A stretch of DNA of 64,000 nucleotides from Promethearchaeota archaeon (GTDB lineage: Archaea > Asgardarchaeota > Thorarchaeia > Thorarchaeales > Thorarchaeaceae), in assembly GCA_014728035.1 (NCBI GenBank), contig WJMJ01000059.1, forward strand, positions 288,001 through 352,000, given 5' to 3'. Below the pieces are notes generated by a model that was not told the DNA's origin, did no database searches, and worked only from the letters and a program-made list of their open reading frames with translations. The first letter of the stretch is position 1. Each line of letters opens with the position of its first letter. The position numbers and the translations under genes are program-made. Shown piece after piece: positions 1 to 64,000 of the stretch.

Positions 1-2
1 CA

Positions 3-779
3 ACTGTTGCCTTTACAATTGACAACAAGTTGATCATGCGTGGACCTGGCGGTGGTGGTGGTGGAAACTCAGAACCCACTCCTCCTCCTATCGAGTACTA
101 CACTGATTCAGGCCAAGACAAATGGGCCATACTAATTGGAATCTCAGACTATGAAGGTAGATCTTCGGATCTATGGAATCCGCACAATGATGCACTTGAA
201 ATGAAAGAGATTCTTGCTGCTTATGGTTATAATTATGCTATCGCTCTTGATGGTGCTGGCACAAAGGATAACATCATAATGCTTCTCGACTGGCTCATTG
301 CTAATGAAGGACCTAACTCCGAGGTAGTGTTCTTCTACTCTGGTCATGGTGCCAGAACCCAAGATGGTAGCTGGGATACTGATATAGAGGCCGATGGATA
401 TGACGAGTGCATTGTTTCTTGGGACAGTTACGCAGTAACTGATTCCTACATGGCTAGCCGCTTCAATGAGATCGAATCAAATCATTTTGCTGCAATATAT
501 TGCAGCTGTCACAGTGGTGGAATGTTTGATCTTGCATCAGAAACCCGTGATGGTGCTCTGTACATTGGAGCAGCTGAGGCTGACCAATACGGTTGGGACT
601 ATCTTGATTTGGAGAACACTCTATTCTTCTACTGGTTTGGTGATCAGGGTATCATCAATGGACCCTATAACAACCTCCAAGATGCTTTTGACTATGCACG
701 ACCTATTGTGATTGCTGAGCAACCAGACAGTTGTCCGATTATGCTTGACAATCTAGGCGTTCCATTCTATGTGAAGTAA
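3..779 (+). CDS. Caspase/metacaspase-family (peptidase C14) protein, 5'-truncated by the window edge
   Basis: KWAILIGISDY, NDA, FFYSGHG (catalytic His) and CSCHSGG (catalytic Cys). The frame is open back to base 3, with a Gly/Pro-rich linker before the domain. Confidence 0.85.
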   Translation, partial: TVAFTIDNKLIMRGPGGGGGGNSEPTPPPIEYYTDSGQDKWAILIGISDYEGRSSDLWNPHNDALEMKEILAAYGYNYAIALDGAGTKDNIIMLLDWLIANEGPNSEVVFFYSGHGARTQDGSWDTDIEADGYDECIVSWDSYAVTDSYMASRFNEIESNHFAAIYCSCHSGGMFDLASETRDGALYIGAAEADQYGWDYLDLENTLFFYWFGDQGIINGPYNNLQDAFDYARPIVIAEQPDSCPIMLDNLGVPFYVK

Positions 780-859
780 GGGGAATCCCCCCTCTTCCTC
801 TTTTTTTGTAACACCACGTAATTACTGGTAATTATATGTTCTAGTGCATACATTATGGT

Positions 860-1315
860 ATGCCTATTGAAGATGTCTTACTTGGTCTCGGAATTGGTTT
901 ACTTCTTACTGTGTTCGTATATCTAATAATGCGTATGCGTCTCCGTCATAGAATTTCTATGGTTGAGAAAGAATTTCAAAAACTCTGGGCTGAGCAAGAG
1001 TCAGATATTCGTAAGGATGCAAGTAAAAGAAGTAGGCATGTATTGAAGGGAAAAATTGCTGAGCATATGGTGCCCCTCTTCCGTGATGTCTTCAAATATG
1101 AACCATCAGATGCTAGATTTATTGGTGCTCCAATTGATTATCTCATCTTTGATGGCTATACCCGTATAAAAGATGCTGGGTCTGAAGATGAAATCACTGT
1201 AGTATTAGCTGACATCAAAACCGGGTCTGCAAGGTTGAATAAGACTGAACGACGTATAAAAGAAGCAGTCGAGGCTGGGCGAGTGAAGTGGGAAACCATC
1301 CGTGTAGAGTTCTGA
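860..1315 (+). CDS. Membrane-anchored Holliday-junction-resolvase-like endonuclease (Endonuc_Holl type)
   Basis: N-terminal TM helix; SR.VLKGKIAEH, DARFIGAPIDYLIFDG and DIKTG PD-(D/E)XK-like motifs. Confidence 0.8.
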   Translation: MPIEDVLLGLGIGLLLTVFVYLIMRMRLRHRISMVEKEFQKLWAEQESDIRKDASKRSRHVLKGKIAEHMVPLFRDVFKYEPSDARFIGAPIDYLIFDGYTRIKDAGSEDEITVVLADIKTGSARLNKTERRIKEAVEAGRVKWETIRVEF

Positions 1316-1396
1316 ACGACAATCTTGCTCAGATAATTAGGTAGTTATTAAGCTAGGAGTGTTGTCCATTATATGAAAATTTGCGGATGAATTTCC

Positions 1397-1900
1397 ATGA
1401 AAAAAGAAGAGTATTCTAAAGATACAATTGAGATTTCCTATTTTGATTTTCTGAAAGAGGTCTATTCTGGTAGAATTGAGCTGATACGTGAAATGGAACG
1501 TGTTTTCGGAAAAGATGCAGTACACAATACCATAGAGAGATACTACGAGCAAAGATCTGTTTCTAGCAGTTCGAAAATGATGGAACAGGAAGAACCAATC
1601 TCCACAATTGAAGATTTTCGAACATTTTTACTAAAGATTGATGAACGGCCATTTATGCAAAAAACAATGATTACTGAACATCCTGAATCGGATGGCAAAA
1701 CCGTACATAGAGTGGTCAAACAATGCATGTGGGCCGATGTGTTCAAGGAACTCGATGCTTCCGACATTGGTGATATAATGCTCTGTAAGACTGATTTTGC
1801 AACGGCGAGTGTATTCCATCCAAATGTAAAACTAACTAGATCGAAGACTCTCATGGCTGGTGACGATTGCTGTGATTTCATCTATTCATGGGAAGAATAA
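1397..1900 (+). CDS. L-2-amino-thiazoline-4-carboxylic acid hydrolase family protein
   Basis: C.WA.VF, LCKTDF and LTRSKTLMAGDDCCDF signature. Confidence 0.75.
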   Translation: MKKEEYSKDTIEISYFDFLKEVYSGRIELIREMERVFGKDAVHNTIERYYEQRSVSSSSKMMEQEEPISTIEDFRTFLLKIDERPFMQKTMITEHPESDGKTVHRVVKQCMWADVFKELDASDIGDIMLCKTDFATASVFHPNVKLTRSKTLMAGDDCCDFIYSWEE

Positions 1901-2236
1901 CTAAGCTGCAAAACATGGTTTGAATACTGACCTAGTTACAGCATCAGTAATTGTGGCATCACTGGGAATTCCGTGTAGTTCTGTATCACAGATTTGAGTT
2001 GTGGGCAGCAGAGTTATTCTAGATAATTCTTCACTGTTCAACTCATCTAATCGCACTTTTCTTATCATATATGGAGATAATCCAAACTGTTTGAGTATTT
2101 CTTCGACTTTTTTAACAACTAATTCGCAGAATAGACAATTCTGACTTGTGTAAAGGGTTATGCAACTCTCTCTTTTACAAGGTATAGAATCGGCGGTTCT
2201 ACATAATGTGGCGGCTTTCAGCACTAACCTCTCCAT
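1901..2236 (-). CDS. Thioredoxin/glutaredoxin-fold protein
   Basis: ITLYTSQNCLFC CxxC motif and LPT cis-Pro motif. Confidence 0.65.
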   Translation of the reverse strand: MERLVLKAATLCRTADSIPCKRESCITLYTSQNCLFCELVVKKVEEILKQFGLSPYMIRKVRLDELNSEELSRITLLPTTQICDTELHGIPSDATITDAVTRSVFKPCFAA

Positions 2237-2354
2237 TATTATTATATGAAAAACAGAATAATAAACTTCTAGTGTATTTATTCTCTTTTCAACTTACAGT
2301 AGACTTTTCTTTGTAGACTCGATTCAAATTTCAACAAACAGCATATATGAGGTA

Positions 2355-3545
2355 TTGTTGGTGTCAGAAGTCTATTCTAGAATCCCTAAGAAAGAGATTG
2401 AAAATCGGATACAAAAATTATCAACCAAACTGCATGAGAACAATCTTGATGCAGCATTACTTCTATCAATTCAAGAGATTTACTATTATTCGGGTGTTGG
2501 CTTGAATGGGGCAGTATATGTGACTTCTGACGGAAATGCAACATATTTAGTAAAACGTAATCTTGAGCTGGCAAAGGCATATTCGCCCTTGGACGATATT
2601 CGTGAATATGGTCGTCAATCAGCATTATTCCAAAATCTCAAGGCAGAGGACGATTCTCGTATTGGTGTTGAAGAAGACATTGTTTCTTATTCGTTCCTTT
2701 CATATTTGAAAACGAAAGCATCACCAAGTGAACTTGTGGATGCCTCGAACATCTTTCGTACCATTAGATCCATCAAGTCAAAGTTTGAAGTCCAACAGAT
2801 AGAGACTGCTGCTGGTATAATCGATGAGATGATGACTTACTGCACTGAGGTCGCAACACCCGATATGACCGAGATTGACCTTGTATCTCGTTTAGATAGC
2901 TGGCTTTTGGAACACAATCATGCTGGTAACATAACTACCCGTGGTTTCAATACTGGAATGCTCCATTATTCCTATGTGGTATCGAGTGATACCTCAAGTC
3001 TCAACAGTTTCTTCACACCAGTATCAGGTCAAGGTTTATCTCTCAAGTATCCATACGGCCCTACTAGAAGAAAACTGGGCAGAAACAAACCGTTCATTGT
3101 TGATGCCTGTGGAAATTGTAATGGGTATGTTTCTGATACTACACGTACGTTCGTCTGTGGGACATTCGATTCACAACATTTAGAATATCTTGCTGCTTTG
3201 ACGGAAATCAAAGAGTATCTTTCAAAAGAACTTGTTTCTGGTCGAAATTTGGGGGTGTTATTCTCAGATGTATGGAAGCTTGCTAATGAGCTTGAAGTTG
3301 CTGAGATGTTTATGGGTGAACCAAATAACCATGTTGCCTTTATTGGTCATGGTGTCGGTCTAGAATTGGACGAACCTCCTATTCTTTATGCTCGTGGACC
3401 TGATTTAGAAGCGGGCCATATTATTGCTTGTGAACCTAAACTTGTAATCCCTACGCAACTTGTTTTGGGAATTGAAGATACCTTTCATATCACTAGTTCA
3501 AAACCGGAGATTCTAACCCATGCTACAGAATACTTTGAAATCTAG
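2355..3545 (+). CDS. Xaa-Pro aminopeptidase/dipeptidase (M24B)
   Basis: Creatinase N-domain, R.IKS.FE, GYVSDTTRT, GHGVGLELDE, EP and GIED metal-ligand motifs. Confidence 0.9.
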   Translation: MLVSEVYSRIPKKEIENRIQKLSTKLHENNLDAALLLSIQEIYYYSGVGLNGAVYVTSDGNATYLVKRNLELAKAYSPLDDIREYGRQSALFQNLKAEDDSRIGVEEDIVSYSFLSYLKTKASPSELVDASNIFRTIRSIKSKFEVQQIETAAGIIDEMMTYCTEVATPDMTEIDLVSRLDSWLLEHNHAGNITTRGFNTGMLHYSYVVSSDTSSLNSFFTPVSGQGLSLKYPYGPTRRKLGRNKPFIVDACGNCNGYVSDTTRTFVCGTFDSQHLEYLAALTEIKEYLSKELVSGRNLGVLFSDVWKLANELEVAEMFMGEPNNHVAFIGHGVGLELDEPPILYARGPDLEAGHIIACEPKLVIPTQLVLGIEDTFHITSSKPEILTHATEYFEI

Positions 3546-3704
3546 CAGGAATCAAAAATTTCTCTCATCGGTTTTAAAACTATTCAATAGAATCTTCATT
3601 TCATTTTCCACAATTTTCCTCATAAAAGACTAGAACCAAACCAAACAACCTTATATCTCTCGTTACGGCATAAACTTAGGCATCTCAGCCAGGAGAATTT
3701 CCCA

Positions 3705-4307
3705 GTGACTGAGACAACTAAATTTCTACTTGAAATAAAAAAATCGAAGCGTCTCATACGTGTAACAATAGTTGGTGAAGGAGCTGTTGGGAAAACTACC
3801 ATTGTCACATCAATTTTAAACTCAACAAAAGCTCATGAGCATTCGACATCTACAATATCAACAATTGAAAAGACAAATCGTACCCCATTTATGATTATTG
3901 AAACCTGGAAACAAGATGGGCTTACAGTTCAATGTTTTGATTTGGCAGGTCAAAGGAAAACACCCGGTGCTCATCCCTTGGATATTCTAAAAGACCAAGT
4001 TCTAAAGATGATTGATATTGTCATCCTCGTATTTGCTCTGGATAGATATGAATCGTTTGAAAATATCTACAAGTGGATGCAACTGATGGGTTTTGAAGAC
4101 GGCCCTCCCGAAGAGGGACCATTATTCATTCTTGTCGGAAATAAATGTGATTTAGAACAAAATGTTTCTAGAGATCTTGTCACACCTCTTGTTGGTCCAG
4201 ATAAGATGTTTGAAACTTATATAGAAACATCCGCTACCGAGAATATTGGGATAAAGAAATTATTAGAGGAAATCGCCCGGATAGGAAATGATGTTCTTGG
4301 CTCATGA
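3705..4307 (+). CDS. Ras-superfamily small GTPase
   Basis: G1 GEGAVGKT, G3 DLAGQ, G4 NKCD, G5 ETSA. Confidence 0.9.
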   Translation: MTETTKFLLEIKKSKRLIRVTIVGEGAVGKTTIVTSILNSTKAHEHSTSTISTIEKTNRTPFMIIETWKQDGLTVQCFDLAGQRKTPGAHPLDILKDQVLKMIDIVILVFALDRYESFENIYKWMQLMGFEDGPPEEGPLFILVGNKCDLEQNVSRDLVTPLVGPDKMFETYIETSATENIGIKKLLEEIARIGNDVLGS

Positions 4308-4344
4308 TTCCACTAAATGAATACAATCTTCAAAGGGAACGAAT

Positions 4345-6564
4345 ATGACCGAATTCAAATGTAAGATATGTAATCAAGATATCTCCTTTGACTTGGATGA
4401 TTCTAGCACGTATTTGTCAAAAACTGAATCTGGAAATCCTCTTATTGGAAAGCTATACACTGTACGCGTCGGCCATAGGGGTGGAGTAAATGTACTGCAT
4501 ATCAATGTGGTCGTTGTGGATGAGAATGGTGAATATCGTGCTCACAAGGATAGTTATGAAGAGAGCGAGTCAGCTGATGATACATCTTCTTTTGAAAGAG
4601 TGAGTCAAAAGTTCCCCTCCGAAATTAAGCCTTTTTTGGATCTTGCCAGTGAATCAGATAGGACGATTATATCTGCTATATCTCAGCCAATGGATTGTAC
4701 TGCAGATGGATGGACTCGGACAATCTCTCAATTATACGAATTAGACACATCCAGTCGTCTGTTCGAATTTCTTCTAGCAAAGTGGAACTTCATTGTAGGA
4801 AATGGTTCAGAGATTCCTGAGGGTGCAGCTCGTTCAGAATCTTGGGGATATCCTTTGTATCTTCGATTTCGTTGTCGTGTATCTGGTTCTCCTGAATTGC
4901 TTGAATTGACAAAAGAATTACATTTTGATTCATACCCCCCTCTCATTCAATTTGAGGTGGCGATGGCAAAGGCTGAAAACTTTCTACGCATGGCGGCTTT
5001 CGAACATCTTGATGAGCTTTATGAGTTTGTTCAGAAAAATTGGGGCGATACAGATCTTGTACAAGAGAAAATTGCGCTTCTGGTCATCCAATCATATTGG
5101 GGATTCAGTCAATATCGAAAAGGCGAAGTAGCAAAAGCTCTTGGATTGATTGAACCAGCTTTTAGTTTTGGACAGATTATTAATAATAGAGAAATTATTG
5201 CTGTTGTAGGTACTCTATATGCCAATGTTCTTCGTGCTAGAGGAGACCTTTCTACTGCTCTCAATGTATATGAAGTGGCACTAAATACTATGGAGGAACT
5301 TGGTGATGAAAGAGGGAAAGTAATTCTCTCTATCAACATGAGTATTGTAGAATACAAGCAGGGGAAATTCGAGCAATCACTCCAACGTCAAAAAGACACA
5401 CTGAATTCTTTGGTAGCACAAAGAGAATTCCTAATTCGGAACACAATTCTGAATAATATGGCTGAAAATTTGCTAGCTCTCGAACGATATGAAGAATCTC
5501 AAAAGATTGCTCAAGATGTGTTATCCGAAGAAAACATTCCTGTTGATTTGAGAATGGCTCTTCTTGCAAACCTGAAATTAATCGCTGGAAAGACCGAGTC
5601 TCTGGACCTATTAAATTGGATAAAATGCAATCTCCCCGATAATGAATATATGGCTTCGCCCCGTGGACAAATATTTCAATATGATCTGGATGCTATTGAT
5701 GCGGAATTACATCAGAATTGGGAGTTAATGATTAGCCTTCTCAAAAAACAATTAGACATTATGACTGAAAACAAACTAACTGAAGAAGCAAATGACATTG
5801 AATTACGAATTGCGGAAGGTTACTTCACAAAATTTCAAGAAACAAAGGATATGCAGTATCTTAACGAAGCGTACAAACATCTTGATATGGCTAAGATATT
5901 AGCTCTAGAGTCGCAATATTATTCTGATCTATGCAGACTCGCAATAATAAAGGGGTTACTTGCCATTCAAGCTGAACTCTCGGAAAGAGCTAGAGCTCAC
6001 TTTGAAGATGCCCTTTCTATTGCAAGGTCAAATGAATTGTACAGTCTGGAATCTCAGGTCATTAAACATCTTGACCAACTGGAACAGGGTCAACTGGAAG
6101 AAGAATCCACCTCCACACTGCGAAGTTTATTCCAGCGTCTTACTTTTCGGCGTGCGGAAGAGAGGAAGAAGTGGAGACCCAGTAATGTATATGCTATATG
6201 GATAAGCAAGAGGGATGAGGCTTGGGAAATTCTTTTGCAGAATGAAGAGATAGGAAATTCTGATTACACAAATTATTTACTTGGGCTAGTAGATTTGTGG
6301 GATAAAATTGGTCATCATACAGAGCAAGATGCTGTTGATTCATTTCAAGGTAGTAGAGGATTTGTGATTATCGAAAGCTCTTCCGAGTATGATGTAATAG
6401 TCCTTTCAGACCAGATTGATTACATTCTCCGCGCCAGTATGCAGGATGTGATCGAAGAGATTGAATCTTTTCCTCTGAATCATATTGATGAGGAACTAAC
6501 AGCAAAGACACTTGCAACTATTGAAAGTAGAATTGGCAAATTTGAACGACTTTCACTTCTCTAA
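4345..6564 (+). CDS. TPR-repeat protein with N-terminal Zn-ribbon-like domain
   Basis: CKIC...H...H N-terminus; helical repeats such as RGDLSTALNVYEVAL and QGKFEQSLQ. Confidence 0.75.
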   Translation: MTEFKCKICNQDISFDLDDSSTYLSKTESGNPLIGKLYTVRVGHRGGVNVLHINVVVVDENGEYRAHKDSYEESESADDTSSFERVSQKFPSEIKPFLDLASESDRTIISAISQPMDCTADGWTRTISQLYELDTSSRLFEFLLAKWNFIVGNGSEIPEGAARSESWGYPLYLRFRCRVSGSPELLELTKELHFDSYPPLIQFEVAMAKAENFLRMAAFEHLDELYEFVQKNWGDTDLVQEKIALLVIQSYWGFSQYRKGEVAKALGLIEPAFSFGQIINNREIIAVVGTLYANVLRARGDLSTALNVYEVALNTMEELGDERGKVILSINMSIVEYKQGKFEQSLQRQKDTLNSLVAQREFLIRNTILNNMAENLLALERYEESQKIAQDVLSEENIPVDLRMALLANLKLIAGKTESLDLLNWIKCNLPDNEYMASPRGQIFQYDLDAIDAELHQNWELMISLLKKQLDIMTENKLTEEANDIELRIAEGYFTKFQETKDMQYLNEAYKHLDMAKILALESQYYSDLCRLAIIKGLLAIQAELSERARAHFEDALSIARSNELYSLESQVIKHLDQLEQGQLEEESTSTLRSLFQRLTFRRAEERKKWRPSNVYAIWISKRDEAWEILLQNEEIGNSDYTNYLLGLVDLWDKIGHHTEQDAVDSFQGSRGFVIIESSSEYDVIVLSDQIDYILRASMQDVIEEIESFPLNHIDEELTAKTLATIESRIGKFERLSLL

Positions 6565-6573
6565 TTACTTTCA

Positions 6574-7038
6574 TTACTCTTCAGGAATCTTTTCACGAAG
6601 TGTACGCCCCATCTGTCTGGCTCTTTCAGTTTCTCCCTCAATTAGGGGGCCTTTTCTTCCACTGACTTTGAAAGAAACACCATCTATGACTAGCGTAATC
6701 CCTGGAATTTTTTCCTTGATTGTCTTCTCAAGTTTCTTTGTTGCAATTCCTTCGTTTCCACCTGTATAGGTGTCGAATACAGCACCAAACTTGTTTTCAA
6801 GGCCGACAATTGATACTCTATCGATGTACTTCATTATGTTCAATGTTGGAGCTTGATTGTGGTTTGGTGAGCCAAAGAGAATGATGTCATAATCACACAG
6901 CTTGTCTGTGTGGATACCACCTGGATTTGCAAGTCTGACTTCGATATTTCCACTTTCTCTCAATCCATCTCGTATCTCTTCTGCAATCTGTCTAGTATTT
7001 CCGTATAGACTCTCATAAATAATCGCGACACGTTTCAT
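6574..7038 (-). CDS. Flavodoxin-domain protein
   Basis: IIYESLYGNT FMN-binding loop and GSP motif; start moved to MKRVAII. Confidence 0.85.
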   Translation of the reverse strand: MKRVAIIYESLYGNTRQIAEEIRDGLRESGNIEVRLANPGGIHTDKLCDYDIILFGSPNHNQAPTLNIMKYIDRVSIVGLENKFGAVFDTYTGGNEGIATKKLEKTIKEKIPGITLVIDGVSFKVSGRKGPLIEGETERARQMGRTLREKIPEE

Positions 7039-7229
7039 AAGATGAATTTGTATTCTCCTCTTATTTGCATTCCCCACTCGCAACTGGACTTGTGAAAATA
7101 AGTGATTCGTATGTTTGCATATGAAACATAATAGATATGCTATTAGCATAATTGTTCGTAAAAAACTGCGGACATCTGCATAGTGCTCAAAAGCGCCACA
7201 AAGTAGGTGAATCATTCGTTCTCGATCAT

Positions 7230-7712
7230 ATGACTGAGGTCTATGCTTATCTCGGAGATTTTAAGATGGCCCGAGACTGTTTTCTGGAGAGTATTGAGAT
7301 TAATGAACCAATTGGTCTTGAACCTGCAGATGTGTTATCCAGCTTATCTCGATTCTATGTGGGAATTGGAGATGGGGATTCAGTTTTGAAATATTCTACT
7401 CAAGCTATTGATTCTTTTCAGAGAATGAAGACTAAACATCCCATGGTATATTTTGATATGGCACGGGCACTTATTCTGAAAAAAAGATTTTGAAAAGGTA
7501 TTTGATTTTCTTGAAACCGGTACTGAGCTAACGTTCAAAATCAGATATTGGCGGATAAAGACACATATGAGGCACGAGTTCTCTTACGTCGCTTCATTGA
7601 TGAGTTTCAGAGTCTGATTGGCAATGCGTATGAGGATTGGTCCAGAGAGCAATCTAGTCTTCCTGTTATTGAAGAAATCTATCAACGGATTCTTACAAGT
7701 AGAGATCTTTGA
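7230..7712 (+). pseudogene. Degraded TPR-protein gene fragment
   Basis: TPR-like text (YAYLGDFKMARDCFLESIEI) stops after an A7 run at 7479-7485. It continues in another frame as KDFEKVFDFLETGTELTFK, then in the original frame to TGA at 7710-7712. Confidence 0.55.
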
Positions 7713-8240
7713 TTAACTCCACATATGCTTTGGATCGAATGGGTCTGCTGGGCTTAGCTCTTCGTCTCTATCTAAACCACCCATGTCATTCAAACGTAGC
7801 ACTGTAATTGGCTTTGTACCTGACAATAGTCTAGATTCTTTTGTCAAAAACATAAGCATGTGAGGGTGGTCTTCAAGAAATTCCCTGATCTGCTTGTCAA
7901 AATCTATCTTGATTATCAAGAATGAATATTCTGGAGTCAATGTTTCTGAATACCTTTTCATCCTATAGATATCTTGTAGCTGAGGTGCTTCATCAAGAAT
8001 TTCTACAAGTACTAGTCTAGCAGATGCAGAGGATAGTGGCTTCTGAATTTTAGCAAGTCCTACCATGTCAGGAAGACGTTCCCATGATTCGATTATTCTT
8101 GTGGCGTCATCTCCCACTTTATCCTTAACCACTTGGATAATTTCTTCTGATGCAATATATGTAGTGCATTCTCCTACTTGGCTGAAACATGTTTCTAGTT
8201 CAGTCCCAATTTGTTCCAGTTCCTTCGAGTCGGCGTTCAC
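7713..8240 (-). CDS. Hypothetical protein
   Basis: 175-aa ORF with normal composition and an upstream GAGGA SD-like sequence. Confidence 0.65.
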   Translation of the reverse strand: MNADSKELEQIGTELETCFSQVGECTTYIASEEIIQVVKDKVGDDATRIIESWERLPDMVGLAKIQKPLSSASARLVLVEILDEAPQLQDIYRMKRYSETLTPEYSFLIIKIDFDKQIREFLEDHPHMLMFLTKESRLLSGTKPITVLRLNDMGGLDRDEELSPADPFDPKHMWS

Positions 8241-8300
8241 GTGAATATCCTCATTAAATACTGTTTTTGAAATGATAAAAGGTCTATCGTTATCACTATT

Positions 8301-9122
8301 TCACGGTTTGAATCCCGTAACACCTAGTGTGTCATTTTTTCGTTGCACACGTTGAAATCCTACTTTGCGAAGTCTTGTCATTATGCCTTTTGGTAAATCT
8401 TTTTTCTTGTATCGAGATCCTGGAGAACCTACGTAATGATAAAGGACGCCTTTTGGTTTCATAACTCGATATAATTCTTCATAGAAGTCTTCTGTGTATA
8501 GCTCAGGTCCTAAAGTGAATCTGGGCGGGTCATGAAGTACTCCATTGAATCTCTTGTTCGAGAACATTTTGATTTTTTCTGAAGCATCTCCTATTATCAT
8601 CTCTACTCTTTCATCTTCAAATAGCCTTTGAGACCATGGATTAATTCTTGCTAATTCAATCACATCAGAATCTCTTTCGATTGTAGTTATGGTTGAAACA
8701 GCATTATCAAGACAGGCAATAGTTGAATACCCAAGACCTGTACAAATTTCAAGCATCTCCGAACCTTTTCTTGCACATAATTTAGCTTTCATTCTTGCAT
8801 CTTTCATCGGATCAATATCCTTTATCCGATGCATAAGAACACCATCTATCAACAAAGCTGGTGCTTTATTCTTTCCAGCTGGCATCAGTTTATAGAAACT
8901 CTTTCCCCGTATTGCTGCTTTGAACACGCCTTCCTCATTTATGAAGTAAACAGTATCGGGATCTTCAACAATTTTTCGCAACTTCGAAATATCCCATTTG
9001 TACTCTGCCAATCTAATTATGGACTCTGACAAACCTAAATCTATTGATATTTCTATTTCATTTTCTCCTCTTTTCAAACTTTGAAGGATAGTCTCTGCGG
9101 TATAAGAATCTAGGAATATCAT
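8301..9122 (-). CDS. Predicted archaeal SAM-dependent methyltransferase (spermidine synthase/MnmC-like fold)
   Basis: LEICTGLGYS motif I, TIE, GDA, HDPPRF and LY.EDFY; start uncertain (9122 or 9155). Confidence 0.8.
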   Translation of the reverse strand: MIFLDSYTAETILQSLKRGENEIEISIDLGLSESIIRLAEYKWDISKLRKIVEDPDTVYFINEEGVFKAAIRGKSFYKLMPAGKNKAPALLIDGVLMHRIKDIDPMKDARMKAKLCARKGSEMLEICTGLGYSTIACLDNAVSTITTIERDSDVIELARINPWSQRLFEDERVEMIIGDASEKIKMFSNKRFNGVLHDPPRFTLGPELYTEDFYEELYRVMKPKGVLYHYVGSPGSRYKKKDLPKGIMTRLRKVGFQRVQRKNDTLGVTGFKP

Positions 9123-9238
9123 GGGAACACAAATTGACAAAAATATCTCGCTCATTAAATCTTCGCAAAGAGCACTAGTACCACATTTTCAATGTAGTTA
9201 TATCTTGGATTTGTTTTTACATTCCAACGTGAACTAAT

Positions 9239-9634
9239 ATGGACCGTCCACAATACCATAGAATCATGTATCTAATTGCCGCTATTTGGAATTGGATTCT
9301 GGCTGTATCATTTCTAATATTACCTCGCATCAATATCAATAATTTCTACATTGCAGGAGATACAATTCCTCCAACACTTATCTGGTTTGACTGTTTCATG
9401 GGATTGGTTTTTGCCTTTGGAATTGGTTTCTACTTTGTTAGTCAAAGTGTATCTGATAACCATGGCTTAATTCAAGTAGCCGCGTTTGAGAAGACCTGGG
9501 TTTTTATCATCGGGCTGTACTACTTTCTACTTGCTCAGGCGTCAATATGGGTCTTGATTGTTGTTGTAGGTGATCTAATCTTTGGATTTCTTTTCATTGA
9601 GGATTTGTTTGCGATTAGAAAACTATCAACTTGA
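9239..9634 (+). CDS. Small integral membrane protein (about 4 TM)
   Basis: Hydrophobic segments; EK and D conserved-looking polar residues. Confidence 0.7.
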   Translation: MDRPQYHRIMYLIAAIWNWILAVSFLILPRININNFYIAGDTIPPTLIWFDCFMGLVFAFGIGFYFVSQSVSDNHGLIQVAAFEKTWVFIIGLYYFLLAQASIWVLIVVVGDLIFGFLFIEDLFAIRKLST

Positions 9635-9798
9635 TGAAACCACATACTGTACCTGTTCAATGACACAGATGCACTTGGGGAGAATTGGAAATATGACTCC
9701 CTAATTTAGAATGATTATAAGTTACCTCTGGTGATTCACCTAGCCACAAGATTATTCACCTTGAAGGTATACTGTTATGTAATTCAGGAGAATTAGAT

Positions 9799-10164
9799 AT
9801 GGTAGACTATCGACGACTTGGTATTTCCATTGTGCTTGGCGCAGTGCTTGGTGTTCTATGTATTATTGGAGTTGGTTCAAGACTCCCTGGTGGGATTATT
9901 CCGAATATCATTTTTCTGATAGGAATGTGGTATAATCGGGTGGTTATGGGACTTGTCATTGGTTTAGCAGATGACGTTATGATCCTCAAAGGAAAGGAAA
10001 AGAGCAATATTCCAAATGCTGTAATTCGGGGCCTATTATTTGGAATTCTTATTTCAAGTGCAATATTTCTATCCACAGAATTTCGTGATTTGCCTGGACT
10101 ATTTGCAGGTTTTGCATATGGAGTCATAATTGATGCTATTGCTACTAAGGTACAGACATCTTAG
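9799..10164 (+). CDS. Small integral membrane protein (about 4 TM)
   Basis: Gly-rich hydrophobic helices, WYNRVVMGLVIG, and AGGAG SD. Confidence 0.7.
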   Translation: MVDYRRLGISIVLGAVLGVLCIIGVGSRLPGGIIPNIIFLIGMWYNRVVMGLVIGLADDVMILKGKEKSNIPNAVIRGLLFGILISSAIFLSTEFRDLPGLFAGFAYGVIIDAIATKVQTS

Positions 10165-10221
10165 ATAGAAACAAAGCTCTTTGATCTCATCATTGAGCTT
10201 GTATCTTTTTATTACGATAAA

Positions 10222-11769
10222 CTAAGAAATTTCCCTTGTTTTGAGATATTTATGAATTGGGACTGGTGAACCGTTTTTCCTCGCTTCGAATCTGTCTTTT
10301 TCAATAAACAACTCATAACGGGTCTCTGCTCCTTTTAGCTTTGAAAGAACTATTATTTTTAGTTTTACTTTCTCTGAAAGATTAGGAATATCAAATAATT
10401 GATTAAACCGTCTTATTCTTCCCTTGAATGCTCTTTCAGGGTCGAGAGCTTCTATATCTTCATTGTCAAATATGAACTCCATAACCATGAAATCATCTTC
10501 AACATAGATTTTTGTTCGACAGAATTCTTCAATATATTGTCTGAACTGATTTGCTCTGGAGATTCGAGAGAATTCTTCAATCTCATCTATCAATGCTAGA
10601 AATGAAGAAAGATTGTTGAATTCCCTCATTCTATATCCTCGACTTGTATGGTCTGATATAGCTGTAAGTATCTGCATTTTTGCAAAGGTTCTTGGTAAAT
10701 CGAAGACATCAAGAGGAATATCTGCGATGTTTGAGTATGTTATTGTCATATCAGTAAATGCGGAAACAATTTTCATCAATAGAAAAGCACTCATTATTCC
10801 ATGAGCATACCTCTCGAAGTCATCTGAAAATCTCATCATCCTTGCTGTGTTTTTGTGGAACCAACATTTGATTTGGTATAGTTGTCTAAGGATGTGCACC
10901 TGTTCTGGTGTGCATGATTTGATAAGCTCCTTGACTTCTGGTAGGAAAGCAGGTATTTTGCCTTTGGAATGTGCTATTGCTGTAAGTTCATTTGTTTTTT
11001 CAACAATATGTTTTACTAGTTCATACTCGTGAAAGGTCAGGTCTCGATCCCGAGGACCTACAAATACATCATATCCCATTATTTCAATGAAATTTTCAAT
11101 ATAGAATTGTTGACTTGACTCAAATTGAAAATGAAATTCTCCAAATTGTGATATCGAAAAGTAAGGTAGCACTTTTCCTATTGCTTTGTTTATCTTCACT
11201 ATCTTGTTCAATGGATAGCCTAAATCGTGTGTCAAGGCTGCAACACATCTTGCAGCTCCAATACTAGAAACGAACGGATCCATTTCTTTTATCGTGGAAA
11301 GCAATTCTCCAAAGATTTCTTTCGAGTCTAGCTCTGTGTATATTTTTTTGTAATGCTCTCGAACTTGAAAAGATTGGTAAAAATTCTCAAAGAATGGCTG
11401 GAATTCTTTCTTACGGAACACATACTCCCCCAAAAAATACACCCACAACGAATGCAATGTGTGGTCTCGATAGAATGAATCTGAGGCAAATATTAGCTCT
11501 TCAAAAGACACAAACTCGTCAAAATATCTAAACAGCTCATCATACCCCATCTTGTTTGGATCAATATACTCCATTGCAGCTTCAAAGAGAAGTTTCCAAA
11601 GGTCTCGGGCACATTCGATTCTATCATGTAGGGAGTTTGATTCTTTCAATTTCTGAATACTAATTATAATACTCTCTGCTTTTGCTGGCTTGTCCTTAAG
11701 AAAATGTATCTCATCCTCTTTTAGCAAGTGTAGATAGTAGTCCATAACTACGGTTTCATCCAATTCCAT
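10222..11769 (-). CDS. HD-domain metal-dependent phosphohydrolase
   Basis: YRDHTLHSLWVY, AALTHDLGYP, HGIMSA, DH and DEIEEFSR motifs. Confidence 0.75.
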   Translation of the reverse strand: MELDETVVMDYYLHLLKEDEIHFLKDKPAKAESIIISIQKLKESNSLHDRIECARDLWKLLFEAAMEYIDPNKMGYDELFRYFDEFVSFEELIFASDSFYRDHTLHSLWVYFLGEYVFRKKEFQPFFENFYQSFQVREHYKKIYTELDSKEIFGELLSTIKEMDPFVSSIGAARCVAALTHDLGYPLNKIVKINKAIGKVLPYFSISQFGEFHFQFESSQQFYIENFIEIMGYDVFVGPRDRDLTFHEYELVKHIVEKTNELTAIAHSKGKIPAFLPEVKELIKSCTPEQVHILRQLYQIKCWFHKNTARMMRFSDDFERYAHGIMSAFLLMKIVSAFTDMTITYSNIADIPLDVFDLPRTFAKMQILTAISDHTSRGYRMREFNNLSSFLALIDEIEEFSRISRANQFRQYIEEFCRTKIYVEDDFMVMEFIFDNEDIEALDPERAFKGRIRRFNQLFDIPNLSEKVKLKIIVLSKLKGAETRYELFIEKDRFEARKNGSPVPIHKYLKTREIS

Positions 11770-11878
11770 TGTTTCCACACTGAATGCGATTTTGTTACAT
11801 TTTCTTTTAGTGTTTTGTTTTTTATTATGAAACAAACAGTATTAAACAAGAAACGAAAGTAATGATATGGAGATATAG

Positions 11879-12727
11879 TTGACATCTATAAATTCGTTCT
11901 ATATTGTGGATGCATTTACTGACAAGATTTTCACAGGTAATCCTGCTGCTATTCTTCTGAATCCCGTTATATTACCTGACACCACTATGCAACGTATTGC
12001 TCGAGAATTTAATCTCTCTGAGACTGCATTTCCCACACCTATAGAAGGCTCATCCTTTGAACAACCTTATAGGTTCAATCTCCGTTGGTTCACTCCAACT
12101 GTTGAGGTTCCTCTGTGTGGACATGCAACTCTTGCCACCGCACATGTTATCCTCTCCGAACTTGGAAACTCTAATTCTAAACTCGTCTTTTCTACACACT
12201 CTGGTGATCTCGTCATTTCACGTGATGGAGATTTCTATGTGATGGATTTTCCTTCGGGTGTAGCTCAACCTGTAGATATCTATGAAGATGTACTGAAGGC
12301 TCTCAAACTTGGACAAAACGATGTCGAAGAGATGTTGTACTGTGAAGAACCGAATAAACTTCTTGTAGTATTGCGTGATGTTGATGTGGTTCGGAATGTT
12401 ACACCTGATTTTCCCTGTCTTCTTGAGGTTTCAAAGAATCTGAATGCCGGAAGTGTAATTGTGACAGCCTTATCTCCATCTTCTAAATACGACTTCATCT
12501 CACGAAATTTTGCACCTCTACATGGTGTGAATGAAGATCCTGTTACGGGTTCCTCACATGTCATACTTGGTCCCTATTGGCAAAAACGATTAGACAAATA
12601 CCAGCTGCGTGCCTATCAGGCTAGTACACGTGGCGGCTCCATGGAACTGGAAATTCGAAGTTCCGGAAGAATACTTCTCAAAGGCACAGCTCGTACAGTC
12701 GCAAAAGGCACTATGAATGTCGAGTAG
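11879..12727 (+). CDS. PhzF-family isomerase/epimerase
   Basis: VDAFT..GNPAA, NLSETAF, RWFTP.VEVPLCGHATLA and EDPVTGS. Confidence 0.92.
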   Translation: MTSINSFYIVDAFTDKIFTGNPAAILLNPVILPDTTMQRIAREFNLSETAFPTPIEGSSFEQPYRFNLRWFTPTVEVPLCGHATLATAHVILSELGNSNSKLVFSTHSGDLVISRDGDFYVMDFPSGVAQPVDIYEDVLKALKLGQNDVEEMLYCEEPNKLLVVLRDVDVVRNVTPDFPCLLEVSKNLNAGSVIVTALSPSSKYDFISRNFAPLHGVNEDPVTGSSHVILGPYWQKRLDKYQLRAYQASTRGGSMELEIRSSGRILLKGTARTVAKGTMNVE

Positions 12728-12790
12728 TATTCCAACAAATGAAATGAGGATATCTGAAGAGGTTAAAATCCCCTTCAGTACCAATCGTAA

Positions 12791-13201
12791 TTATTTCAGT
12801 GGCACGTACTGGCTACTCTTTGTAGCACCAATTCCTGGATTGCCATGTCTTACACGCTTGGTCGTTATTGCAAATTCGCCAAGAACATGTCCAATCATTT
12901 GTGGGAGTATTTTGATTCGAGTGAATTCTCTTCCGTTGTGGATAGCAACAGTGAGATCAACCATCTCGGGAAGGATGACCATATCTCTACAATGAGTTTT
13001 GACAACCGCGTCTTTGCCCTTTCTTTGGGACTTGCGAGCGGCACGTAGTTTCATGAGTAATTTTTTCTGGCGTGGCGGCAGGCCTCTTCTAAGAGTACGT
13101 CTTCTTCGAGAGGGTAGGAGCTCGATTAGTTCATCCATATTCATTTTTGCTAGGTCTTCGAGCTTATGACCGCGATACATTGGTTCGCCTTTTCGTGACA
13201 T
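12791..13201 (-). CDS. rps19p: 30S ribosomal protein uS19 (S19P)
   Basis: YRG..LE.L, RR.LRRGL, KTHCRDMVILPEM, GHVLGEFA and GIGATKSSQYVPLK archaeal/eukaryotic C-terminus. Confidence 0.97.
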   Translation of the reverse strand: MSRKGEPMYRGHKLEDLAKMNMDELIELLPSRRRRTLRRGLPPRQKKLLMKLRAARKSQRKGKDAVVKTHCRDMVILPEMVDLTVAIHNGREFTRIKILPQMIGHVLGEFAITTKRVRHGNPGIGATKSSQYVPLK

Positions 13202-13295
13202 TATATTCACCCGAGATAATAGTCGGAGGTACTATTGACTGCTCCGAACAGTGTTGAACCATTGGTTTGATAATTTAAACGTTATGTAGTAGACA

Positions 13296-13853
13296 CTATG
13301 ATGATTTCTGTTTTGCTCTCTTAATATCATTAATCGCGTCTTCTAATTGGCCTGCTTGAATCATAGCATCGCGAACCCATGTCAGGGCATATTCCAGTCC
13401 TGGATCTCGCGTAAGAGCGACTCTCGCTAAATCTATAGCCTGTTCCCAATTTTCTAACTCGTAGTGAATCTCGGCCATGTGTAGTACTGCAAGGGGCTGG
13501 CGTTCTTCGATTTCAAGCGCGGTTTGGAAAGCGGCAAGTGCTTCTTGATACATACCTAATTTACGGTAGAATACGCCCCTATTGAAGATTGGAACTGGAT
13601 CATCAGGAGCGAGCTTAGCTGCTTTGTCTAGAAGTATGAGTGCCTCTTCAGTTTCTTCACTTGTTCTTTTCGGATCGTCTTGAACTTCCAGCAGTGCTAC
13701 TGCGAGAGCTACCATAGAATTGCTGTCATTTGGATCAGCTCGAATGATATCTCTGAACATCTCTATGGATTCCTCAATCTTCCCCTCCGACAAAAGACGT
13801 GCAGCTTTGTCGTATTCCTTGTTTCTTTTTCTGAATAGAGGCATAAATGACAC
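13296..13853 (-). CDS. TPR-repeat protein
   Basis: Canonical TPR pattern (FNRGVFYRKLGMYQEALAAFQTALEI). Confidence 0.85.
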   Translation of the reverse strand: MSFMPLFRKRNKEYDKAARLLSEGKIEESIEMFRDIIRADPNDSNSMVALAVALLEVQDDPKRTSEETEEALILLDKAAKLAPDDPVPIFNRGVFYRKLGMYQEALAAFQTALEIEERQPLAVLHMAEIHYELENWEQAIDLARVALTRDPGLEYALTWVRDAMIQAGQLEDAINDIKRAKQKSS

Positions 13854-13906
13854 CTCATCGCGATACTCTTAAGTTAATACCTATCTGCATGCGAATGTGA
13901 AACGAA

Positions 13907-15262
13907 ATGGGCAGGATTTTTGGAACAAACGGTGTAAGAGCAACTATCAATGATGACCTCACTGTAGATATGGTTCTTAATCTAAGTCGTGCGATTGGAA
14001 CAGTATTGAACGGTACGATTGCAATATCTCGTGACTCTCGTATGGGTGGGGAGATGTTTAGTAGAGCTGTGGTTTCAGGACTATTATCTACTGGTTGTTC
14101 CGTAATCGATTTAGGTCCCATGCCCACTCCTGGTCTGCAATTCATGGTCCCTCGACTTGGATGCATTGCTGGTGTGATGGTTACAGCCTCCCATAACCCC
14201 CCTTCCTTTAATGGCCTTAAGGTAATGGGTGCAAATGGAATTGAAATCACTCGTGAGACCGAAGGTTTGATTGAGGATGTATTCTTCGAAAAATCGTTCA
14301 CTATTGCAAAGTGGCATGATATTGGGTCAGTTCAGTCTTATGAAACCGCTATTTCTGATTATATTGAAGGGATAAAGAAACATGTTGATGTTCCAGCTAT
14401 TCAAGAGCGAAAACTTACTGTTGTAGTGGATGGGGCGAATAGTGTTGGTTCTTTAGTTACTCCAATCCTCATGCGCGAACTGGGTTGCAAAGTCATTTCT
14501 CTCAATTCACAACTTGATGGGCATTTTCCCGGACGCATGCCCGAACCCCTACCAAAAAACCTTCTAGACCTAAGTTCAGTAGTTCGTTCTGTTGGTGCTG
14601 ATGTAGGTATTGCTCATGATGGTGATGCAGATCGTGCGACATTTGTCGACAAGGATGGAACCGTGCTGTGGGGTGACCAATCATTTGCTCTTATTGCAGT
14701 TCGTGTACTAAATAAGAAAAATGGGTCTACGCTTATTACTCCTGTTAGTAGTGGCAGACTCGTCGAAGATATTGCAGATGCTGCCGATGCTAGAATTCTA
14801 TGGACTGAAGTTGGGAGCGTTGTTGTTTCTCATAAGTTGCTTGAAACTGGAGCTGAACTTGGTGGTGAGGAGAACGGTGGAGTTTTCTATCCTCCTCATC
14901 TCTGTGCTCGTGATGGAGCAATGACCGCAGCACAGATTGTGGAAATCATGGCTATTGAGAACAAACCGCTATCGGAACTCGTAAGGGGATTGCCTACATA
15001 TTTCAGCACAAAAATCAAAGTACCTGTGCCCGCAGATAAAAAATCTCTACTTTTGGAACCAATTCTTGAAATCACTTCTGACTTGGATCGGATAACTATC
15101 GATGGTGTAAAACTCATGTACGATGATGGATGGGTACTAATGCGCCCATCTGGAACTGAACCACTCTGGAGAGTATTCGCTGAGGCTAAGACCCAGAAAG
15201 AGGCTGACGAATTAGTTGAAAAGGGAAAATCAATTATTGAAGAGGCTATTAATAAAATCTAG
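13907..15262 (+). CDS. glmM: Phosphoglucosamine mutase / phosphomannomutase-phosphoglucomutase
   Basis: FGTNGVR, TASHNP catalytic Ser, DGDADR metal loop, GGEENGG and RPSGTEP. Confidence 0.9.
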   Translation: MGRIFGTNGVRATINDDLTVDMVLNLSRAIGTVLNGTIAISRDSRMGGEMFSRAVVSGLLSTGCSVIDLGPMPTPGLQFMVPRLGCIAGVMVTASHNPPSFNGLKVMGANGIEITRETEGLIEDVFFEKSFTIAKWHDIGSVQSYETAISDYIEGIKKHVDVPAIQERKLTVVVDGANSVGSLVTPILMRELGCKVISLNSQLDGHFPGRMPEPLPKNLLDLSSVVRSVGADVGIAHDGDADRATFVDKDGTVLWGDQSFALIAVRVLNKKNGSTLITPVSSGRLVEDIADAADARILWTEVGSVVVSHKLLETGAELGGEENGGVFYPPHLCARDGAMTAAQIVEIMAIENKPLSELVRGLPTYFSTKIKVPVPADKKSLLLEPILEITSDLDRITIDGVKLMYDDGWVLMRPSGTEPLWRVFAEAKTQKEADELVEKGKSIIEEAINKI

Positions 15263-15283
15263 ATTTTTTGAGAAGAAGTGAAA

Positions 15284-15311
15284 TGCGAGATGACAATTTC
15301 ACCATCTCGCA
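15284..15311. terminator. Hairpin between convergent genes
   Basis: TGCGAGATG-N10-CATCTCGCA inverted repeat. Confidence 0.55.
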
Positions 15312-15340
15312 AAGCATTTAGGAAACGTAATGCGCTTTCC

Positions 15341-15676
15341 TTAGTCTTCTTCGTCATCATCCTCGTCTGCAGACTCTTCATCGAAATCAAAGTCTTCGAG
15401 AGGTTCTGGAGCGGGGGTTGTAATCATTGTCCAACCAATCCACATTGCAATAATCATAATCAATACTGCAGCTGCCCAGATTGGGAGAATGATAAGGAAC
15501 ATTGGATCTGGTAATAATATGTCTTGTAGTAGTCCGTCGACCATTGGATCAACAATTGCTCTGATGTCTGCGCCATTCCATGGGTTCTGCAATAGAACCA
15601 ACGCCCATGTATAGTAAATTAGCACTAAGAATGCGAAGATGAATATGAGTGCGCCAAGAATCTTTTCTTTGCCCAT
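15341..15676 (-). CDS. Two-TM protein resembling DPM2/PIG-P, with acidic tail
   Basis: G..I.....L..YYTW...L in TM1 and LP....I.LP......L......IG..M in TM2; GGTGG SD. Confidence 0.6.
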   Translation of the reverse strand: MGKEKILGALIFIFAFLVLIYYTWALVLLQNPWNGADIRAIVDPMVDGLLQDILLPDPMFLIILPIWAAAVLIMIIAMWIGWTMITTPAPEPLEDFDFDEESADEDDDEED

Positions 15677-15857
15677 TTATGTTTCCACCTAATGTAGTTT
15701 TGAAACTACTGAGGTTTGGATGTCACGTCAATAAAAGCATTATGTAAGTTCAAAAATGCTTGATGTAACATGGAAAAATATTGCTAGTGCGAACGGCTTA
15801 TAATGTTCTAATCCTCAACCGGTTCTCAGAAAACCCACATACTTTAGGGGTCTTGCT

Positions 15858-16646
15858 ATGAAGATTATCGTTCCCGTTAAACAAGTACCCGAAGTCGCTG
15901 AAGTAAAGGTTAATCCAGATACTGGGACACTGATTCGAGATGGTGTACCAAGTATTCTAAATCCCTTCGATGAGCTGGCTGTTGAAGCTGCTATTCAATT
16001 GAAGGAGGCTCATGGTGGCGAAGTTACAATTATCACAATGGGTCCGCCACAAGCAAAGGATGCCATTTACAAAGCCCTCGCAATGGGCGGCGACAAGGCG
16101 GTACACATGACCGACCGTGCGTTTGCAGGTGCTGATACCTGGGCTACTGCTTATACTCTTGGAAAACAAATTGAAAAGATGGAATTCGACCTTATCATCT
16201 GTGGCAAGCAAGCCATTGATGGGGATACTGCTCAAGTAGGGCCCGAGATAGCAGAGGTCCTTGGAATTCCCCAGATTTGTTACGCCCGTCACATTGAGAT
16301 GACCGAAGATGGCAAGAGTGTTATCGTTCATCGCGAAACCGATGAAGGTTACGAAGTAGTCAAAGCTAGGTTGCCTGTTCTTATTACCGCAACCAAAGGT
16401 CTGAATGAACCTCGTTTGCCAAACATCATGGGTATTATGAAAGCGAAAAAGAAACCTCTTGAGGAAGTGAACGCTGAATCTTTAGGCGTTCCTGAAGATG
16501 AAATTGGTCTTAAAGGCTCACCAACCCAAGTTCGAAAGGTGTTTCCTCCCGAGAAAAAGGCTGGCGGCATCAAGGTAGAAGTTGAAGATCCGAAAGAAGT
16601 TGCGAAGAAGCTTGTTGAGTTTCTCGCAGAGAAGGGGGCTATATAA
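15858..16646 (+). CDS. etfB: Electron transfer flavoprotein beta subunit
   Basis: KQVP, NPFDE, GADTWAT and GKQAIDGDTAQVGP. Confidence 0.95.
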   Translation: MKIIVPVKQVPEVAEVKVNPDTGTLIRDGVPSILNPFDELAVEAAIQLKEAHGGEVTIITMGPPQAKDAIYKALAMGGDKAVHMTDRAFAGADTWATAYTLGKQIEKMEFDLIICGKQAIDGDTAQVGPEIAEVLGIPQICYARHIEMTEDGKSVIVHRETDEGYEVVKARLPVLITATKGLNEPRLPNIMGIMKAKKKPLEEVNAESLGVPEDEIGLKGSPTQVRKVFPPEKKAGGIKVEVEDPKEVAKKLVEFLAEKGAI

Positions 16647-17845
16647 TGGGTCTAATTTACAAAGAAGATGTTTGTACTGGCTGTATGCTCTGTCCCAAGG
16701 TCTGTAATTTTGGAGCTATCGAAGAAGATGGTGACAAGGTCAAATTTGACTTGGATAAGTGTGTCCTTTGTGGTTCATGTGAAGAAGTCTGTCCTGTTGA
16801 TGCAATTGACATTGAACGACAGGTGATTGATAAAGAACACATTGCTCAATACAAGGATGTATGGGTTTGGTGTGAAACTCATGATGGTAGATTAAGAAGC
16901 GTAGCTCGTGAATTGGTTTCTGAAGGACGTGAGCTTGCTGACAAATTGAATGAGCAAGTAGTTGCTGTTCTCTTAGGACATAACGTTGAAGGTCTTGCAG
17001 AATCCCTCATTCACCAAGGTGCGGACAAAGTCTTAGTTGTGGACAAAGAGATTCTCACCGATTATACTACTGATGCATATACTATTGCTATGACAACCCT
17101 CATTGCTCCCAGAAAACCCTCTATTGTGCTATTTGGTGCAACAGGAAATGGACGTGATTTGGCTCCGCGCGTAGCAGCAAGAATGGCACTTGGTCTCACA
17201 GCTGATTGTACTGGTCTTGATATTGATGATGAGCGTCAATTGGTACAGACTCGTCCTGCATTTGGAGGTAACATCATGGCAGAGATTCTCTGTCCATATA
17301 CTCGCCCTCAGATGGCCACAGTTCGTCCCAACGTTTTCAAACCCACTGAACCCGATACTTCACGTACTGGTGATATTGAGAAGGTTGAGGTTGAAATCCG
17401 ACCCAATCAGGTTCGAACAAAAGTTCTTGAGAAAGTTAGTGAAGTTGTAGCTGGTATGAAATCTGTTGAAGAAGCTGATGTTGTCGTTTGTAGTGGTAGA
17501 GGGATCAAAGAACCAGCAAATCTAGAACTCCCTCAGAAACTAGCTGAAACTCTCGATGCAGCGGTTGGAGGTTCTCGTCCTATTGTAGATCTTGGTTGGC
17601 TTCCTCCAACTCAACAAGTTGGGCAGTCTGGGCGCACCATCTGTCCAAAACTATACTTTGCTCTCGGAATATCAGGGGCTATTCAACATGTGGCTGGTAT
17701 GTCCAGTTCTGATATTGTAGTAGCGATTAACAAGGATCCTGAAGCACCCATCTTTGAGATTGCTGACTATGGTATTGTTGGAGACCTCTTTGATGTGCTT
17801 CCACATGTTATTGAGGAGATTAAAAGAATAAAGGCTGAACGATGA
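16646..17845 (+). CDS. etfA: Electron transfer flavoprotein alpha subunit with N-terminal 2x[4Fe-4S] ferredoxin domain
   Basis: CTGCMLCPKVC and CVLCGSCEEVCP; GLTADC, RPAFGG, QVGQSG and GISGAIQH; TAATG overlap with etfB. Confidence 0.95.
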   Translation: MGLIYKEDVCTGCMLCPKVCNFGAIEEDGDKVKFDLDKCVLCGSCEEVCPVDAIDIERQVIDKEHIAQYKDVWVWCETHDGRLRSVARELVSEGRELADKLNEQVVAVLLGHNVEGLAESLIHQGADKVLVVDKEILTDYTTDAYTIAMTTLIAPRKPSIVLFGATGNGRDLAPRVAARMALGLTADCTGLDIDDERQLVQTRPAFGGNIMAEILCPYTRPQMATVRPNVFKPTEPDTSRTGDIEKVEVEIRPNQVRTKVLEKVSEVVAGMKSVEEADVVVCSGRGIKEPANLELPQKLAETLDAAVGGSRPIVDLGWLPPTQQVGQSGRTICPKLYFALGISGAIQHVAGMSSSDIVVAINKDPEAPIFEIADYGIVGDLFDVLPHVIEEIKRIKAER

Positions 17846-17851
17846 AACCGC

Positions 17852-17890
17852 AAGCATGGCATCTCTGGTGCTATGCTTTTTTCTTTTCTT
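17852..17890 (+). terminator. Hairpin plus T-tract terminator of etfBA
   Basis: AAGCATGGCA-N7-TGCTATGCTT followed by a T-rich run. Confidence 0.65.
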
Positions 17891-17973
17891 GATTAACTAA
17901 CTTTCAATAATGAGATATAAGAGGCGGGACACAGTTTAAACTGCTCCCCGCAAAAAACCTCTTTTCCGACCTT

Positions 17974-18165
17974 TTACAAGTCGTATGCTTTCAAGGTCTT
18001 TCGACCATTGGCTTTACAGCGTTCAACAGCAGCAAGAAGCATTTCGTGAATCTTCTCATTAACTGCATCATATGAATCTGAGCCAACCATCATGTTGTGT
18101 TGTTTTGCAAAATCCTGAATTCCTTTCTTTACAAAAAAGGTAATGTCTGTTTTTTTCTTTGCCAT
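17974..18165 (-). CDS. Short histone-fold protein (alpha3-truncated type)
   Basis: 63 aa; long central helix ending A.ERCKANGRKTLKAYDL (RxTxxxxD histone motif); GAGGGGTG SD. Confidence 0.8.
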   Translation of the reverse strand: MAKKKTDITFFVKKGIQDFAKQHNMMVGSDSYDAVNEKIHEMLLAAVERCKANGRKTLKAYDL

Positions 18166-18391
18166 TTTTTCGACACACCCCTCGAAATGTGGGGAAGAAC
18201 AATGTCTCGTGGTTATTTATAAGGGTTTTTCGTTGCCCTATAGTCGCTCTGTAGACTCTCTACGGCACATTGGAAATTGGAATCATCTTCTATTTTTCGT
18301 TAATAATCTCTATATTACGAAAATTGATGTAATTTAACCGAATGAAAAACTTTATATTAAAAATGTACATTATTACAGTTAGTGAACAACA

Positions 18392-18502
18392 ATGAAACGT
18401 ACTAGATTAGAAAACAAACAGGATTTCCGTACGATTCCTAAGTCATCACGCGACTTTTTGGATGTGTACGGAATTCACTCAACAAGGATTACAAGGAGGT
18501 AG
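18392..18502 (+). CDS. Putative 36-aa leader peptide/uORF (MKRTRLENKQDFRTIPKSSRDFLDVYGIHSTRITRR)
   Basis: ATG after a TTTATA box at 18351 and a GTGA SD-like element; terminal AGG AGG TAG forms the SD of the next gene. Confidence 0.45.
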   Translation: MKRTRLENKQDFRTIPKSSRDFLDVYGIHSTRITRR

Positions 18503-18507
18503 TTTTG

Positions 18508-19365
18508 ATGAGTGAGGATAAAACATCAATAGATGAAGTTCGTAAAGAACTGGAAGAGATTAGAAGGCTGAAAGAAACTCTCAAAAAGGAAATTGAAGAA
18601 GTCCGTCTTGAGAAGGAACAACAGACACATCAAGAGGAAACGGATTCTGCACAACTTCATGCTGCGAAAGCAAAAGAACTTGCACGAGCTGCCCGAATAG
18701 AGGCGAAACGTGCAAGAAAGGAAGCAAGAAGAATCGCACGCGAAAAAGGAAGAAAACATGAACGTAGATTACCTCCAATAGTTGATCTTAGTGGGATTAC
18801 TGAAGGACTGGAAGCAATGATGGAGGATATTGGCACACAAATTGATGATGCATTTGGATCCATTGATGAAATTGATGCAAAAATCAAGATGCCAACGTTT
18901 AGAATGAAGACTCACACAAAGCGAGAAAAAGATGAATTTGAGCGAGAAATTGAGCTTATTCCTCCGGAGCAGGTTGCAAAAGTTGTCAGTCCATTAGGAC
19001 ACGAAGAACGTCTACGAATACTGGATTTTCTAAAAGATGGAGGAAAGACTTTCAAAGAGATTGAGGAACACATTGGAAAGACTGGCAGTTCTCTAACTCA
19101 CCATCTTAATCCTCTTCTAGATGCGAAATATCTTGTGAAAGGTGCCGTTCGTGGAACTTACTATGTTACTGTTGAAGGCAGATTGGCTTATCGTTTAGCT
19201 CAATGGTTGACTCATCGCGTTGAAAACCAGCGGCTTGAAAATGGTGACAATAAATCGCAAACTGAATCTGAGCAACCTTCAGATAATGAAGAACCAATTG
19301 ATGAAACGGTTGATATTCAATTTGAAGATGATGACACAGATGACTTTGTGGAGGATGATTGGTAA
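18508..19365 (+). CDS. ArsR/wHTH transcriptional regulator with N-terminal coiled coil
   Basis: LGHEERLRILDFL, SSLTHHL..L and GTYYVTVEG; GGAGGT SD. Confidence 0.85.
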   Translation: MSEDKTSIDEVRKELEEIRRLKETLKKEIEEVRLEKEQQTHQEETDSAQLHAAKAKELARAARIEAKRARKEARRIAREKGRKHERRLPPIVDLSGITEGLEAMMEDIGTQIDDAFGSIDEIDAKIKMPTFRMKTHTKREKDEFEREIELIPPEQVAKVVSPLGHEERLRILDFLKDGGKTFKEIEEHIGKTGSSLTHHLNPLLDAKYLVKGAVRGTYYVTVEGRLAYRLAQWLTHRVENQRLENGDNKSQTESEQPSDNEEPIDETVDIQFEDDDTDDFVEDDW

Positions 19366-20144
19366 TGCGGCTAGAACCAGAAGATATTGTTATGGTGACA
19401 CGAGCTCCAATGACTCTGGTAGATACGGAGAAATCTATTGTTAGACTTGAAAATGGGGCTCTCTGGTGCTATGTTACTGATGGCAGAAATCGAGTTGGTA
19501 TTGCATTTCAGGGTAAATCTAGTTATGCAGTAGATGCGATTGGTGTAACGTCTCGTGGAGCTGTTGGTCAATCCTACTCTGGAACTTTAGAGGGAATTCA
19601 AATATTCTTGGGAAGCACAATTATTGAAGACATATCCAAACCCCCCTTAGATCCCGACTTTCAAGGACACGGATTTGACAGCCCTCATGGATTCGTTCAA
19701 TCTGTTATCAAACGAATAGATACGATACAAGGCGAAAAGGAGTCACATTCACATTGGGATGAATCTGACGAATCTAACATTCTTCTTGGTAATAATGGTG
19801 AACATGATATCATTCTCATCCCGAGAAATGATGGCCTTGTGTATATTCATGGAAAGACCGTCTTTGTTCTGAATGATGAAAAATTGGTTTCTGTTGAAGG
19901 AAAGCGAGTCGTAATATCTGGTGATAGAGGTGAAGAGATTATAATAGATAAGGATGGAATACACGGTCTTGATATCCCCGATGTGGGTCAGATTGTTCAA
20001 ACTGCAATGACTGGTGCAATGCGAGATCTTGGTGTTGGCATGAAAGATCTAGGTAAGTCTATCCGTCATGTCAAGAAAAGCGAAATCTCCCTAAAACCTG
20101 ATTATGACGATGTCGATGATTTAGACTGGGATGACGATGAGTAA
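19365..20144 (+). CDS. Hypothetical beta-rich protein, coupled to the regulator
   Basis: TAATG stop/start overlap; acidic C-terminus. Confidence 0.7.
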   Translation: MRLEPEDIVMVTRAPMTLVDTEKSIVRLENGALWCYVTDGRNRVGIAFQGKSSYAVDAIGVTSRGAVGQSYSGTLEGIQIFLGSTIIEDISKPPLDPDFQGHGFDSPHGFVQSVIKRIDTIQGEKESHSHWDESDESNILLGNNGEHDIILIPRNDGLVYIHGKTVFVLNDEKLVSVEGKRVVISGDRGEEIIIDKDGIHGLDIPDVGQIVQTAMTGAMRDLGVGMKDLGKSIRHVKKSEISLKPDYDDVDDLDWDDDE

Positions 20145-20195
20145 ATCAATATTTTCTTGATTTCTTTCTGCTCCGTTATCATGACGGGGCATCTC

Positions 20196-22004
20196 TTATT
20201 TTGAAATCATTGATTGTTGAGCTCGGGGCCTTATCTGAAGCTCGTATAGTGAGTAGTATTTTCCTTTCTTTTCCATCAGTTTGCGATGAGTTCCCGTTTC
20301 TACTATTTTTCCTTCTTCAAGTACAACGATTCTATCTGCATTTACGATGGTAGAAAGACGATGTGCGATTACAATTGATGTTCGTCCTCGCAGGAGTGTT
20401 TTCATACCTTTCTGGATTGCATGTTCCGTATAAATATCGATTGAACTTGTAGCTTCGTCAAGAACGAGAATGCTTGGGTCTGCTAGAAGAGCTCTAGAAA
20501 AGCTTACAAGCTGACGTTCTCCCTCCGAGAGTCTGCTGCCTCTCTCTCCCACCTCTGTATCAAAACCTTCATCAAGTCCTTCTATAATTCGTCTTGCGCC
20601 AATTAGTTCAGTAGCCTCAATTATTTCCTTGTCTGATGCATCAGGCCTTCCGTATCTTATATTGTCCTTTACTGTTCCCATGAATAGAAATGCGTCTTGT
20701 AAGACCAATCCGATTTTTGAATGGAGTGATTTTTGTTTTACTTCTCTAATATCTATACCATCAATTCTGATTGCCCCTTCTTGAACATCATAGAACCTGT
20801 TAAGAAGACTTACTACCGTTGTCTTTCCTGCACCTGTATCTCCAACTAGAGCTATAGTTTCCCCTTTTTCTATTTCTAGGTCAAAATTCTCAAGAACTAC
20901 TTTTCCCTCTACATAGCTGAAAGTGACATTATCAAATACAATATGGCCTTCGACATCCGGCATCTCTATCGCATCATCTTCATCAGTAATTGACGGCTCT
21001 TCATCTAGTATTAAGAATACACGTTCAGCTCCTGCAAATGCACTTTGAACTGATGTGTAGAAATTAGTGATAATTAGAATCGGTCTAAAGAAACTGGAAC
21101 TATATTGCATGAACATTACAATTGTCCCAATAGTTGTCATTCCCTGGATTAGTAGAAATCCCCCGATCCAAAGAATGAAAAATATTCCCAAACCACCAAT
21201 GAAGCGTACTGTTGGGAAAAAGGCGGATTGTGCCCTTCCAGCATCAATATTTGATTCATAATCTGCCCTATTTACTTCATCAAACCTCTCGATACTAATC
21301 CTCTCTCGAGCGAAACTCTTGGTAACTTTAGCTCCTGAGATGCTTTCAGCCAGATTTGCTGTAACACTTGAAATGGTCTTTCTGGTACTTCTATAGGCTT
21401 CTCTCATCTTTTTTCTAAAGTAGATAGTTGTCAATAGGAGTATTGGAACTACTGTTATTGTTGCTATTGCCATATAGAGGTCAAAAAAGAAGATAGCAAA
21501 TCCAATTGCAAATACGACAAATATTTGTGCGAAAGAGCTTATCAGACCTCCGCTGAGCAATTCGCTCATTCTGTCAATATCATTTGTAATCCGTGAGATA
21601 ACTCTTCCACTTGATGATTGATCGTAGAAATCTTGAGAGAGGCACTGAAGTTGTTCGTATAATTCTTGCCGAAGCTCGTATACTGCTTTCTGTCCCATTA
21701 GTGCCATTGCATATTCATTACCATAGCTAGTAAGCCATGCAGCAATCTGTAAGAAGATGTAAATCCCTGCTGTAAAAACAAGACCATCTATATTTCCGGT
21801 CAAAAATTCATCATCTATAGCATATTTCAATACAATTGGAGAGTAAACAGTTATTGCAATACCTACTGTAACTAAACCACACACCATTAAAAAGAGCCTT
21901 TTGTATGCAAATAGGTAGTTTACCATTCTTTTGAGCAATGTTCCATCGGAATATACATAGCTGCGTTCTTCTGGATTGTCTTGGGCATTTATTCCCCTAC
22001 TCAT
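20196..22004 (-). CDS. ABC exporter (TMD+NBD), heterodimer subunit with degenerate signature
   Basis: GDTGAGKT, LSEGERQ, LVLDEATS and IAHRLST. Confidence 0.92.
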   Translation of the reverse strand: MSRGINAQDNPEERSYVYSDGTLLKRMVNYLFAYKRLFLMVCGLVTVGIAITVYSPIVLKYAIDDEFLTGNIDGLVFTAGIYIFLQIAAWLTSYGNEYAMALMGQKAVYELRQELYEQLQCLSQDFYDQSSSGRVISRITNDIDRMSELLSGGLISSFAQIFVVFAIGFAIFFFDLYMAIATITVVPILLLTTIYFRKKMREAYRSTRKTISSVTANLAESISGAKVTKSFARERISIERFDEVNRADYESNIDAGRAQSAFFPTVRFIGGLGIFFILWIGGFLLIQGMTTIGTIVMFMQYSSSFFRPILIITNFYTSVQSAFAGAERVFLILDEEPSITDEDDAIEMPDVEGHIVFDNVTFSYVEGKVVLENFDLEIEKGETIALVGDTGAGKTTVVSLLNRFYDVQEGAIRIDGIDIREVKQKSLHSKIGLVLQDAFLFMGTVKDNIRYGRPDASDKEIIEATELIGARRIIEGLDEGFDTEVGERGSRLSEGERQLVSFSRALLADPSILVLDEATSSIDIYTEHAIQKGMKTLLRGRTSIVIAHRLSTIVNADRIVVLEEGKIVETGTHRKLMEKKGKYYSLYELQIRPRAQQSMISK

Positions 22005-23913
22005 GAGTGCTACCCCCTTCTGTAGACAATGTTGGTGTGTCAGCTGCTAACTCCATTTCTCTCAAGGTTGATGCAATTCCCGCATAGTACCCATCTTGTT
22101 CAATTAATTCTTCATGAGATCCAATCTCTACAATTCTACCCTTCTCCATCATGACTATCAAGTCTGCATTTCGAATTGTGCTTAGACGATGAGTTATAAT
22201 GAACGTGGTTCTTCCAATCATTAGCTTTTCCAAAGCTTGCTGTATTAGAGCTTCAGTTTTGGCATCAACAGAACTAGTCGAGTCATCCAGAATCAAAATT
22301 TTCGGATCTGCTACAAGGGCTCGAGCAATTGCAATTCTTTGTTTTTGACCCCCACTCAATGTGACACCTCTTTCCCCAATTGTTGAGTCGTATCCTTCAT
22401 CAAGACTAGATATGAAGTCATGAATGTTTGCTGACTTTGCAGCCGACTCTATTTCTTCAAATGGACAATTTGGTTTTGCAAAAGCAATATTTTCTCCAAT
22501 CGTGGCTGAGAATAAGAAGGGATCCTGATGTACCATTCCAATATTCATTCTCAAATCTTCTAAACGATAATTTCTAACATCTTCTCCATCAATACGAACA
22601 TGACCTGGTTCTCGAATCTGGTATGCTTTTCCCTCAATGACAATAGCTCCATGCTGTTCCTTGTGTTTTTCCCCATCAACTTCCACTGTATTATCTTCTT
22701 GAATATGGTATATTTTATCATCGATTTCAACAGTAGGTCTATCATCCACATCATAGAATCTGGGAATCAAATTCATAAGACTCGTTTTTCCTGAACCGGT
22801 TCCTCCTAGCAGTGCTACAACCTGTCCTGGCCTAGCAGTAAAATGAATATCTTTGAGGATGAACTTATCATCATGATAACTGAAGTAGACATGTTCAAAG
22901 TCCACTTTGCCCTTGAATCTATCAATCTCAATTGGTTCTTCTGGATTCAATAATTCATCACGGTGGTCTAAGATGTAAAATGTTCTCTCACCGGCTGCAT
23001 CAGCTCTCTGATACATTCCAACACCCCAACTGAGGAATCTTGCAGGAAGTATGAGCATTCCTACAAGTGTAATATATCCTGTAAATACTCCGTAGCTCAT
23101 GGACCCCATTAAGAATTGAAGCCCCCCATAATATATGATGAAGCCTGTGGCAATTCCAAAAACGGTTGGCAGTAAGGGTCGATAGAATGAAAGAAGTCTA
23201 AGCGCTTCAGTTCTTTCTTCGAGAAATCTATAATTCTCTTTTTCGACTCGTTCAAATTCTCGCTCTGAAGCAGCATACGACTTTACAACTTTCATGCCTA
23301 CAATATTTTCTGCTAGAACCGAACTAAGTGTGCCATATTGTTCTCTAGCTGAATAGAATACTGGTCTAACTTTTTTGGCGAATACGTAAATGAATGCACC
23401 CGCAAATGGAATAAGTGCAAGAAGATACAAGGTCAGATCCAAATTTAACCATAGCATAACTATGTATGTTCCAATCATTTGAGCCAAACCAATCAGTATT
23501 ACTCTATATCCCCAGAAGAGAAACTCTCTCATTGTTGTCACGTCAGTAGTTACTCTTGCTAGTAGTTGTCCTGTTTCATTCTGGTCGTAAAACGATAGGT
23601 CTTTCTCCATCAGAGAATCGTAAAGTTCCCCTCTAAGGTCGTAGATTACTTTCTGTGCCGTAATAGCTGCTCCGTATCTTCCACCTATATCAAATAAAGC
23701 ATATAGTAGTGTGAGAGCTAGATATGTTAGTGCAAGTTGAATTACGATATTGTAGTTTCCGGAGGGTATAGCCGTATCGATAATTTCTACTATCACTAAT
23801 GGGGTTAGCAGATTGAAAACCGTACCTATTACTGCCGATGTCAAAAACCCAAAAAATAGTGGCTTATGCTTTAATGCATAATTTGTAAGACGAGATACGT
23901 ACCCCATTTTCAA
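21997..23913 (-). CDS. ABC exporter (TMD+NBD), heterodimer subunit with degenerate Walker B
   Basis: GGTGSGKT, LSGGQKQR and LILDDSTS (D replacing catalytic E); insertion after PRFYDV. Confidence 0.92.
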   Translation of the reverse strand: MKMGYVSRLTNYALKHKPLFFGFLTSAVIGTVFNLLTPLVIVEIIDTAIPSGNYNIVIQLALTYLALTLLYALFDIGGRYGAAITAQKVIYDLRGELYDSLMEKDLSFYDQNETGQLLARVTTDVTTMREFLFWGYRVILIGLAQMIGTYIVMLWLNLDLTLYLLALIPFAGAFIYVFAKKVRPVFYSAREQYGTLSSVLAENIVGMKVVKSYAASEREFERVEKENYRFLEERTEALRLLSFYRPLLPTVFGIATGFIIYYGGLQFLMGSMSYGVFTGYITLVGMLILPARFLSWGVGMYQRADAAGERTFYILDHRDELLNPEEPIEIDRFKGKVDFEHVYFSYHDDKFILKDIHFTARPGQVVALLGGTGSGKTSLMNLIPRFYDVDDRPTVEIDDKIYHIQEDNTVEVDGEKHKEQHGAIVIEGKAYQIREPGHVRIDGEDVRNYRLEDLRMNIGMVHQDPFLFSATIGENIAFAKPNCPFEEIESAAKSANIHDFISSLDEGYDSTIGERGVTLSGGQKQRIAIARALVADPKILILDDSTSSVDAKTEALIQQALEKLMIGRTTFIITHRLSTIRNADLIVMMEKGRIVEIGSHEELIEQDGYYAGIASTLREMELAADTPTLSTEGGSTHE

Positions 23914-23985
23914 AGTCCCACCTTTTGGTGCTCCTGGCTTGATGATAAGGATTGTGTAGTATACACAGTATTTTCGTTTTATGGT

Positions 23986-24405
23986 TTATTCGACACACAA
24001 ATCTGAGAGAGTTCCACCGATTTTATTACATTTTTTGAGGTCAATTTCACTGGGTTGATCTTTGACCTTCAATGGTGTTTCAATTGCTGGAATACCCCCT
24101 CGCTCCTTTAATGCATCCATTATCATGTCTGGCGCCTCACCACTCCATCCATATGAACCAAATGCGAATACTGCCAATCCATTCCTAAGCTCTATTTCAC
24201 TTAGCAAATTTCTGACCTTCGGTAAAGGTCTTTTCATTCTTGTTGAGCTTCCAACCGCTAAAACGCACACGTTCTCAAGCCCTGCAAAATTTTCAGCTGG
24301 CAAGACCGTGCAATTCTTTCCCTTATCTATTACTCCTTCGCAGATAGCTTCTGCCATAGCTTTTGTTCGCCCTCTCGTGCTTTCGTAGATGACAAGAACC
24401 TTCAT
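23986..24405 (-). CDS. Flavodoxin
   Basis: IYESTRGRTKAMA and AFGSYGWSGEA. Confidence 0.88.
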   Translation of the reverse strand: MKVLVIYESTRGRTKAMAEAICEGVIDKGKNCTVLPAENFAGLENVCVLAVGSSTRMKRPLPKVRNLLSEIELRNGLAVFAFGSYGWSGEAPDMIMDALKERGGIPAIETPLKVKDQPSEIDLKKCNKIGGTLSDLCVE

Positions 24406-24567
24406 GAAAATCAAAGTAGTCAAGCATTTTCTACTCAAAAGCTTTCTGAAACCGATACGCATAGACAAATTTGTTCATTTTGTGTGATTGATAGGAGAAT
24501 TATAATATGTGTAAATGCTGTTAGAAACATACTAGGTTTCAAAACTATTCATTGAGGTATCAGAGCA

Positions 24568-25251
24568 ATGGAACTTTCCTCGCAGGTTGTATCAGACATC
24601 AAACGAAAGGCAAGTAAAATATGTGATTTGCTCATTGCAAACTATGGTGAAACTGTTTCTTCTAAGCAAAGACCTCCCCTTGATGAATTGGTTTATACAA
24701 TTCTTAGCCAAAATACAACTGATGAGAATGCTGAAATCGCCTATCAAAACCTATTGGTTGAATTTCCGACGTGGGAACAAGTCATTGAAGCACCAGTAAA
24801 GACTATACAGAATCTTATTTTTCCATCCGGTTTTTACAAGGTAAAAACAAAACGAATTAAACGTACGTTGAAAGAGATAAAGAAACGAGTGGGAAAATTA
24901 GACCTAGATCTTCTTCAAGAAATGGAAATCGAAGATGCAAAAGAATGGCTAACTTCTTTACATGGGGTAGGACAAAAAACCGCTGCAATTGTCCTATTGT
25001 TCTGTTTTAGAAAACCTGTAGTTCCTGTTGACACGCATGTATATCGAGTTACTAAACGACTTGGTGTTGTACCTGATGATTATTCCAATGATAGCGCTCA
25101 GATATTTCTTGAAGCGATTTTACCACGCTATTGTATATTCTCTCTCAACCATAATCTTGTGACCCATGGACGACAAATCTGCAAATCCAGAACTCCTTTG
25201 TGTGAGGAATGTTTTCTGAACCATCTTTGTGAATACTATTTATCTCAATAA
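24568..25251 (+). CDS. nth: Endonuclease III (HhH-GPD, 4Fe-4S)
   Basis: ILSQNTTD, L.GVGQKTA HhH, VDTHV.RV and C-x6-C-x2-C-x5-C cluster. Confidence 0.92.
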   Translation: MELSSQVVSDIKRKASKICDLLIANYGETVSSKQRPPLDELVYTILSQNTTDENAEIAYQNLLVEFPTWEQVIEAPVKTIQNLIFPSGFYKVKTKRIKRTLKEIKKRVGKLDLDLLQEMEIEDAKEWLTSLHGVGQKTAAIVLLFCFRKPVVPVDTHVYRVTKRLGVVPDDYSNDSAQIFLEAILPRYCIFSLNHNLVTHGRQICKSRTPLCEECFLNHLCEYYLSQ

Positions 25252-25349
25252 TCATTAGACCTTTTTTGTCCCTAGCAACATATTCAATAGTCAGAGTAGA
25301 CCTCCTTCATTTGTTCAAGTCACAACCTATACAAACATAGCAATTTGGA

Positions 25350-26747
25350 GTGTCGCTTGTGGAATTATTACTAGAAATTACCCCTTTACTCATCATTGGA
25401 GTTTCTCTTGTTCTTGCATTTGTCGGTGCAGAGGTTATGAAAAGAGCAGGCATCCCTCAGATTCTGGGATTCATGATTGCAGGATTAATACTTGGAATGA
25501 CTGGTTTCTTTAATGACGAGATTAGGAATTCTTTATTTCCATTAGTTGAGCTAGCACTAGGACTTATTGGATATAACATAGGGCTTGAAATCAGGAAAGA
25601 AGTCTTCAAAGGTCAAGTTCGAAAGATGTCTTTAATTCTAATAATGGAATCGATACTCACCTTTGTATTGGTTTCAGTGCTTGCATATATAATTCTAGAA
25701 TTTTTCGGTATTGCTGCTGGATGGGGAATAAATCCTTGGTTTATCGCTATTGTGTTTGGAGCTTTAGCTAGCGCAACTGACCCAGCTTCCACTGTTATGG
25801 TAATTTGGGAGCGGCATTGTAAAGGCAATCTAACTGATACTTTGATGTTTGTACTTGCACTGGACGACGTAATAGCTATTCTTCTTGCAAACATAACCAT
25901 TGCAGTTGCCATATCTGCTTTTTCCACTGCTGGAACAATCGCACTCTCAGAAACTTTGTTTCATACACTAGTTGAAGTTGTTGGGTCGAGTGCACTTGGT
26001 GCAATAGTTGGTGCAAGTCTAGTCTATTTCATTAATCGAGAAGATGACAGACGTGCTTTGCTTGAGTTTGAGCTTGGAATGATTATTCTACTTGTAGGAG
26101 TTACTGCAGTACTGGGTCTCAGTTCCATATTATCCTGTATGGTATTTGGATTCATTGTTGGAAATTACGTAGAACAATCAAAAGACCCAGTTAGTCATAC
26201 ACTGAAGACTGTAATGAGTCCCGTAGTAATGATCTTTTTTGTTATTGTGGGCGCCTCAATTGATTTAGCCCAGATTGCAGGCATTGCTGCAATCATTTTA
26301 GCAGTAGTATATGTTGCTGGAAGAAGCTTTGCAAAATACTTTGGTTCGTATGTTGGTTCCACGTTAGCCAAGATGCCAAAACTAACAACCAGATATATTG
26401 GCTTTTGTTTGATGTCACAAGCTGGTGTTGCCGTTGGATTGTCACTTGTCATAGAAGAGGCATTTCTAGGAATTGGTACTCCCGAGGCCCAAGCTGCTGG
26501 AGTCTTGATTCTAAATATTGTAGCCCTTACTACAATGATTCTCCAGGTATTTGGTCCTATTTCTGCCAGTGAAGGCTTACGAAAAGCCGGAGAGTATCCT
26601 GAATTTCTCGAACCTGGCTATACTGAGATGTTCGAGTTTTATCGACGATGTATTGACTGTCCAATGGGCAATACCTCGGACCATGATTTTCTTGGTGAGC
26701 CCACCGAGGAACGAATTGAGGATATGCCAGAGGATTACAGAACCTGA
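25350..26747 (+). CDS. Cation:proton antiporter (CPA family)
   Basis: About 13 TM, ATDPA, LDD and QAGVAVGL. Confidence 0.88.
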   Translation: MSLVELLLEITPLLIIGVSLVLAFVGAEVMKRAGIPQILGFMIAGLILGMTGFFNDEIRNSLFPLVELALGLIGYNIGLEIRKEVFKGQVRKMSLILIMESILTFVLVSVLAYIILEFFGIAAGWGINPWFIAIVFGALASATDPASTVMVIWERHCKGNLTDTLMFVLALDDVIAILLANITIAVAISAFSTAGTIALSETLFHTLVEVVGSSALGAIVGASLVYFINREDDRRALLEFELGMIILLVGVTAVLGLSSILSCMVFGFIVGNYVEQSKDPVSHTLKTVMSPVVMIFFVIVGASIDLAQIAGIAAIILAVVYVAGRSFAKYFGSYVGSTLAKMPKLTTRYIGFCLMSQAGVAVGLSLVIEEAFLGIGTPEAQAAGVLILNIVALTTMILQVFGPISASEGLRKAGEYPEFLEPGYTEMFEFYRRCIDCPMGNTSDHDFLGEPTEERIEDMPEDYRT

Positions 26748-26797
26748 CCAATAGAGTCATGAATCAATATACTATATGCTTGGAGTAGTTGATAATC

Positions 26798-27091
26798 ATG
26801 GCTGAATCGGAATGTATTCGTGAGACACCGTGGAGTGTCAAGATTAGGGTCATTAAACAAAAAGGTAGTTGTGTTGTCGGACATGAAGTAGATGATGAAA
26901 TCTTCATTACTGATTCTGGAGTAGAAGGAAAAATTTGTATCAGTTTACTCTACTCAGTATTGCCCAAAGTATATGCTATGATGTATAATGCACGATTTCC
27001 TTGGTTACAAAACCAGTGCAAAGCAACTCATGCTTGTCCTGATGCACATAATCCTCTTGTTGTAGAGTTAACTAGAATTGATTCAGACTAG
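26798..27091 (+). CDS. TIGR04076-family Cys-rich protein
   Basis: G.C..GH, ICISL, FPW and ACPD..N..V.EL pattern. Confidence 0.75.
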   Translation: MAESECIRETPWSVKIRVIKQKGSCVVGHEVDDEIFITDSGVEGKICISLLYSVLPKVYAMMYNARFPWLQNQCKATHACPDAHNPLVVELTRIDSD

Positions 27092-27439
27092 TTCTTCTTC
27101 AGCATCCTCTTGAGGTTGTTGTTCTCTAAGCTCAGGGAATGCGGACTCGAGGTCTCGAAGCACCGCTTCTGATAAATCTCTATTTGACATAACTGCTAGA
27201 TTTCGTCCATACCATCCACAATCTAGGCAATAATATGCGGGTTGAAATGATCCAATATAACCCAAGTCATGATAAGAAGTCAAGTCCACAATTCTGGCAC
27301 TTTTGCAATTTGGGCAGACTGGAAAATCCGCAGAGATGCCTTTTCTCTTTAATCTATCAAGCGCTTCTCTCACAGCTCGAAGTCTTCTTAGCTCGATTAA
27401 TTCTCTTTTAGAGAGTATGCCACCAGTGAATTGTGTCAT
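27083..27439 (-). CDS. Zn-ribbon protein
   Basis: CPNC...YYCLDCGWYG. Confidence 0.75.
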   Translation of the reverse strand: MTQFTGGILSKRELIELRRLRAVREALDRLKRKGISADFPVCPNCKSARIVDLTSYHDLGYIGSFQPAYYCLDCGWYGRNLAVMSNRDLSEAVLRDLESAFPELREQQPQEDAEEELV

Positions 27440-27500
27440 TTGAATCAATACCTTCTGAAACAAATTTGAATAAACAACTTAGCTTATTCTATTTATTGTA

Positions 27501-27938
27501 CTAGGAAGCACTAGGCATGATCTGAACCATAAACGCAATAATTCCCAACAGATAGGCAATTAACCATAATATCAAAGTACTAATCATTAGTGGTCTTGTT
27601 CTCTTCAACAATTTCAATGGCATATCCTTTCTAGTTAGAAAAATTATTGAGAGAATTATCCCAAATGTTACGGCCAGTATGCCCACCAAATCATGGACAA
27701 TTTGATACCCGTTAGCTACTAAATCCATAAACGCTCCTTCTGCAGCAAGTGTGGCTGCTCTTGGAATCATCCAAGCTCCAACAGTAATTGAGTGGATTAG
27801 TACTACTGAATAGACCGCTTTGTGGTGTAAATCAAAATGCATCCGTCTAGCACCAAAGTACCACCCTATTGTTATTATCACAAATAGAATTGATTCAACT
27901 ATCATAATGATTGTAGCAATTTCTAGACTTTGACTCAT
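27501..27938 (-). CDS. 4-TM membrane protein with intramembrane His (DUF420/cytochrome b-like)
   Basis: HH near TM2 and VH...G in TM3. Confidence 0.6.
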   Translation of the reverse strand: MSQSLEIATIIMIVESILFVIITIGWYFGARRMHFDLHHKAVYSVVLIHSITVGAWMIPRAATLAAEGAFMDLVANGYQIVHDLVGILAVTFGIILSIIFLTRKDMPLKLLKRTRPLMISTLILWLIAYLLGIIAFMVQIMPSAS

Positions 27939-27946
27939 TATTTGCA

Positions 27947-28684
27947 CTATTTTTCCTCCTTGATTGCAATATCACTGACACTGCCTGTTGTAGTAAATAG
28001 ACTTGACGAGAGCAACGCTTCCCTTCCTTGATGTGCTGTGACAATGGCAGATGCAATCATTCCCCATGGACAAAATCGCACATCCAGATTTCGATATGCT
28101 TCTGAGTCATGAATTCTAGCAAAGGCGCATCGGTTTGCAGCAATAGTGACTTTGTTTTTGTCATATTTCACTCTTGCATATCCAACAAAATCGTGCTCCT
28201 TTATGAAATCCACATAAGCCTCTAATTTTTCTTTTAGCGGCGCTGTTGGATTTAACATACGTTCTGGAAGGTATGCAGAGAGAATATCTGACATTCTCAT
28301 AAATACATAGTTTTTGATTGCTGCTTCTCCAAGAATCTCGATGAAGACACTCTCGTAACCAAATATAGCTGCTCGTAATTTCCAGATGTCCTCCATAGTC
28401 AGGTCTTGTACTGACCCTTTATCAAACGCCTGATCCACTTTCTTCTTGAAATTCTCCATGAACTTCTTGAGTTCCGAACTCAGTGTATCTGAATCAGTTT
28501 CCTCTGAGAATGCCTCCGGTAGAAACTCCTTTACATAGTAGACCATTCTTGGAAGTACGTGATCCTCAAGGACGTCTGGCCCTATAAGCTCTGTACCCAC
28601 AGCTTCGTAAGCGTCTAGAATGCCTTTGTACAGAAAAACTGCTTCCATTGCAGCATTTTCAGGCTCGCTTTGTTGTGATTGCAT
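27947..28684 (-). CDS. V4R/MetOD1-like domain protein with internally duplicated helical N-terminus
   Basis: RCAFA...FCPWGMIASAI Cys pattern; two copies of a YE.V..E..G......V..RM......LPE repeat. Confidence 0.55.
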   Translation of the reverse strand: MQSQQSEPENAAMEAVFLYKGILDAYEAVGTELIGPDVLEDHVLPRMVYYVKEFLPEAFSEETDSDTLSSELKKFMENFKKKVDQAFDKGSVQDLTMEDIWKLRAAIFGYESVFIEILGEAAIKNYVFMRMSDILSAYLPERMLNPTAPLKEKLEAYVDFIKEHDFVGYARVKYDKNKVTIAANRCAFARIHDSEAYRNLDVRFCPWGMIASAIVTAHQGREALLSSSLFTTTGSVSDIAIKEEK

Positions 28685-28751
28685 CTTTACCCCATCTCAA
28701 CTTAGGCAACTTATCACACATAGATGCGGCCACTAAAATGTCTACCTCTTT

Positions 28752-29780
28752 CTAGGATAGGTTCTCTATAATTATATGACTTCCATCATTACTTCTTTCA
28801 AATCTAAGAATTTGAATTGTTTTCTCAATTTGGATAATCATACACTTTTGGATAGCTCTTCTTAAGAGAGAACGGAATACTCCCTCAACATTGTTCAACA
28901 AAGTAGAGAAAAATACAGGAGCCATTGAGGAGAATTCTTTCCCTTTCTTGTGGGTTAGTTGTCCATTTTTACTAAGTATTGCCTTACTGACGACATGTGT
29001 ATCATCTATTTTTTCCATGTTTGCTTCAGTATCATCCAAATAACAGATTTCAGCTGTTACTTTGACAAGGTCTTTTGGTGAAATTCGGATTGCACCTGTA
29101 GCAACTCCCAGCAATTTCCCATTATGGCATATAGTTGCGGAATAATTCGGTGATTGCATTATAAGATACTCATATGATTCCATAATCTCTAATTTTGAAA
29201 TTGCACGCATTATTGTTGAATGTGCCAATAGAACTTCTCGTACCTGCTCTGGCTTGAAGAGTGGCTTGGGGCGAGCAAATCTGGCAAGAGTCTTTTTTTC
29301 TTCAATATCTACGACAAAGGCAAGAGGAACATCAGTACGACTAGATAGCACATTTTCCATATATTCTCCTATAATTTCGCTTCCAAAGAATTGGCTTGCC
29401 AGTCGAGCTATCTTATTACTGATACGTTCTTGCTCGTCTTTTTTCATTACTTCTCCTTGTCCCTCTGGGATATTTGCGTGCTGAAGAATATCTTGTATCT
29501 TCTCAAGTATGCGGGAAGCTAATTTTCCTGAAGTTTGTTTTTCGAAGACCCCTACTACTACCGCTTTTCCTTCATGGCATGGAATGAATTGGAAAAACTC
29601 GCTTTCCGTTGAGAATGATTGTAATGCGTCAGACCTTGTCTGTTCACTGAAATCTCGAATCGCGCTCATTAACCCTGATGAAAGGACTGCTTGGTCACTA
29701 TTACTTGTTTCCGTATCGATATCATAATGATAAATGAGCATTCCGTCTTCAATGAGATAGACTTCTTTTAGCATAGCCAT
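28752..29780 (-). CDS. Longin/roadblock-like domain protein
   Basis: N-terminal VYLI.DG.LIYH...D..L.SGLMSAI.DFS pattern typical of Asgard longin-like domains. Confidence 0.65.
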   Translation of the reverse strand: MAMLKEVYLIEDGMLIYHYDIDTETSNSDQAVLSSGLMSAIRDFSEQTRSDALQSFSTESEFFQFIPCHEGKAVVVGVFEKQTSGKLASRILEKIQDILQHANIPEGQGEVMKKDEQERISNKIARLASQFFGSEIIGEYMENVLSSRTDVPLAFVVDIEEKKTLARFARPKPLFKPEQVREVLLAHSTIMRAISKLEIMESYEYLIMQSPNYSATICHNGKLLGVATGAIRISPKDLVKVTAEICYLDDTEANMEKIDDTHVVSKAILSKNGQLTHKKGKEFSSMAPVFFSTLLNNVEGVFRSLLRRAIQKCMIIQIEKTIQILRFERSNDGSHIIIENLS

Positions 29781-29887
29781 ACTTCCAAATTTGTTCTGAT
29801 TATGGTATGAATTCAACTATTGTAGAGATTGCTGATGACGTTATATTATTTACCAAAATTTCATACCTCTAAGTGGGAGATTAATAT

Positions 29888-30385
29888 ATGGAACATCATA
29901 CATTCATAAAATTGATTGCAGCAGAAACAAAAACTTGGCGAGATATGGAATTAACCTTGATGGAGAAAGAAGGTTGGATAGATTTATCATATCGTCCTCG
30001 AAACAACATGTCTTCTCTTGGTTGGGTCCTAGCTCATCAAGCTATGGTGCTTGATTATACTCTTAACACACTCATTCTTGGAGATAAGCCAGTTAATCCT
30101 GAGATATTCTCAAAATATCGTCCAGGAACGGATGGCAGCTGGGATGGTATATCCCTTAAAGATATTCTTGAACTGTATGACTCTCTCGAAACAAATTTCT
30201 TGGAATGGGCTAAGTCTGCTACAGTCCAAGATTTTTCAAGAGTGGTTTCCGGTGATTCTATCCCCTCCTTCTTTTGTGGAAAGACTGTTCTTGAGATTAT
30301 CCTAAGCACATTCACACATCTTGATTATCATACTGGGCATCTTAGTGCAATTAGAAAAGATTGGCTATCAACAAGGACCTCGTAG
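29888..30385 (+). CDS. DinB-family protein
   Basis: SLGWVLAH and H.DYHTGH metal triad. Confidence 0.82.
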   Translation: MEHHTFIKLIAAETKTWRDMELTLMEKEGWIDLSYRPRNNMSSLGWVLAHQAMVLDYTLNTLILGDKPVNPEIFSKYRPGTDGSWDGISLKDILELYDSLETNFLEWAKSATVQDFSRVVSGDSIPSFFCGKTVLEIILSTFTHLDYHTGHLSAIRKDWLSTRTS

Positions 30386-30537
30386 TATTCTTTAATCATG
30401 ACCTGTTGATGCAAATCTAATTCGTCTATACATATCCGAATAGAGTTAATATTTGTAAGTTATTTAATATCTGATAACAGAAAATTACATGAAAACTGGG
30501 GACCTGTAATTTTACTCTGCAGAAATGGTGAAATTAG

Positions 30538-31896
30538 TTGGAAATAGATTTTGTATTAATCATAGGTTTGGCGCTTGTATTGGCGTTTGTTGGTGCTTTG
30601 AGTCTGAAACGTCTAGGTGTGCCACAGATTGTGGGATTTATGTTGGCTGGACTTGTCTTAGGCCAAATTGGATTAATGAATGAAGCAGTTCTTCTTGATC
30701 TGAATTTTTTGGTTTCAATTGCGTTAGGACTCATTGGTTATAATATCGGGCTTGAGATGGAACTGAAGGCATTCAAAGGGAAAATTACGAAGTGGATTAT
30801 TATTGTTCTTATTTCAGCCATTTCTGCATTCGCTCTTGTGACACTCCTTGTTCATACAATTACCGGAAATATTGTACTTGCTCTTATTTTAGGTGGACTT
30901 GCGAGTGCTACCGCTCCAGCAGCAACAGCTGATGTAATCTGGGAAAATCAATGTGAGGGGCCTGTATCTGAAACCCTGATGTTTGTTCTTGCTTTCGACG
31001 ATATAATTGCTGTAGTACTTACAGGTGCAACTATCGCATTTGGTCTATGGGTATTCGCTCCAGCAATCTATCCTTTTGCATCAGTTATCATTAATCCTTT
31101 AATTGAAATCATATTTTCTACTGCATTTGGATTATTCTTTGGACTGATATTTATTCAAGCGGTAAACCGTTTCAAGGATCGCGGTCGACTTTTGGAGATG
31201 GAATTAGGCATGATTTTTCTTCTAGTTGGGTTGGCTAACACATTTCATTTCAGTGACATCTTTGTCTGTATTGTGTATGGGTTCATGGTTGGTAATTTCG
31301 TTAAGCGTGATACAGAGCAACTACCTCATTTATTGAAGCGAATTATGTCGCCAATTGTAATGATATTTTTCGTGATAGTTGGTGCCAAAATTGAAATTGA
31401 GTTATTCTTGGGCGAAACTGGACCATTTGTATTCATATTGGCTCTAACATACATCGTTGGTATGGTATCTGCCAAATATACTGGGACTTTTGTTGGATCA
31501 ACAATAACTGGAAGTCCTGATACAGTTAGAAAATATTTGGGAGCTTGTCTATTTTGTCAGGCGGGTGTAGCACTGGGGCTTGGATTCATAATTGAAGAAA
31601 CCTTCTTAGAAATTGGTGGTGAAGCAGCTGTGATTGGCAGTTTGATTCTAAGTGTTGTTGGAGTTGCCACTATGATTCTTGAGATGATTGGCCCCATTTC
31701 AGTAAAGTGGGCATTAGGAAAAGCTGGTGAGATTCCAATTCACGGAGAACTATTCACACCTCATGACTACATCTTTGATGAGCGAGAAATATTTGATGAA
31801 CTAGCTACACTCTATGAGATGGATGATGAGGAATCCTCAACAGATGATGTCTTTGATGAACTCGGAGCTCTCTATGAAATGGGCGAAGAGGAGTGA
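30538..31896 (+). CDS. Cation:proton antiporter (CPA family), paralog of 25350
   Basis: ALGLIGYNIGLE shared with the paralog; ATAPA, FDD and QAGVALGL. Confidence 0.88.
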   Translation: MEIDFVLIIGLALVLAFVGALSLKRLGVPQIVGFMLAGLVLGQIGLMNEAVLLDLNFLVSIALGLIGYNIGLEMELKAFKGKITKWIIIVLISAISAFALVTLLVHTITGNIVLALILGGLASATAPAATADVIWENQCEGPVSETLMFVLAFDDIIAVVLTGATIAFGLWVFAPAIYPFASVIINPLIEIIFSTAFGLFFGLIFIQAVNRFKDRGRLLEMELGMIFLLVGLANTFHFSDIFVCIVYGFMVGNFVKRDTEQLPHLLKRIMSPIVMIFFVIVGAKIEIELFLGETGPFVFILALTYIVGMVSAKYTGTFVGSTITGSPDTVRKYLGACLFCQAGVALGLGFIIEETFLEIGGEAAVIGSLILSVVGVATMILEMIGPISVKWALGKAGEIPIHGELFTPHDYIFDEREIFDELATLYEMDDEESSTDDVFDELGALYEMGEEE

Positions 31897-31903
31897 AATC
31901 AAG

Positions 31904-31932
31904 AAGAGGTCATTAGACCTCTTTTCCTTTTA
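31904..31932 (+). terminator. Hairpin plus T-tract
   Basis: AAGAGGTC-ATTA-GACCTCTT followed by a T-rich run. Confidence 0.55.
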
Positions 31933-31980
31933 ATTTCAGGAATTCTCGGATATGAACTTCTATCTCTTTTTGTAGCTCTG

Positions 31981-32439
31981 TTAATTCATCTTTGAGATGA
32001 GTTGTTTGATTTCCTTTATTCCTAAATTTGCCCAATGGAATTTCTTTATTTCTTCATTGTAATGTGTAATTCTTGAGTAGGTTTCCCAGAGCATCTTTCT
32101 TTCTGATTCTGGAAGATATTCTGCTCTACCAGAACGAATTCCAAATATCCAGAAGCCTTTTCGTAGTGGGATTTCATCTTCAAGCAGTTCGAGATTAACA
32201 ATAAGCTCATCAGCTAAATCATTACTAAGAGTTCTACTAGATTTTTCATTATTCCTTTTTTTGAAATATTCACCAAGCGATGTCCCTCCCAACATGCCTA
32301 AAAAATTGGAGATTAGTCTTGTCCCATCATTAAAAGCTGTTCCAAATGGCAAAAGTGATAATACCAAAATACTACCGGAAAGGGCTACACAAAAGAATAC
32401 ACCTAACCATATTCTTGATTCTTTCATATCTCGAATCAC
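31981..32439 (-). CDS. Hypothetical membrane protein (possibly frameshifted at the C-terminus)
   Basis: Two N-terminal TMs, then L.DEL..N motif. Confidence 0.6.
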   Translation of the reverse strand: MIRDMKESRIWLGVFFCVALSGSILVLSLLPFGTAFNDGTRLISNFLGMLGGTSLGEYFKKRNNEKSSRTLSNDLADELIVNLELLEDEIPLRKGFWIFGIRSGRAEYLPESERKMLWETYSRITHYNEEIKKFHWANLGIKEIKQLISKMN

Positions 32440-32531
32440 AGCTTCTTAAAGTGATCAAACACTACTCAATTTTCTGTATCAAAAACTATCGTAAAAGATT
32501 TCAAGGTATTACTCTCTGATTCTAGAGAGGA

Positions 32532-33545
32532 ATGTTAATGAGAAAACTCGCACGCCTAACTCCAGTAGTGATATTATTCTCGTTGATTTTCATGAGTTCC
32601 ACAGGATTTTCTAATATGACAAGCACAGCCCGTCCCATTAGCCAGTCCTATTATTCACAATGGGAAGGTGGTCTTATAATAGACCACACCTGTCTTGAAT
32701 TTGATACTATCCCATTTGGTTCTATTCAAGCAGCTCAATCAAATGTCAAGTTTCACTATGCTCATACAAGTCATGGAGGTCAGATCACCACTGGACTGGG
32801 GCTAATTGAAGGTACCAACTCATCATACAGTGTGTCAATAGGATATGCTAGTCTTCCTACTACAGAAGATGCTCTATGTATCTTTGATGGGCAGGCAAAT
32901 AATGGGGGGGACACATATATCACACCTGATGAATATTGGGAAGAAGAGTCTGGAGTTCAGTTGACTCAAGGCACACTAGATGATAATCCGTCGTTAACAG
33001 TTTCAATGTGGTCTTGGTGCACTCAACTAAACTCATACTCCACCACACAGGCTCAATCTTATCTTGATACAATTACTGCTTTGGAGGAAGAGAATCCTGA
33101 TGTTACATTTGTGTATATGACATGTAATGCTCAGGCTACTGACTCATCGGGATACAATAGATGGTTGAACAACGAGCTGATTAGAGAATATTGTATTGAA
33201 AATGACAAAGTACTCTTCGATTTTGCTGATCTCGATAGTTGGTATAACGGTGAACAAAACACCTATCGTTATCATGAGGGCAGTACAAATTATCAGGTAC
33301 CTGTTGAACACGAAGAGTTCAATGGTGACGAAGCAGGTCACACCACTTATTCTAGTTGTGAACAAAAAGCGAAAGCTTTCTGGTGGATGGTCGCACAACT
33401 TGCTGGTTGGAACACTCCAACGAATACCACCACCGGAGATGAACCAAATCTCCCCACCAATACATTTCTATCAAGTGGGCTGATTATTGGTGGCATTGCA
33501 GCACTTGTTCTGTTTTCTGCTGTAGTATTATACTACCGGTCTTGA
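32532..33545 (+). CDS. Secreted, C-terminally membrane-anchored SGNH-like protein
   Basis: Signal peptide; HTSHG.Q, MWSWC, VYMT and LFDFAD; Thr-rich linker and C-terminal TM. Confidence 0.6.
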   Translation: MLMRKLARLTPVVILFSLIFMSSTGFSNMTSTARPISQSYYSQWEGGLIIDHTCLEFDTIPFGSIQAAQSNVKFHYAHTSHGGQITTGLGLIEGTNSSYSVSIGYASLPTTEDALCIFDGQANNGGDTYITPDEYWEEESGVQLTQGTLDDNPSLTVSMWSWCTQLNSYSTTQAQSYLDTITALEEENPDVTFVYMTCNAQATDSSGYNRWLNNELIREYCIENDKVLFDFADLDSWYNGEQNTYRYHEGSTNYQVPVEHEEFNGDEAGHTTYSSCEQKAKAFWWMVAQLAGWNTPTNTTTGDEPNLPTNTFLSSGLIIGGIAALVLFSAVVLYYRS

Positions 33546-33648
33546 GAGTTTCTCTTATTGGGGTTGGAGTGCACCGCGCTCCATCAATCCACAATATCAA
33601 TAAAGCTTCAATTTGTTATTCAATTATAGTAGAAATGGAGAAACTTGC

Positions 33649-34371
33649 ATGCCATTTGATGAAAAAGACGAAACTCCTGAAGATAGATTTCTTGGATTTG
33701 CAATCCCCATTGGGATACTCTTTATTGTGCTCCTTGCTACCGGAGTCATTTGGTTACTCATTCCTATTGTGATACTACTTCTTATTTTCATTTCAAATAT
33801 GTATGAAGAACGGCAGATGCTCTCAGCTCAACATAACATGGATCATTGGGTTGCTCCTGGAGAAGAAACCTTGTCTTCTGGAACTCGTTCAAGTGGAGCA
33901 AGTAAGAAACCTATCTTTGACAGAAAAAAGCAGAAAGAAGAGGGAATTACATGTGGAACTTTTATCCCAATTGTGATAATTGGTTGGTTGTATGTTGTTA
34001 CAACCTCTTGGATTTTTCTAATTCCTCTTTTTGTGTTGTTAGCTTCACTTGTTGGAGACCTCGCAAAGCGAACTCAGACCTCTTCAGAAGTTCGTGAGAA
34101 ACTAGAACGCAGTGAGGGACAATCAATACCTGAAATTGCAGATCGGACTGGTGTTCCTGAAGAACGCGTTAGACGTGTTATTGTTGAGGACAAGCGTCGT
34201 GGTGAATCTGATATTTGGTTCGATCCAGAAACCGGAAGTCGTACTTCTTCACCTGTTAGTGTAGTAGAGCCTTCTGCTAGTACTAGAACCGGTTGCGTTT
34301 ATTGTGGTTTCGCACTTAAGGAATCTGATAGATTCTGCCCATACTGCGGAGCTCCCATAATGGCTCGTTAG
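33649..34371 (+). CDS. Membrane protein with HTH-like segment and C-terminal Zn ribbon
   Basis: Two TM hairpins, SIPEIADRTGV and CVYCG...FCPYCG. Confidence 0.7.
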   Translation: MPFDEKDETPEDRFLGFAIPIGILFIVLLATGVIWLLIPIVILLLIFISNMYEERQMLSAQHNMDHWVAPGEETLSSGTRSSGASKKPIFDRKKQKEEGITCGTFIPIVIIGWLYVVTTSWIFLIPLFVLLASLVGDLAKRTQTSSEVREKLERSEGQSIPEIADRTGVPEERVRRVIVEDKRRGESDIWFDPETGSRTSSPVSVVEPSASTRTGCVYCGFALKESDRFCPYCGAPIMAR

Positions 34372-34487
34372 TTGTTGAAAGGAAGATGGATCTGTCTTCC
34401 ATCTCATCTATTTTGAATATCAATGCAATAATTTATAAGCTATTAACAATTGTTAAATTAGATGAGAAATCTTTTGGTGGTTAGGAT

Positions 34488-35291
34488 ATGAACTCTATCA
34501 ATCCAAAAATACTACAAATAATCAACTTCATAGCAGTTGTTGCTACAATTGTATTCAATCTTCTAGTAAATATTATTCCTCTAAATGGGGTTTACACTGG
34601 AGATGTGGCCAATTCGTATCCCAATTTCTTTACACCCCCTGGTTGGGTGTTTTCAATTTGGGGTGTCATATACATACTGTTAATCACTTTTGCAGTCTAT
34701 CAGGTTCGCTCAAATCAGACGGAAGAACCCTATATTCAAAAAATAGGCCTACTCTATCTGTTCAATGCTATCGCTAACATAGGCTGGCTAATAATATTCC
34801 ATTATTCATTTGGAAATCCGGGACTCTTTCTCTGGTCAGTTGTTCCTATTGTGTTGCTTTTGGTCATCTTACTATTGACATATGTGCAACTTAGCATTGG
34901 CCTGGAAGAGGTCCCTCTGAAACAGAAACTTGCAGTTCATCTGCCAATAAGTGTATATGCTGGCTGGATCTCTCTTGCAACTATTGCCAACATCGCATCA
35001 GCTCTGAATGTACTAATTCCAGGCATTCCTGCCGATCTTCAGCATCTTTGGACAGCAGCTGTGATTATCATCGCACTTCTGATTACCTTCCTTATGCTGT
35101 ATCTCCGTCATGACATTGCCTTCTCTCTTGTCGTGATCTGGGCGGGATTTGGTATTGCAATGAAACAGATGGCGATTCCAATAATCTTTGGAACCGCAAT
35201 TGCTGCAATATCTATAGTAGCTCTACTGATTATCATTCTACCGTTCATTCGCAAGCAGAGTTTTGTAGATTACTATCTAGTTCGATCTTGA
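34488..35291 (+). CDS. TspO/MBR-related tryptophan-rich membrane protein
   Basis: YPNFFTPPGWVFSIWGVIY and SVYAGWISLATIAN. Confidence 0.75.
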   Translation: MNSINPKILQIINFIAVVATIVFNLLVNIIPLNGVYTGDVANSYPNFFTPPGWVFSIWGVIYILLITFAVYQVRSNQTEEPYIQKIGLLYLFNAIANIGWLIIFHYSFGNPGLFLWSVVPIVLLLVILLLTYVQLSIGLEEVPLKQKLAVHLPISVYAGWISLATIANIASALNVLIPGIPADLQHLWTAAVIIIALLITFLMLYLRHDIAFSLVVIWAGFGIAMKQMAIPIIFGTAIAAISIVALLIIILPFIRKQSFVDYYLVRS

Positions 35292-35300
35292 TTTACTATT

Positions 35301-35330
35301 GCGGTAGCTTCCAGCTGCCGCTTTTTTTCT
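35301..35330 (+). terminator. GC hairpin plus T7 terminator
   Basis: GCGGTAGCT-TCC-AGCTGCCGC-TTTTTTT. Confidence 0.7.
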
Positions 35331-36107
35331 TTATGTTTCTTCTATAGAAAATGTTCCGACTTTGGGATTCTCTTCGAATCTCCAAGAGCCTGTTTTTCCA
35401 ACTTTTCTAGCTCCAAGTTCTGTGTGTAACATAGCAATACCACAGTCCAGTCTTTTTGAGAGTTTCAAGTCAAATTTACCATCAAAGGAAATGGTAATTG
35501 CTGAGTTTGAAAAACTGAATCTCCATGGCTGGCGATTTATTGCAGATGGTGCCAATCTTGCCGCATGTATGGCTACCTTCTGCCACTCGCTAATCACACC
35601 TTTGGAATCTAGAATCAAATCATCAACTGACTTTCTCTTGTGGTCAACATAATGCCCGATTGTATCATTCTTTTTGTCTGCAATTCCAACAGGCGAGATG
35701 CCAATAACTCTTTCATCTGATCCAAGTGCAGTAACTTCATTTGTTTTATCTGAATGGAAGAAACCTGTAATCCAACATGTGTTTAGCCCGAGTGCTGTTG
35801 CCTCAAGTATCGCTGCTTCTCCAATATATCCCATTACAACCTGATGTTCTTGTTCTTTTTGATCCACTATAAATTTCATATAGTGTGGAGCATTCTTAAC
35901 TTTGAAAATTGGGCCAATTATTCCCTTAAACGGATCTATCTCCGGTTCTCGAACTAATTCAATTCTAGCTCCGGGAAATGGTCTAAAATCTGTACATATT
36001 TTTTGTAACTTGTCTAATTTTTGGTCTTCGACTCTTTCTCCATTATACTTTCTTTGAGAATGGCGAAGAGGTATCGCATTAAACCATCTTTCAACTGGTA
36101 TCTTCAT
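35331..36107 (-). CDS. Nitroreductase family (double domain)
   Basis: RHSQRKY, LGLNTCW, ARLAPSAINRQPW and DCGIAMLH. Confidence 0.88.
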   Translation of the reverse strand: MKIPVERWFNAIPLRHSQRKYNGERVEDQKLDKLQKICTDFRPFPGARIELVREPEIDPFKGIIGPIFKVKNAPHYMKFIVDQKEQEHQVVMGYIGEAAILEATALGLNTCWITGFFHSDKTNEVTALGSDERVIGISPVGIADKKNDTIGHYVDHKRKSVDDLILDSKGVISEWQKVAIHAARLAPSAINRQPWRFSFSNSAITISFDGKFDLKLSKRLDCGIAMLHTELGARKVGKTGSWRFEENPKVGTFSIEET

Positions 36108-36718
36108 GTTCTGATTCTCGGTAATAACATAGGTACCTCATCCTTATACTCTTGGTAAGCGGAACCGAACTCGCGAACCATCTCTCTCTCCTCTATCATG
36201 CACAATAGGATATTCACCAATATGATAGGAATAGTAGCATACAACGCACTTTCAGCCTGGAATATTAAGACGATTCCAATGTGTGCCAAGATTCCGCCTA
36301 TATACTGTGGATGCCTTACTCTAGAATATATCCCAGTTGATACGACTTCTGTCGGATGATGTGTTTCAGCAACCTCAATTCCCATCTCTCGAACACCTGC
36401 GATGCCTAAATATGCTCCTGGGATTACAAATACAATTCCAAGTATGAGATGATGTAAGATTAGCTGTAATCCAAATACGGTGATGATTATTGGCTCTAAT
36501 CCTATATCTAGATAGAATCTCGGTTGAGGTGCTAACCAGATGCCAAACCAGAAGCCAAAGAATCCCCACCCAGACAACATGCCTAAAGCATTTCCAATCT
36601 TTTCTCCCGTTTCTTTACCAAATCTATCTCTCAAGGCAATATGTCTGACCGATATATAGTGAAATGGTACCATCAACACCATTCCAACAAGAAAGATTTC
36701 AAACCACATTTCACTCAC
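36104..36718 (-). CDS. Isoprenylcysteine carboxyl methyltransferase/PEMT-family membrane protein
   Basis: GIYSRVRHPQY, EE..M...FG..Y..Y...VP. Confidence 0.85.
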   Translation of the reverse strand: MSEMWFEIFLVGMVLMVPFHYISVRHIALRDRFGKETGEKIGNALGMLSGWGFFGFWFGIWLAPQPRFYLDIGLEPIIITVFGLQLILHHLILGIVFVIPGAYLGIAGVREMGIEVAETHHPTEVVSTGIYSRVRHPQYIGGILAHIGIVLIFQAESALYATIPIILVNILLCMIEEREMVREFGSAYQEYKDEVPMLLPRIRT

Positions 36719-36793
36719 ATTCTACAGATGCAATACATTGCTCTAGAGCATTCTTCATTAACCAAGAATACCTATGATATCTTGGTGAAACCT

Positions 36794-37090
36794 ATGCCAA
36801 AAGTCTACCGAATAATTGCCAAGGTTCATGAATTACGAGAAGATGCTGGAAACGGTCCCTGCAAGCTATACACTGTAGGTGATGAATTCGACCTGTCCAA
36901 ATCAGAGGAGCGAGCCAAAATATGTCGTTGGGCATTTAATTCGATGTTCCCATTCTTATCTGTTATGGAGTTCGATGGAACGTTACCTTGGGAGCCCGAC
37001 TCCGATAAAGCATACATTTCTTGCCCTGATCCACATAATGTAGTCGTGTTTGAGCTCAGGAGAGAAGGTGAATTCCAACCTGAAGATTAA
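36794..37090 (+). CDS. TIGR04076-family Cys-rich protein
   Basis: C..Y.VGDEF, IC.WAF, LPW and SCPDPHNVVVFEL; GGTGA SD. Confidence 0.78.
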   Translation: MPKVYRIIAKVHELREDAGNGPCKLYTVGDEFDLSKSEERAKICRWAFNSMFPFLSVMEFDGTLPWEPDSDKAYISCPDPHNVVVFELRREGEFQPED

Positions 37091-37179
37091 AGGTTCTGTA
37101 ATTTGATGTAATCCAATGCACTGAAATAAAGCTATATACATCCACATCAAGTACGTCATACCTAGAGGTGTAATATCTT

Positions 37180-37449
37180 ATGGCTTTTGCAGGTGGTGCA
37201 GCAGGTGGCTCAACCGCTGCTGCTACAATGCACACTAGTTCTTATCGTGTGAAGTTCAAAAAGAGGGAATTTCTAGAACTCGTTGAGATTGCCCGTCCTG
37301 ATGTTATTTACCATGTTGGACGAATCCATTTCTTTGCGTATGACGGTTTTGTTATGTATACATTCGAAGGCGAAACAGACTATTTCAGACAAAAGGGAAT
37401 CACAGTAATTGAGGCAATCGAGTTCTCAAACACTCAGTGGGCTGAATAG
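37180..37449 (+). CDS. Conserved-looking small hypothetical protein
   Basis: GAGGTG SD; Ala/Gly-rich N-terminus followed by a globular segment. Confidence 0.7.
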   Translation: MAFAGGAAGGSTAAATMHTSSYRVKFKKREFLELVEIARPDVIYHVGRIHFFAYDGFVMYTFEGETDYFRQKGITVIEAIEFSNTQWAE

Positions 37450-37525
37450 ATTCTCCCTCCCCCACTTTTTTTCATTGCGTAAGGCTATTAACTGGTTGCT
37501 CGTCGCCCTATCATAGTGGTCTGAT

Positions 37526-38479
37526 ATGACAAGGATACTAGTGACAGGCAGTTATGGCCAGATTGGTACAGAACTAATAGAAGCCCTACGAGCCAAATAC
37601 GGTGGAGAGAACATTATTGCAACAGGTCGGAAGAAACCTCCAGAAATTCTTCGAGAAGACGGTCCGTACTATCGGCTTGATGTGCTAGATGTGGACCACC
37701 TCCACAATATGCTTGTAGACTATGACATCGATATTATTCTTCACAATGCCTCTGTGTTATCTGCTGTTGGTGAAAAGAATCCTCAGCTTGCATACCGTAC
37801 AAATGTTGAAGGGTCTTACAATGTTCTTGAGGCAGCACGAATACTCAAATTGGACCAGGTAATGATTCCAAGCTCAATTGCAGCTTTTGGTCCTAGCACA
37901 CCAAAAGAGAATACACCTAATGATGTGATAATGCGCCCTACTTCTGCTTATGGTGTCACTAAAGTCTTCATAGAGCTATGGGGAGAGTACTACACGCAAC
38001 GTTATGATGTAGATTTCCGTTCTCTTCGTTATCCTGGAATCATTAGCTCTGAGGCTTTACCCGGTGGCGGAACAACTGATTATGCTGTGGAAATTTTCTA
38101 CGAAGCGTTGAAGAACAAAAAATACACCAGCTTTCTTGCTAAAGATGCTATGCTTCCGATGATGTACATGCCTGATTGCATCAAGTCAACAATTGACCTT
38201 ATCGAGGCAGATAAGAAGAGTCTTGATCATCAGAGTTTCAATGTGACCGCGATGAGCTTCACTCCTGAAGATATCGCTGCTGAGATTAAGAAGCACATCC
38301 CTGATTTTGAGATTAGTTATGAGCCTGATTTCAGACAGAAGATTGCAGAGTCATGGCCTAGATCTATTGATGATTCTACAGCTCGTGAAGAATGGGGTTG
38401 GTCCCCTGATTACGACCTTGAAGCTATGACCAAGGATATGCTTGAGAAACTCTCCAAGCGTCTTGGTATCAAATATTAG
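37526..38479 (+). CDS. tdh: L-threonine 3-dehydrogenase (extended SDR)
   Basis: TGSYGQIG, LSAVGE, PSSIAAFG, YGVTK and PGGGTTDYAV. Confidence 0.88.
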   Translation: MTRILVTGSYGQIGTELIEALRAKYGGENIIATGRKKPPEILREDGPYYRLDVLDVDHLHNMLVDYDIDIILHNASVLSAVGEKNPQLAYRTNVEGSYNVLEAARILKLDQVMIPSSIAAFGPSTPKENTPNDVIMRPTSAYGVTKVFIELWGEYYTQRYDVDFRSLRYPGIISSEALPGGGTTDYAVEIFYEALKNKKYTSFLAKDAMLPMMYMPDCIKSTIDLIEADKKSLDHQSFNVTAMSFTPEDIAAEIKKHIPDFEISYEPDFRQKIAESWPRSIDDSTAREEWGWSPDYDLEAMTKDMLEKLSKRLGIKY

Positions 38480-38756
38480 ATGTGTATAGTGATGTGCCTG
38501 AATTGGTTCATCACTTATCTCTCTTTTTCGGGAAGCTTCGTTCTATTTTTGATGCGTTCTAATAATGATGAATGCAAGATTACACCCGCAACCGCCCGCA
38601 ACCCTCGGCATAACATGGTGTTATCCGTATGACATTCCAAATTGCCAGTAAGACTTCGGCACTGAATCTGATGTAGATATCCAATAAAATCGAGAACCGT
38701 TGTAATCCCTATCAGATGAAATTTTCCATCTTTTATGAATTGCAAAAAGAGTTAGG

Positions 38757-38780
38757 CCAGCGAGATATTAACCTCGCTGG
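38757..38780 (-). terminator. Hairpin downstream of the CPBP gene
   Basis: CCAGCGAG-N8-CTCGCTGG, with a T-run on the minus strand. Confidence 0.55.
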
Positions 38781-38805
38781 ATTAAGCAAGCAGCTCATTC
38801 ATACG

Positions 38806-39921
38806 TTATTGTTCTGGATATGTTGTTAACGACATTTCAGTTCGTGATTTCATGATTGACAGTATGAAGAAGATTGCAGCGACTGTAATATAGCTCGCAA
38901 CGAGAATGATAACGTATGTCATAATCATCTCAGCTGTGAGAAGTTCGCCTCCTAGGATTATGATTACTGCAAGTTCTATCAGTGGTAGGAGAGTGATACC
39001 TACCAGGTAAATGACAATCATAATAACAAATGCTAAGGTCTTAACATTCTCAAGGTTCTCTGTCACTTTCGAAATCCACTGGCCCAGTTTCTTGTATGCC
39101 ATATATGCTCCAATTGGTAGCATAACTAGATAGACCACTCCAACAAATATGATAGCGACTATTAGTGATGCACTCAGAGTTCCAATATACGCTACGAAAG
39201 CTATTCCATTCATGACAGCATGGATGATTATTGGATATACTACATTTCTCGTCATGACATATACGATTCCTATGAAGAATCCTATAATGAATACACCTAC
39301 AAAGTGTTGGATTGCTCCAGGAACATTTCCGTTCAACAGGTCTAGTGGTACATGTGCCAATGCAAAAAGCAATGTAGAACCTACTATCGCCTCGCCCTCA
39401 TGCATCCCTCTCTCTTCCATTAAGGGGATAGCAGTTCTTCTGTAAAGCAGTTCTTCAAAAAGTGGGGCTCCTACACATCCAACTGCAAAGAATACTATTA
39501 CATTCATAGGATCTGCAAGATGCTCTTCTTCTAGATAGAGAACACCTGTATATCCACTTTCTGAAACAAGTCCAAGTGACAAAAAGATAAGCAATATGAC
39601 CAAATTTGCAATGAATGCAATAGTCATTATTATCGGAATACTAAGAAATGTGCGTTTGAATCCTTCAGAGCTAAGAGGATTATTCTTTACATCTCTGAGA
39701 CCGAGCATAGGTATAAACAATACCCCAATAACTATTGCTGCTATCAGCTGACCTACTAATGCAGTCTGGAGAGATCGAATGATGCTCTCGTCAGAAAGGA
39801 TTGGTATGCTCAAGTTGATTCCAAGGAGTATCAGTTGCACAATCGAGAGTAATGTTGAACCTGCAACCAAAACAGCAGCAGGTACAAAAAACCGTAATGC
39901 CTTTCCATCCTGATTTTCCAT
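38806..39921 (-). CDS. CPBP (Rce1/Abi, type II CAAX) intramembrane glutamic protease
   Basis: EELLYR, FALAH and HAVMN motifs. Confidence 0.88.
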   Translation of the reverse strand: MENQDGKALRFFVPAAVLVAGSTLLSIVQLILLGINLSIPILSDESIIRSLQTALVGQLIAAIVIGVLFIPMLGLRDVKNNPLSSEGFKRTFLSIPIIMTIAFIANLVILLIFLSLGLVSESGYTGVLYLEEEHLADPMNVIVFFAVGCVGAPLFEELLYRRTAIPLMEERGMHEGEAIVGSTLLFALAHVPLDLLNGNVPGAIQHFVGVFIIGFFIGIVYVMTRNVVYPIIIHAVMNGIAFVAYIGTLSASLIVAIIFVGVVYLVMLPIGAYMAYKKLGQWISKVTENLENVKTLAFVIMIVIYLVGITLLPLIELAVIIILGGELLTAEMIMTYVIILVASYITVAAIFFILSIMKSRTEMSLTTYPEQ

Positions 39922-39994
39922 TATCCTTCAATCCTTGAAATCCCGATACCACAAGGCTTAATCAGTCTTCTTTACAGTGCAGTTTGATACACAA

Positions 39995-41281
39995 CTAACT
40001 GTTCATTTGTTCTAACTGTATCCATATGAGTTCAGCTAGACTTGTACCACCAAATTCTTCCATTTCCACTTCCCTACTCATATTCTCCCATGCATGATTT
40101 CCATAGATGAGTTTTAGCAATGCAACCTCGGTTTCATCATCCCCCTCAGAATACCGCCACAATTCAATACGATTATTGTTGCTGACTTGGACTGATGGTG
40201 TTTCTGAACAATTATTGGCATTTAACCAGAACTGAATCGAATAGTTAACTGACAGGTCAACTCTATCTGCCAAGAATCCCTTCTCTCCTTTTCCTCCCTC
40301 ATACAACACCTGTTCATCCAATACTCCATGAACATGAAGTATCGAAAGTGGATCAGACGGTTGTGGAATTACATACAGATCGCTGTCCTCTGTCATTCTT
40401 CCTCCTACACTTCCAGAAACGGGAGCTATTGCAGTCAGTATTTCTGAATGTTCAGCTGCAAATCGGTAGGTCATCATTGCTCCGTTGGAATGCCCTGTCA
40501 TGTAAATCTTTGATTGGTTTACCTTGTATGTTGCAATAAGATCCTGTATCAGATGATAAAGAAATGAAACATCACTAGCATTATTCTTGTACGCATATGC
40601 ATCAATATATCCTGAGTTCCATGTGTGGAATTGATATTCCATATCTCCTAACCCGTCTGGATATACTACTATGAATCCATATTCATCTGCAATTGTATCA
40701 AATCCATACGAGTTCTTCATACTCTTAGCATTGCCTCCTCCGCCATGAAGAGCTAAAAGTAATGGAATGTCACCCAGTTCGTTATAATTTTCTGGCAGAT
40801 GTAGGAGATACTGTCGTTGTGTTTCTCCAATGGTTATGTAGCTATAACCAGTAGACTGTGAACGAAGTGTTGCAAACAGTGGGAGTAAAATTAACAGACC
40901 AATTATGGAAATAGCAATCAAACGATTTCGTTTAAGTTTAGATTTATTCCCGTACATTATTAGAAAAGCGCCTATAATTCCAAGAATTGTGCCAAGGAAT
41001 ATCCCTGTACCAATCAATACTCCCCATATTGCTGAAAGAATAATGATGATTGGCCCCATCATACTCCATCTCGTAGATAGTATTGTACCTAATATCACAA
41101 GAATACCGAAAAGCATACCACCTATCGCTAGAATAATACCTGTAGATGGCATTATAGTGGCAAGTAATAGACCGAAATAGGTGAATCTTAGCCCATTGAG
41201 AAGGAGAAGGATACCTCCGACAATAGCAGTTATCCCTCCTAATCTGATGAATCGACTTGTTTCTTCAGAATTTACACTCAT
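39995..41281 (-). CDS. Membrane-anchored PHB-depolymerase/LpqC-like esterase
   Basis: N-terminal TMs; LHGGGG, VVYPDG, WN, GHSNGAMM nucleophile elbow and HG..D. Confidence 0.85.
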   Translation of the reverse strand: MSVNSEETSRFIRLGGITAIVGGILLLLNGLRFTYFGLLLATIMPSTGIILAIGGMLFGILVILGTILSTRWSMMGPIIIILSAIWGVLIGTGIFLGTILGIIGAFLIMYGNKSKLKRNRLIAISIIGLLILLPLFATLRSQSTGYSYITIGETQRQYLLHLPENYNELGDIPLLLALHGGGGNAKSMKNSYGFDTIADEYGFIVVYPDGLGDMEYQFHTWNSGYIDAYAYKNNASDVSFLYHLIQDLIATYKVNQSKIYMTGHSNGAMMTYRFAAEHSEILTAIAPVSGSVGGRMTEDSDLYVIPQPSDPLSILHVHGVLDEQVLYEGGKGEKGFLADRVDLSVNYSIQFWLNANNCSETPSVQVSNNNRIELWRYSEGDDETEVALLKLIYGNHAWENMSREVEMEEFGGTSLAELIWIQLEQMNS

Positions 41282-41333
41282 ATCTCCTGATCCTCTCTGA
41301 TATGAATAGGCGTTATGGATGATTAATACTCTG

Positions 41334-41774
41334 TTATTCGTTTTCAATAATTGGACGAATGCTGCTAGGTGTAGTCAATCCTCTAACCTCGACTATTCTG
41401 GCACCAAATCCACCAATTAATCCTGCAAATAACCATGTGAGATATGCTGTATCAAATCCAAACACAGATGAAATTGTAGATATGGAAAGTGCACTGAAAA
41501 CGATAACATCAGCAAAGAGTGTCAAGCCCGCAAACAACAAACCCGCAATCATTCCCTTTACAAGTGCACAGATTTGAAATTTTAGACTACATCCTCCCCC
41601 AACTAGATTTTTGTATATGATTGGAGCTGTCATTAGTACTAATATGATTGGAATCACCCACCGAAGCTGTATTAGTAGAGTGGATACTGAAGATAATACG
41701 ATGCTCAAAAAATAAATTGGAACCCAGTAGACGGGAACCCAAAACCATGTTCTAATCTCATCCAAGTAACTCAT
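41334..41774 (-). CDS. Hypothetical membrane protein
   Basis: About 4 TM helices. Confidence 0.7.
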   Translation of the reverse strand: MSYLDEIRTWFWVPVYWVPIYFLSIVLSSVSTLLIQLRWVIPIILVLMTAPIIYKNLVGGGCSLKFQICALVKGMIAGLLFAGLTLFADVIVFSALSISTISSVFGFDTAYLTWLFAGLIGGFGARIVEVRGLTTPSSIRPIIENE

Positions 41775-41837
41775 TCTCTTCACTGTAACAGTTTTCTTTT
41801 TTCTATTGATTACTTCTTGGGTATGGTCTCGTTTTAC

Positions 41838-41856
41838 TAGTCACAAATTGTGACTA
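41838..41856. promoter_or_regulatory. Perfect palindromic operator
   Basis: TAGTCACAA-A-TTGTGACTA, about 30 bp upstream of the TTATATA box at 41887. Confidence 0.6.
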
Positions 41857-41886
41857 CTTCCAGTGTCCTATAATCGTGGCTTTCCA

Positions 41887-41893
41887 TTATATA
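41887..41893 (+). promoter_or_regulatory. TATA box of the micro-ORF cassette
   Basis: TTATATA ending 31 nt upstream of the first ATG. Confidence 0.5.
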
Positions 41894-41924
41894 CTGATTC
41901 TGAGTAGTAATCTTGTGAACAATC

Positions 41925-42029
41925 ATGGCGTTAGCGATTAACTCCCGACCCAACTCAGAGACGAAGAACATCACCTGCAAGAAGCAGAGTACCAAGGCAC
42001 TCGCATATGCTTACACCTACCGGAGGTAG
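41925..42029 (+). CDS. Micro-ORF A, 34 aa (MALAINSRPNSETKNITCKKQSTKALAYAYTYRR)
   Basis: GTGA SD-like element; C/G-ending codons; paralogous to ORF B. Confidence 0.65.
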   Translation: MALAINSRPNSETKNITCKKQSTKALAYAYTYRR

Positions 42030-42035
42030 AACACA

Positions 42036-42119
42036 ATGGCGGTATCCAAGATTAAGATCATCAAGGCAACCAAAACTCCCTCAACCAAGGCTATCACTGA
42101 TGCCTACTTCAGGAGGTAA
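42036..42119 (+). CDS. Micro-ORF B, 27 aa (MAVSKIKIIKATKTPSTKAITDAYFRR)
   Basis: GGAGGT SD 8 nt upstream; shares STKA...AY..RR with ORF A. Confidence 0.7.
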   Translation: MAVSKIKIIKATKTPSTKAITDAYFRR

Positions 42120-42124
42120 TATCG

Positions 42125-42229
42125 ATGAAGCCTAGCGTTGAAGATATTCTATCAATTCCCACTCACCAAGACTCTAGCAAGAGCGGTGACCTAGCTACAA
42201 GCGAAGTGCTCGCGTTGGAAGCAACCTGA
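42125..42229 (+). CDS. Micro-ORF C, 34 aa (MKPSVEDILSIPTHQDSSKSGDLATSEVLALEAT)
   Basis: AGGAGGT SD 7 nt upstream, formed by the end of ORF B. Confidence 0.6.
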   Translation: MKPSVEDILSIPTHQDSSKSGDLATSEVLALEAT

Positions 42230-42411
42230 GCACACACTCTTTCAATTTACTCTATCCTTCGGACCTTATTCAATAGATATAATTCTGAATAGTGTATTAG
42301 AAAAGAGGTTGAATTGTTTATAATTAATTATTCCGACCAACTCATTGAAGAATTATTTTGGAAGTTGACTTATAAAATACAAATAGTTCAATGTAATGTG
42401 ATTCTCGAACA

Positions 42412-43134
42412 ATGCCCGATCAAGATAATCGCCCAATCGCATTGGATGTCTATGAAGAGATTGCAGAAAGCTATGCTGCAAAGGTGGATACCAAAGCGCA
42501 TAACGCATTTATCGACTGGCCTGCAGTAACATCTTTACTTCCAAATCTGAACGACATTCTCGTATTAGATGTTGGTTCTGGGCCTGGAAGATATGCTGAA
42601 TATCTCCTTGAAAATAGTGCAAAAGTAGTAAGCATTGATGTAAGCTCTAATATGCTCAGGTTGGCACGTAGAAGAGTAAGGGAGCAGTCAAATTTCATCA
42701 GAGCTGATATCGAGTATAATCTTCCGTTCTTGAATTCAGATATCTTTGACTTGGTTCTTTGCCCCTTGGTTCTTGACTATATTTATGACTGGCATAAGAC
42801 GTTCAGAAGATTTTCCGAACTTCTGAAAAAAGACGGGCTATTGATTTTTTCTGCTGGACATCCATTTGATAAAGCATTCATTCGTTCTAAGCGTGAATAC
42901 TTCTTGGTCAAAAGAATGGAATATCCCTGGAGTGGTTTTGGAAAGCGTGTTATGATGCAATATTACCATCGTCCTTTGTCTGACATGATTGGTGCACTTC
43001 ACAGCTCTGGGTTTATTATTGAAGAGCTTCTCGAACCACGACCTATTAAGGAATGCAAGCAAATGGACCCTGAAACATACGAAGAGTCTAATTCATGGCC
43101 GAGTTTTATCTGCATCAAAGCACGTAACAGTTGA
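42412..43134 (+). CDS. Class I SAM-dependent methyltransferase
   Basis: VLDVGSGPG, IDVS, AD, FDLV and HP; YYHRPLS and EP.P. Confidence 0.9.
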   Translation: MPDQDNRPIALDVYEEIAESYAAKVDTKAHNAFIDWPAVTSLLPNLNDILVLDVGSGPGRYAEYLLENSAKVVSIDVSSNMLRLARRRVREQSNFIRADIEYNLPFLNSDIFDLVLCPLVLDYIYDWHKTFRRFSELLKKDGLLIFSAGHPFDKAFIRSKREYFLVKRMEYPWSGFGKRVMMQYYHRPLSDMIGALHSSGFIIEELLEPRPIKECKQMDPETYEESNSWPSFICIKARNS

Positions 43135-43188
43135 CAAAACATCTGTAAGTTTATTAACTACAGAGAAAAATCGCGCTGAGGAGTTGCT

Positions 43189-44034
43189 ATGAACGAAACT
43201 GATTCATCATCTAATCAAGTTTTTGTAAGAAAGCATACATTCTTTGTATTCTCGCTATTATCACTTGTAATTGGATTCATTGGTTATCTGCCAATGGTTT
43301 TGGCTGAGTATGGGATGTTCTCCCAAGATATAGTTGCACCATTTCTACTCTTAGGTGGTGGATCTCCTACTATTGCAGCTGTAATTACAGCTATTCTTGC
43401 TTTCGGCGGTGATGGGGCAAAGAATATCTTTTCTGGCTTTACTCGAGAAATCACACAAAAACCAATGATTGTTGTTGCTATTCTTTTGCCGTTTATTACA
43501 TTCTATGCTGCAATTGCTCTTATGGTCATTGCTGGTTCCTCTCTACTATTCTTAGATGCAAGCTATGCCGTGTTTCTCCCCATTTTACTAAGCAATTTTC
43601 TAATGAACATCTGGGAAGAAATTGGTTGGCGAGGTTTTGGATTGCCAACCTTACAAAAAACTCAGAATGCCTTTGTATCTAGCATTATTCTTGGAATCGT
43701 GTGGTCTCTTTGGCACTGGCAATATTTTGTAATTCCAAATAGTGCTCAGATTGAAATCTATGGGAATTTCCTCATCTTCTCTATACATACAATTGTTGTG
43801 ACAATTCTTTATACCTGGATCTATAATTCAACTAACGGTAATCTATTTTCAGTTACTTTGTATCACGCAATCACCAATACTGTTGGATTTCTAATTTATT
43901 CCACAGGATTTGTAATTCCTGCAATATTTACTCTTGGAATCAATTCTGTTCTTGCAATAGTCGTCATTGTGATTTATAGAGTCAAATCACTATCTTCAGA
44001 AGAGAAAGTCACAATTGACCAAATAATGGAATAG
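43189..44034 (+). CDS. CPBP (Rce1/Abi) intramembrane glutamic protease
   Basis: EEIGWRG, WSLWH and HAITN. Confidence 0.9.
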   Translation: MNETDSSSNQVFVRKHTFFVFSLLSLVIGFIGYLPMVLAEYGMFSQDIVAPFLLLGGGSPTIAAVITAILAFGGDGAKNIFSGFTREITQKPMIVVAILLPFITFYAAIALMVIAGSSLLFLDASYAVFLPILLSNFLMNIWEEIGWRGFGLPTLQKTQNAFVSSIILGIVWSLWHWQYFVIPNSAQIEIYGNFLIFSIHTIVVTILYTWIYNSTNGNLFSVTLYHAITNTVGFLIYSTGFVIPAIFTLGINSVLAIVVIVIYRVKSLSSEEKVTIDQIME

Positions 44035-44079
44035 TTTCTCATTATATGGCAATAATTTGGGAGGCTTACTGTCTCCTTT

Positions 44080-44661
44080 CTATTTTAGTTTCTCTTTTCT
44101 TTCCTTGTATACTTCAATCATGAGATTGGTAAGATCACAGAATGCATCTTCGATATTTTCTCCTGTTAGTGCAGAAGTTTCCTTAAATAAGACTGGAATA
44201 TTCATTCGGTCACTAAATACCGATGCAAATTTTTTTCCCTCATCAGTTGTGACGATATCATGCCTGCTCTTCTGTTCTCGCAGGTCTATCTTGTTTCCTA
44301 CAACTACTGATGGTGGTAACGATCCAATGTATTTGTGAGCTTCAACCAACCATTTACTTGCATTGTCAAATGAACGTCTATCAACTACTGAATAGACCAG
44401 AATCACCGCACTGCATCCTTGATAGTAATAACTCCGAATCTTCTCATAAGCCTCTTGTCCTGCTAAATCCCATATGACAAGTCGTATAGTATTATCATTG
44501 ACTTTAACATATTTCTGTGCAAAATCCACTCCAATTGTTGCGAGGTGTTGAGCAACAAAACCACTTCCCATGTATCTACGCCTGATGCTGGTTTTTCCGA
44601 CTGATGCATCGCCTATCAGTACCAGCTTAAACATCATGCTCCGTAACTTATCCGAACTCAC
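44080..44661 (-). CDS. Rab-like small GTPase
   Basis: FKLVLIGDASVGKTS, TIGVDF, LVIWDLAGQE, SYYYQG, GNKID and ETSA; no C-terminal Cys. Confidence 0.93.
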   Translation of the reverse strand: MSSDKLRSMMFKLVLIGDASVGKTSIRRRYMGSGFVAQHLATIGVDFAQKYVKVNDNTIRLVIWDLAGQEAYEKIRSYYYQGCSAVILVYSVVDRRSFDNASKWLVEAHKYIGSLPPSVVVGNKIDLREQKSRHDIVTTDEGKKFASVFSDRMNIPVLFKETSALTGENIEDAFCDLTNLMIEVYKERKEKLK

Positions 44662-44749
44662 ACTGAAATCACACCTACTTTCTATCCTTTGTTTGTATTC
44701 AATTAAGGCATTCTAGAAAAGCCGGAAGGAATGAGAACTGCTTCTCTTT

Positions 44750-45754
44750 CTAGAATCGTCTCATTTTGTCTTGATAATACATATTTGGTTTGTACGTTTG
44801 AGGCCACTCTGGTTCATTTTTCATGATTTCTTCAATCTCTTCCAAAGTTGTTGAAGATAATGTTACATCTGATGCTTTGACATTCTCAATCACATGTTCA
44901 GGTTTTGTGGCACCTGTGATTGCTGCTGATATCTCTGGCCTTCTCAATATCCATGCTAATGCTAATTGGCTCATTGAGATATCCAACGAGTCTGCTACCG
45001 TTTCAAGCTTTCTAAGCTTCTCGATGTTCTCTTCTGTTAATTTTGCTTTGAGTGAATCAGATCTACTTCCGCGAGACCCCTCTGGAACCCCATCGTTGTA
45101 TTTTCCAGTCAGTAGTCCCTGATATAATGGACTCCAGACGGTAAATCCCATACCGTGAGTCTTTGCAACAGGCATGATTTCAAGCTCAATGTGTCTGAAA
45201 AACATGTTATACATTGGCTGTTCGACTATTGGTGGTCTTGCACCTAATGCTTTAGCTACTGCATTAGCTCGTTCTAGTTGTGCAGCTGTCCAAACTGAAG
45301 TACCCCAATAGTGAATTTTTCCGGCTCGAATTAGGTCATCTAGAACTTCAACTGTTTCTTTTAGTGGCGTAGTGTAATCATATCTATGCATGTAATAAAT
45401 GTCAATATGATCTGTATTCAATCTATCAAGAGTGCCGTCTATCGCATTCATAATATTTTTTCGACTATTTCCCCAATCTGTAATGGCATCTCCTGTTGGC
45501 CAAAATACTTTGCTTGAAATTACCAAGTCCTTTCTATCGATTGTTTCTTCTTTCAACCATTCTCCAATAACTGCTTCTGCCTTGCCTTTGGCATAAATCT
45601 CTGCTGAATCTATGAAATTAATACCATGCTCTATTGCTGTTGTCATGCAAGTCTTAGCAATCTGATCATCCACTGTGCCTCCATATGTCAACCAAGAACC
45701 AAGGGAGATTTCACTTATTTTAAGACCGCTCTTTCCGACTTTTCTGTATTTCAT
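44750..45754 (-). CDS. Aldo/keto reductase (Kv-beta-like)
   Basis: LGSWLTYG, DSAEIY, SK, HRYD, WSPL and QLALAW. Confidence 0.92.
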   Translation of the reverse strand: MKYRKVGKSGLKISEISLGSWLTYGGTVDDQIAKTCMTTAIEHGINFIDSAEIYAKGKAEAVIGEWLKEETIDRKDLVISSKVFWPTGDAITDWGNSRKNIMNAIDGTLDRLNTDHIDIYYMHRYDYTTPLKETVEVLDDLIRAGKIHYWGTSVWTAAQLERANAVAKALGARPPIVEQPMYNMFFRHIELEIMPVAKTHGMGFTVWSPLYQGLLTGKYNDGVPEGSRGSRSDSLKAKLTEENIEKLRKLETVADSLDISMSQLALAWILRRPEISAAITGATKPEHVIENVKASDVTLSSTTLEEIEEIMKNEPEWPQTYKPNMYYQDKMRRF

Positions 45755-45938
45755 ACTATTATCTCCGTGTCACATTCAAATAACAATAACTATAGTTAAT
45801 TATAAATTAGCCGGTATGTGTTTTTTTTCGCGGTTTCATCTTAACTTTTTCATTCACCCTAATAATGACTATATGGACTCCTGTGATTTCTCACATAATC
45901 TAGAGGTATTCCACAGAATTTGACATTGGGGACTGCAA

Positions 45939-46220
45939 ATGATTCTTAAACTAAATTGCCCTGAGTGTTCTGCAGAGGCTACTATTGACTTGCCAACCGA
46001 TGAGGTTGAGCGAATAAAACAGACGATACTGACAGAGGGCCGATCACCAACTTTGATAGCACGATGTAAATCGAACCATAGTTTACTCGTTACACTATAT
46101 TTTCGTGATGATGCTTTAGGAGTCCGAGATGTTAGAATACCTTTGAACCCAAGCAGTGATGACAAAGAAACTGATGAAATGGACTGGGTTACTGGAGTAT
46201 TTGGAGGCAAACGAAAATGA
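45939..46220 (+). CDS. Small Zn-ribbon protein
   Basis: CPEC...C..NH; ATGA overlap with the next gene. Confidence 0.7.
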   Translation: MILKLNCPECSAEATIDLPTDEVERIKQTILTEGRSPTLIARCKSNHSLLVTLYFRDDALGVRDVRIPLNPSSDDKETDEMDWVTGVFGGKRK

Positions 46221-46591
46221 CTATCCGTCTTGTAGCTAGAGTTAGGCCAAATGATCTTCATTCTACTATTCTATATCCTCATGACGATGAGAGTGAAGAA
46301 AGGGTCGCCATGTTAGCTGGAATTATTCAACTTGTTTCAGCTGCTCTGGTTAAATCAACCGAAGCTGATGGAGAAACTCCATTACGTTTTATGAAATCTG
46401 ATGATGGTGTAATTGGTTATTGTAAGCAGGGTGATTATGTAATTATCTGTGAAGGTGACTCAGAAGATACTGCAACTGAGGCAATTCAGGCTGTCCTTGA
46501 TAATCCTGGGGCTTCACCAAAAGAATTGGGCTCTAAACTTTCAAAAGTTGTTCATGATCGTGGTAAAGAAATAGGGGATTTATGGAGGTAA
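46217..46591 (+). CDS. Small longin/roadblock-like protein
   Basis: beta-beta-alpha(MLAGIIQLVS)-beta-beta-beta-alpha arrangement. Confidence 0.5.
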   Translation: MTIRLVARVRPNDLHSTILYPHDDESEERVAMLAGIIQLVSAALVKSTEADGETPLRFMKSDDGVIGYCKQGDYVIICEGDSEDTATEAIQAVLDNPGASPKELGSKLSKVVHDRGKEIGDLWR

Positions 46592-46595
46592 GAAT

Positions 46596-48014
46596 TTGGA
46601 TTTTGTACTCTCACTAACCATCTCAACAATTTTCTCTGCAATTTTGTTGTTTATTTCGCTTGGTATCTATTTGAAACGTCTAAGAGGAATTTTACCTAAC
46701 CTTACGGAAGCAACTGCCAATTCTCTACAGTTGTTCGCATTATCTTTGTTCTTCTTGGCGTTAGTAGCTACTTTCATCCAGCATACATCATTCTTATCAG
46801 TTACAGCAATTGCACTAATGTTTGGTATACTTATTGCTTCATTTCTTCAGTTGGTAACTGATGATGCTAAAAAGATGAAAGTGGGATTAATATTAGTTTC
46901 AATTGTCACTGGATTAATGACCATTGAAGCATTTTTGCGTTCCGTCTATTTATTACCCCCATTCTTTCTATCAATCGGTTTGCCTTTGTTGATGGTTACA
47001 AGTTTGCTCCTCTCAATCTATCTTGTGAAAGAATCATTCTCTCCATTCAGTGTATCAGGTCTTTTGCTTGTAATATCTTACATAATCGCAGGCTTTCTAT
47101 TCACTATTTCCGAGTTGGGTAGTTCTTCTCTTTTCATCCTTTACCTACATCCAAAGTATTTCTTTCTTCAAGTAATCCCGTTTGTAATTGGAGCAGCAAT
47201 ACTAGCATCACTTCTCCGTCCATGGAGATACATGGTTTCCCTCGGTCTATTGTTTTTTGCTTATACAATTGGCCTTGGTATAATGATTCCCGCTTTTATT
47301 GACGGAGATGTAATTATTTTTCAGACTATGTTGTTGCTTACTGTTGCATCATCTTTCGTAGCTATACCTTTGAATTTCTTTCTTGAACAGGTGTCCGAGA
47401 GCAGAGCACGAACGCCCAGGTACATTTCAGTAACATTGCTGTTTGTTGCAATTATATCAATATTGCATACAATGAATTACGCATTCTTTCTAAGTTATCT
47501 GGGTAATTTTGATGAGGGCTTACTATTCTTTGAATGGGTTCTTGGGGTTTCTGCTACCAGTACTTTTCTCTTAGCTGCCGCATCTGTTGGATTATCCAAA
47601 CGCATGCAAATCTATACTAGAGAAATTCTCATTGCTATTGGAGCAATATTGCTAACCCTTGGATTTCCTCTTATACGACGTATTCAATATGAGGATAGCA
47701 TGATTACCGTATTGGAATGGGACACTCTATTCATTCCGTTGCTTTTTCTAATTTTTGTGGCATTTATGGTCTTCTTTGGTGTGGCTAGAAGGATGGTCAA
47801 GGCCGGTGCGGTCCAAGCAGCGGTGCATTTTCTTACTTTCATGTTTTCAGCTCTTGGATTTGGTATTATCGCAATGTTCATCGAGCTTTTCCCATTACGC
47901 CTTCTAATAGTTATTATTGTTGGAATTATTGTACTACTGATTTTGGGTACACCTCGTACTATCGATAAAGTGTTTTCATTTTGGCGTTCTAAAGAAAACG
48001 TATCGGAAACATGA
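46596..48014 (+). CDS. Polytopic membrane protein (about 13-14 TM)
   Basis: Almost entirely hydrophobic helices; no transporter motif recognised; GGAGGT SD. Confidence 0.75.
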   Translation: MDFVLSLTISTIFSAILLFISLGIYLKRLRGILPNLTEATANSLQLFALSLFFLALVATFIQHTSFLSVTAIALMFGILIASFLQLVTDDAKKMKVGLILVSIVTGLMTIEAFLRSVYLLPPFFLSIGLPLLMVTSLLLSIYLVKESFSPFSVSGLLLVISYIIAGFLFTISELGSSSLFILYLHPKYFFLQVIPFVIGAAILASLLRPWRYMVSLGLLFFAYTIGLGIMIPAFIDGDVIIFQTMLLLTVASSFVAIPLNFFLEQVSESRARTPRYISVTLLFVAIISILHTMNYAFFLSYLGNFDEGLLFFEWVLGVSATSTFLLAAASVGLSKRMQIYTREILIAIGAILLTLGFPLIRRIQYEDSMITVLEWDTLFIPLLFLIFVAFMVFFGVARRMVKAGAVQAAVHFLTFMFSALGFGIIAMFIELFPLRLLIVIIVGIIVLLILGTPRTIDKVFSFWRSKENVSET

Positions 48015-48027
48015 TGGAGGGAGATTT

Positions 48028-48573
48028 TTGGCGATAATCAAGGTAGCGGTGTTAGGAGATTCAGAAGTTGGCAAGACTTCTTTTACTGAGAGGTGGACAA
48101 AGGGTACTTTTCCAGATCCTGCTCTCTTGAAAACTACTGTTGGTGTTTCCTTTGACACCATTCGAACTGAATTATCCAATGGTGAAAGTGTAACATTGTC
48201 CGTATGGGATTTTGGCGGACAGAAGCGATTCATTGAAACACTGAAACAAATGGTTGATGGGGCAAAAGCAGGTGTACTCTTTTTTGATGCTTCTTATCTT
48301 CCAAGTCTTGATAGTGTGTACAACTATTGGGTTCCACTTATCCAAGACCACGGTGGGTGGGATTTTTCTGGTGGAGACGGTTGGAGATTCATCTTAGTTG
48401 GAAATAAAATCGATCTTCTTGGAGATGATTTTTCCAAAGTAGAGGAAGAAATGAATGCATTCTGTGATAAGTACGATACTGGCCATGCTTTGATCTCAGC
48501 AAAGACTGGTGTTGGTATGGAACAGCTTGATATGAAATTTCGAGATGTTATTGAAAGAGTTCTAGAGTCCTAA
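48028..48573 (+). CDS. Ras/Rab-like small GTPase
   Basis: GDSEVGKTS, TVGVSF, WDFGGQ, GNKID and ISAKTG. Confidence 0.92.
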   Translation: MAIIKVAVLGDSEVGKTSFTERWTKGTFPDPALLKTTVGVSFDTIRTELSNGESVTLSVWDFGGQKRFIETLKQMVDGAKAGVLFFDASYLPSLDSVYNYWVPLIQDHGGWDFSGGDGWRFILVGNKIDLLGDDFSKVEEEMNAFCDKYDTGHALISAKTGVGMEQLDMKFRDVIERVLES

Positions 48574-49910
48574 CTTAGGAATTTCTCTACAATTCTTCTG
48601 TATCCTTTCACAGTTAGCTCCAACGAACCTATGGATATACGCTCATTTGGACCATGAATCATCGCCATGACTTCTCCCATTGACAATTTATCATCAAACA
48701 GAGAGAATCCGTACGCCTGTGAATTCCATTTTTGTCTGAAGAATCTACAATCCGTGACACCGGGTGACAATAGTGGAACAAGGCAGGATTCCTCTCCTAC
48801 TAACTCTTTCAGGACCTCTCTCATTGTATCAACTAATGGAGTATCGATATCACTAGCATTCCCGTAGGATGGTTCAGAACCTGCTTGTTCTGGAACTGGA
48901 CCAATCTCAATATCTTGTGCAAGATCACCCAACGCCTCCCTCACTGTTTTTAGAATGTACTCTCTATCTTGACCCGGTAGGCTTCTCACGTCAATATCGA
49001 TATATGCTTCACCTGGAACCACATTGACTTTTGTTCCTCCAGATGTGAGATTAGGAGAGATAGTCATGCGTGTTAATGCGTGAATCAATTTAGCTTGTTC
49101 GAGGTCGGTATTTGAGAGAACATCAATCGCTTTGTTAACAGTTAACCTGTTTGATATCAGTTTCTTTTGTGCGATACCGATTGGTAGATTCTCAACAAGA
49201 TGTCTTACATAAGTTGTATCAACAGGTGCTTTGTATTCAGTTAGTCTGAGGATTGCATTCGCAATCTTTTCAACTGCATTATCTGCCTTGTATGGCATTG
49301 AACCATGCTGTTCTGTACCAGTAGCGGTTAATCTGAGCCAAGTCCCACCTTTTTCTCCATATTGATAGAGAAAGTGATTTTCCCCCATTCTAAAGCCACC
49401 CATCTCTGATATTAGATAATCGACTTTTACTTTTTCAGGATAATTCTCAACCATCCATTTTGCACCGTACTGTCCTGCAGCTTCTTCATCTGCAACTATG
49501 AGCAGTTTCAGGTCACCTTTTGGTTGAAATTTTTCTTTGTGAAGATGTGTGAATGCAACAACTTGACCGACCACCATAAAGAGCATGTCTACCGTTCCTC
49601 TTCCCCAGATGAAACCATCTTTTTTTTCTCCAGAGAATGGTGGTATCTTCCATTTTGATTCGTCTTCTACAGGAACAACATCAACATGTCCTGGTCCCAA
49701 CATAAGGCTCGGACCCTCTCCTGTTCCTTGTATCTCGGCAAATAGATTCCCTCGTTCTGACGCAGTTACAAACACATCATGCTCGATATCATGTAATTCG
49801 AGATAGCTTGCTATTGATCTGATAGATTTCATTTCATTTCCTGGAGGATTGACACAGGTATTTCTAACGAGTTCTTGCAGTAGTTGGACAGCTTCGTCAA
49901 TCATACTCAT
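48570..49910 (-). CDS. M20 family metallopeptidase/deacylase
   Basis: GHVDVVP, WGRG..DM, ADEE, HGSMP, TD.R and IHGPNE. Confidence 0.92.
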   Translation of the reverse strand: MSMIDEAVQLLQELVRNTCVNPPGNEMKSIRSIASYLELHDIEHDVFVTASERGNLFAEIQGTGEGPSLMLGPGHVDVVPVEDESKWKIPPFSGEKKDGFIWGRGTVDMLFMVVGQVVAFTHLHKEKFQPKGDLKLLIVADEEAAGQYGAKWMVENYPEKVKVDYLISEMGGFRMGENHFLYQYGEKGGTWLRLTATGTEQHGSMPYKADNAVEKIANAILRLTEYKAPVDTTYVRHLVENLPIGIAQKKLISNRLTVNKAIDVLSNTDLEQAKLIHALTRMTISPNLTSGGTKVNVVPGEAYIDIDVRSLPGQDREYILKTVREALGDLAQDIEIGPVPEQAGSEPSYGNASDIDTPLVDTMREVLKELVGEESCLVPLLSPGVTDCRFFRQKWNSQAYGFSLFDDKLSMGEVMAMIHGPNERISIGSLELTVKGYRRIVEKFLS

Positions 49911-50193
49911 TTCAGTTCATCAATGGAATAACCAATCTGGTATTTAATTTCTACAGAATCCTTTTTTCATCTCAAGAAAATCAGAACACGTGTTCTAAAT
50001 ATTTTCACTTCTGAAGTATAATGAGTATCGGTAAGTGTGACCAACAAGATGTCTAACAAAACTGTTTCTGCATTCAAAGATTGCTTTATTTCACACAAGG
50101 TACTCACAAATGCTGACTTCAAATTTCTTATTGCAAAATCATCTTAACTTATATTCTATCAATTTCACATTGGTATGATTTGGAGATACACAC

Positions 50194-51858
50194 ATGGCAA
50201 CCATTGACGAACTCAGGACTATTCTCAAAATAGGTGAAAATGACACTACTGAGTTCAAGCAGAAACTGACAAAAACCGATCTGAAAAAGAAACGAAAAGA
50301 GAAGCTAATTTCCCGTATTCGATTCATGACACATGATCGCCCCTTCGAAGGAACCTTTCTTATTGGTGTAGAAGACATCAATGGAGAGTCATGGAATATT
50401 TTTGGTCTCTCCGAGTCAGCCCTCAAGCTTTCAGAAAAAGTCTTGACAACCATATGTGATGCTGCTGACGTAGAAATCATTGAAGAAACCCGAGTTGAAA
50501 CACCCAAAGGGCTGGTAGGAATCTATCTTCTAAAAAGAATTGCAGATGCTGATATTCGTGATACTTGCTCGATTAACATTGCAGGACGGGTCAACTCTGG
50601 AAAATCAACTCTCATTGGGGCTTTAGTTACTGGAATTCCCGATGATGGCCAAGGAAAAGCTCGATCGTTTCTATTAACTCATCCACAAGAAATCACACGT
50701 GGTCAGACTGCTGATATCCATATGGCCTTCATGGGATTTGATAGAGACAAAGAACCAATTCATCTTAGTAATCCATTGAGCAAATCCGAATGGGCCCGTG
50801 TGTTGGACCGTTCATCAAAAATCTTGATGTTTTTTGACGCTCCCGGTCACAAAGAGTACTCGAAGACAATGATTCGAAGCATTCTTGGCGGAGATGCTGA
50901 TTACGGTCTCGTTCTTGTGCCCGTTTCTGAGGAAGCAAGTCTTATTCATGCTTCTGAAATGAAGACAGGCAACAGGCGTTTGGATGATATCACTCGTGAA
51001 CACCTTATCCTCCTTTCTGGTAGAGATGTGCCTTTCATGATTGCTCTATCGAAAGTTGACAAGGCGAAATCTGATGACCTGGATTTTGTTAATACAGTTA
51101 CTCGTCAGACTCTAAAAGAGATAGGTAGAATTCCCGTAAGCGTGAAATCTCACGAAGACATAGATCCTATTGTGAAAGAGATTCGTCATGGTGTTGTAGT
51201 TCCTGTAATAGAGGCCTCTGCAACTGACCCCGAATCTCTCAAACTCTTGACTAAACTTCTTCAAGCTCTTCCTACTGACCTCAAAAACTCTGATGTCACA
51301 GGACCAGCTATCTCCTATGTAGATAAGGTGTATCGTGGCATCCCTGGCACAAATGTCGTGGTAACTGGAAATGTACGATCTGGTGTCTTCAAAAAAGGTC
51401 AACCTGTTCTCATTGGTCCCGACGAGAAAGGTAGTTACCAGGAGGGTCGTATAGCATCTATTGAAGTCTTCAAGAAAAGAGTGGGAACGGTTAAAGCGGG
51501 TGATATGTTTGGTTTTGACATTAAAGATGTTGACAAATTCAAGATTCGTCGTGGGCAGGTAGTAATAGATCCCGACCATTCATCACTCTCCAATCGTGTC
51601 TTTGAGGCAGATATTGTAGTAACTAGACATCCAACTCGTATTTCCGTTGGCTATTCTCCAGTATTGCAGTGCCAGACAATTCAACAAAGTGTGATAATGA
51701 AAAAGATTCATGATGCTGAATTTCTATCCGTTGGAGATTTTGCTACTGTTCAATTGGAGTTCATGCTATATCCGGAAGCTATCTCTGTAGGAGATAAGAT
51801 TGTACTTCGCGAAGGTAACACTCGTGCCATCGGTACTGTATCCAAACTGATTCATTGA
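50194..51858 (+). CDS. GTPBP1/2-family translational GTPase with N-terminal AlbA/Schlafen-like domain
   Basis: GE...TEFK and FLIGVED N-domain; GRVNSGKST, EITRGQT, DAPGH, SKVD; EF-Tu-like domains II/III ending LREG.T.AIG. Confidence 0.85.
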   Translation: MATIDELRTILKIGENDTTEFKQKLTKTDLKKKRKEKLISRIRFMTHDRPFEGTFLIGVEDINGESWNIFGLSESALKLSEKVLTTICDAADVEIIEETRVETPKGLVGIYLLKRIADADIRDTCSINIAGRVNSGKSTLIGALVTGIPDDGQGKARSFLLTHPQEITRGQTADIHMAFMGFDRDKEPIHLSNPLSKSEWARVLDRSSKILMFFDAPGHKEYSKTMIRSILGGDADYGLVLVPVSEEASLIHASEMKTGNRRLDDITREHLILLSGRDVPFMIALSKVDKAKSDDLDFVNTVTRQTLKEIGRIPVSVKSHEDIDPIVKEIRHGVVVPVIEASATDPESLKLLTKLLQALPTDLKNSDVTGPAISYVDKVYRGIPGTNVVVTGNVRSGVFKKGQPVLIGPDEKGSYQEGRIASIEVFKKRVGTVKAGDMFGFDIKDVDKFKIRRGQVVIDPDHSSLSNRVFEADIVVTRHPTRISVGYSPVLQCQTIQQSVIMKKIHDAEFLSVGDFATVQLEFMLYPEAISVGDKIVLREGNTRAIGTVSKLIH

Positions 51859-51920
51859 TGTGTGATTATTTTGGAAATACAATGATAGGGAATATATGTT
51901 CCTTTCATCAAGCTATACCT

Positions 51921-52712
51921 ATGTTTACCTTACAGCTTGAAGAACATCATATCTCTTATCGGAAAAGTGGGACTGGTGATCCATTACTTCTGGTACATGG
52001 ACTCGGAGGTGACAACACATCCTGGGAATTTACCGAGCCATATCTTTCAAAAAACTTTGAACTGATACTACCAGACCTTCGATGTCATGGCGCATCGGGT
52101 TGTACAGAGGGCACCCCACCCCCCTCCGACTTTGCAGAAGATATGATTCGATTGGTTGAGTATCTAGAGATTGCCCCTATTCCTGTTGTTGGTACATCAC
52201 TTGGTGGAATGGTCGTGCAACAAATGATTCTAGAAAGGCCTGATCTTTTTTCTCATGCAGTTCTAATTGATACCACCCCACGTGTCGATGAGAGACTAGT
52301 TGATATGGTCTATGCTTGGCGTGAGGCTCAGATTGATGAAGGGGATAAAGCATACTGGTGGACAGCCACAAAAGACACACTAACTCCAAGATTTATTGAA
52401 GAAAATCCTGACACCTTGGACTATCTTCTGAATAAATTTCTATCCAGTGAGAACGAGGCTAATATACTTTCAGCAATTGGATTTGCAACTTTTGATGCGG
52501 TTAATCTGTTACAATCCGTTACTATTCCAGTTCTTGTCATTCATGGCGAAATTGACCAACTTATCATTCTTGAAGATGGTAAATTACTCCACAAATCGAT
52601 ACCTGGGTCTCGACTTGAAATCATTGCTGGATGTGGTCACAGTCCAGATATTGAGGTGCCTGAGAAACTTAGTTCGCTGATTACTAGTTTCGTAAAGAAT
52701 GAAGGTGCGTAG
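51921..52712 (+). CDS. Alpha/beta hydrolase (PcaD-like)
   Basis: LVHGLG, DLRCHG, GTSLGG, HG..D and GH. Confidence 0.9.
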   Translation: MFTLQLEEHHISYRKSGTGDPLLLVHGLGGDNTSWEFTEPYLSKNFELILPDLRCHGASGCTEGTPPPSDFAEDMIRLVEYLEIAPIPVVGTSLGGMVVQQMILERPDLFSHAVLIDTTPRVDERLVDMVYAWREAQIDEGDKAYWWTATKDTLTPRFIEENPDTLDYLLNKFLSSENEANILSAIGFATFDAVNLLQSVTIPVLVIHGEIDQLIILEDGKLLHKSIPGSRLEIIAGCGHSPDIEVPEKLSSLITSFVKNEGA

Positions 52713-52730
52713 CAGTAAAAGCTGCTACGC
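52707..52730. terminator. Hairpin between convergent genes
   Basis: GCGTAGCAG-N6-CTGCTACGC. Confidence 0.6.
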
Positions 52731-52737
52731 AAAAGAA

Positions 52738-54168
52738 TTACTCCTCCTCTTCTGGTTCGTCTGTGTATGCATATCCAAGACTTGCTAAGAGCTCCCTCTC
52801 TTTCTTGACATGGATTTCAGCCAGCCTTGCTTTTTTCTCTCTCCATTCAGGTCCTTCGAGTTTGTAGAACTTCCAGATAACTAAGAATGATATAGTCAAC
52901 AGAACAACTGGAATCACCATCCATGCTATCAATACACCAATCTCTACAGTGGCTGGTTGAGTTTCTGCACCCGAAACATATCCAAATGAAGCAAGAATGA
53001 GTGGCACTACCCCCTCTGCTATACTAATACCTGGCTTGGTAACGAACGAGTTGACACCTGCATACATACCTTCACGTCTTAGTCCTGTCACGCTCTCGTC
53101 ATAGTCGATCACATCTCCGTTCATGAGTGGGATCATGATGAACGAACCTGCGAATCCCACTCCCACAAATATCATGCCAATCATTGTCAGGATTACATTC
53201 AATCCGAAAAGGAGTATAATCATGCATCCGATTGCAAATGGGCCGATGAGGAGCAACATGCTCTTTTTAGTACCTACTGTTTCATTCTTAGTAATGAAGA
53301 ACCAGAAGCCAATCACTACTCCCGCAATTAATCCGATTATTTGCAGGAAGAACTCATCCATTGAATCTAGTACAAGCTGGACATAGTAAATTAGACCCAT
53401 TGGAAGAGCAGTCACAAGATAGATGCTTGTGAAGCTTATGAATTCAAAAGCAATGAATGAGCGATTTTTGAATGTTAGTTTGAGTGCTTCAACAAAAGGT
53501 GTTTGTTCTTCATGTTGTGTATACTTGTTTTCAGTGTAGAAATAAGTGCTTACGAATACAATGAATCCAACAAACAATGCTAGAAGTAAGTGAAATGTGA
53601 AGTATGGCATTACTGGATCTGTAGGCCCTGGTTGAATGATTGGCAGAATAATAATCGGCACTGCTATTGCAATCACACTGAAAAGAGTCTTCCAAACAAA
53701 GACTCGCGTTCTTTCTCTGTTCGATACAGCCATCTCATATGGCATGATATACAACGCAGTAGCTACCGCAGTGTACATAGTATCGTAGATAAACAATGCA
53801 AGGATAAGTTGAATAAAAAGCCCTAATTGATTTCCTTCAAGACCTGGAATTGGAGCCCAACAGAGAATATATCCAACAACAAGAATTGGAACGCCATATC
53901 GAATGTATGGGATTCTACGTCCTAGTTCATGTTTTGTCTTATCTGCAATATAGCCTATGAGTGGGTCATTCACGCTATTCCAAACAAGAAAAATCATCCA
54001 TGCAAGGAAGTTCAGTTCTACTGATAGCCCTCGAACATCTGTGAAATAGATTGCAAGTCCAGCACCTATCAAACCTTGAAGGAGTGCAACACTTGCATCA
54101 GCCATTGAGACCGATACTGCGCTCTTAGTGGGGATTTTCTCCTCGACCAGTGTTTCTGTGGCTGCCAT
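52738..54168 (-). CDS. MFS transporter, GPH (MelB-like) family
   Basis: WNSVNDPLIG..AD, GRRIPY and DVIDYDE..TG.RREG. Confidence 0.9.
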   Translation of the reverse strand: MAATETLVEEKIPTKSAVSVSMADASVALLQGLIGAGLAIYFTDVRGLSVELNFLAWMIFLVWNSVNDPLIGYIADKTKHELGRRIPYIRYGVPILVVGYILCWAPIPGLEGNQLGLFIQLILALFIYDTMYTAVATALYIMPYEMAVSNRERTRVFVWKTLFSVIAIAVPIIILPIIQPGPTDPVMPYFTFHLLLALFVGFIVFVSTYFYTENKYTQHEEQTPFVEALKLTFKNRSFIAFEFISFTSIYLVTALPMGLIYYVQLVLDSMDEFFLQIIGLIAGVVIGFWFFITKNETVGTKKSMLLLIGPFAIGCMIILLFGLNVILTMIGMIFVGVGFAGSFIMIPLMNGDVIDYDESVTGLRREGMYAGVNSFVTKPGISIAEGVVPLILASFGYVSGAETQPATVEIGVLIAWMVIPVVLLTISFLVIWKFYKLEGPEWREKKARLAEIHVKKERELLASLGYAYTDEPEEEE

Positions 54169-54305
54169 GTTAATCGACACCTGAGTTTGACTAGTGGTAC
54201 TTGTGTCTTTCCTTTCTAATTTGAAAGTTATCTTCTATCTTTTATTGGAATCATCTAATCTAGCTCGGTTTCGTTTTCTCAGGTTCTGAATCCATTCAAA
54301 TGAAG

Positions 54306-55562
54306 CTAGTCAGATTCCAGCAATTCATCCAGTGGAGGAGTTGTGATTCTCTTTTCAAGATAGTCCATCCATTTATTTCCTGTAACTTCTTCCAAGGCGT
54401 TTACAAAGTCTTCTGTTGTGGTTCTTGTCTTCTCCAAGCAGGTCTGTGCATATCTCTTTAATACCTGAATGAAGCCATTGCGTCCAATCTTCTCCCGTAT
54501 CTCGTGTAGTATTAGTGCTCCATAGAGATAGTAGAGAACTTGTGCATGGGGGTGAGTCCTCAATATCGATTTGATGGATGGCAAATCTTTCTGTTCTCTT
54601 AGATGCTTTCTTGCTCTATGTAGTGTTGATGAAAACCAGTCTTTTCCCAATATTTCCTCTGAAGCTAGGTACGATGTATATTCCGCACAAGCTTCATCAA
54701 TCCAGTTATGATAGTCTTCCACAGTAGCTTTGCAGAACCATGAGTGCGCTAATTCGTGAGCCCAAAATCTCAACAGGTTTTCTTTCTTATCCCGAATGTA
54801 TTCTTCTGACACATCATCCTGCATTACAATCAATCCACTTCTTGCATATCCTCCTCCAAAGTCTCTAGGAACCAGAATAATCTTCAGACTCTCAGCACTG
54901 GGTTTACCAAACCAGGATCTCATAAGTTTCTGAATTTCATAGAACTTTTCTTCAAGTGGTTTGAGTAGGTCTAGATTGCGTGGCTCTCCCCAAAATAATG
55001 TGCTATCCTCCTCTCTGATTGCATTCGATTTTGGTCTTCCGTGCAGGGTGAGATCCGTGCGAGGCCCTTCTGTTTTCCAGCGTGGTGGGGAATCAGAAAC
55101 TTTTGGTGCATTCATGATCCATATCCAATCTTCTGGGGCATGGAGAGTAATTGAGAATGAAGGCCTATCTGCGAAAGAAACCATGGGATACCAGAGAGCA
55201 TAGATTGCTAATTCGATACATTCCGAACGGATTCTACTTGTTGAAAAAGCGTAACGGTAAATTTTCCCCTCATAATCAAGCTCAAATTCACATTCTTGTT
55301 TATTTTCAAACTTGTCTGGAAGTTTTATTTCATAGGTGGTAGCTGGTAGGAAAATGTCTTCCTGCGTTCTTGTTTCAGTTGTTTTTATAATTACTCTCTC
55401 ATCATCTGCCAGCAAGTATAGATTGTTAATCTCCAGACATGGATTTAGAAGAAATTTTACATCCCCTGAAATATTGGCAAATCGAACTTTGCCACTGACA
55501 TGAATATGTGAAGTATCGGGTTGAATGGTTACATCAATATCTATCTTGTCAACTTCCATCAA
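54306..55562 (-). CDS. M1-family zinc aminopeptidase
   Basis: HELAHSWF-x-WIDE.CAEY gluzincin motif; Y..GA..L. Confidence 0.85.
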   Translation of the reverse strand: MMEVDKIDIDVTIQPDTSHIHVSGKVRFANISGDVKFLLNPCLEINNLYLLADDERVIIKTTETRTQEDIFLPATTYEIKLPDKFENKQECEFELDYEGKIYRYAFSTSRIRSECIELAIYALWYPMVSFADRPSFSITLHAPEDWIWIMNAPKVSDSPPRWKTEGPRTDLTLHGRPKSNAIREEDSTLFWGEPRNLDLLKPLEEKFYEIQKLMRSWFGKPSAESLKIILVPRDFGGGYARSGLIVMQDDVSEEYIRDKKENLLRFWAHELAHSWFCKATVEDYHNWIDEACAEYTSYLASEEILGKDWFSSTLHRARKHLREQKDLPSIKSILRTHPHAQVLYYLYGALILHEIREKIGRNGFIQVLKRYAQTCLEKTRTTTEDFVNALEEVTGNKWMDYLEKRITTPPLDELLESD

Positions 55563-55717
55563 TTTTCACCTTCTATCGTGTTTGTTAGATGAATTAAATA
55601 AAGTTGTTTTATCTGTGAAATTTTCTCAAATGATTTTTATAATCTTAGAACAAACTTGTTTAAGGACTTCAACTGAAAATCAGCTTTAATGCTACGATTA
55701 TATCTGATGTGATTTGA

Positions 55718-56089
55718 ATGAACAAAGAAAATCTCGAGGTTGCACTTCGCTTTAACAAATATATCAATGAAAGAAATCTTTTAGAATTGGGTAATTTGAT
55801 GACAGAAGACCACTCGTTCATTTCATCAAGCAACACTGTTGAGTCCGGAAAAGAACATATGATAGAAGCTTGGCGAGAATTTTTCGAATCCTATCCAGAT
55901 TACAGGAATATCTTTGAGTACACTGAAGTACACGAAGAATTGGTAATACTGGTAGGTTATTCGACCTGTTCTGAAGAATCTCTTGACGGGCCTGCTATAT
56001 GGACTGCAAAAATAAATGATGGGCTGGTTTCAGAGTGGAGAGTCTACGATGATACCATCGAAGTACGAACTAAACTTGGTATCAAATAG
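55718..56089 (+). CDS. SnoaL/NTF2-like protein
   Basis: F...IN..., W..FF..YPDY and EWRVY.D. Confidence 0.8.
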   Translation: MNKENLEVALRFNKYINERNLLELGNLMTEDHSFISSSNTVESGKEHMIEAWREFFESYPDYRNIFEYTEVHEELVILVGYSTCSEESLDGPAIWTAKINDGLVSEWRVYDDTIEVRTKLGIK

Positions 56090-56244
56090 ACTCGCTTCAC
56101 AAACTAAATTTGATTTATTCTTCAATTATTTCTCTGGTCTTTGTTATTAGATTAGGATTCAGTCCCATTAGTGTGGCAAGAATTTTTCTGGTTAACGGAT
56201 CCGCCAGCAGTTCTAATATTCTATCTGTCTGGTTTCCCTTTCCC

Positions 56245-57042
56245 TCATTTTTCATACATATCAACCTCCAGCACTTCTGCATGTGTATATGCTCTCCTGA
56301 AGTAGAATACTGCTACAGCGAGAAATACAACTCCTATAACTGACATTACCAATGCTTCTATTGAAGGAATTACAAGTGGCCCCGAGTATGATAGAGCAAT
56401 AATGAGAATGGCTAGAACAAAACCTGTTACTGAGGCGATTGTTACCGCAAGGAAGTTATTCCTATTTGGCGAGCGTATCAAAAACCAGTCTGGTTGAAGA
56501 AAGATTATTGCTGAAATACCAACTTTTAGTCTTCTAATCATTCTTCCCACCTTAATCATGGATCTTCCCAAAACTAGAATGCTAATTGTGGCGACGATTG
56601 CTCCGATTTGCCATCCAAAAACATTCTCACTGATTGAAATTCCAATGATGATGAGACTGAAAATCACTCCCATAAATCCAAAAACGAGACCCATTTGATT
56701 CATATAAAGGCTGACTTCTTGTTTTGGACTCATGGATAATACTGCGGATAAGACACCGTATTTGTCAATCTTTCTTTCTTCTTCTACCTGGTCTAGCAAA
56801 ATCATTGCTTTTTTCCCAAGTTCAGATATTCTGTATTCTTCTCCTGTCTTCTTAATCAATCCTACTTCAGTCAGCTCTTTAAGATGATAATTGAACTTCC
56901 CACTCATTAGATATGGATCAAGCCCCAATACCTTCATTATCTCTGAATATGTTGCTGAGCCCTTTCGTGCAATCTGTCGCATGATTGATCTGCGTGTCGA
57001 ATTAGACAGTGCTTTCAACACATCTTCGGAATCCGCATTCAT
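56245..57042 (-). CDS. ArsR-type wHTH regulator with C-terminal TM helices
   Basis: KALSNSTRRSI, SGKFNYHLKEL and Y.IS.LG; about 4 TMs. Confidence 0.85.
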   Translation of the reverse strand: MNADSEDVLKALSNSTRRSIMRQIARKGSATYSEIMKVLGLDPYLMSGKFNYHLKELTEVGLIKKTGEEYRISELGKKAMILLDQVEEERKIDKYGVLSAVLSMSPKQEVSLYMNQMGLVFGFMGVIFSLIIIGISISENVFGWQIGAIVATISILVLGRSMIKVGRMIRRLKVGISAIIFLQPDWFLIRSPNRNNFLAVTIASVTGFVLAILIIALSYSGPLVIPSIEALVMSVIGVVFLAVAVFYFRRAYTHAEVLEVDMYEK

Positions 57043-57084
57043 ACTTTTTCACAATATATCCTTCTCAACTGTGTATTTAACCCG

Positions 57085-57139
57085 TTGTCACTAATTTTAT
57101 TGACAATATCGTTTTTCGATTGTCAAAACTGTTTGACAA
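57085..57139. promoter_or_regulatory. Tandem TTGTCA-N8/10-TGACAA inverted repeats (putative operator)
   Basis: TTGTCA(57085)-N10-TGACAA and TTGTCA(57120)-N8-TGACAA, in the divergent promoter region. Confidence 0.55.
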
Positions 57140-57352
57140 ATCTGATTTTCTTCTACCAATACAATTCTCGTGTTTTTGTAATGTCATAGAATTTGAAATC
57201 CCACATCTCATTTCTATGTGATATATTGCGCAGATAGAAGCAACCATTCCTTTATTTACATCCTACTATCTTGTCCATAGTAACAAATTGAGTCCATTAG
57301 TTGTGGCTATCGATTATATATTCATTGGACACAAAAGATATGGTGACTATCA

Positions 57353-58804
57353 ATGAGCCTGACAGCTAGATTCTTTGGATTTGAAAATCCAACCGAGCAG
57401 GGTCTAAAACTTGCAAAGACAATGGCATCTCTTGTCCCTGTGTTCTCTATGACTTTCCAAATCAGTACAACATTCTATATGTTATTTATTGCTGAAGCAT
57501 TAGGTGATGGTGATGCAGTTAAAGGAATGGCAATTGTAGGTGGTCTTGTTGCACTCCAATTCATTGTCCAAGTAATTCTTGACTATCCCACTGGCGCAGT
57601 CGGTGATTGGGTCGGACAAAGATATGTCATTATGTCAGCTCTGTTATGTTATGCCGTGGTGTTTTTCCTCACCTCACAACTCACTCCAGACCCTCCGCTA
57701 ATACTTCCCATTCTTATCTATGCTCTCTTCGGACTCGGAATCTCTCAGGAAAGTGGAGCTTGGGGAGCTTGGTTCGATAACAACTATCGTGTTGCTATGC
57801 CTCATGATACCAAACGTGAAGAATACGGTGTATTCTCCGGAAAGCTTGGCATGATTTCGCAGATATCGGCAACAGCAGTTCTCGTTCCTGGAAGTTGGAT
57901 TGCTCTCTATCTTGGTCGAGCTTGGGTATTTCAATTGCAAGCTTTACTGTTCATTGTTTTAGCTATACTTGTTCATAGATATGTACGTGACCTTCCTGAA
58001 GTAGAGGAACAACGCTCCGAACGTCCAGAAATGGGTGATTATGTCGGACTACTAAAGGATGGTGTCCGGTTTATCTGGTCAAGTAAGTTTTTCCTGTTAC
58101 TATTCATTGGTGAGATGATCTTTTTCAGTGTTGGGCCTGTCTGGGGTAATCTAATACTCTGGCCATTCTACAATGTGTACCTTCAGAGTGATGTTGCAAT
58201 CTCAACATTTCGTACTCTTATGTTTCTCCCACTCGCTATGACAAATGAACGAAGTGGAATTATTGCAAAGAAATATGAACCAAATACATGGATTCCTCGT
58301 TTTCGCTTATTTGCTTTCAATGGTGCAGCATTCTATTTCTTGCTGTCGATGATGTTCTTTATTGTTCCGCCACCTCCAATGGGCACTACAGCAACCGTTC
58401 AGTTGGTTATACCTTTCATCAATCTCCCTCTATTCGTGCTTCCTATAGCATCAGTAATACCTATCCTAATGATATTCATAATTTTCTTAATCACCTCCTT
58501 GTTTGGATCTGTTGGTGGTATTCTTACAAATCGAGTACTGCTTGATGTAGTACCAAATAAAATAAGAAATGGCATGTACTCACTTCGTGCAACATCATTT
58601 ACTGCAGCATCTATACCACTGCTAGTCTTCTTTGGATGGCTGGTACCATCTTTTGGTTTCTCACTAGCTTTCCTTCTAATGGGCATCATCTCAACAGTTG
58701 GAGTTGTCTTGATTGCTATGAGTTTTAAACAGGATATTCCAAAAGCAGGAGATATTGAGATTGAAGCAGTAGAATCAGAAGAAGTACTTGAAGAGATAAC
58801 TTAG
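57353..58804 (+). CDS. MFS transporter
   Basis: DYPTGAVGDWVGQR motif A; SGA..AW; about 12 TM. Confidence 0.85.
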   Translation: MSLTARFFGFENPTEQGLKLAKTMASLVPVFSMTFQISTTFYMLFIAEALGDGDAVKGMAIVGGLVALQFIVQVILDYPTGAVGDWVGQRYVIMSALLCYAVVFFLTSQLTPDPPLILPILIYALFGLGISQESGAWGAWFDNNYRVAMPHDTKREEYGVFSGKLGMISQISATAVLVPGSWIALYLGRAWVFQLQALLFIVLAILVHRYVRDLPEVEEQRSERPEMGDYVGLLKDGVRFIWSSKFFLLLFIGEMIFFSVGPVWGNLILWPFYNVYLQSDVAISTFRTLMFLPLAMTNERSGIIAKKYEPNTWIPRFRLFAFNGAAFYFLLSMMFFIVPPPPMGTTATVQLVIPFINLPLFVLPIASVIPILMIFIIFLITSLFGSVGGILTNRVLLDVVPNKIRNGMYSLRATSFTAASIPLLVFFGWLVPSFGFSLAFLLMGIISTVGVVLIAMSFKQDIPKAGDIEIEAVESEEVLEEIT

Positions 58805-59037
58805 GAAAAATGCGATGTATTCGAGGGGGATATTCTCCCTCTTGTTCCTGCTAATACAACCGTGATTTCTGGAAGATACTCCTCTGCCTCCTACGTGGTC
58901 TTTGCCCCCAAACACTCGAAACTGTTAATCGTTAGTTAGGTAATCGTCGAAACCGATTTTCAATTACTCTGATGATTTAAATAGTACAACTATCTGGTAT
59001 GTACTTCTAGTAGTTCCTCCAGAATTGGTGAGCAATA

Positions 59038-59907
59038 ATGTGTGAATGGTGCCTAAAGCATGGTGATGGTGGAAAATGGTATGAGAATGCCAGATTGTAT
59101 TCTGATGAATTAGCCAACGAATATAACCTACGTGAATATCTTGAAGAGCAATGGAAGAACATGGAAACTCTCTTCATTCGTAAAATTATGGGCTTTAGTT
59201 CAGTTGGTCTCGGCTATAAAATGCAGATGCCAATTATTGGAAAGATTATACGCAGAGCTGCTGAATCACAGATCCACAGTGAAGACCATGGACGCAATCC
59301 AGCCAGAGCTGATGGCCATTTCGGGCAGGTCATACCATTAGAAGATGCCCAACATATCATTGGAAACCTCGCAGCAGAACCAATCATCAAGAACTATTGC
59401 GTATGTCGATGGATGCAACGCGGAGTAAAAGATGCTGTCTGTATAAACTTTGGACAATTGTCTGGTGTGATTGAGAAACTTCCACGGTACATTCCTGAAG
59501 ATGTAAAATATCGATTAGACCGTGAAGAGGCCATTGCAGCTCTTGAAGAACAGAATAAGCGAGGTTATGTTGCATCTGTCTGGTTCCAACCAGTCCCTTA
59601 CATCAATGCTGTTTGTTCCTGTGAAAGTCCAGAATGTGGTGGTCTCAGACTTCGAAACGATTTTGGTCTTAAGACTGTTTACAAGGCTGAATATATCATC
59701 AATGTCAATCAAGATAACTGCCAAGGTTGTCAACAATGTGTAAAAATGTGCCAGTTCAATGCATTACGTTATCTTCCATCCGTGAAACGAGTGATTGTGG
59801 ATTTGGACAAATGTTTTGGATGTGGTGTGTGTCGCCATGCCTGTAAACATGATGCTCTAGAGCTAGTTCCTAGGAGTGAAGTCCCCGGCCAGGCTGGAAG
59901 ATTCTAG
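59038..59907 (+). CDS. 4Fe-4S dicluster-domain protein
   Basis: CEWC, CVCR, CSC...CGG, CQGCQQCVKMC and CFGCGVCRHAC. Confidence 0.85.
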   Translation: MCEWCLKHGDGGKWYENARLYSDELANEYNLREYLEEQWKNMETLFIRKIMGFSSVGLGYKMQMPIIGKIIRRAAESQIHSEDHGRNPARADGHFGQVIPLEDAQHIIGNLAAEPIIKNYCVCRWMQRGVKDAVCINFGQLSGVIEKLPRYIPEDVKYRLDREEAIAALEEQNKRGYVASVWFQPVPYINAVCSCESPECGGLRLRNDFGLKTVYKAEYIINVNQDNCQGCQQCVKMCQFNALRYLPSVKRVIVDLDKCFGCGVCRHACKHDALELVPRSEVPGQAGRF

Positions 59908-59915
59908 GAGGTCAC

Positions 59916-60200
59916 ATGATGAAAAAGACAAAAATCAAAATCGACTACTCAAAATGTGGTCCTGAAGGAGCTACTGATCCTCGGGAATGCAGAAAATGTA
60001 TGCATGTGTGTGACCCTGCAGTGTTTCTAATGCATCCCACTCTGGATAAACATCCAGACCCATGGAATCCTGAATTGTGGAAGGTCACAGCGGTATGGCC
60101 CTCTATGTGTATGGGATGCAACAAATGTGTGGAAGTCTGCCCTGAGCAAGCTATAAGCTTAGACTTTGGTGAATCTCTTCAGATGATTCGTGCTCCTTAA
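59916..60200 (+). CDS. Ferredoxin-like 4Fe-4S protein
   Basis: CRKC..VC and CMGCNKCVEVCP; GGAGGT SD. Confidence 0.85.
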   Translation: MMKKTKIKIDYSKCGPEGATDPRECRKCMHVCDPAVFLMHPTLDKHPDPWNPELWKVTAVWPSMCMGCNKCVEVCPEQAISLDFGESLQMIRAP

Positions 60201-60236
60201 TGGTCAACATCATTAGACCATACTTTATAATTAAGG

Positions 60237-60830
60237 ATGCAAAAACATCAAATCATGTATAGTGGTGAACTTGTTACTCTTCGTGCATTCGAATTAGATG
60301 ATCTTGACGAGATAATGCAGCATTGGAATAATTACGAGTTGCGAAAATTCGTGGATAATGTGCTTCCTGTTTCAAGTGTAAGTGAGAAAGAATGGCTTGA
60401 ACGTGTAGCCAAACTAAATCCTTGGAGAGACCACGAACTACTCTTCGCTATCACAGAAACAAAGACTGGAAAATTAATTGGTGGGGCTGGCTTACATGAT
60501 ATTAGTTTCGACAGCCGCCATACAGAATTTGGCATATCAATCTATAATCCCGATTATTGGTCAAAAGGTTACGGAACTGACGCTACGACCTTAACTCTCT
60601 GGATTGCTTTTCATATATTAGGTCTGAACTCGGTTACACTTCGAGTTTTTGAATACAACACACGTGCGATAAAGGCATATGAGAAATGTGGCTTTAAAAG
60701 AGTGGGTATATTGCGAAAAAGGAAGTTTATTGATGGTGATTTTCATGATGAGATTATCATGGATTTCTTGGCTGATGAATTCTTCGAAAGGTTTCCTCCT
60801 GGAACAAAACCTTGGGGTTGCAAGCGTTGA
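60237..60830 (+). CDS. GNAT acetyltransferase (RimJ/RimL family)
   Basis: YWSKGYGT and N.RAIKAYEKCGF..VG. Confidence 0.9.
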   Translation: MQKHQIMYSGELVTLRAFELDDLDEIMQHWNNYELRKFVDNVLPVSSVSEKEWLERVAKLNPWRDHELLFAITETKTGKLIGGAGLHDISFDSRHTEFGISIYNPDYWSKGYGTDATTLTLWIAFHILGLNSVTLRVFEYNTRAIKAYEKCGFKRVGILRKRKFIDGDFHDEIIMDFLADEFFERFPPGTKPWGCKR

Positions 60831-60844
60831 AGGACTTGATTCAA

Positions 60845-61033
60845 TTACCGTGAGAATCGTAGTAGTCTTGCTTTACCTGAATATTTCTCCAGTGGAACAT
60901 TTGTGATATCTTGTCCACTATTGCCAACTATCTTAAAACCCTCAATTTCTTGAAGTGTATTCGGCAATGAACTAATAACCGCTTGCCGAAACGTCATATC
61001 TGGTGTTCCTTTTATTACATATTCTTGGCTCAT
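60845..61033 (-). CDS. Small hypothetical protein (62 aa)
   Basis: ORF MSQEYVIKGTPDMTFRQAV... in the gap between convergent neighbours; no clear motif. Confidence 0.35.
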   Translation of the reverse strand: MSQEYVIKGTPDMTFRQAVISSLPNTLQEIEGFKIVGNSGQDITNVPLEKYSGKARLLRFSR

Positions 61034-61164
61034 ATATGTATCAATTAAGATTCGATGAATAATAGATCTATTTTGCATTGTTTATTGCCTGGCAGTAGGT
61101 GGCCTACACTTAACTATGGATAAGATTCCTTTTATACTTGGTCATATCTTTGTGGATAAGAAAA

Positions 61165-61184
61165 GGCATCGATTAATCGATGCC
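61165..61184 (-). terminator. Perfect palindrome downstream of mscL
   Basis: GGCATCGATTAATCGATGCC followed by TTTT on the minus strand. Confidence 0.6.
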
Positions 61185-61194
61185 ATAGAACTGT

Positions 61195-61578
61195 TTATTT
61201 CAGCCCGAATTTTGTAGCAATCTTTACGATTAGGAAGATAACAATTGCAATCACAATGAATGTAATCAGATCCGCCATAAACAAACCAATTCGAAATTGA
61301 CCAACAGTCAGAGCTTCCCATTGAATGGCTTCTCCTCCTCCCAGAGCAATTAGAGCAATCTCGACCAGTGGCATTATTAAATTATCCACTAGTGATTTTA
61401 CAAGAGCTCCAAGGTATAGTCCCATTATGAAAGCGACGGCTAGTCCAAGTACTTGGTATTTTTTCAGAAAAGTAAGAAATTCATCTTTGATCCCCTCTGG
61501 TGGTGGCGGTGGTGGGGGTGGCATAAGTAATTTCTTAATCTCACGCAATTCTTCAAGCATAGCATCTTCTGTTGACAT
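61195..61578 (-). CDS. mscL: Large-conductance mechanosensitive channel
   Basis: EF..FL, LAVAFIMG, SLVDNLIMP and G.F...LITF. Confidence 0.88.
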   Translation of the reverse strand: MSTEDAMLEELREIKKLLMPPPPPPPPEGIKDEFLTFLKKYQVLGLAVAFIMGLYLGALVKSLVDNLIMPLVEIALIALGGGEAIQWEALTVGQFRIGLFMADLITFIVIAIVIFLIVKIATKFGLK

Positions 61579-61762
61579 TGGAATACACTCCTATCTAGAA
61601 TAATATATGAAGCGAAGCTTCAATATAGCATTTATTAGCTATTTAAAACAAAATTAATCCCTACTCGTTCGATACTTTATCAACTATTTAGATATTAACT
61701 CTATTTCTCAATGTTATATTGAAGTTCTTTTTCAGTCGATGTCTTTTCTTCAGGAAAATAAT

Positions 61763-62221
61763 TTACATTCGAATCTGTTTAGCTTTGTGAGAATGGTTGC
61801 AACGAGGACATTTGAAGGTTAGTGGACCAATCCAAACCACTTCGCTGATATCCAGTTTTACACCACAGTTATCGCAGTAAGCTGGTATATCATACCCTGT
61901 GTAACTTCCACCTGATCCTGATGCCATGATATCTTCATTTTCAATTGAAGGTTCCATGATTTTTGTAATATGATGTGATGTTCCTTCCTTCATTGGCTGT
62001 TTGAATACTTTGGCAATCATGAATACAACGAATATCACTCCAAAACCTGCCATTAAATATGGCAGAAATACAAAAGTTGATGGAAAGATATCTGACCCCT
62101 CAATTGACCATCTTGATGTAAATTCGGCAAATTGATTCCCCATCCAGATAGCAGTTCCAATCCATATGAGTAAGAAAGCTAACGGACATATAATAGCAGG
62201 ATTTAGCTTTTTCCGAGTCAT
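61763..62221 (-). CDS. Membrane protein with C-terminal Zn ribbon
   Basis: Two TMs; CDNCG...CPRC. Confidence 0.7.
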   Translation of the reverse strand: MTRKKLNPAIICPLAFLLIWIGTAIWMGNQFAEFTSRWSIEGSDIFPSTFVFLPYLMAGFGVIFVVFMIAKVFKQPMKEGTSHHITKIMEPSIENEDIMASGSGGSYTGYDIPAYCDNCGVKLDISEVVWIGPLTFKCPRCNHSHKAKQIRM

Positions 62222-62275
62222 TGTAATCGATTTATATGGTCTTTTAATGATTGATATATTCTTCTGTCTATAAGA

Positions 62276-62662
62276 CTAGTCTTTTTTAACGAAATCTAAA
62301 GCTGCTGAATTTATGCAGTAGCGCAAACCTGTTGGTCTTGGTCCATCCTTGAATACATGTCCGAGGTGACCTCCACATTTAGCGCATTTCACCTCAGTTC
62401 GAACCATTCCATGGCTTCTGTCTTCAACCATCTCAATGTTTTCTTTTGATATCTTGTCCCAAAAACTAGGCCATCCACTTCTAGACTCGAATTTTGTATC
62501 AGATGCAAACAATTCAGTTCCACATCCAGCACAAACATAGGTTCCATCCTCTTTATGGTGAACATATTTCCCACTAAAAGGGGGTTCTGTCCCACATTGT
62601 CTAAGTATCCTGTATTGCTCTGGTGAGAGTTTAATCTTCCATTCCTGATCTGATTCATCCAT
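62276..62662 (-). CDS. msrB: Peptide-methionine (R)-S-oxide reductase
   Basis: GTE.PF, SGWPSF, RTEV.C..C..HLGHVF.DGP and RYCINS. Confidence 0.96.
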
Positions 62663-62759
62663 CTCAATTAACCTATTTAACAATAGTTAAATACACAAAT
62701 AAACCCTTTGTATGTTGTAAATAACTAAAGAGCTTGCTTGTATATGCTGAAATTCTGGT

Positions 62760-63398
62760 GTGATGCTGATGAATCAAGAATATATTATGAGAGTTCCAAC
62801 CAAGGACATCGAGTATCCTTCAAAATGTCCCGTCTGTGGTGAAGATGCAGATACTTCATCATATGTTACTCTTAATCCATCATCTTCTGGTTTTGAAAGA
62901 CCTCGTGATATACGATATTATCCCGCTGAGAGATATACTGAGCAAAAAGTTGTAACAGGTATTCAGCAATCCGCCTATGTACAGCCACTTTCGAGACCTC
63001 AAAAGACATACCTTGGTATTCCTACCTGTGAATTTCATGAGAATTCATCAATTCATGAAAATAGGAAGATAGTTGTTTTGTTTTTCTTGCTAGTTTTATT
63101 ATTTGCAAGTTTCTTTACAATTTTCCAAATTACTAATTCATATTTTCTTGGTCAAAACTGGTTTCCTTCTCTTGTGGTTTTAATTGGAATATTATCGATT
63201 ATCAGTGTACTCTCTGTTCTCACATATTTTCCTCCTCCGATTCAAAGGGCTTTCAAAATACTAGATATCTCTGCAGATGGCAAGTACATATATTTGCAGC
63301 TAACTAATCAAGAATATTTTGAAGAATTTGGCATTCTCAATAGAATGCATATCGAGTACCTCTCTCCAAAACAAATGAAGGAAGAACTTGAAAAATAG
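62760..63398 (+). CDS. Membrane protein with N-terminal Zn finger
   Basis: CPVCG...P.C..H; two TMs; N.EY...F...N. Confidence 0.7.
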   Translation: MMLMNQEYIMRVPTKDIEYPSKCPVCGEDADTSSYVTLNPSSSGFERPRDIRYYPAERYTEQKVVTGIQQSAYVQPLSRPQKTYLGIPTCEFHENSSIHENRKIVVLFFLLVLLFASFFTIFQITNSYFLGQNWFPSLVVLIGILSIISVLSVLTYFPPPIQRAFKILDISADGKYIYLQLTNQEYFEEFGILNRMHIEYLSPKQMKEELEK

Positions 63399-63490
63399 TA
63401 TTGATATCAGTTACAAAAAACCAGATTCCATAAATAGGAAAACTTCCATATCCTGTTATCACCTTAGTTTCAAAATTGGTGAGATTACAG

Positions 63491-64000
63491 ATGAGGTCAA
63501 GAACACGCGAGATACTTAGAATAGTATTTGGTATACTGACGATATGTCTGATTTTGATTATATTTGTATTAAGTGACCCTCCTTGGGATACACATGGATC
63601 TGGAATAGCCTTCTATTCTGTCCTGGCATTTCTGTCTGTAATTGCTACTGCTACAGCTCTTGGTAGAGTACGAATGGATGCGTCTCCAACTCACAAAATA
63701 ATGCTGAGTGGGCTGGCATTTCTGTCACTCCTCAATATTGGTGCTGCATTATTCAATTTCTTTGATGTATTTTCTGTAGGACATATTCGTTCATTTGGAG
63801 TATTCTTTGCCCTGCTTGAGCTAACTCTATTTAGCATTTTCATGTTGGTTGCAGGATGGTTTAACACTCACCGAGCAAAAGAAAATTCAATCTGGCGTTC
63901 GAAAAAATTCATTCCTATTTTGATTGTTGTGCTAATTTCATTATATACCTCTAGCTATCTTCTTACAATGAATCTCACACTTGATTTCATTTTCATTCCG
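63491..64000 (+). CDS. Polytopic membrane protein, 3'-truncated by the window edge
   Basis: Open frame MRSRTREILRIVFGILTICLILIIF... running to the end of the window; GGTGAG SD; several TMs. Confidence 0.7.
   Translation, partial: MRSRTREILRIVFGILTICLILIIFVLSDPPWDTHGSGIAFYSVLAFLSVIATATALGRVRMDASPTHKIMLSGLAFLSLLNIGAALFNFFDVFSVGHIRSFGVFFALLELTLFSIFMLVAGWFNTHRAKENSIWRSKKFIPILIVVLISLYTSSYLLTMNLTLDFIFIP

Follow-up and report, generated by a model that had tools for sequence, protein, structure and literature searches.

Leaderless multi-peptide bacteriocins of Firmicutes, aureocin A70, garvicin KS and enterocin L50 among them, are specified by compact operons of two to four tandem genes whose products are cationic, paralogous peptides of about 30 residues with no leader or signal peptide, and a transporter gene is often nearby. 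These bacteriocins form bundles of hydrophobic or amphipathic helices and depend on ABC exporters and immunity genes. The cassette dealt with here, three micro-ORFs (A, B and C) in a genome of the Thorarchaeota, is similar in that the products of A and B are small, cationic and encoded in tandem, again with neither leader nor signal peptide. It differs in the hydrophilic nature of A and B, in an acidic third peptide, in linkage to an MFS transporter and in that most copies are on their own; there is no sequence similarity. Stand-alone copies have unrelated housekeeping genes for neighbours, and the transporter of the linked form is an MFS and not an ABC system.

A second comparison is with psm-alpha and psm-beta of Staphylococcus aureus, the genes for phenol-soluble modulins, which are amphipathic surfactant helices with a Pmt ABC exporter and AgrA control. 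Common to both are tiny, leaderless, tandem peptide genes, what seems to be a design for high expression, a regulator acting also at other loci and a tie to a transporter. The cassette peptides, in contrast, are without amphipathic or hydrophobic character, their N-terminal two-thirds are disordered, and their export is hypothetical. The alpha/beta-type SASP of Bacillus and Clostridium are DNA-binding proteins of 60-75 residues from monocistronic genes (Pfam PF00269). With these the cassette shares the organization as a scattered multigene family for small soluble proteins, each unit having its own promoter and putative terminator, and probably the abundance and conditional induction of the product; unlike them, the cassette peptides are half the size (27-34 aa), come from a tricistronic unit with an acidic member and have no Pfam match.

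Small proteins can also modulate transporters within a shared regulon, as with AcrZ-AcrAB, MntS-MntP and SgrT-PtsG in E. coli. There, as here, the small protein is encoded apart from or beside the transporter gene, with a common regulator (in the present case a shared operator). Those genes occur singly and lack optimisation for expression, and AcrZ is a protein embedded in the membrane. The cassette, in contrast, occurs 4-6 times per genome and its codon bias is extreme, a combination suggesting far more peptide than stoichiometry with the transporter would call for. Leader or arrest peptides, such as those of TnaC-tnaAB and SpeFL-speF-potE and the tet(L) and bmrB leaders, are single-copy and always in cis to the regulated gene. 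The resemblance is of short ORFs with conserved C-terminal residues by the stop codon, a stop that overlaps or abuts the next ribosome-binding site and, in the linked form, A/B ORFs upstream of a transporter gene. The difference is that most cassette units are free-standing with a putative terminator of their own, that N-termini are conserved and that chains of two to four occur.

The function that we infer for the cassette derives from sequence comparison. The reading favored here, which we consider reasonably probable, is that it belongs to a lineage-specific set of repeated transcription units, each for three soluble, co-regulated micro-proteins that act in trans and are abundant.

The locus and its three ORFs

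The window, i.e. the whole 64-kb stretch of DNA that was analysed, has an uncalled gap of about 630 bp between called genes (41784-42411), in which three back-to-back ORFs lie exactly where an earlier note on this DNA had placed them. The features are as follows.

41838-42242: conserved unit of 405 bp, its 5′ edge the palindrome and its 3′ edge the T-rich tract
41838-41856, no strand: putative operator palindrome, GTCAC-N5-GTGAC core, 9-bp arms and one central base
41857-41886, plus strand: spacer with more GTGAC-like half-sites at a period of ~13 nt, and a BRE-like stretch before the TATA box
41887-41893, plus strand: TATA box, TTATATA; the ATG of A follows after 38-39 nt
41925-42029, plus strand: ORF A, 34 aa, basic (pI ~10)
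42022-42027, plus strand: Shine-Dalgarno (SD) sequence for B, GGAGGT, contained in the final codons of A and its stop
42036-42119, plus strand: ORF B, 27 aa, basic paralog of A with a YFRR motif at its end
42111-42117, plus strand: SD for C, AGGAGGT (GGAGGT core at 42112-42117), contained in the final codons of B and its stop
42125-42229, plus strand: ORF C, 34 aa, acidic (pI ~4.3), N-terminal part variable, C-terminal part with the conserved helix motif EVLALEAT
42206-42233, plus strand: RNA hairpin of 7 + 4 bp with a GAAG loop, made of the last 7 codons of C, its stop and 4 nt
42236-42250, plus strand: T-rich tract, probable transcription stop
57279-58804, plus strand: MFS transporter paralog with its promoter (ORF 57353-58804), in the same window

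That A and B are paralogs, as had been proposed, is borne out by direct repeats (D1, D2 and D5) that are 73-83% identical and by the match of the B profile to A (E=4e-4). In this genome A and B are in one shared frame, and the unit is a GC-rich island. A further ORF of the window, at 18392-18502, has no match to the profiles of A, B or C.

Coding status

ORFs A, B and C are real protein-coding genes. Variation among copies is concentrated at third codon positions, with variable sites at first, second and third positions numbering 7/9/18 in A, 2/3/15 in B and 6/7/14 in C. The corresponding dN/dS values of 0.39, 0.12 and 0.26 show purifying selection on all three, whereas values off-frame range from 0.76 to 3.2. 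Indels within the ORFs preserve frame, as with an in-frame 3-nt indel in C, and it is only in the A-B spacer that a 1-nt indel and TAG/TAA swaps are found; the stop codon of B is TAA, TGA or TAG among copies, with frame kept. In relatives, frame conservation extends to >360 matches across 70 genomes with no frame-breaking indels. Fusion of A to B by read-through of the TAG, or its decoding as pyrrolysine, was considered and rejected, as three of five congener copies have a 1-nt spacer deletion and TAA in place of TAG.

The three peptides appear to match no described family. A Pfam search with each, at E up to 10, gave no match, a search of the ESM Atlas gave no usable one, and nothing was found in the literature on small proteins of Thorarchaeota or Asgard archaea. 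From a library of 1.84 billion predicted proteins 33 small proteins were recovered, all unnamed or labelled hypothetical. Where genes of the cassette are called at all it is usually only peptide A that is annotated, and in the genome considered here annotation missed the cassette. Among sequencing runs listed for the stretch there is no RNA run, and two DNA runs contain a small share of it.

Promoter and translation signals

The perfect 19-bp palindrome and the TTATATA box reported earlier upstream of A are both present. With only 0.01 such matches to be expected by chance in 64 kb, the palindrome is a candidate operator, and identity among nine copies begins exactly there, so giving the unit a sharp 5′ boundary. 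The spacer is conserved across genera in cassette promoters, and a homologous stretch precedes the MFS paralog of the window. Of 40 further cassettes, 35 have the TATA box at an identical offset, and the usual archaeal distance from TATA box to transcription start makes a leader of only ~10 nt likely. In the mechanism envisaged, a transcription factor would read the palindrome together with the half-sites downstream of it, ahead of a strong BRE/TATA promoter, and the mRNA would begin ~10 nt before ORF A.

The terminal codons and stops of A and B (CGG AGG TAG and AGG AGG TAA) each spell GGAGGT, 8 and 7 nt, respectively, before the next ATG, and GGAGGT is complementary to the 3′ end of the genome's own 16S rRNA, ...GATCACCTCCT. 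Ribosomes ending A, and then B, would thus meet a near-perfect SD spread over the last codons and stop, which suggests that B and C are translated in a coupled chain. The overlap of Arg-Arg-stop with an SD, given prominence in the earlier note, holds in this genome but not everywhere. The A peptides of other genera terminate in Val-Arg or Leu-Arg, specified by GAGGTGA, and for this reason the terminal Arg residues look like the in-frame reading of an SD. In a genome-wide scan for small ORFs ending Arg-Arg-stop within an SD, the hits are, cassettes aside, scattered and chance-like. The broader proposal, that the genes for a pair of basic paralogs and an acidic peptide make up one operon, regulated and translationally coupled, found support in every test that could be run.

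The 3′ end

On present comparisons the final seven codons of C, together with the stop, form a conserved, covarying RNA hairpin (dG -15.7 kcal/mol, z -2.1). Over 35 cassettes the pairing is retained in 82% of cells, against 29-48% in slid controls, and there are 13 double-change cells, a count reached by none of 500 shuffles; in a divergent copy, L092, there is a stem of 9 bp with compensated pairing. Beyond ~42242 the copies are no longer alike, and in all of them T-rich sequence follows. The transcript would accordingly be pictured as ending in the hairpin and T-tract, with the hairpin probably defining or protecting the 3′ end. Structure is limited to this terminal element. The whole-transcript fold has a z of -1.14, so that the region as a whole is not a structured ncRNA, the possibility raised earlier, and an Rfam search of 41000-43000 at a permissive threshold gave only chance-level matches, the best with an E of 0.85 and none reaching the gathering score.

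Codon use

The preference for C/G-ending codons that had been remarked on is genuine and extreme, with a GC3 of 0.62 in the peptide ORFs as compared with 0.31 at the median of the genome and 0.48 at its 99th percentile; even EF-1alpha reaches only 0.42, and the regulon partners of the cassette 0.30-0.32. Counts in the four close copies are 42:1 for AAG:AAA, 12:0 for AAC:AAT and 13:1 for TAC:TAT. The high GC3 could in part reflect constraints at the mRNA level or biased gene conversion and not translational selection, though the codon-specific pattern argues against simple GC drive.

Copies and concerted evolution

Neither the multicopy state, nor the hairpin that spans the stop codon, nor the link to an MFS/bactofilin regulon had been seen in the earlier note. 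This genome has four near-identical copies of the unit together with one that is divergent and one that is decayed. The peptide-A profile finds intact frames of 34-38 codons in 70 of the 76 genomes of the window's own family and in none of 224 from elsewhere in the phylum. Judged by their flanks, four loci have orthologs in a congener, and paralogs within a genome are more alike (87-98% identical) than are orthologs between the two (81-84%), which points to concerted evolution.

Most copies stand alone, far from any transporter. Their neighbours include genes for PolX, an EamA transporter, URO-D, a methyltransferase, RNase P RNA and tRNAs, and analysis of conserved neighbours of the stand-alone copies yielded no functional partner. 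(ARAGORN found no tRNA in the window; it misses intron-bearing tRNAs beside other copies that Rfam detects.) The methyltransferase gene, and one for a CPBP protease, adjoin this copy only, and given that stand-alone copies have no conserved neighbour, the pair is not a maturation system.

The regulon

In this genome the operator also precedes an MFS gene, a membrane protein gene and a gene for bactofilin, a cytoskeletal protein, the last of these being a conserved arrangement in six genomes of five genera. The promoter of the MFS gene of the window is homologous to that of the cassette, with a decayed palindrome. Members of the MFS family have the operator directly upstream in many genera, and in ~20 of 30 loci genes for A/B peptides are upstream of an MFS gene, and in such linked units a TATA-like box and half-site array, with promoter spacing, come before the MFS gene or before a second peptide pair. 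On this sequence evidence the cassette, a lineage-specific MFS family and the bactofilin-domain gene share an operator and would make up one regulon. Two genera (g5 and g16) that are largely without the peptides are also largely without the MFS, an association that perhaps rests on two independent losses. In family f12 operator and MFS are present with no peptide, and so the MFS does not need the peptides. The MFS itself had no match in NCBIfam or PDB sequence searches. A candidate for the regulator, an ArsR/HTH_20 protein with membrane segments (56245-57042), is encoded divergently from the MFS gene of the window and was set aside because it is absent at other MFS and cassette loci.

Properties of the peptides

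A and B have a pI of ~10.3-10.6 and a net charge of ~+5.5 each, with mean GRAVY values of -0.83 and -0.74; the highest hydrophobic moment over 11 residues is <=0.43, and there is no hydrophobic face. Their length is tightly kept, at 26-37 residues, and a hydrophobic N-terminal segment, signal peptide or leader is lacking. Conservation is strongest in the last 12 residues, adjoining the stop codon, with the N-terminus (a MALA-type start) also conserved, and Tyr, Ser-Thr and Ala positions are invariant. In the AF2 model A has a single C-terminal helix of 11 residues (23-33), the remainder being without assigned secondary structure, and C has a disordered N-terminal two-thirds and a C-terminal helix. 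By paralogy to A, B would have a disordered N-terminal part and a short C-terminal helix. The N-terminal part of C, and the sets of peptides, diversify between copies. Prediction of an A+B+C complex returned a score of 0.02, which gives no support and speaks neither for nor against a complex.

What the products may do

Of the roles considered earlier (RiPP, signalling or antimicrobial peptide, ribosome-stalling peptide) none has been confirmed. One alternative, an unlikely one, is that the products are exported as a leaderless multi-peptide archaeocin, surfactant or signal, with the co-regulated MFS as exporter or immunity pump. Small cationic tandem paralogs devoid of signal peptide or leader are in keeping with this, as is the diversification of C and of the peptide sets; multiple copies and extreme expression signals suggest stoichiometric consumption, and in many genera the A/B genes are directly upstream of the MFS gene and under the same switch. 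However, strong hydrophilicity with no hydrophobic face is hard to square with it, conserved neighbours include neither an ABC transporter nor an immunity gene, most copies are distant from transporters, the MFS family occurs in f12 without the peptides, and MFS pumps usually carry small solutes. In its strongest form the proposal is slightly less likely again: the cassettes would be the first case, in an Asgard archaeon, of a multi-peptide system that is leaderless, made in mass and secreted, acting as archaeocin, signal or surface-active agent, with an MFS exporter and a bactofilin scaffold under one transcription factor.

Quite improbable is action of A and B in cis as leader or arrest peptides, where a pause at the Arg-stop end, responsive to a small molecule, would gate the next ORF, whether C or MFS. 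At such a pause the whole chain of 27-37 residues would still sit in the exit tunnel, and the narrow length range, the concentration of conservation in the dozen residues by the stop codon, the overlap of each stop codon with the next ribosome-binding site and the position of A/B-type ORFs ahead of a transporter gene in many genomes would all be accommodated. Against it, the N-terminus is conserved too; stand-alone units end in a putative terminator and leave only C to be regulated; in linked units a separate TATA-like box with an array of half-sites, at promoter spacing, precedes the MFS gene or second peptide pair; and copy number, concerted evolution and a GC3 above that of EF-1alpha indicate demand for product and not a sensor.

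Still more doubtful is a sacrificial fate for A, B and C as precursors of a small modified product (a RiPP or peptide-derived cofactor) that the MFS would export. One molecule per chain would explain bulk production, and with it the multicopy unit and high-expression design; the invariant positions of A and B, the ‘follower-like’ C-terminal motif of C behind its variable N-terminal part, and linkage to an MFS transporter also fit. Yet no gene for a radical-SAM, YcaO or ATP-grasp enzyme or a protease recurs beside any copy, the methyltransferase and CPBP protease of this copy are missing at the others, and this lack of a modifying enzyme as conserved neighbour weakens the RiPP idea.

That the unit is a structured non-coding RNA or a miniature mobile element (a MITE, or one derived from IS200-IS605), with its ORFs incidental, is scarcely credible: sharp boundaries, several copies, a palindrome at one end, a covarying 3′ hairpin and GC-richness would suit it, but the codon-position pattern and dN/dS fit coding solely in the named frames, frames are intact in their hundreds across genera, overall fold and Rfam give it nothing, the palindrome is at the 5′ end only and neither terminal inverted repeats nor duplicated targets were found, two species have copies at four orthologous sites, and two pattern scans of viral contigs found no cassette.

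For the favored reading, of a multicopy unit for co-regulated micro-proteins, it is most likely that A, B and C act in trans and in large amounts.

Significance

In archaeal genomes nothing has been charted less than the small proteins, and work on Asgard archaea has dealt mainly with their large, eukaryote-like proteins. The cassette provides a micro-protein family with unusually strong computational support, in hundreds of intact copies across one Asgard family, with purifying selection and concerted evolution; its expression design, as seen in codon bias, is stronger than that of EF-1alpha, yet in this genome annotation overlooks the genes. The hairpin made by the last codons and stop is a neat case of dual coding and RNA constraint. 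Operator, MFS family and bactofilin-domain gene would together constitute an undescribed regulon, and offer a concrete handle on regulation in uncultured Thorarchaeota.

Should the peptides prove to be secreted, to modulate the transporter or to bind nucleic acid, they would be a new functional class, and even if they mark only a stress regulon they would still be useful as expression markers in metatranscriptomes. If the secretion reading is true, the prokaryotes most closely related to eukaryotes would have a programme based on peptides that works between cells or at the cell envelope.

Coding status and distribution

The unit at 41838-42242, running from a palindrome to a few bases past the third of three tandem ORFs, is a tricistronic micro-protein operon that is real, multicopy, homogenised and restricted to its family. 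The three ORFs, A, B and C, stand in the sequence where the earlier note had put them, in a gap of ~630 bp between a membrane-protein ORF (minus strand, start 41783) and a methyltransferase gene (start 42412), and the cassette region forms a GC island (47-50% vs ~38% in the flanks).

41838-41856, operator palindrome, 19 bp with 9-bp arms, core GTCAC-N5-GTGAC
41887-41893, TATA box, TTATATA
41925-42029, plus strand, ORF A, 34 aa
42036-42119, plus strand, ORF B, 27 aa
42125-42229, plus strand, ORF C, 34 aa

On the pattern of substitution, it is very nearly certain that A, B and C are protein-coding. Change is concentrated at third codon positions and dN/dS is low (table), whereas the same windows moved by one or two bases give 0.76-3.2. 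In an alignment of nine copies, each indel within an ORF has a length divisible by three (6 nt in A, 3 nt in C), stop codons swap among TAG, TAA and TGA with the frame kept, and the sole 1-nt indel lies in the A-B spacer, which rules out an A-B fusion through read-through of TAG. A and B are paralogs, as had been proposed, both in DNA (three direct-repeat families, 73-83% identical) and in protein, the profile of each matching the other.

Table. Coding statistics and product properties of the three ORFs (net charge for the window copy)
ORF; variable sites by codon position 1/2/3; dN/dS between two species; mean GRAVY; pI; net charge
A; 7/9/18; 0.39; -0.83; ~10.3; ~+5.5
B; 2/3/15; 0.12; -0.74; ~10.6; ~+5.5
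C; 6/7/14; 0.26; -0.55; ~4.6; ~-4.4

At family level, identical architecture recurs in the ~75 cassettes read, with peptide motifs kept despite many synonymous changes: A has a start of MALA type, the core Ser-Thr-x-Ala-(Leu/Ile) and aromatic residues, and closes with Arg; B closes with YFRR; and C is variable in its N-terminal part and closes with EVLALEAT. Frame conservation in relatives, on which the earlier note had staked its claim, is widespread, with matches to the A profile in 70 of 76 genomes of the family (1-11 each), nearly all of them intact frames of 34-38 codons. Outside the family, in 224 genomes from 29 families of the same phylum, the profile found no match. Among the 1.84 billion protein representatives of one library there were 33 matches, most of 29-46 residues, and those looked up were unnamed or labelled hypothetical; searches with the peptides in Pfam, the ESM Atlas and the literature found nothing.

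Copies, borders and concerted evolution

DNA search recovers three further copies in the window's own assembly (88-96% identity) and five in a second species of the genus; most genomes of the family give several partial matches, covering the promoter end and the 3′ end. When the nine close copies are aligned, identity starts exactly at the palindrome and stops a few bases past the stop codon of C, the flanks being unrelated. By flank similarity four sites are orthologous in the two species, and yet orthologs are only 81-84% identical, as against 87-98% for paralogs within a genome. Old copies, fixed in place and homogenised by gene conversion, are the reading that follows: by this comparison of identities, the cassettes are under concerted evolution. 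Recent transposition as their source is ruled out by the same two observations; neither terminal inverted repeats nor target duplications were found at the copies, and pattern scans of viral contigs found no cassette.

Profile searches of the six-frame translation of the window's genome add two units. One is a divergent sixth cassette of complete A-B-C architecture (C25:274113-274432, locus L092), ~14 kb ahead of the window start, whose operator is of a different type (GGTTTG-N4-6-CAAACC) and whose first ORF has a Shine-Dalgarno (SD)-led start; this operator type also precedes an A-only unit before an MFS transporter gene in another genus (L094). The other, on contig C8, is decayed to one peptide in front of an MFS gene.

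Neighbours of stand-alone copies are mutually unrelated (a PolX-type polymerase, an EamA transporter, URO-D; in the window a methyltransferase and a CPBP protease), so the last two are not a conserved maturation system. One copy has an EF-1alpha-type gene 0.8 kb downstream in the same orientation (L088:237-644 and 1477-2811; C25:6940-9514), with an unannotated 192-aa ORF in the interval. Another converges on the archaeal RNase P RNA gene (L002:1153-1486, contig C151), which ends 15 nt from the cassette 3′ end, an arrangement also present at the second species' orthologous site (L020). Still other copies face tRNA genes of 108-111 nt in convergent orientation; these genes, probably with introns, were overlooked by ARAGORN and detected by Rfam.

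Expression signals and codon usage

In both A and B, the final two sense codons and the stop together read GGAGGT, lying 8 nt (A) and 7 nt (B) ahead of the next ATG, as claimed. Of the genome's 16S rRNA gene the assembly has only the last ~125 nt, where a contig ends (L138:1-140, contig C92), and from this remnant the anti-SD tail reads ...GATCACCTCCT, making both sites near-perfect SD sequences. The proposed Arg-Arg-stop/SD chaining holds for the SD overlap, which recurs, and fails for Arg-Arg, which is not universal: A ends in Val-Arg or Leu-Arg in other genera, encoded by GAGGTGA, again an SD with the stop inside. The terminal Arg residues are thus best read as an SD translated in frame and not as a motif of the peptide itself. 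A genome-wide scan for such endings, suggested in the earlier note, gave only scattered, chance-like cases outside the cassettes. Within the window, the ORF 18392-18502 (36 codons) carries Arg-Arg-stop within AGGAGGTAG, just ahead of the next gene; it has no match to the A, B or C profiles.

The TATA box lies 39 nt upstream of the ATG of A in 35 of 40 further cassettes, and with the TATA spacing usual in archaea the leader would be ~10 nt. Archaea classically combine a first cistron of short leader with downstream cistrons led by an SD, and the cassette layout matches this arrangement.

The peptide ORFs reach a GC3 of 0.62-0.63; EF-1alpha has 0.42, and long ORFs have a median of 0.31 with the 99th percentile at 0.48. 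The preference for C/G-ending codons is indeed extreme (AAG:AAA 42:1, AAC:AAT 12:0, TAC:TAT 13:1 in four close copies, where GAA and GCT/GCA are still preferred). Since the bias is confined to certain codons and to the peptide ORFs, the regulon partners having ordinary GC3 (0.30-0.32), it accords better with selection for very high translation than with a general drive towards GC.

The operator and its regulon

The palindrome, for which chance predicts 0.01 matches in the window, is common to cassettes, MFS genes and bactofilin genes. Allowing up to two mismatches in its core, the window's genome has it before cassettes and three other genes: on contig C8 the MFS gene that follows the decayed cassette, a gene for a 290-aa membrane protein, and one for a 411-aa bactofilin-domain protein (PF04519), whose orthologs in six genomes of five genera keep the palindrome, a second half-site and a TATA box upstream. 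Elsewhere in the genome, a divergent 250-aa gene (L006, C44:175600-178642) has a one-mismatch palindrome ~260 nt upstream; by eye, it and its 154-aa neighbour resemble ESCRT-II-type winged-helix proteins.

The MFS family, without a relative in NCBIfam or the PDB, is present in 67 of 81 genomes of the window's family (1-7 copies each). It is largely missing from g5 and g16, the two genera also largely without peptide A, a co-absence amounting, given the kinship of the genomes, to perhaps two independent events. Of the 30 best MFS loci, ~20 have A/B-type peptide ORFs (one to three, never C) in the same orientation as the MFS gene and 140-1000 nt ahead of it. Most of these loci have a TATA box at promoter spacing, GGTCAC/GTGACC half-site arrays lie between the elements, and a pattern search finds the palindrome in roughly one third of all 30. 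The window's own MFS paralog (57353-58804, plus strand, in the segment 57279-58804) has a promoter homologous to that of the cassette, its palindrome decayed. Divergent from it is an ArsR/HTH_20 winged-helix protein (56245-57042, minus strand; also DUF7347) with C-terminal membrane segments, a candidate local regulator; the gene was not found next to MFS genes or cassettes elsewhere.

In f12, another family of the phylum, the same MFS subfamily occurs in 19 of 19 genomes and its promoters carry the same operator type in 4 of 10 loci read, with no peptide ORFs and no match to the A profile. Among the f12 loci L126-L135, several genomes retain one more conserved unit ahead of the MFS promoter with the operator: first a TATA-like box, then a short inverted repeat around GAGA/TCTC. 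L126 and L127 have a divergent ArsR-type wHTH gene as well.

In some cassettes of other genera (L035, L050-L052, L055, L056, L084, L085, L087) A is followed by a ~130-nt module with three direct and one inverted GGTCAC half-sites and a weak TATA-like box spaced as in a promoter, and then by a second A'-B pair; it looks like an internal second promoter under operator control.

A hairpin over the stop codon of C

At the 3′ end the nucleotides are more conserved than coding by itself would account for. A hairpin (7 + 4 bp, GAAG loop; dG -15.7 kcal/mol, z -2.1) is formed there by the seven terminal codons of C together with the stop codon and four bases beyond it; a T-rich tract follows. With 35 distinct cassettes aligned on the stop codon, 82% of cells pair, vs 29-48% with the partner slid by 1-3 columns; both sides have changed in 13 cells, a count reached in 0 of 500 shuffles, and columns 9-32, for example, show GC, GU, AU and UA. 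The model comes from the reference copy and the comparison leans towards it, the compensatory cases being clear nonetheless. The divergent L092 cassette has a fully compensated 9-bp stem, its peptide end altered accordingly, and a few genera have rebuilt a different hairpin around the stop. The structure would serve 3′-end formation or protection; a translation-sensitive function is possible, as a terminating ribosome must melt it. Over its full length the transcript shows no unusual degree of structure (z -1.1) and matches no Rfam family, contrary to the structured ncRNA that the earlier note had allowed for.

The peptides and what they may do

Two basic peptides and one acidic had been predicted, and the pI values agree (table). 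No hydrophobic segment was found in A, B or C. A and C are modelled with the N-terminal two-thirds disordered and a single C-terminal helix (AlphaFold2 with family alignments: A residues 23-33, C residues 25-32; pLDDT ~80 in the helices, 65-68 overall); joint prediction of A, B and C gave no support for a complex and is given no weight as evidence.

The account that we favour, with moderate confidence in the whole of it, is that A, B and C would be abundant soluble peptides acting in trans within the operator regulon; we infer where transcription starts, that translation is coupled, that abundance is very high and that the action is in trans. Export of leaderless peptides, with the MFS protein as pump, is unlikely, the peptides being hydrophilic. 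Rather less credible is arrest in cis during translation of the peptides, given that free-standing units exist, that promoter-like elements stand ahead of the MFS gene, and that there are signals of product demand. Sacrificial precursors of a modified product are more doubtful again, no partner enzyme having been found, and an ncRNA or mobile element, contradicted by the coding tests, is most improbable.

Since f12 has operator and MFS without the peptides, the operator-MFS link predates the peptides, and these are an addition made in the window's own family.
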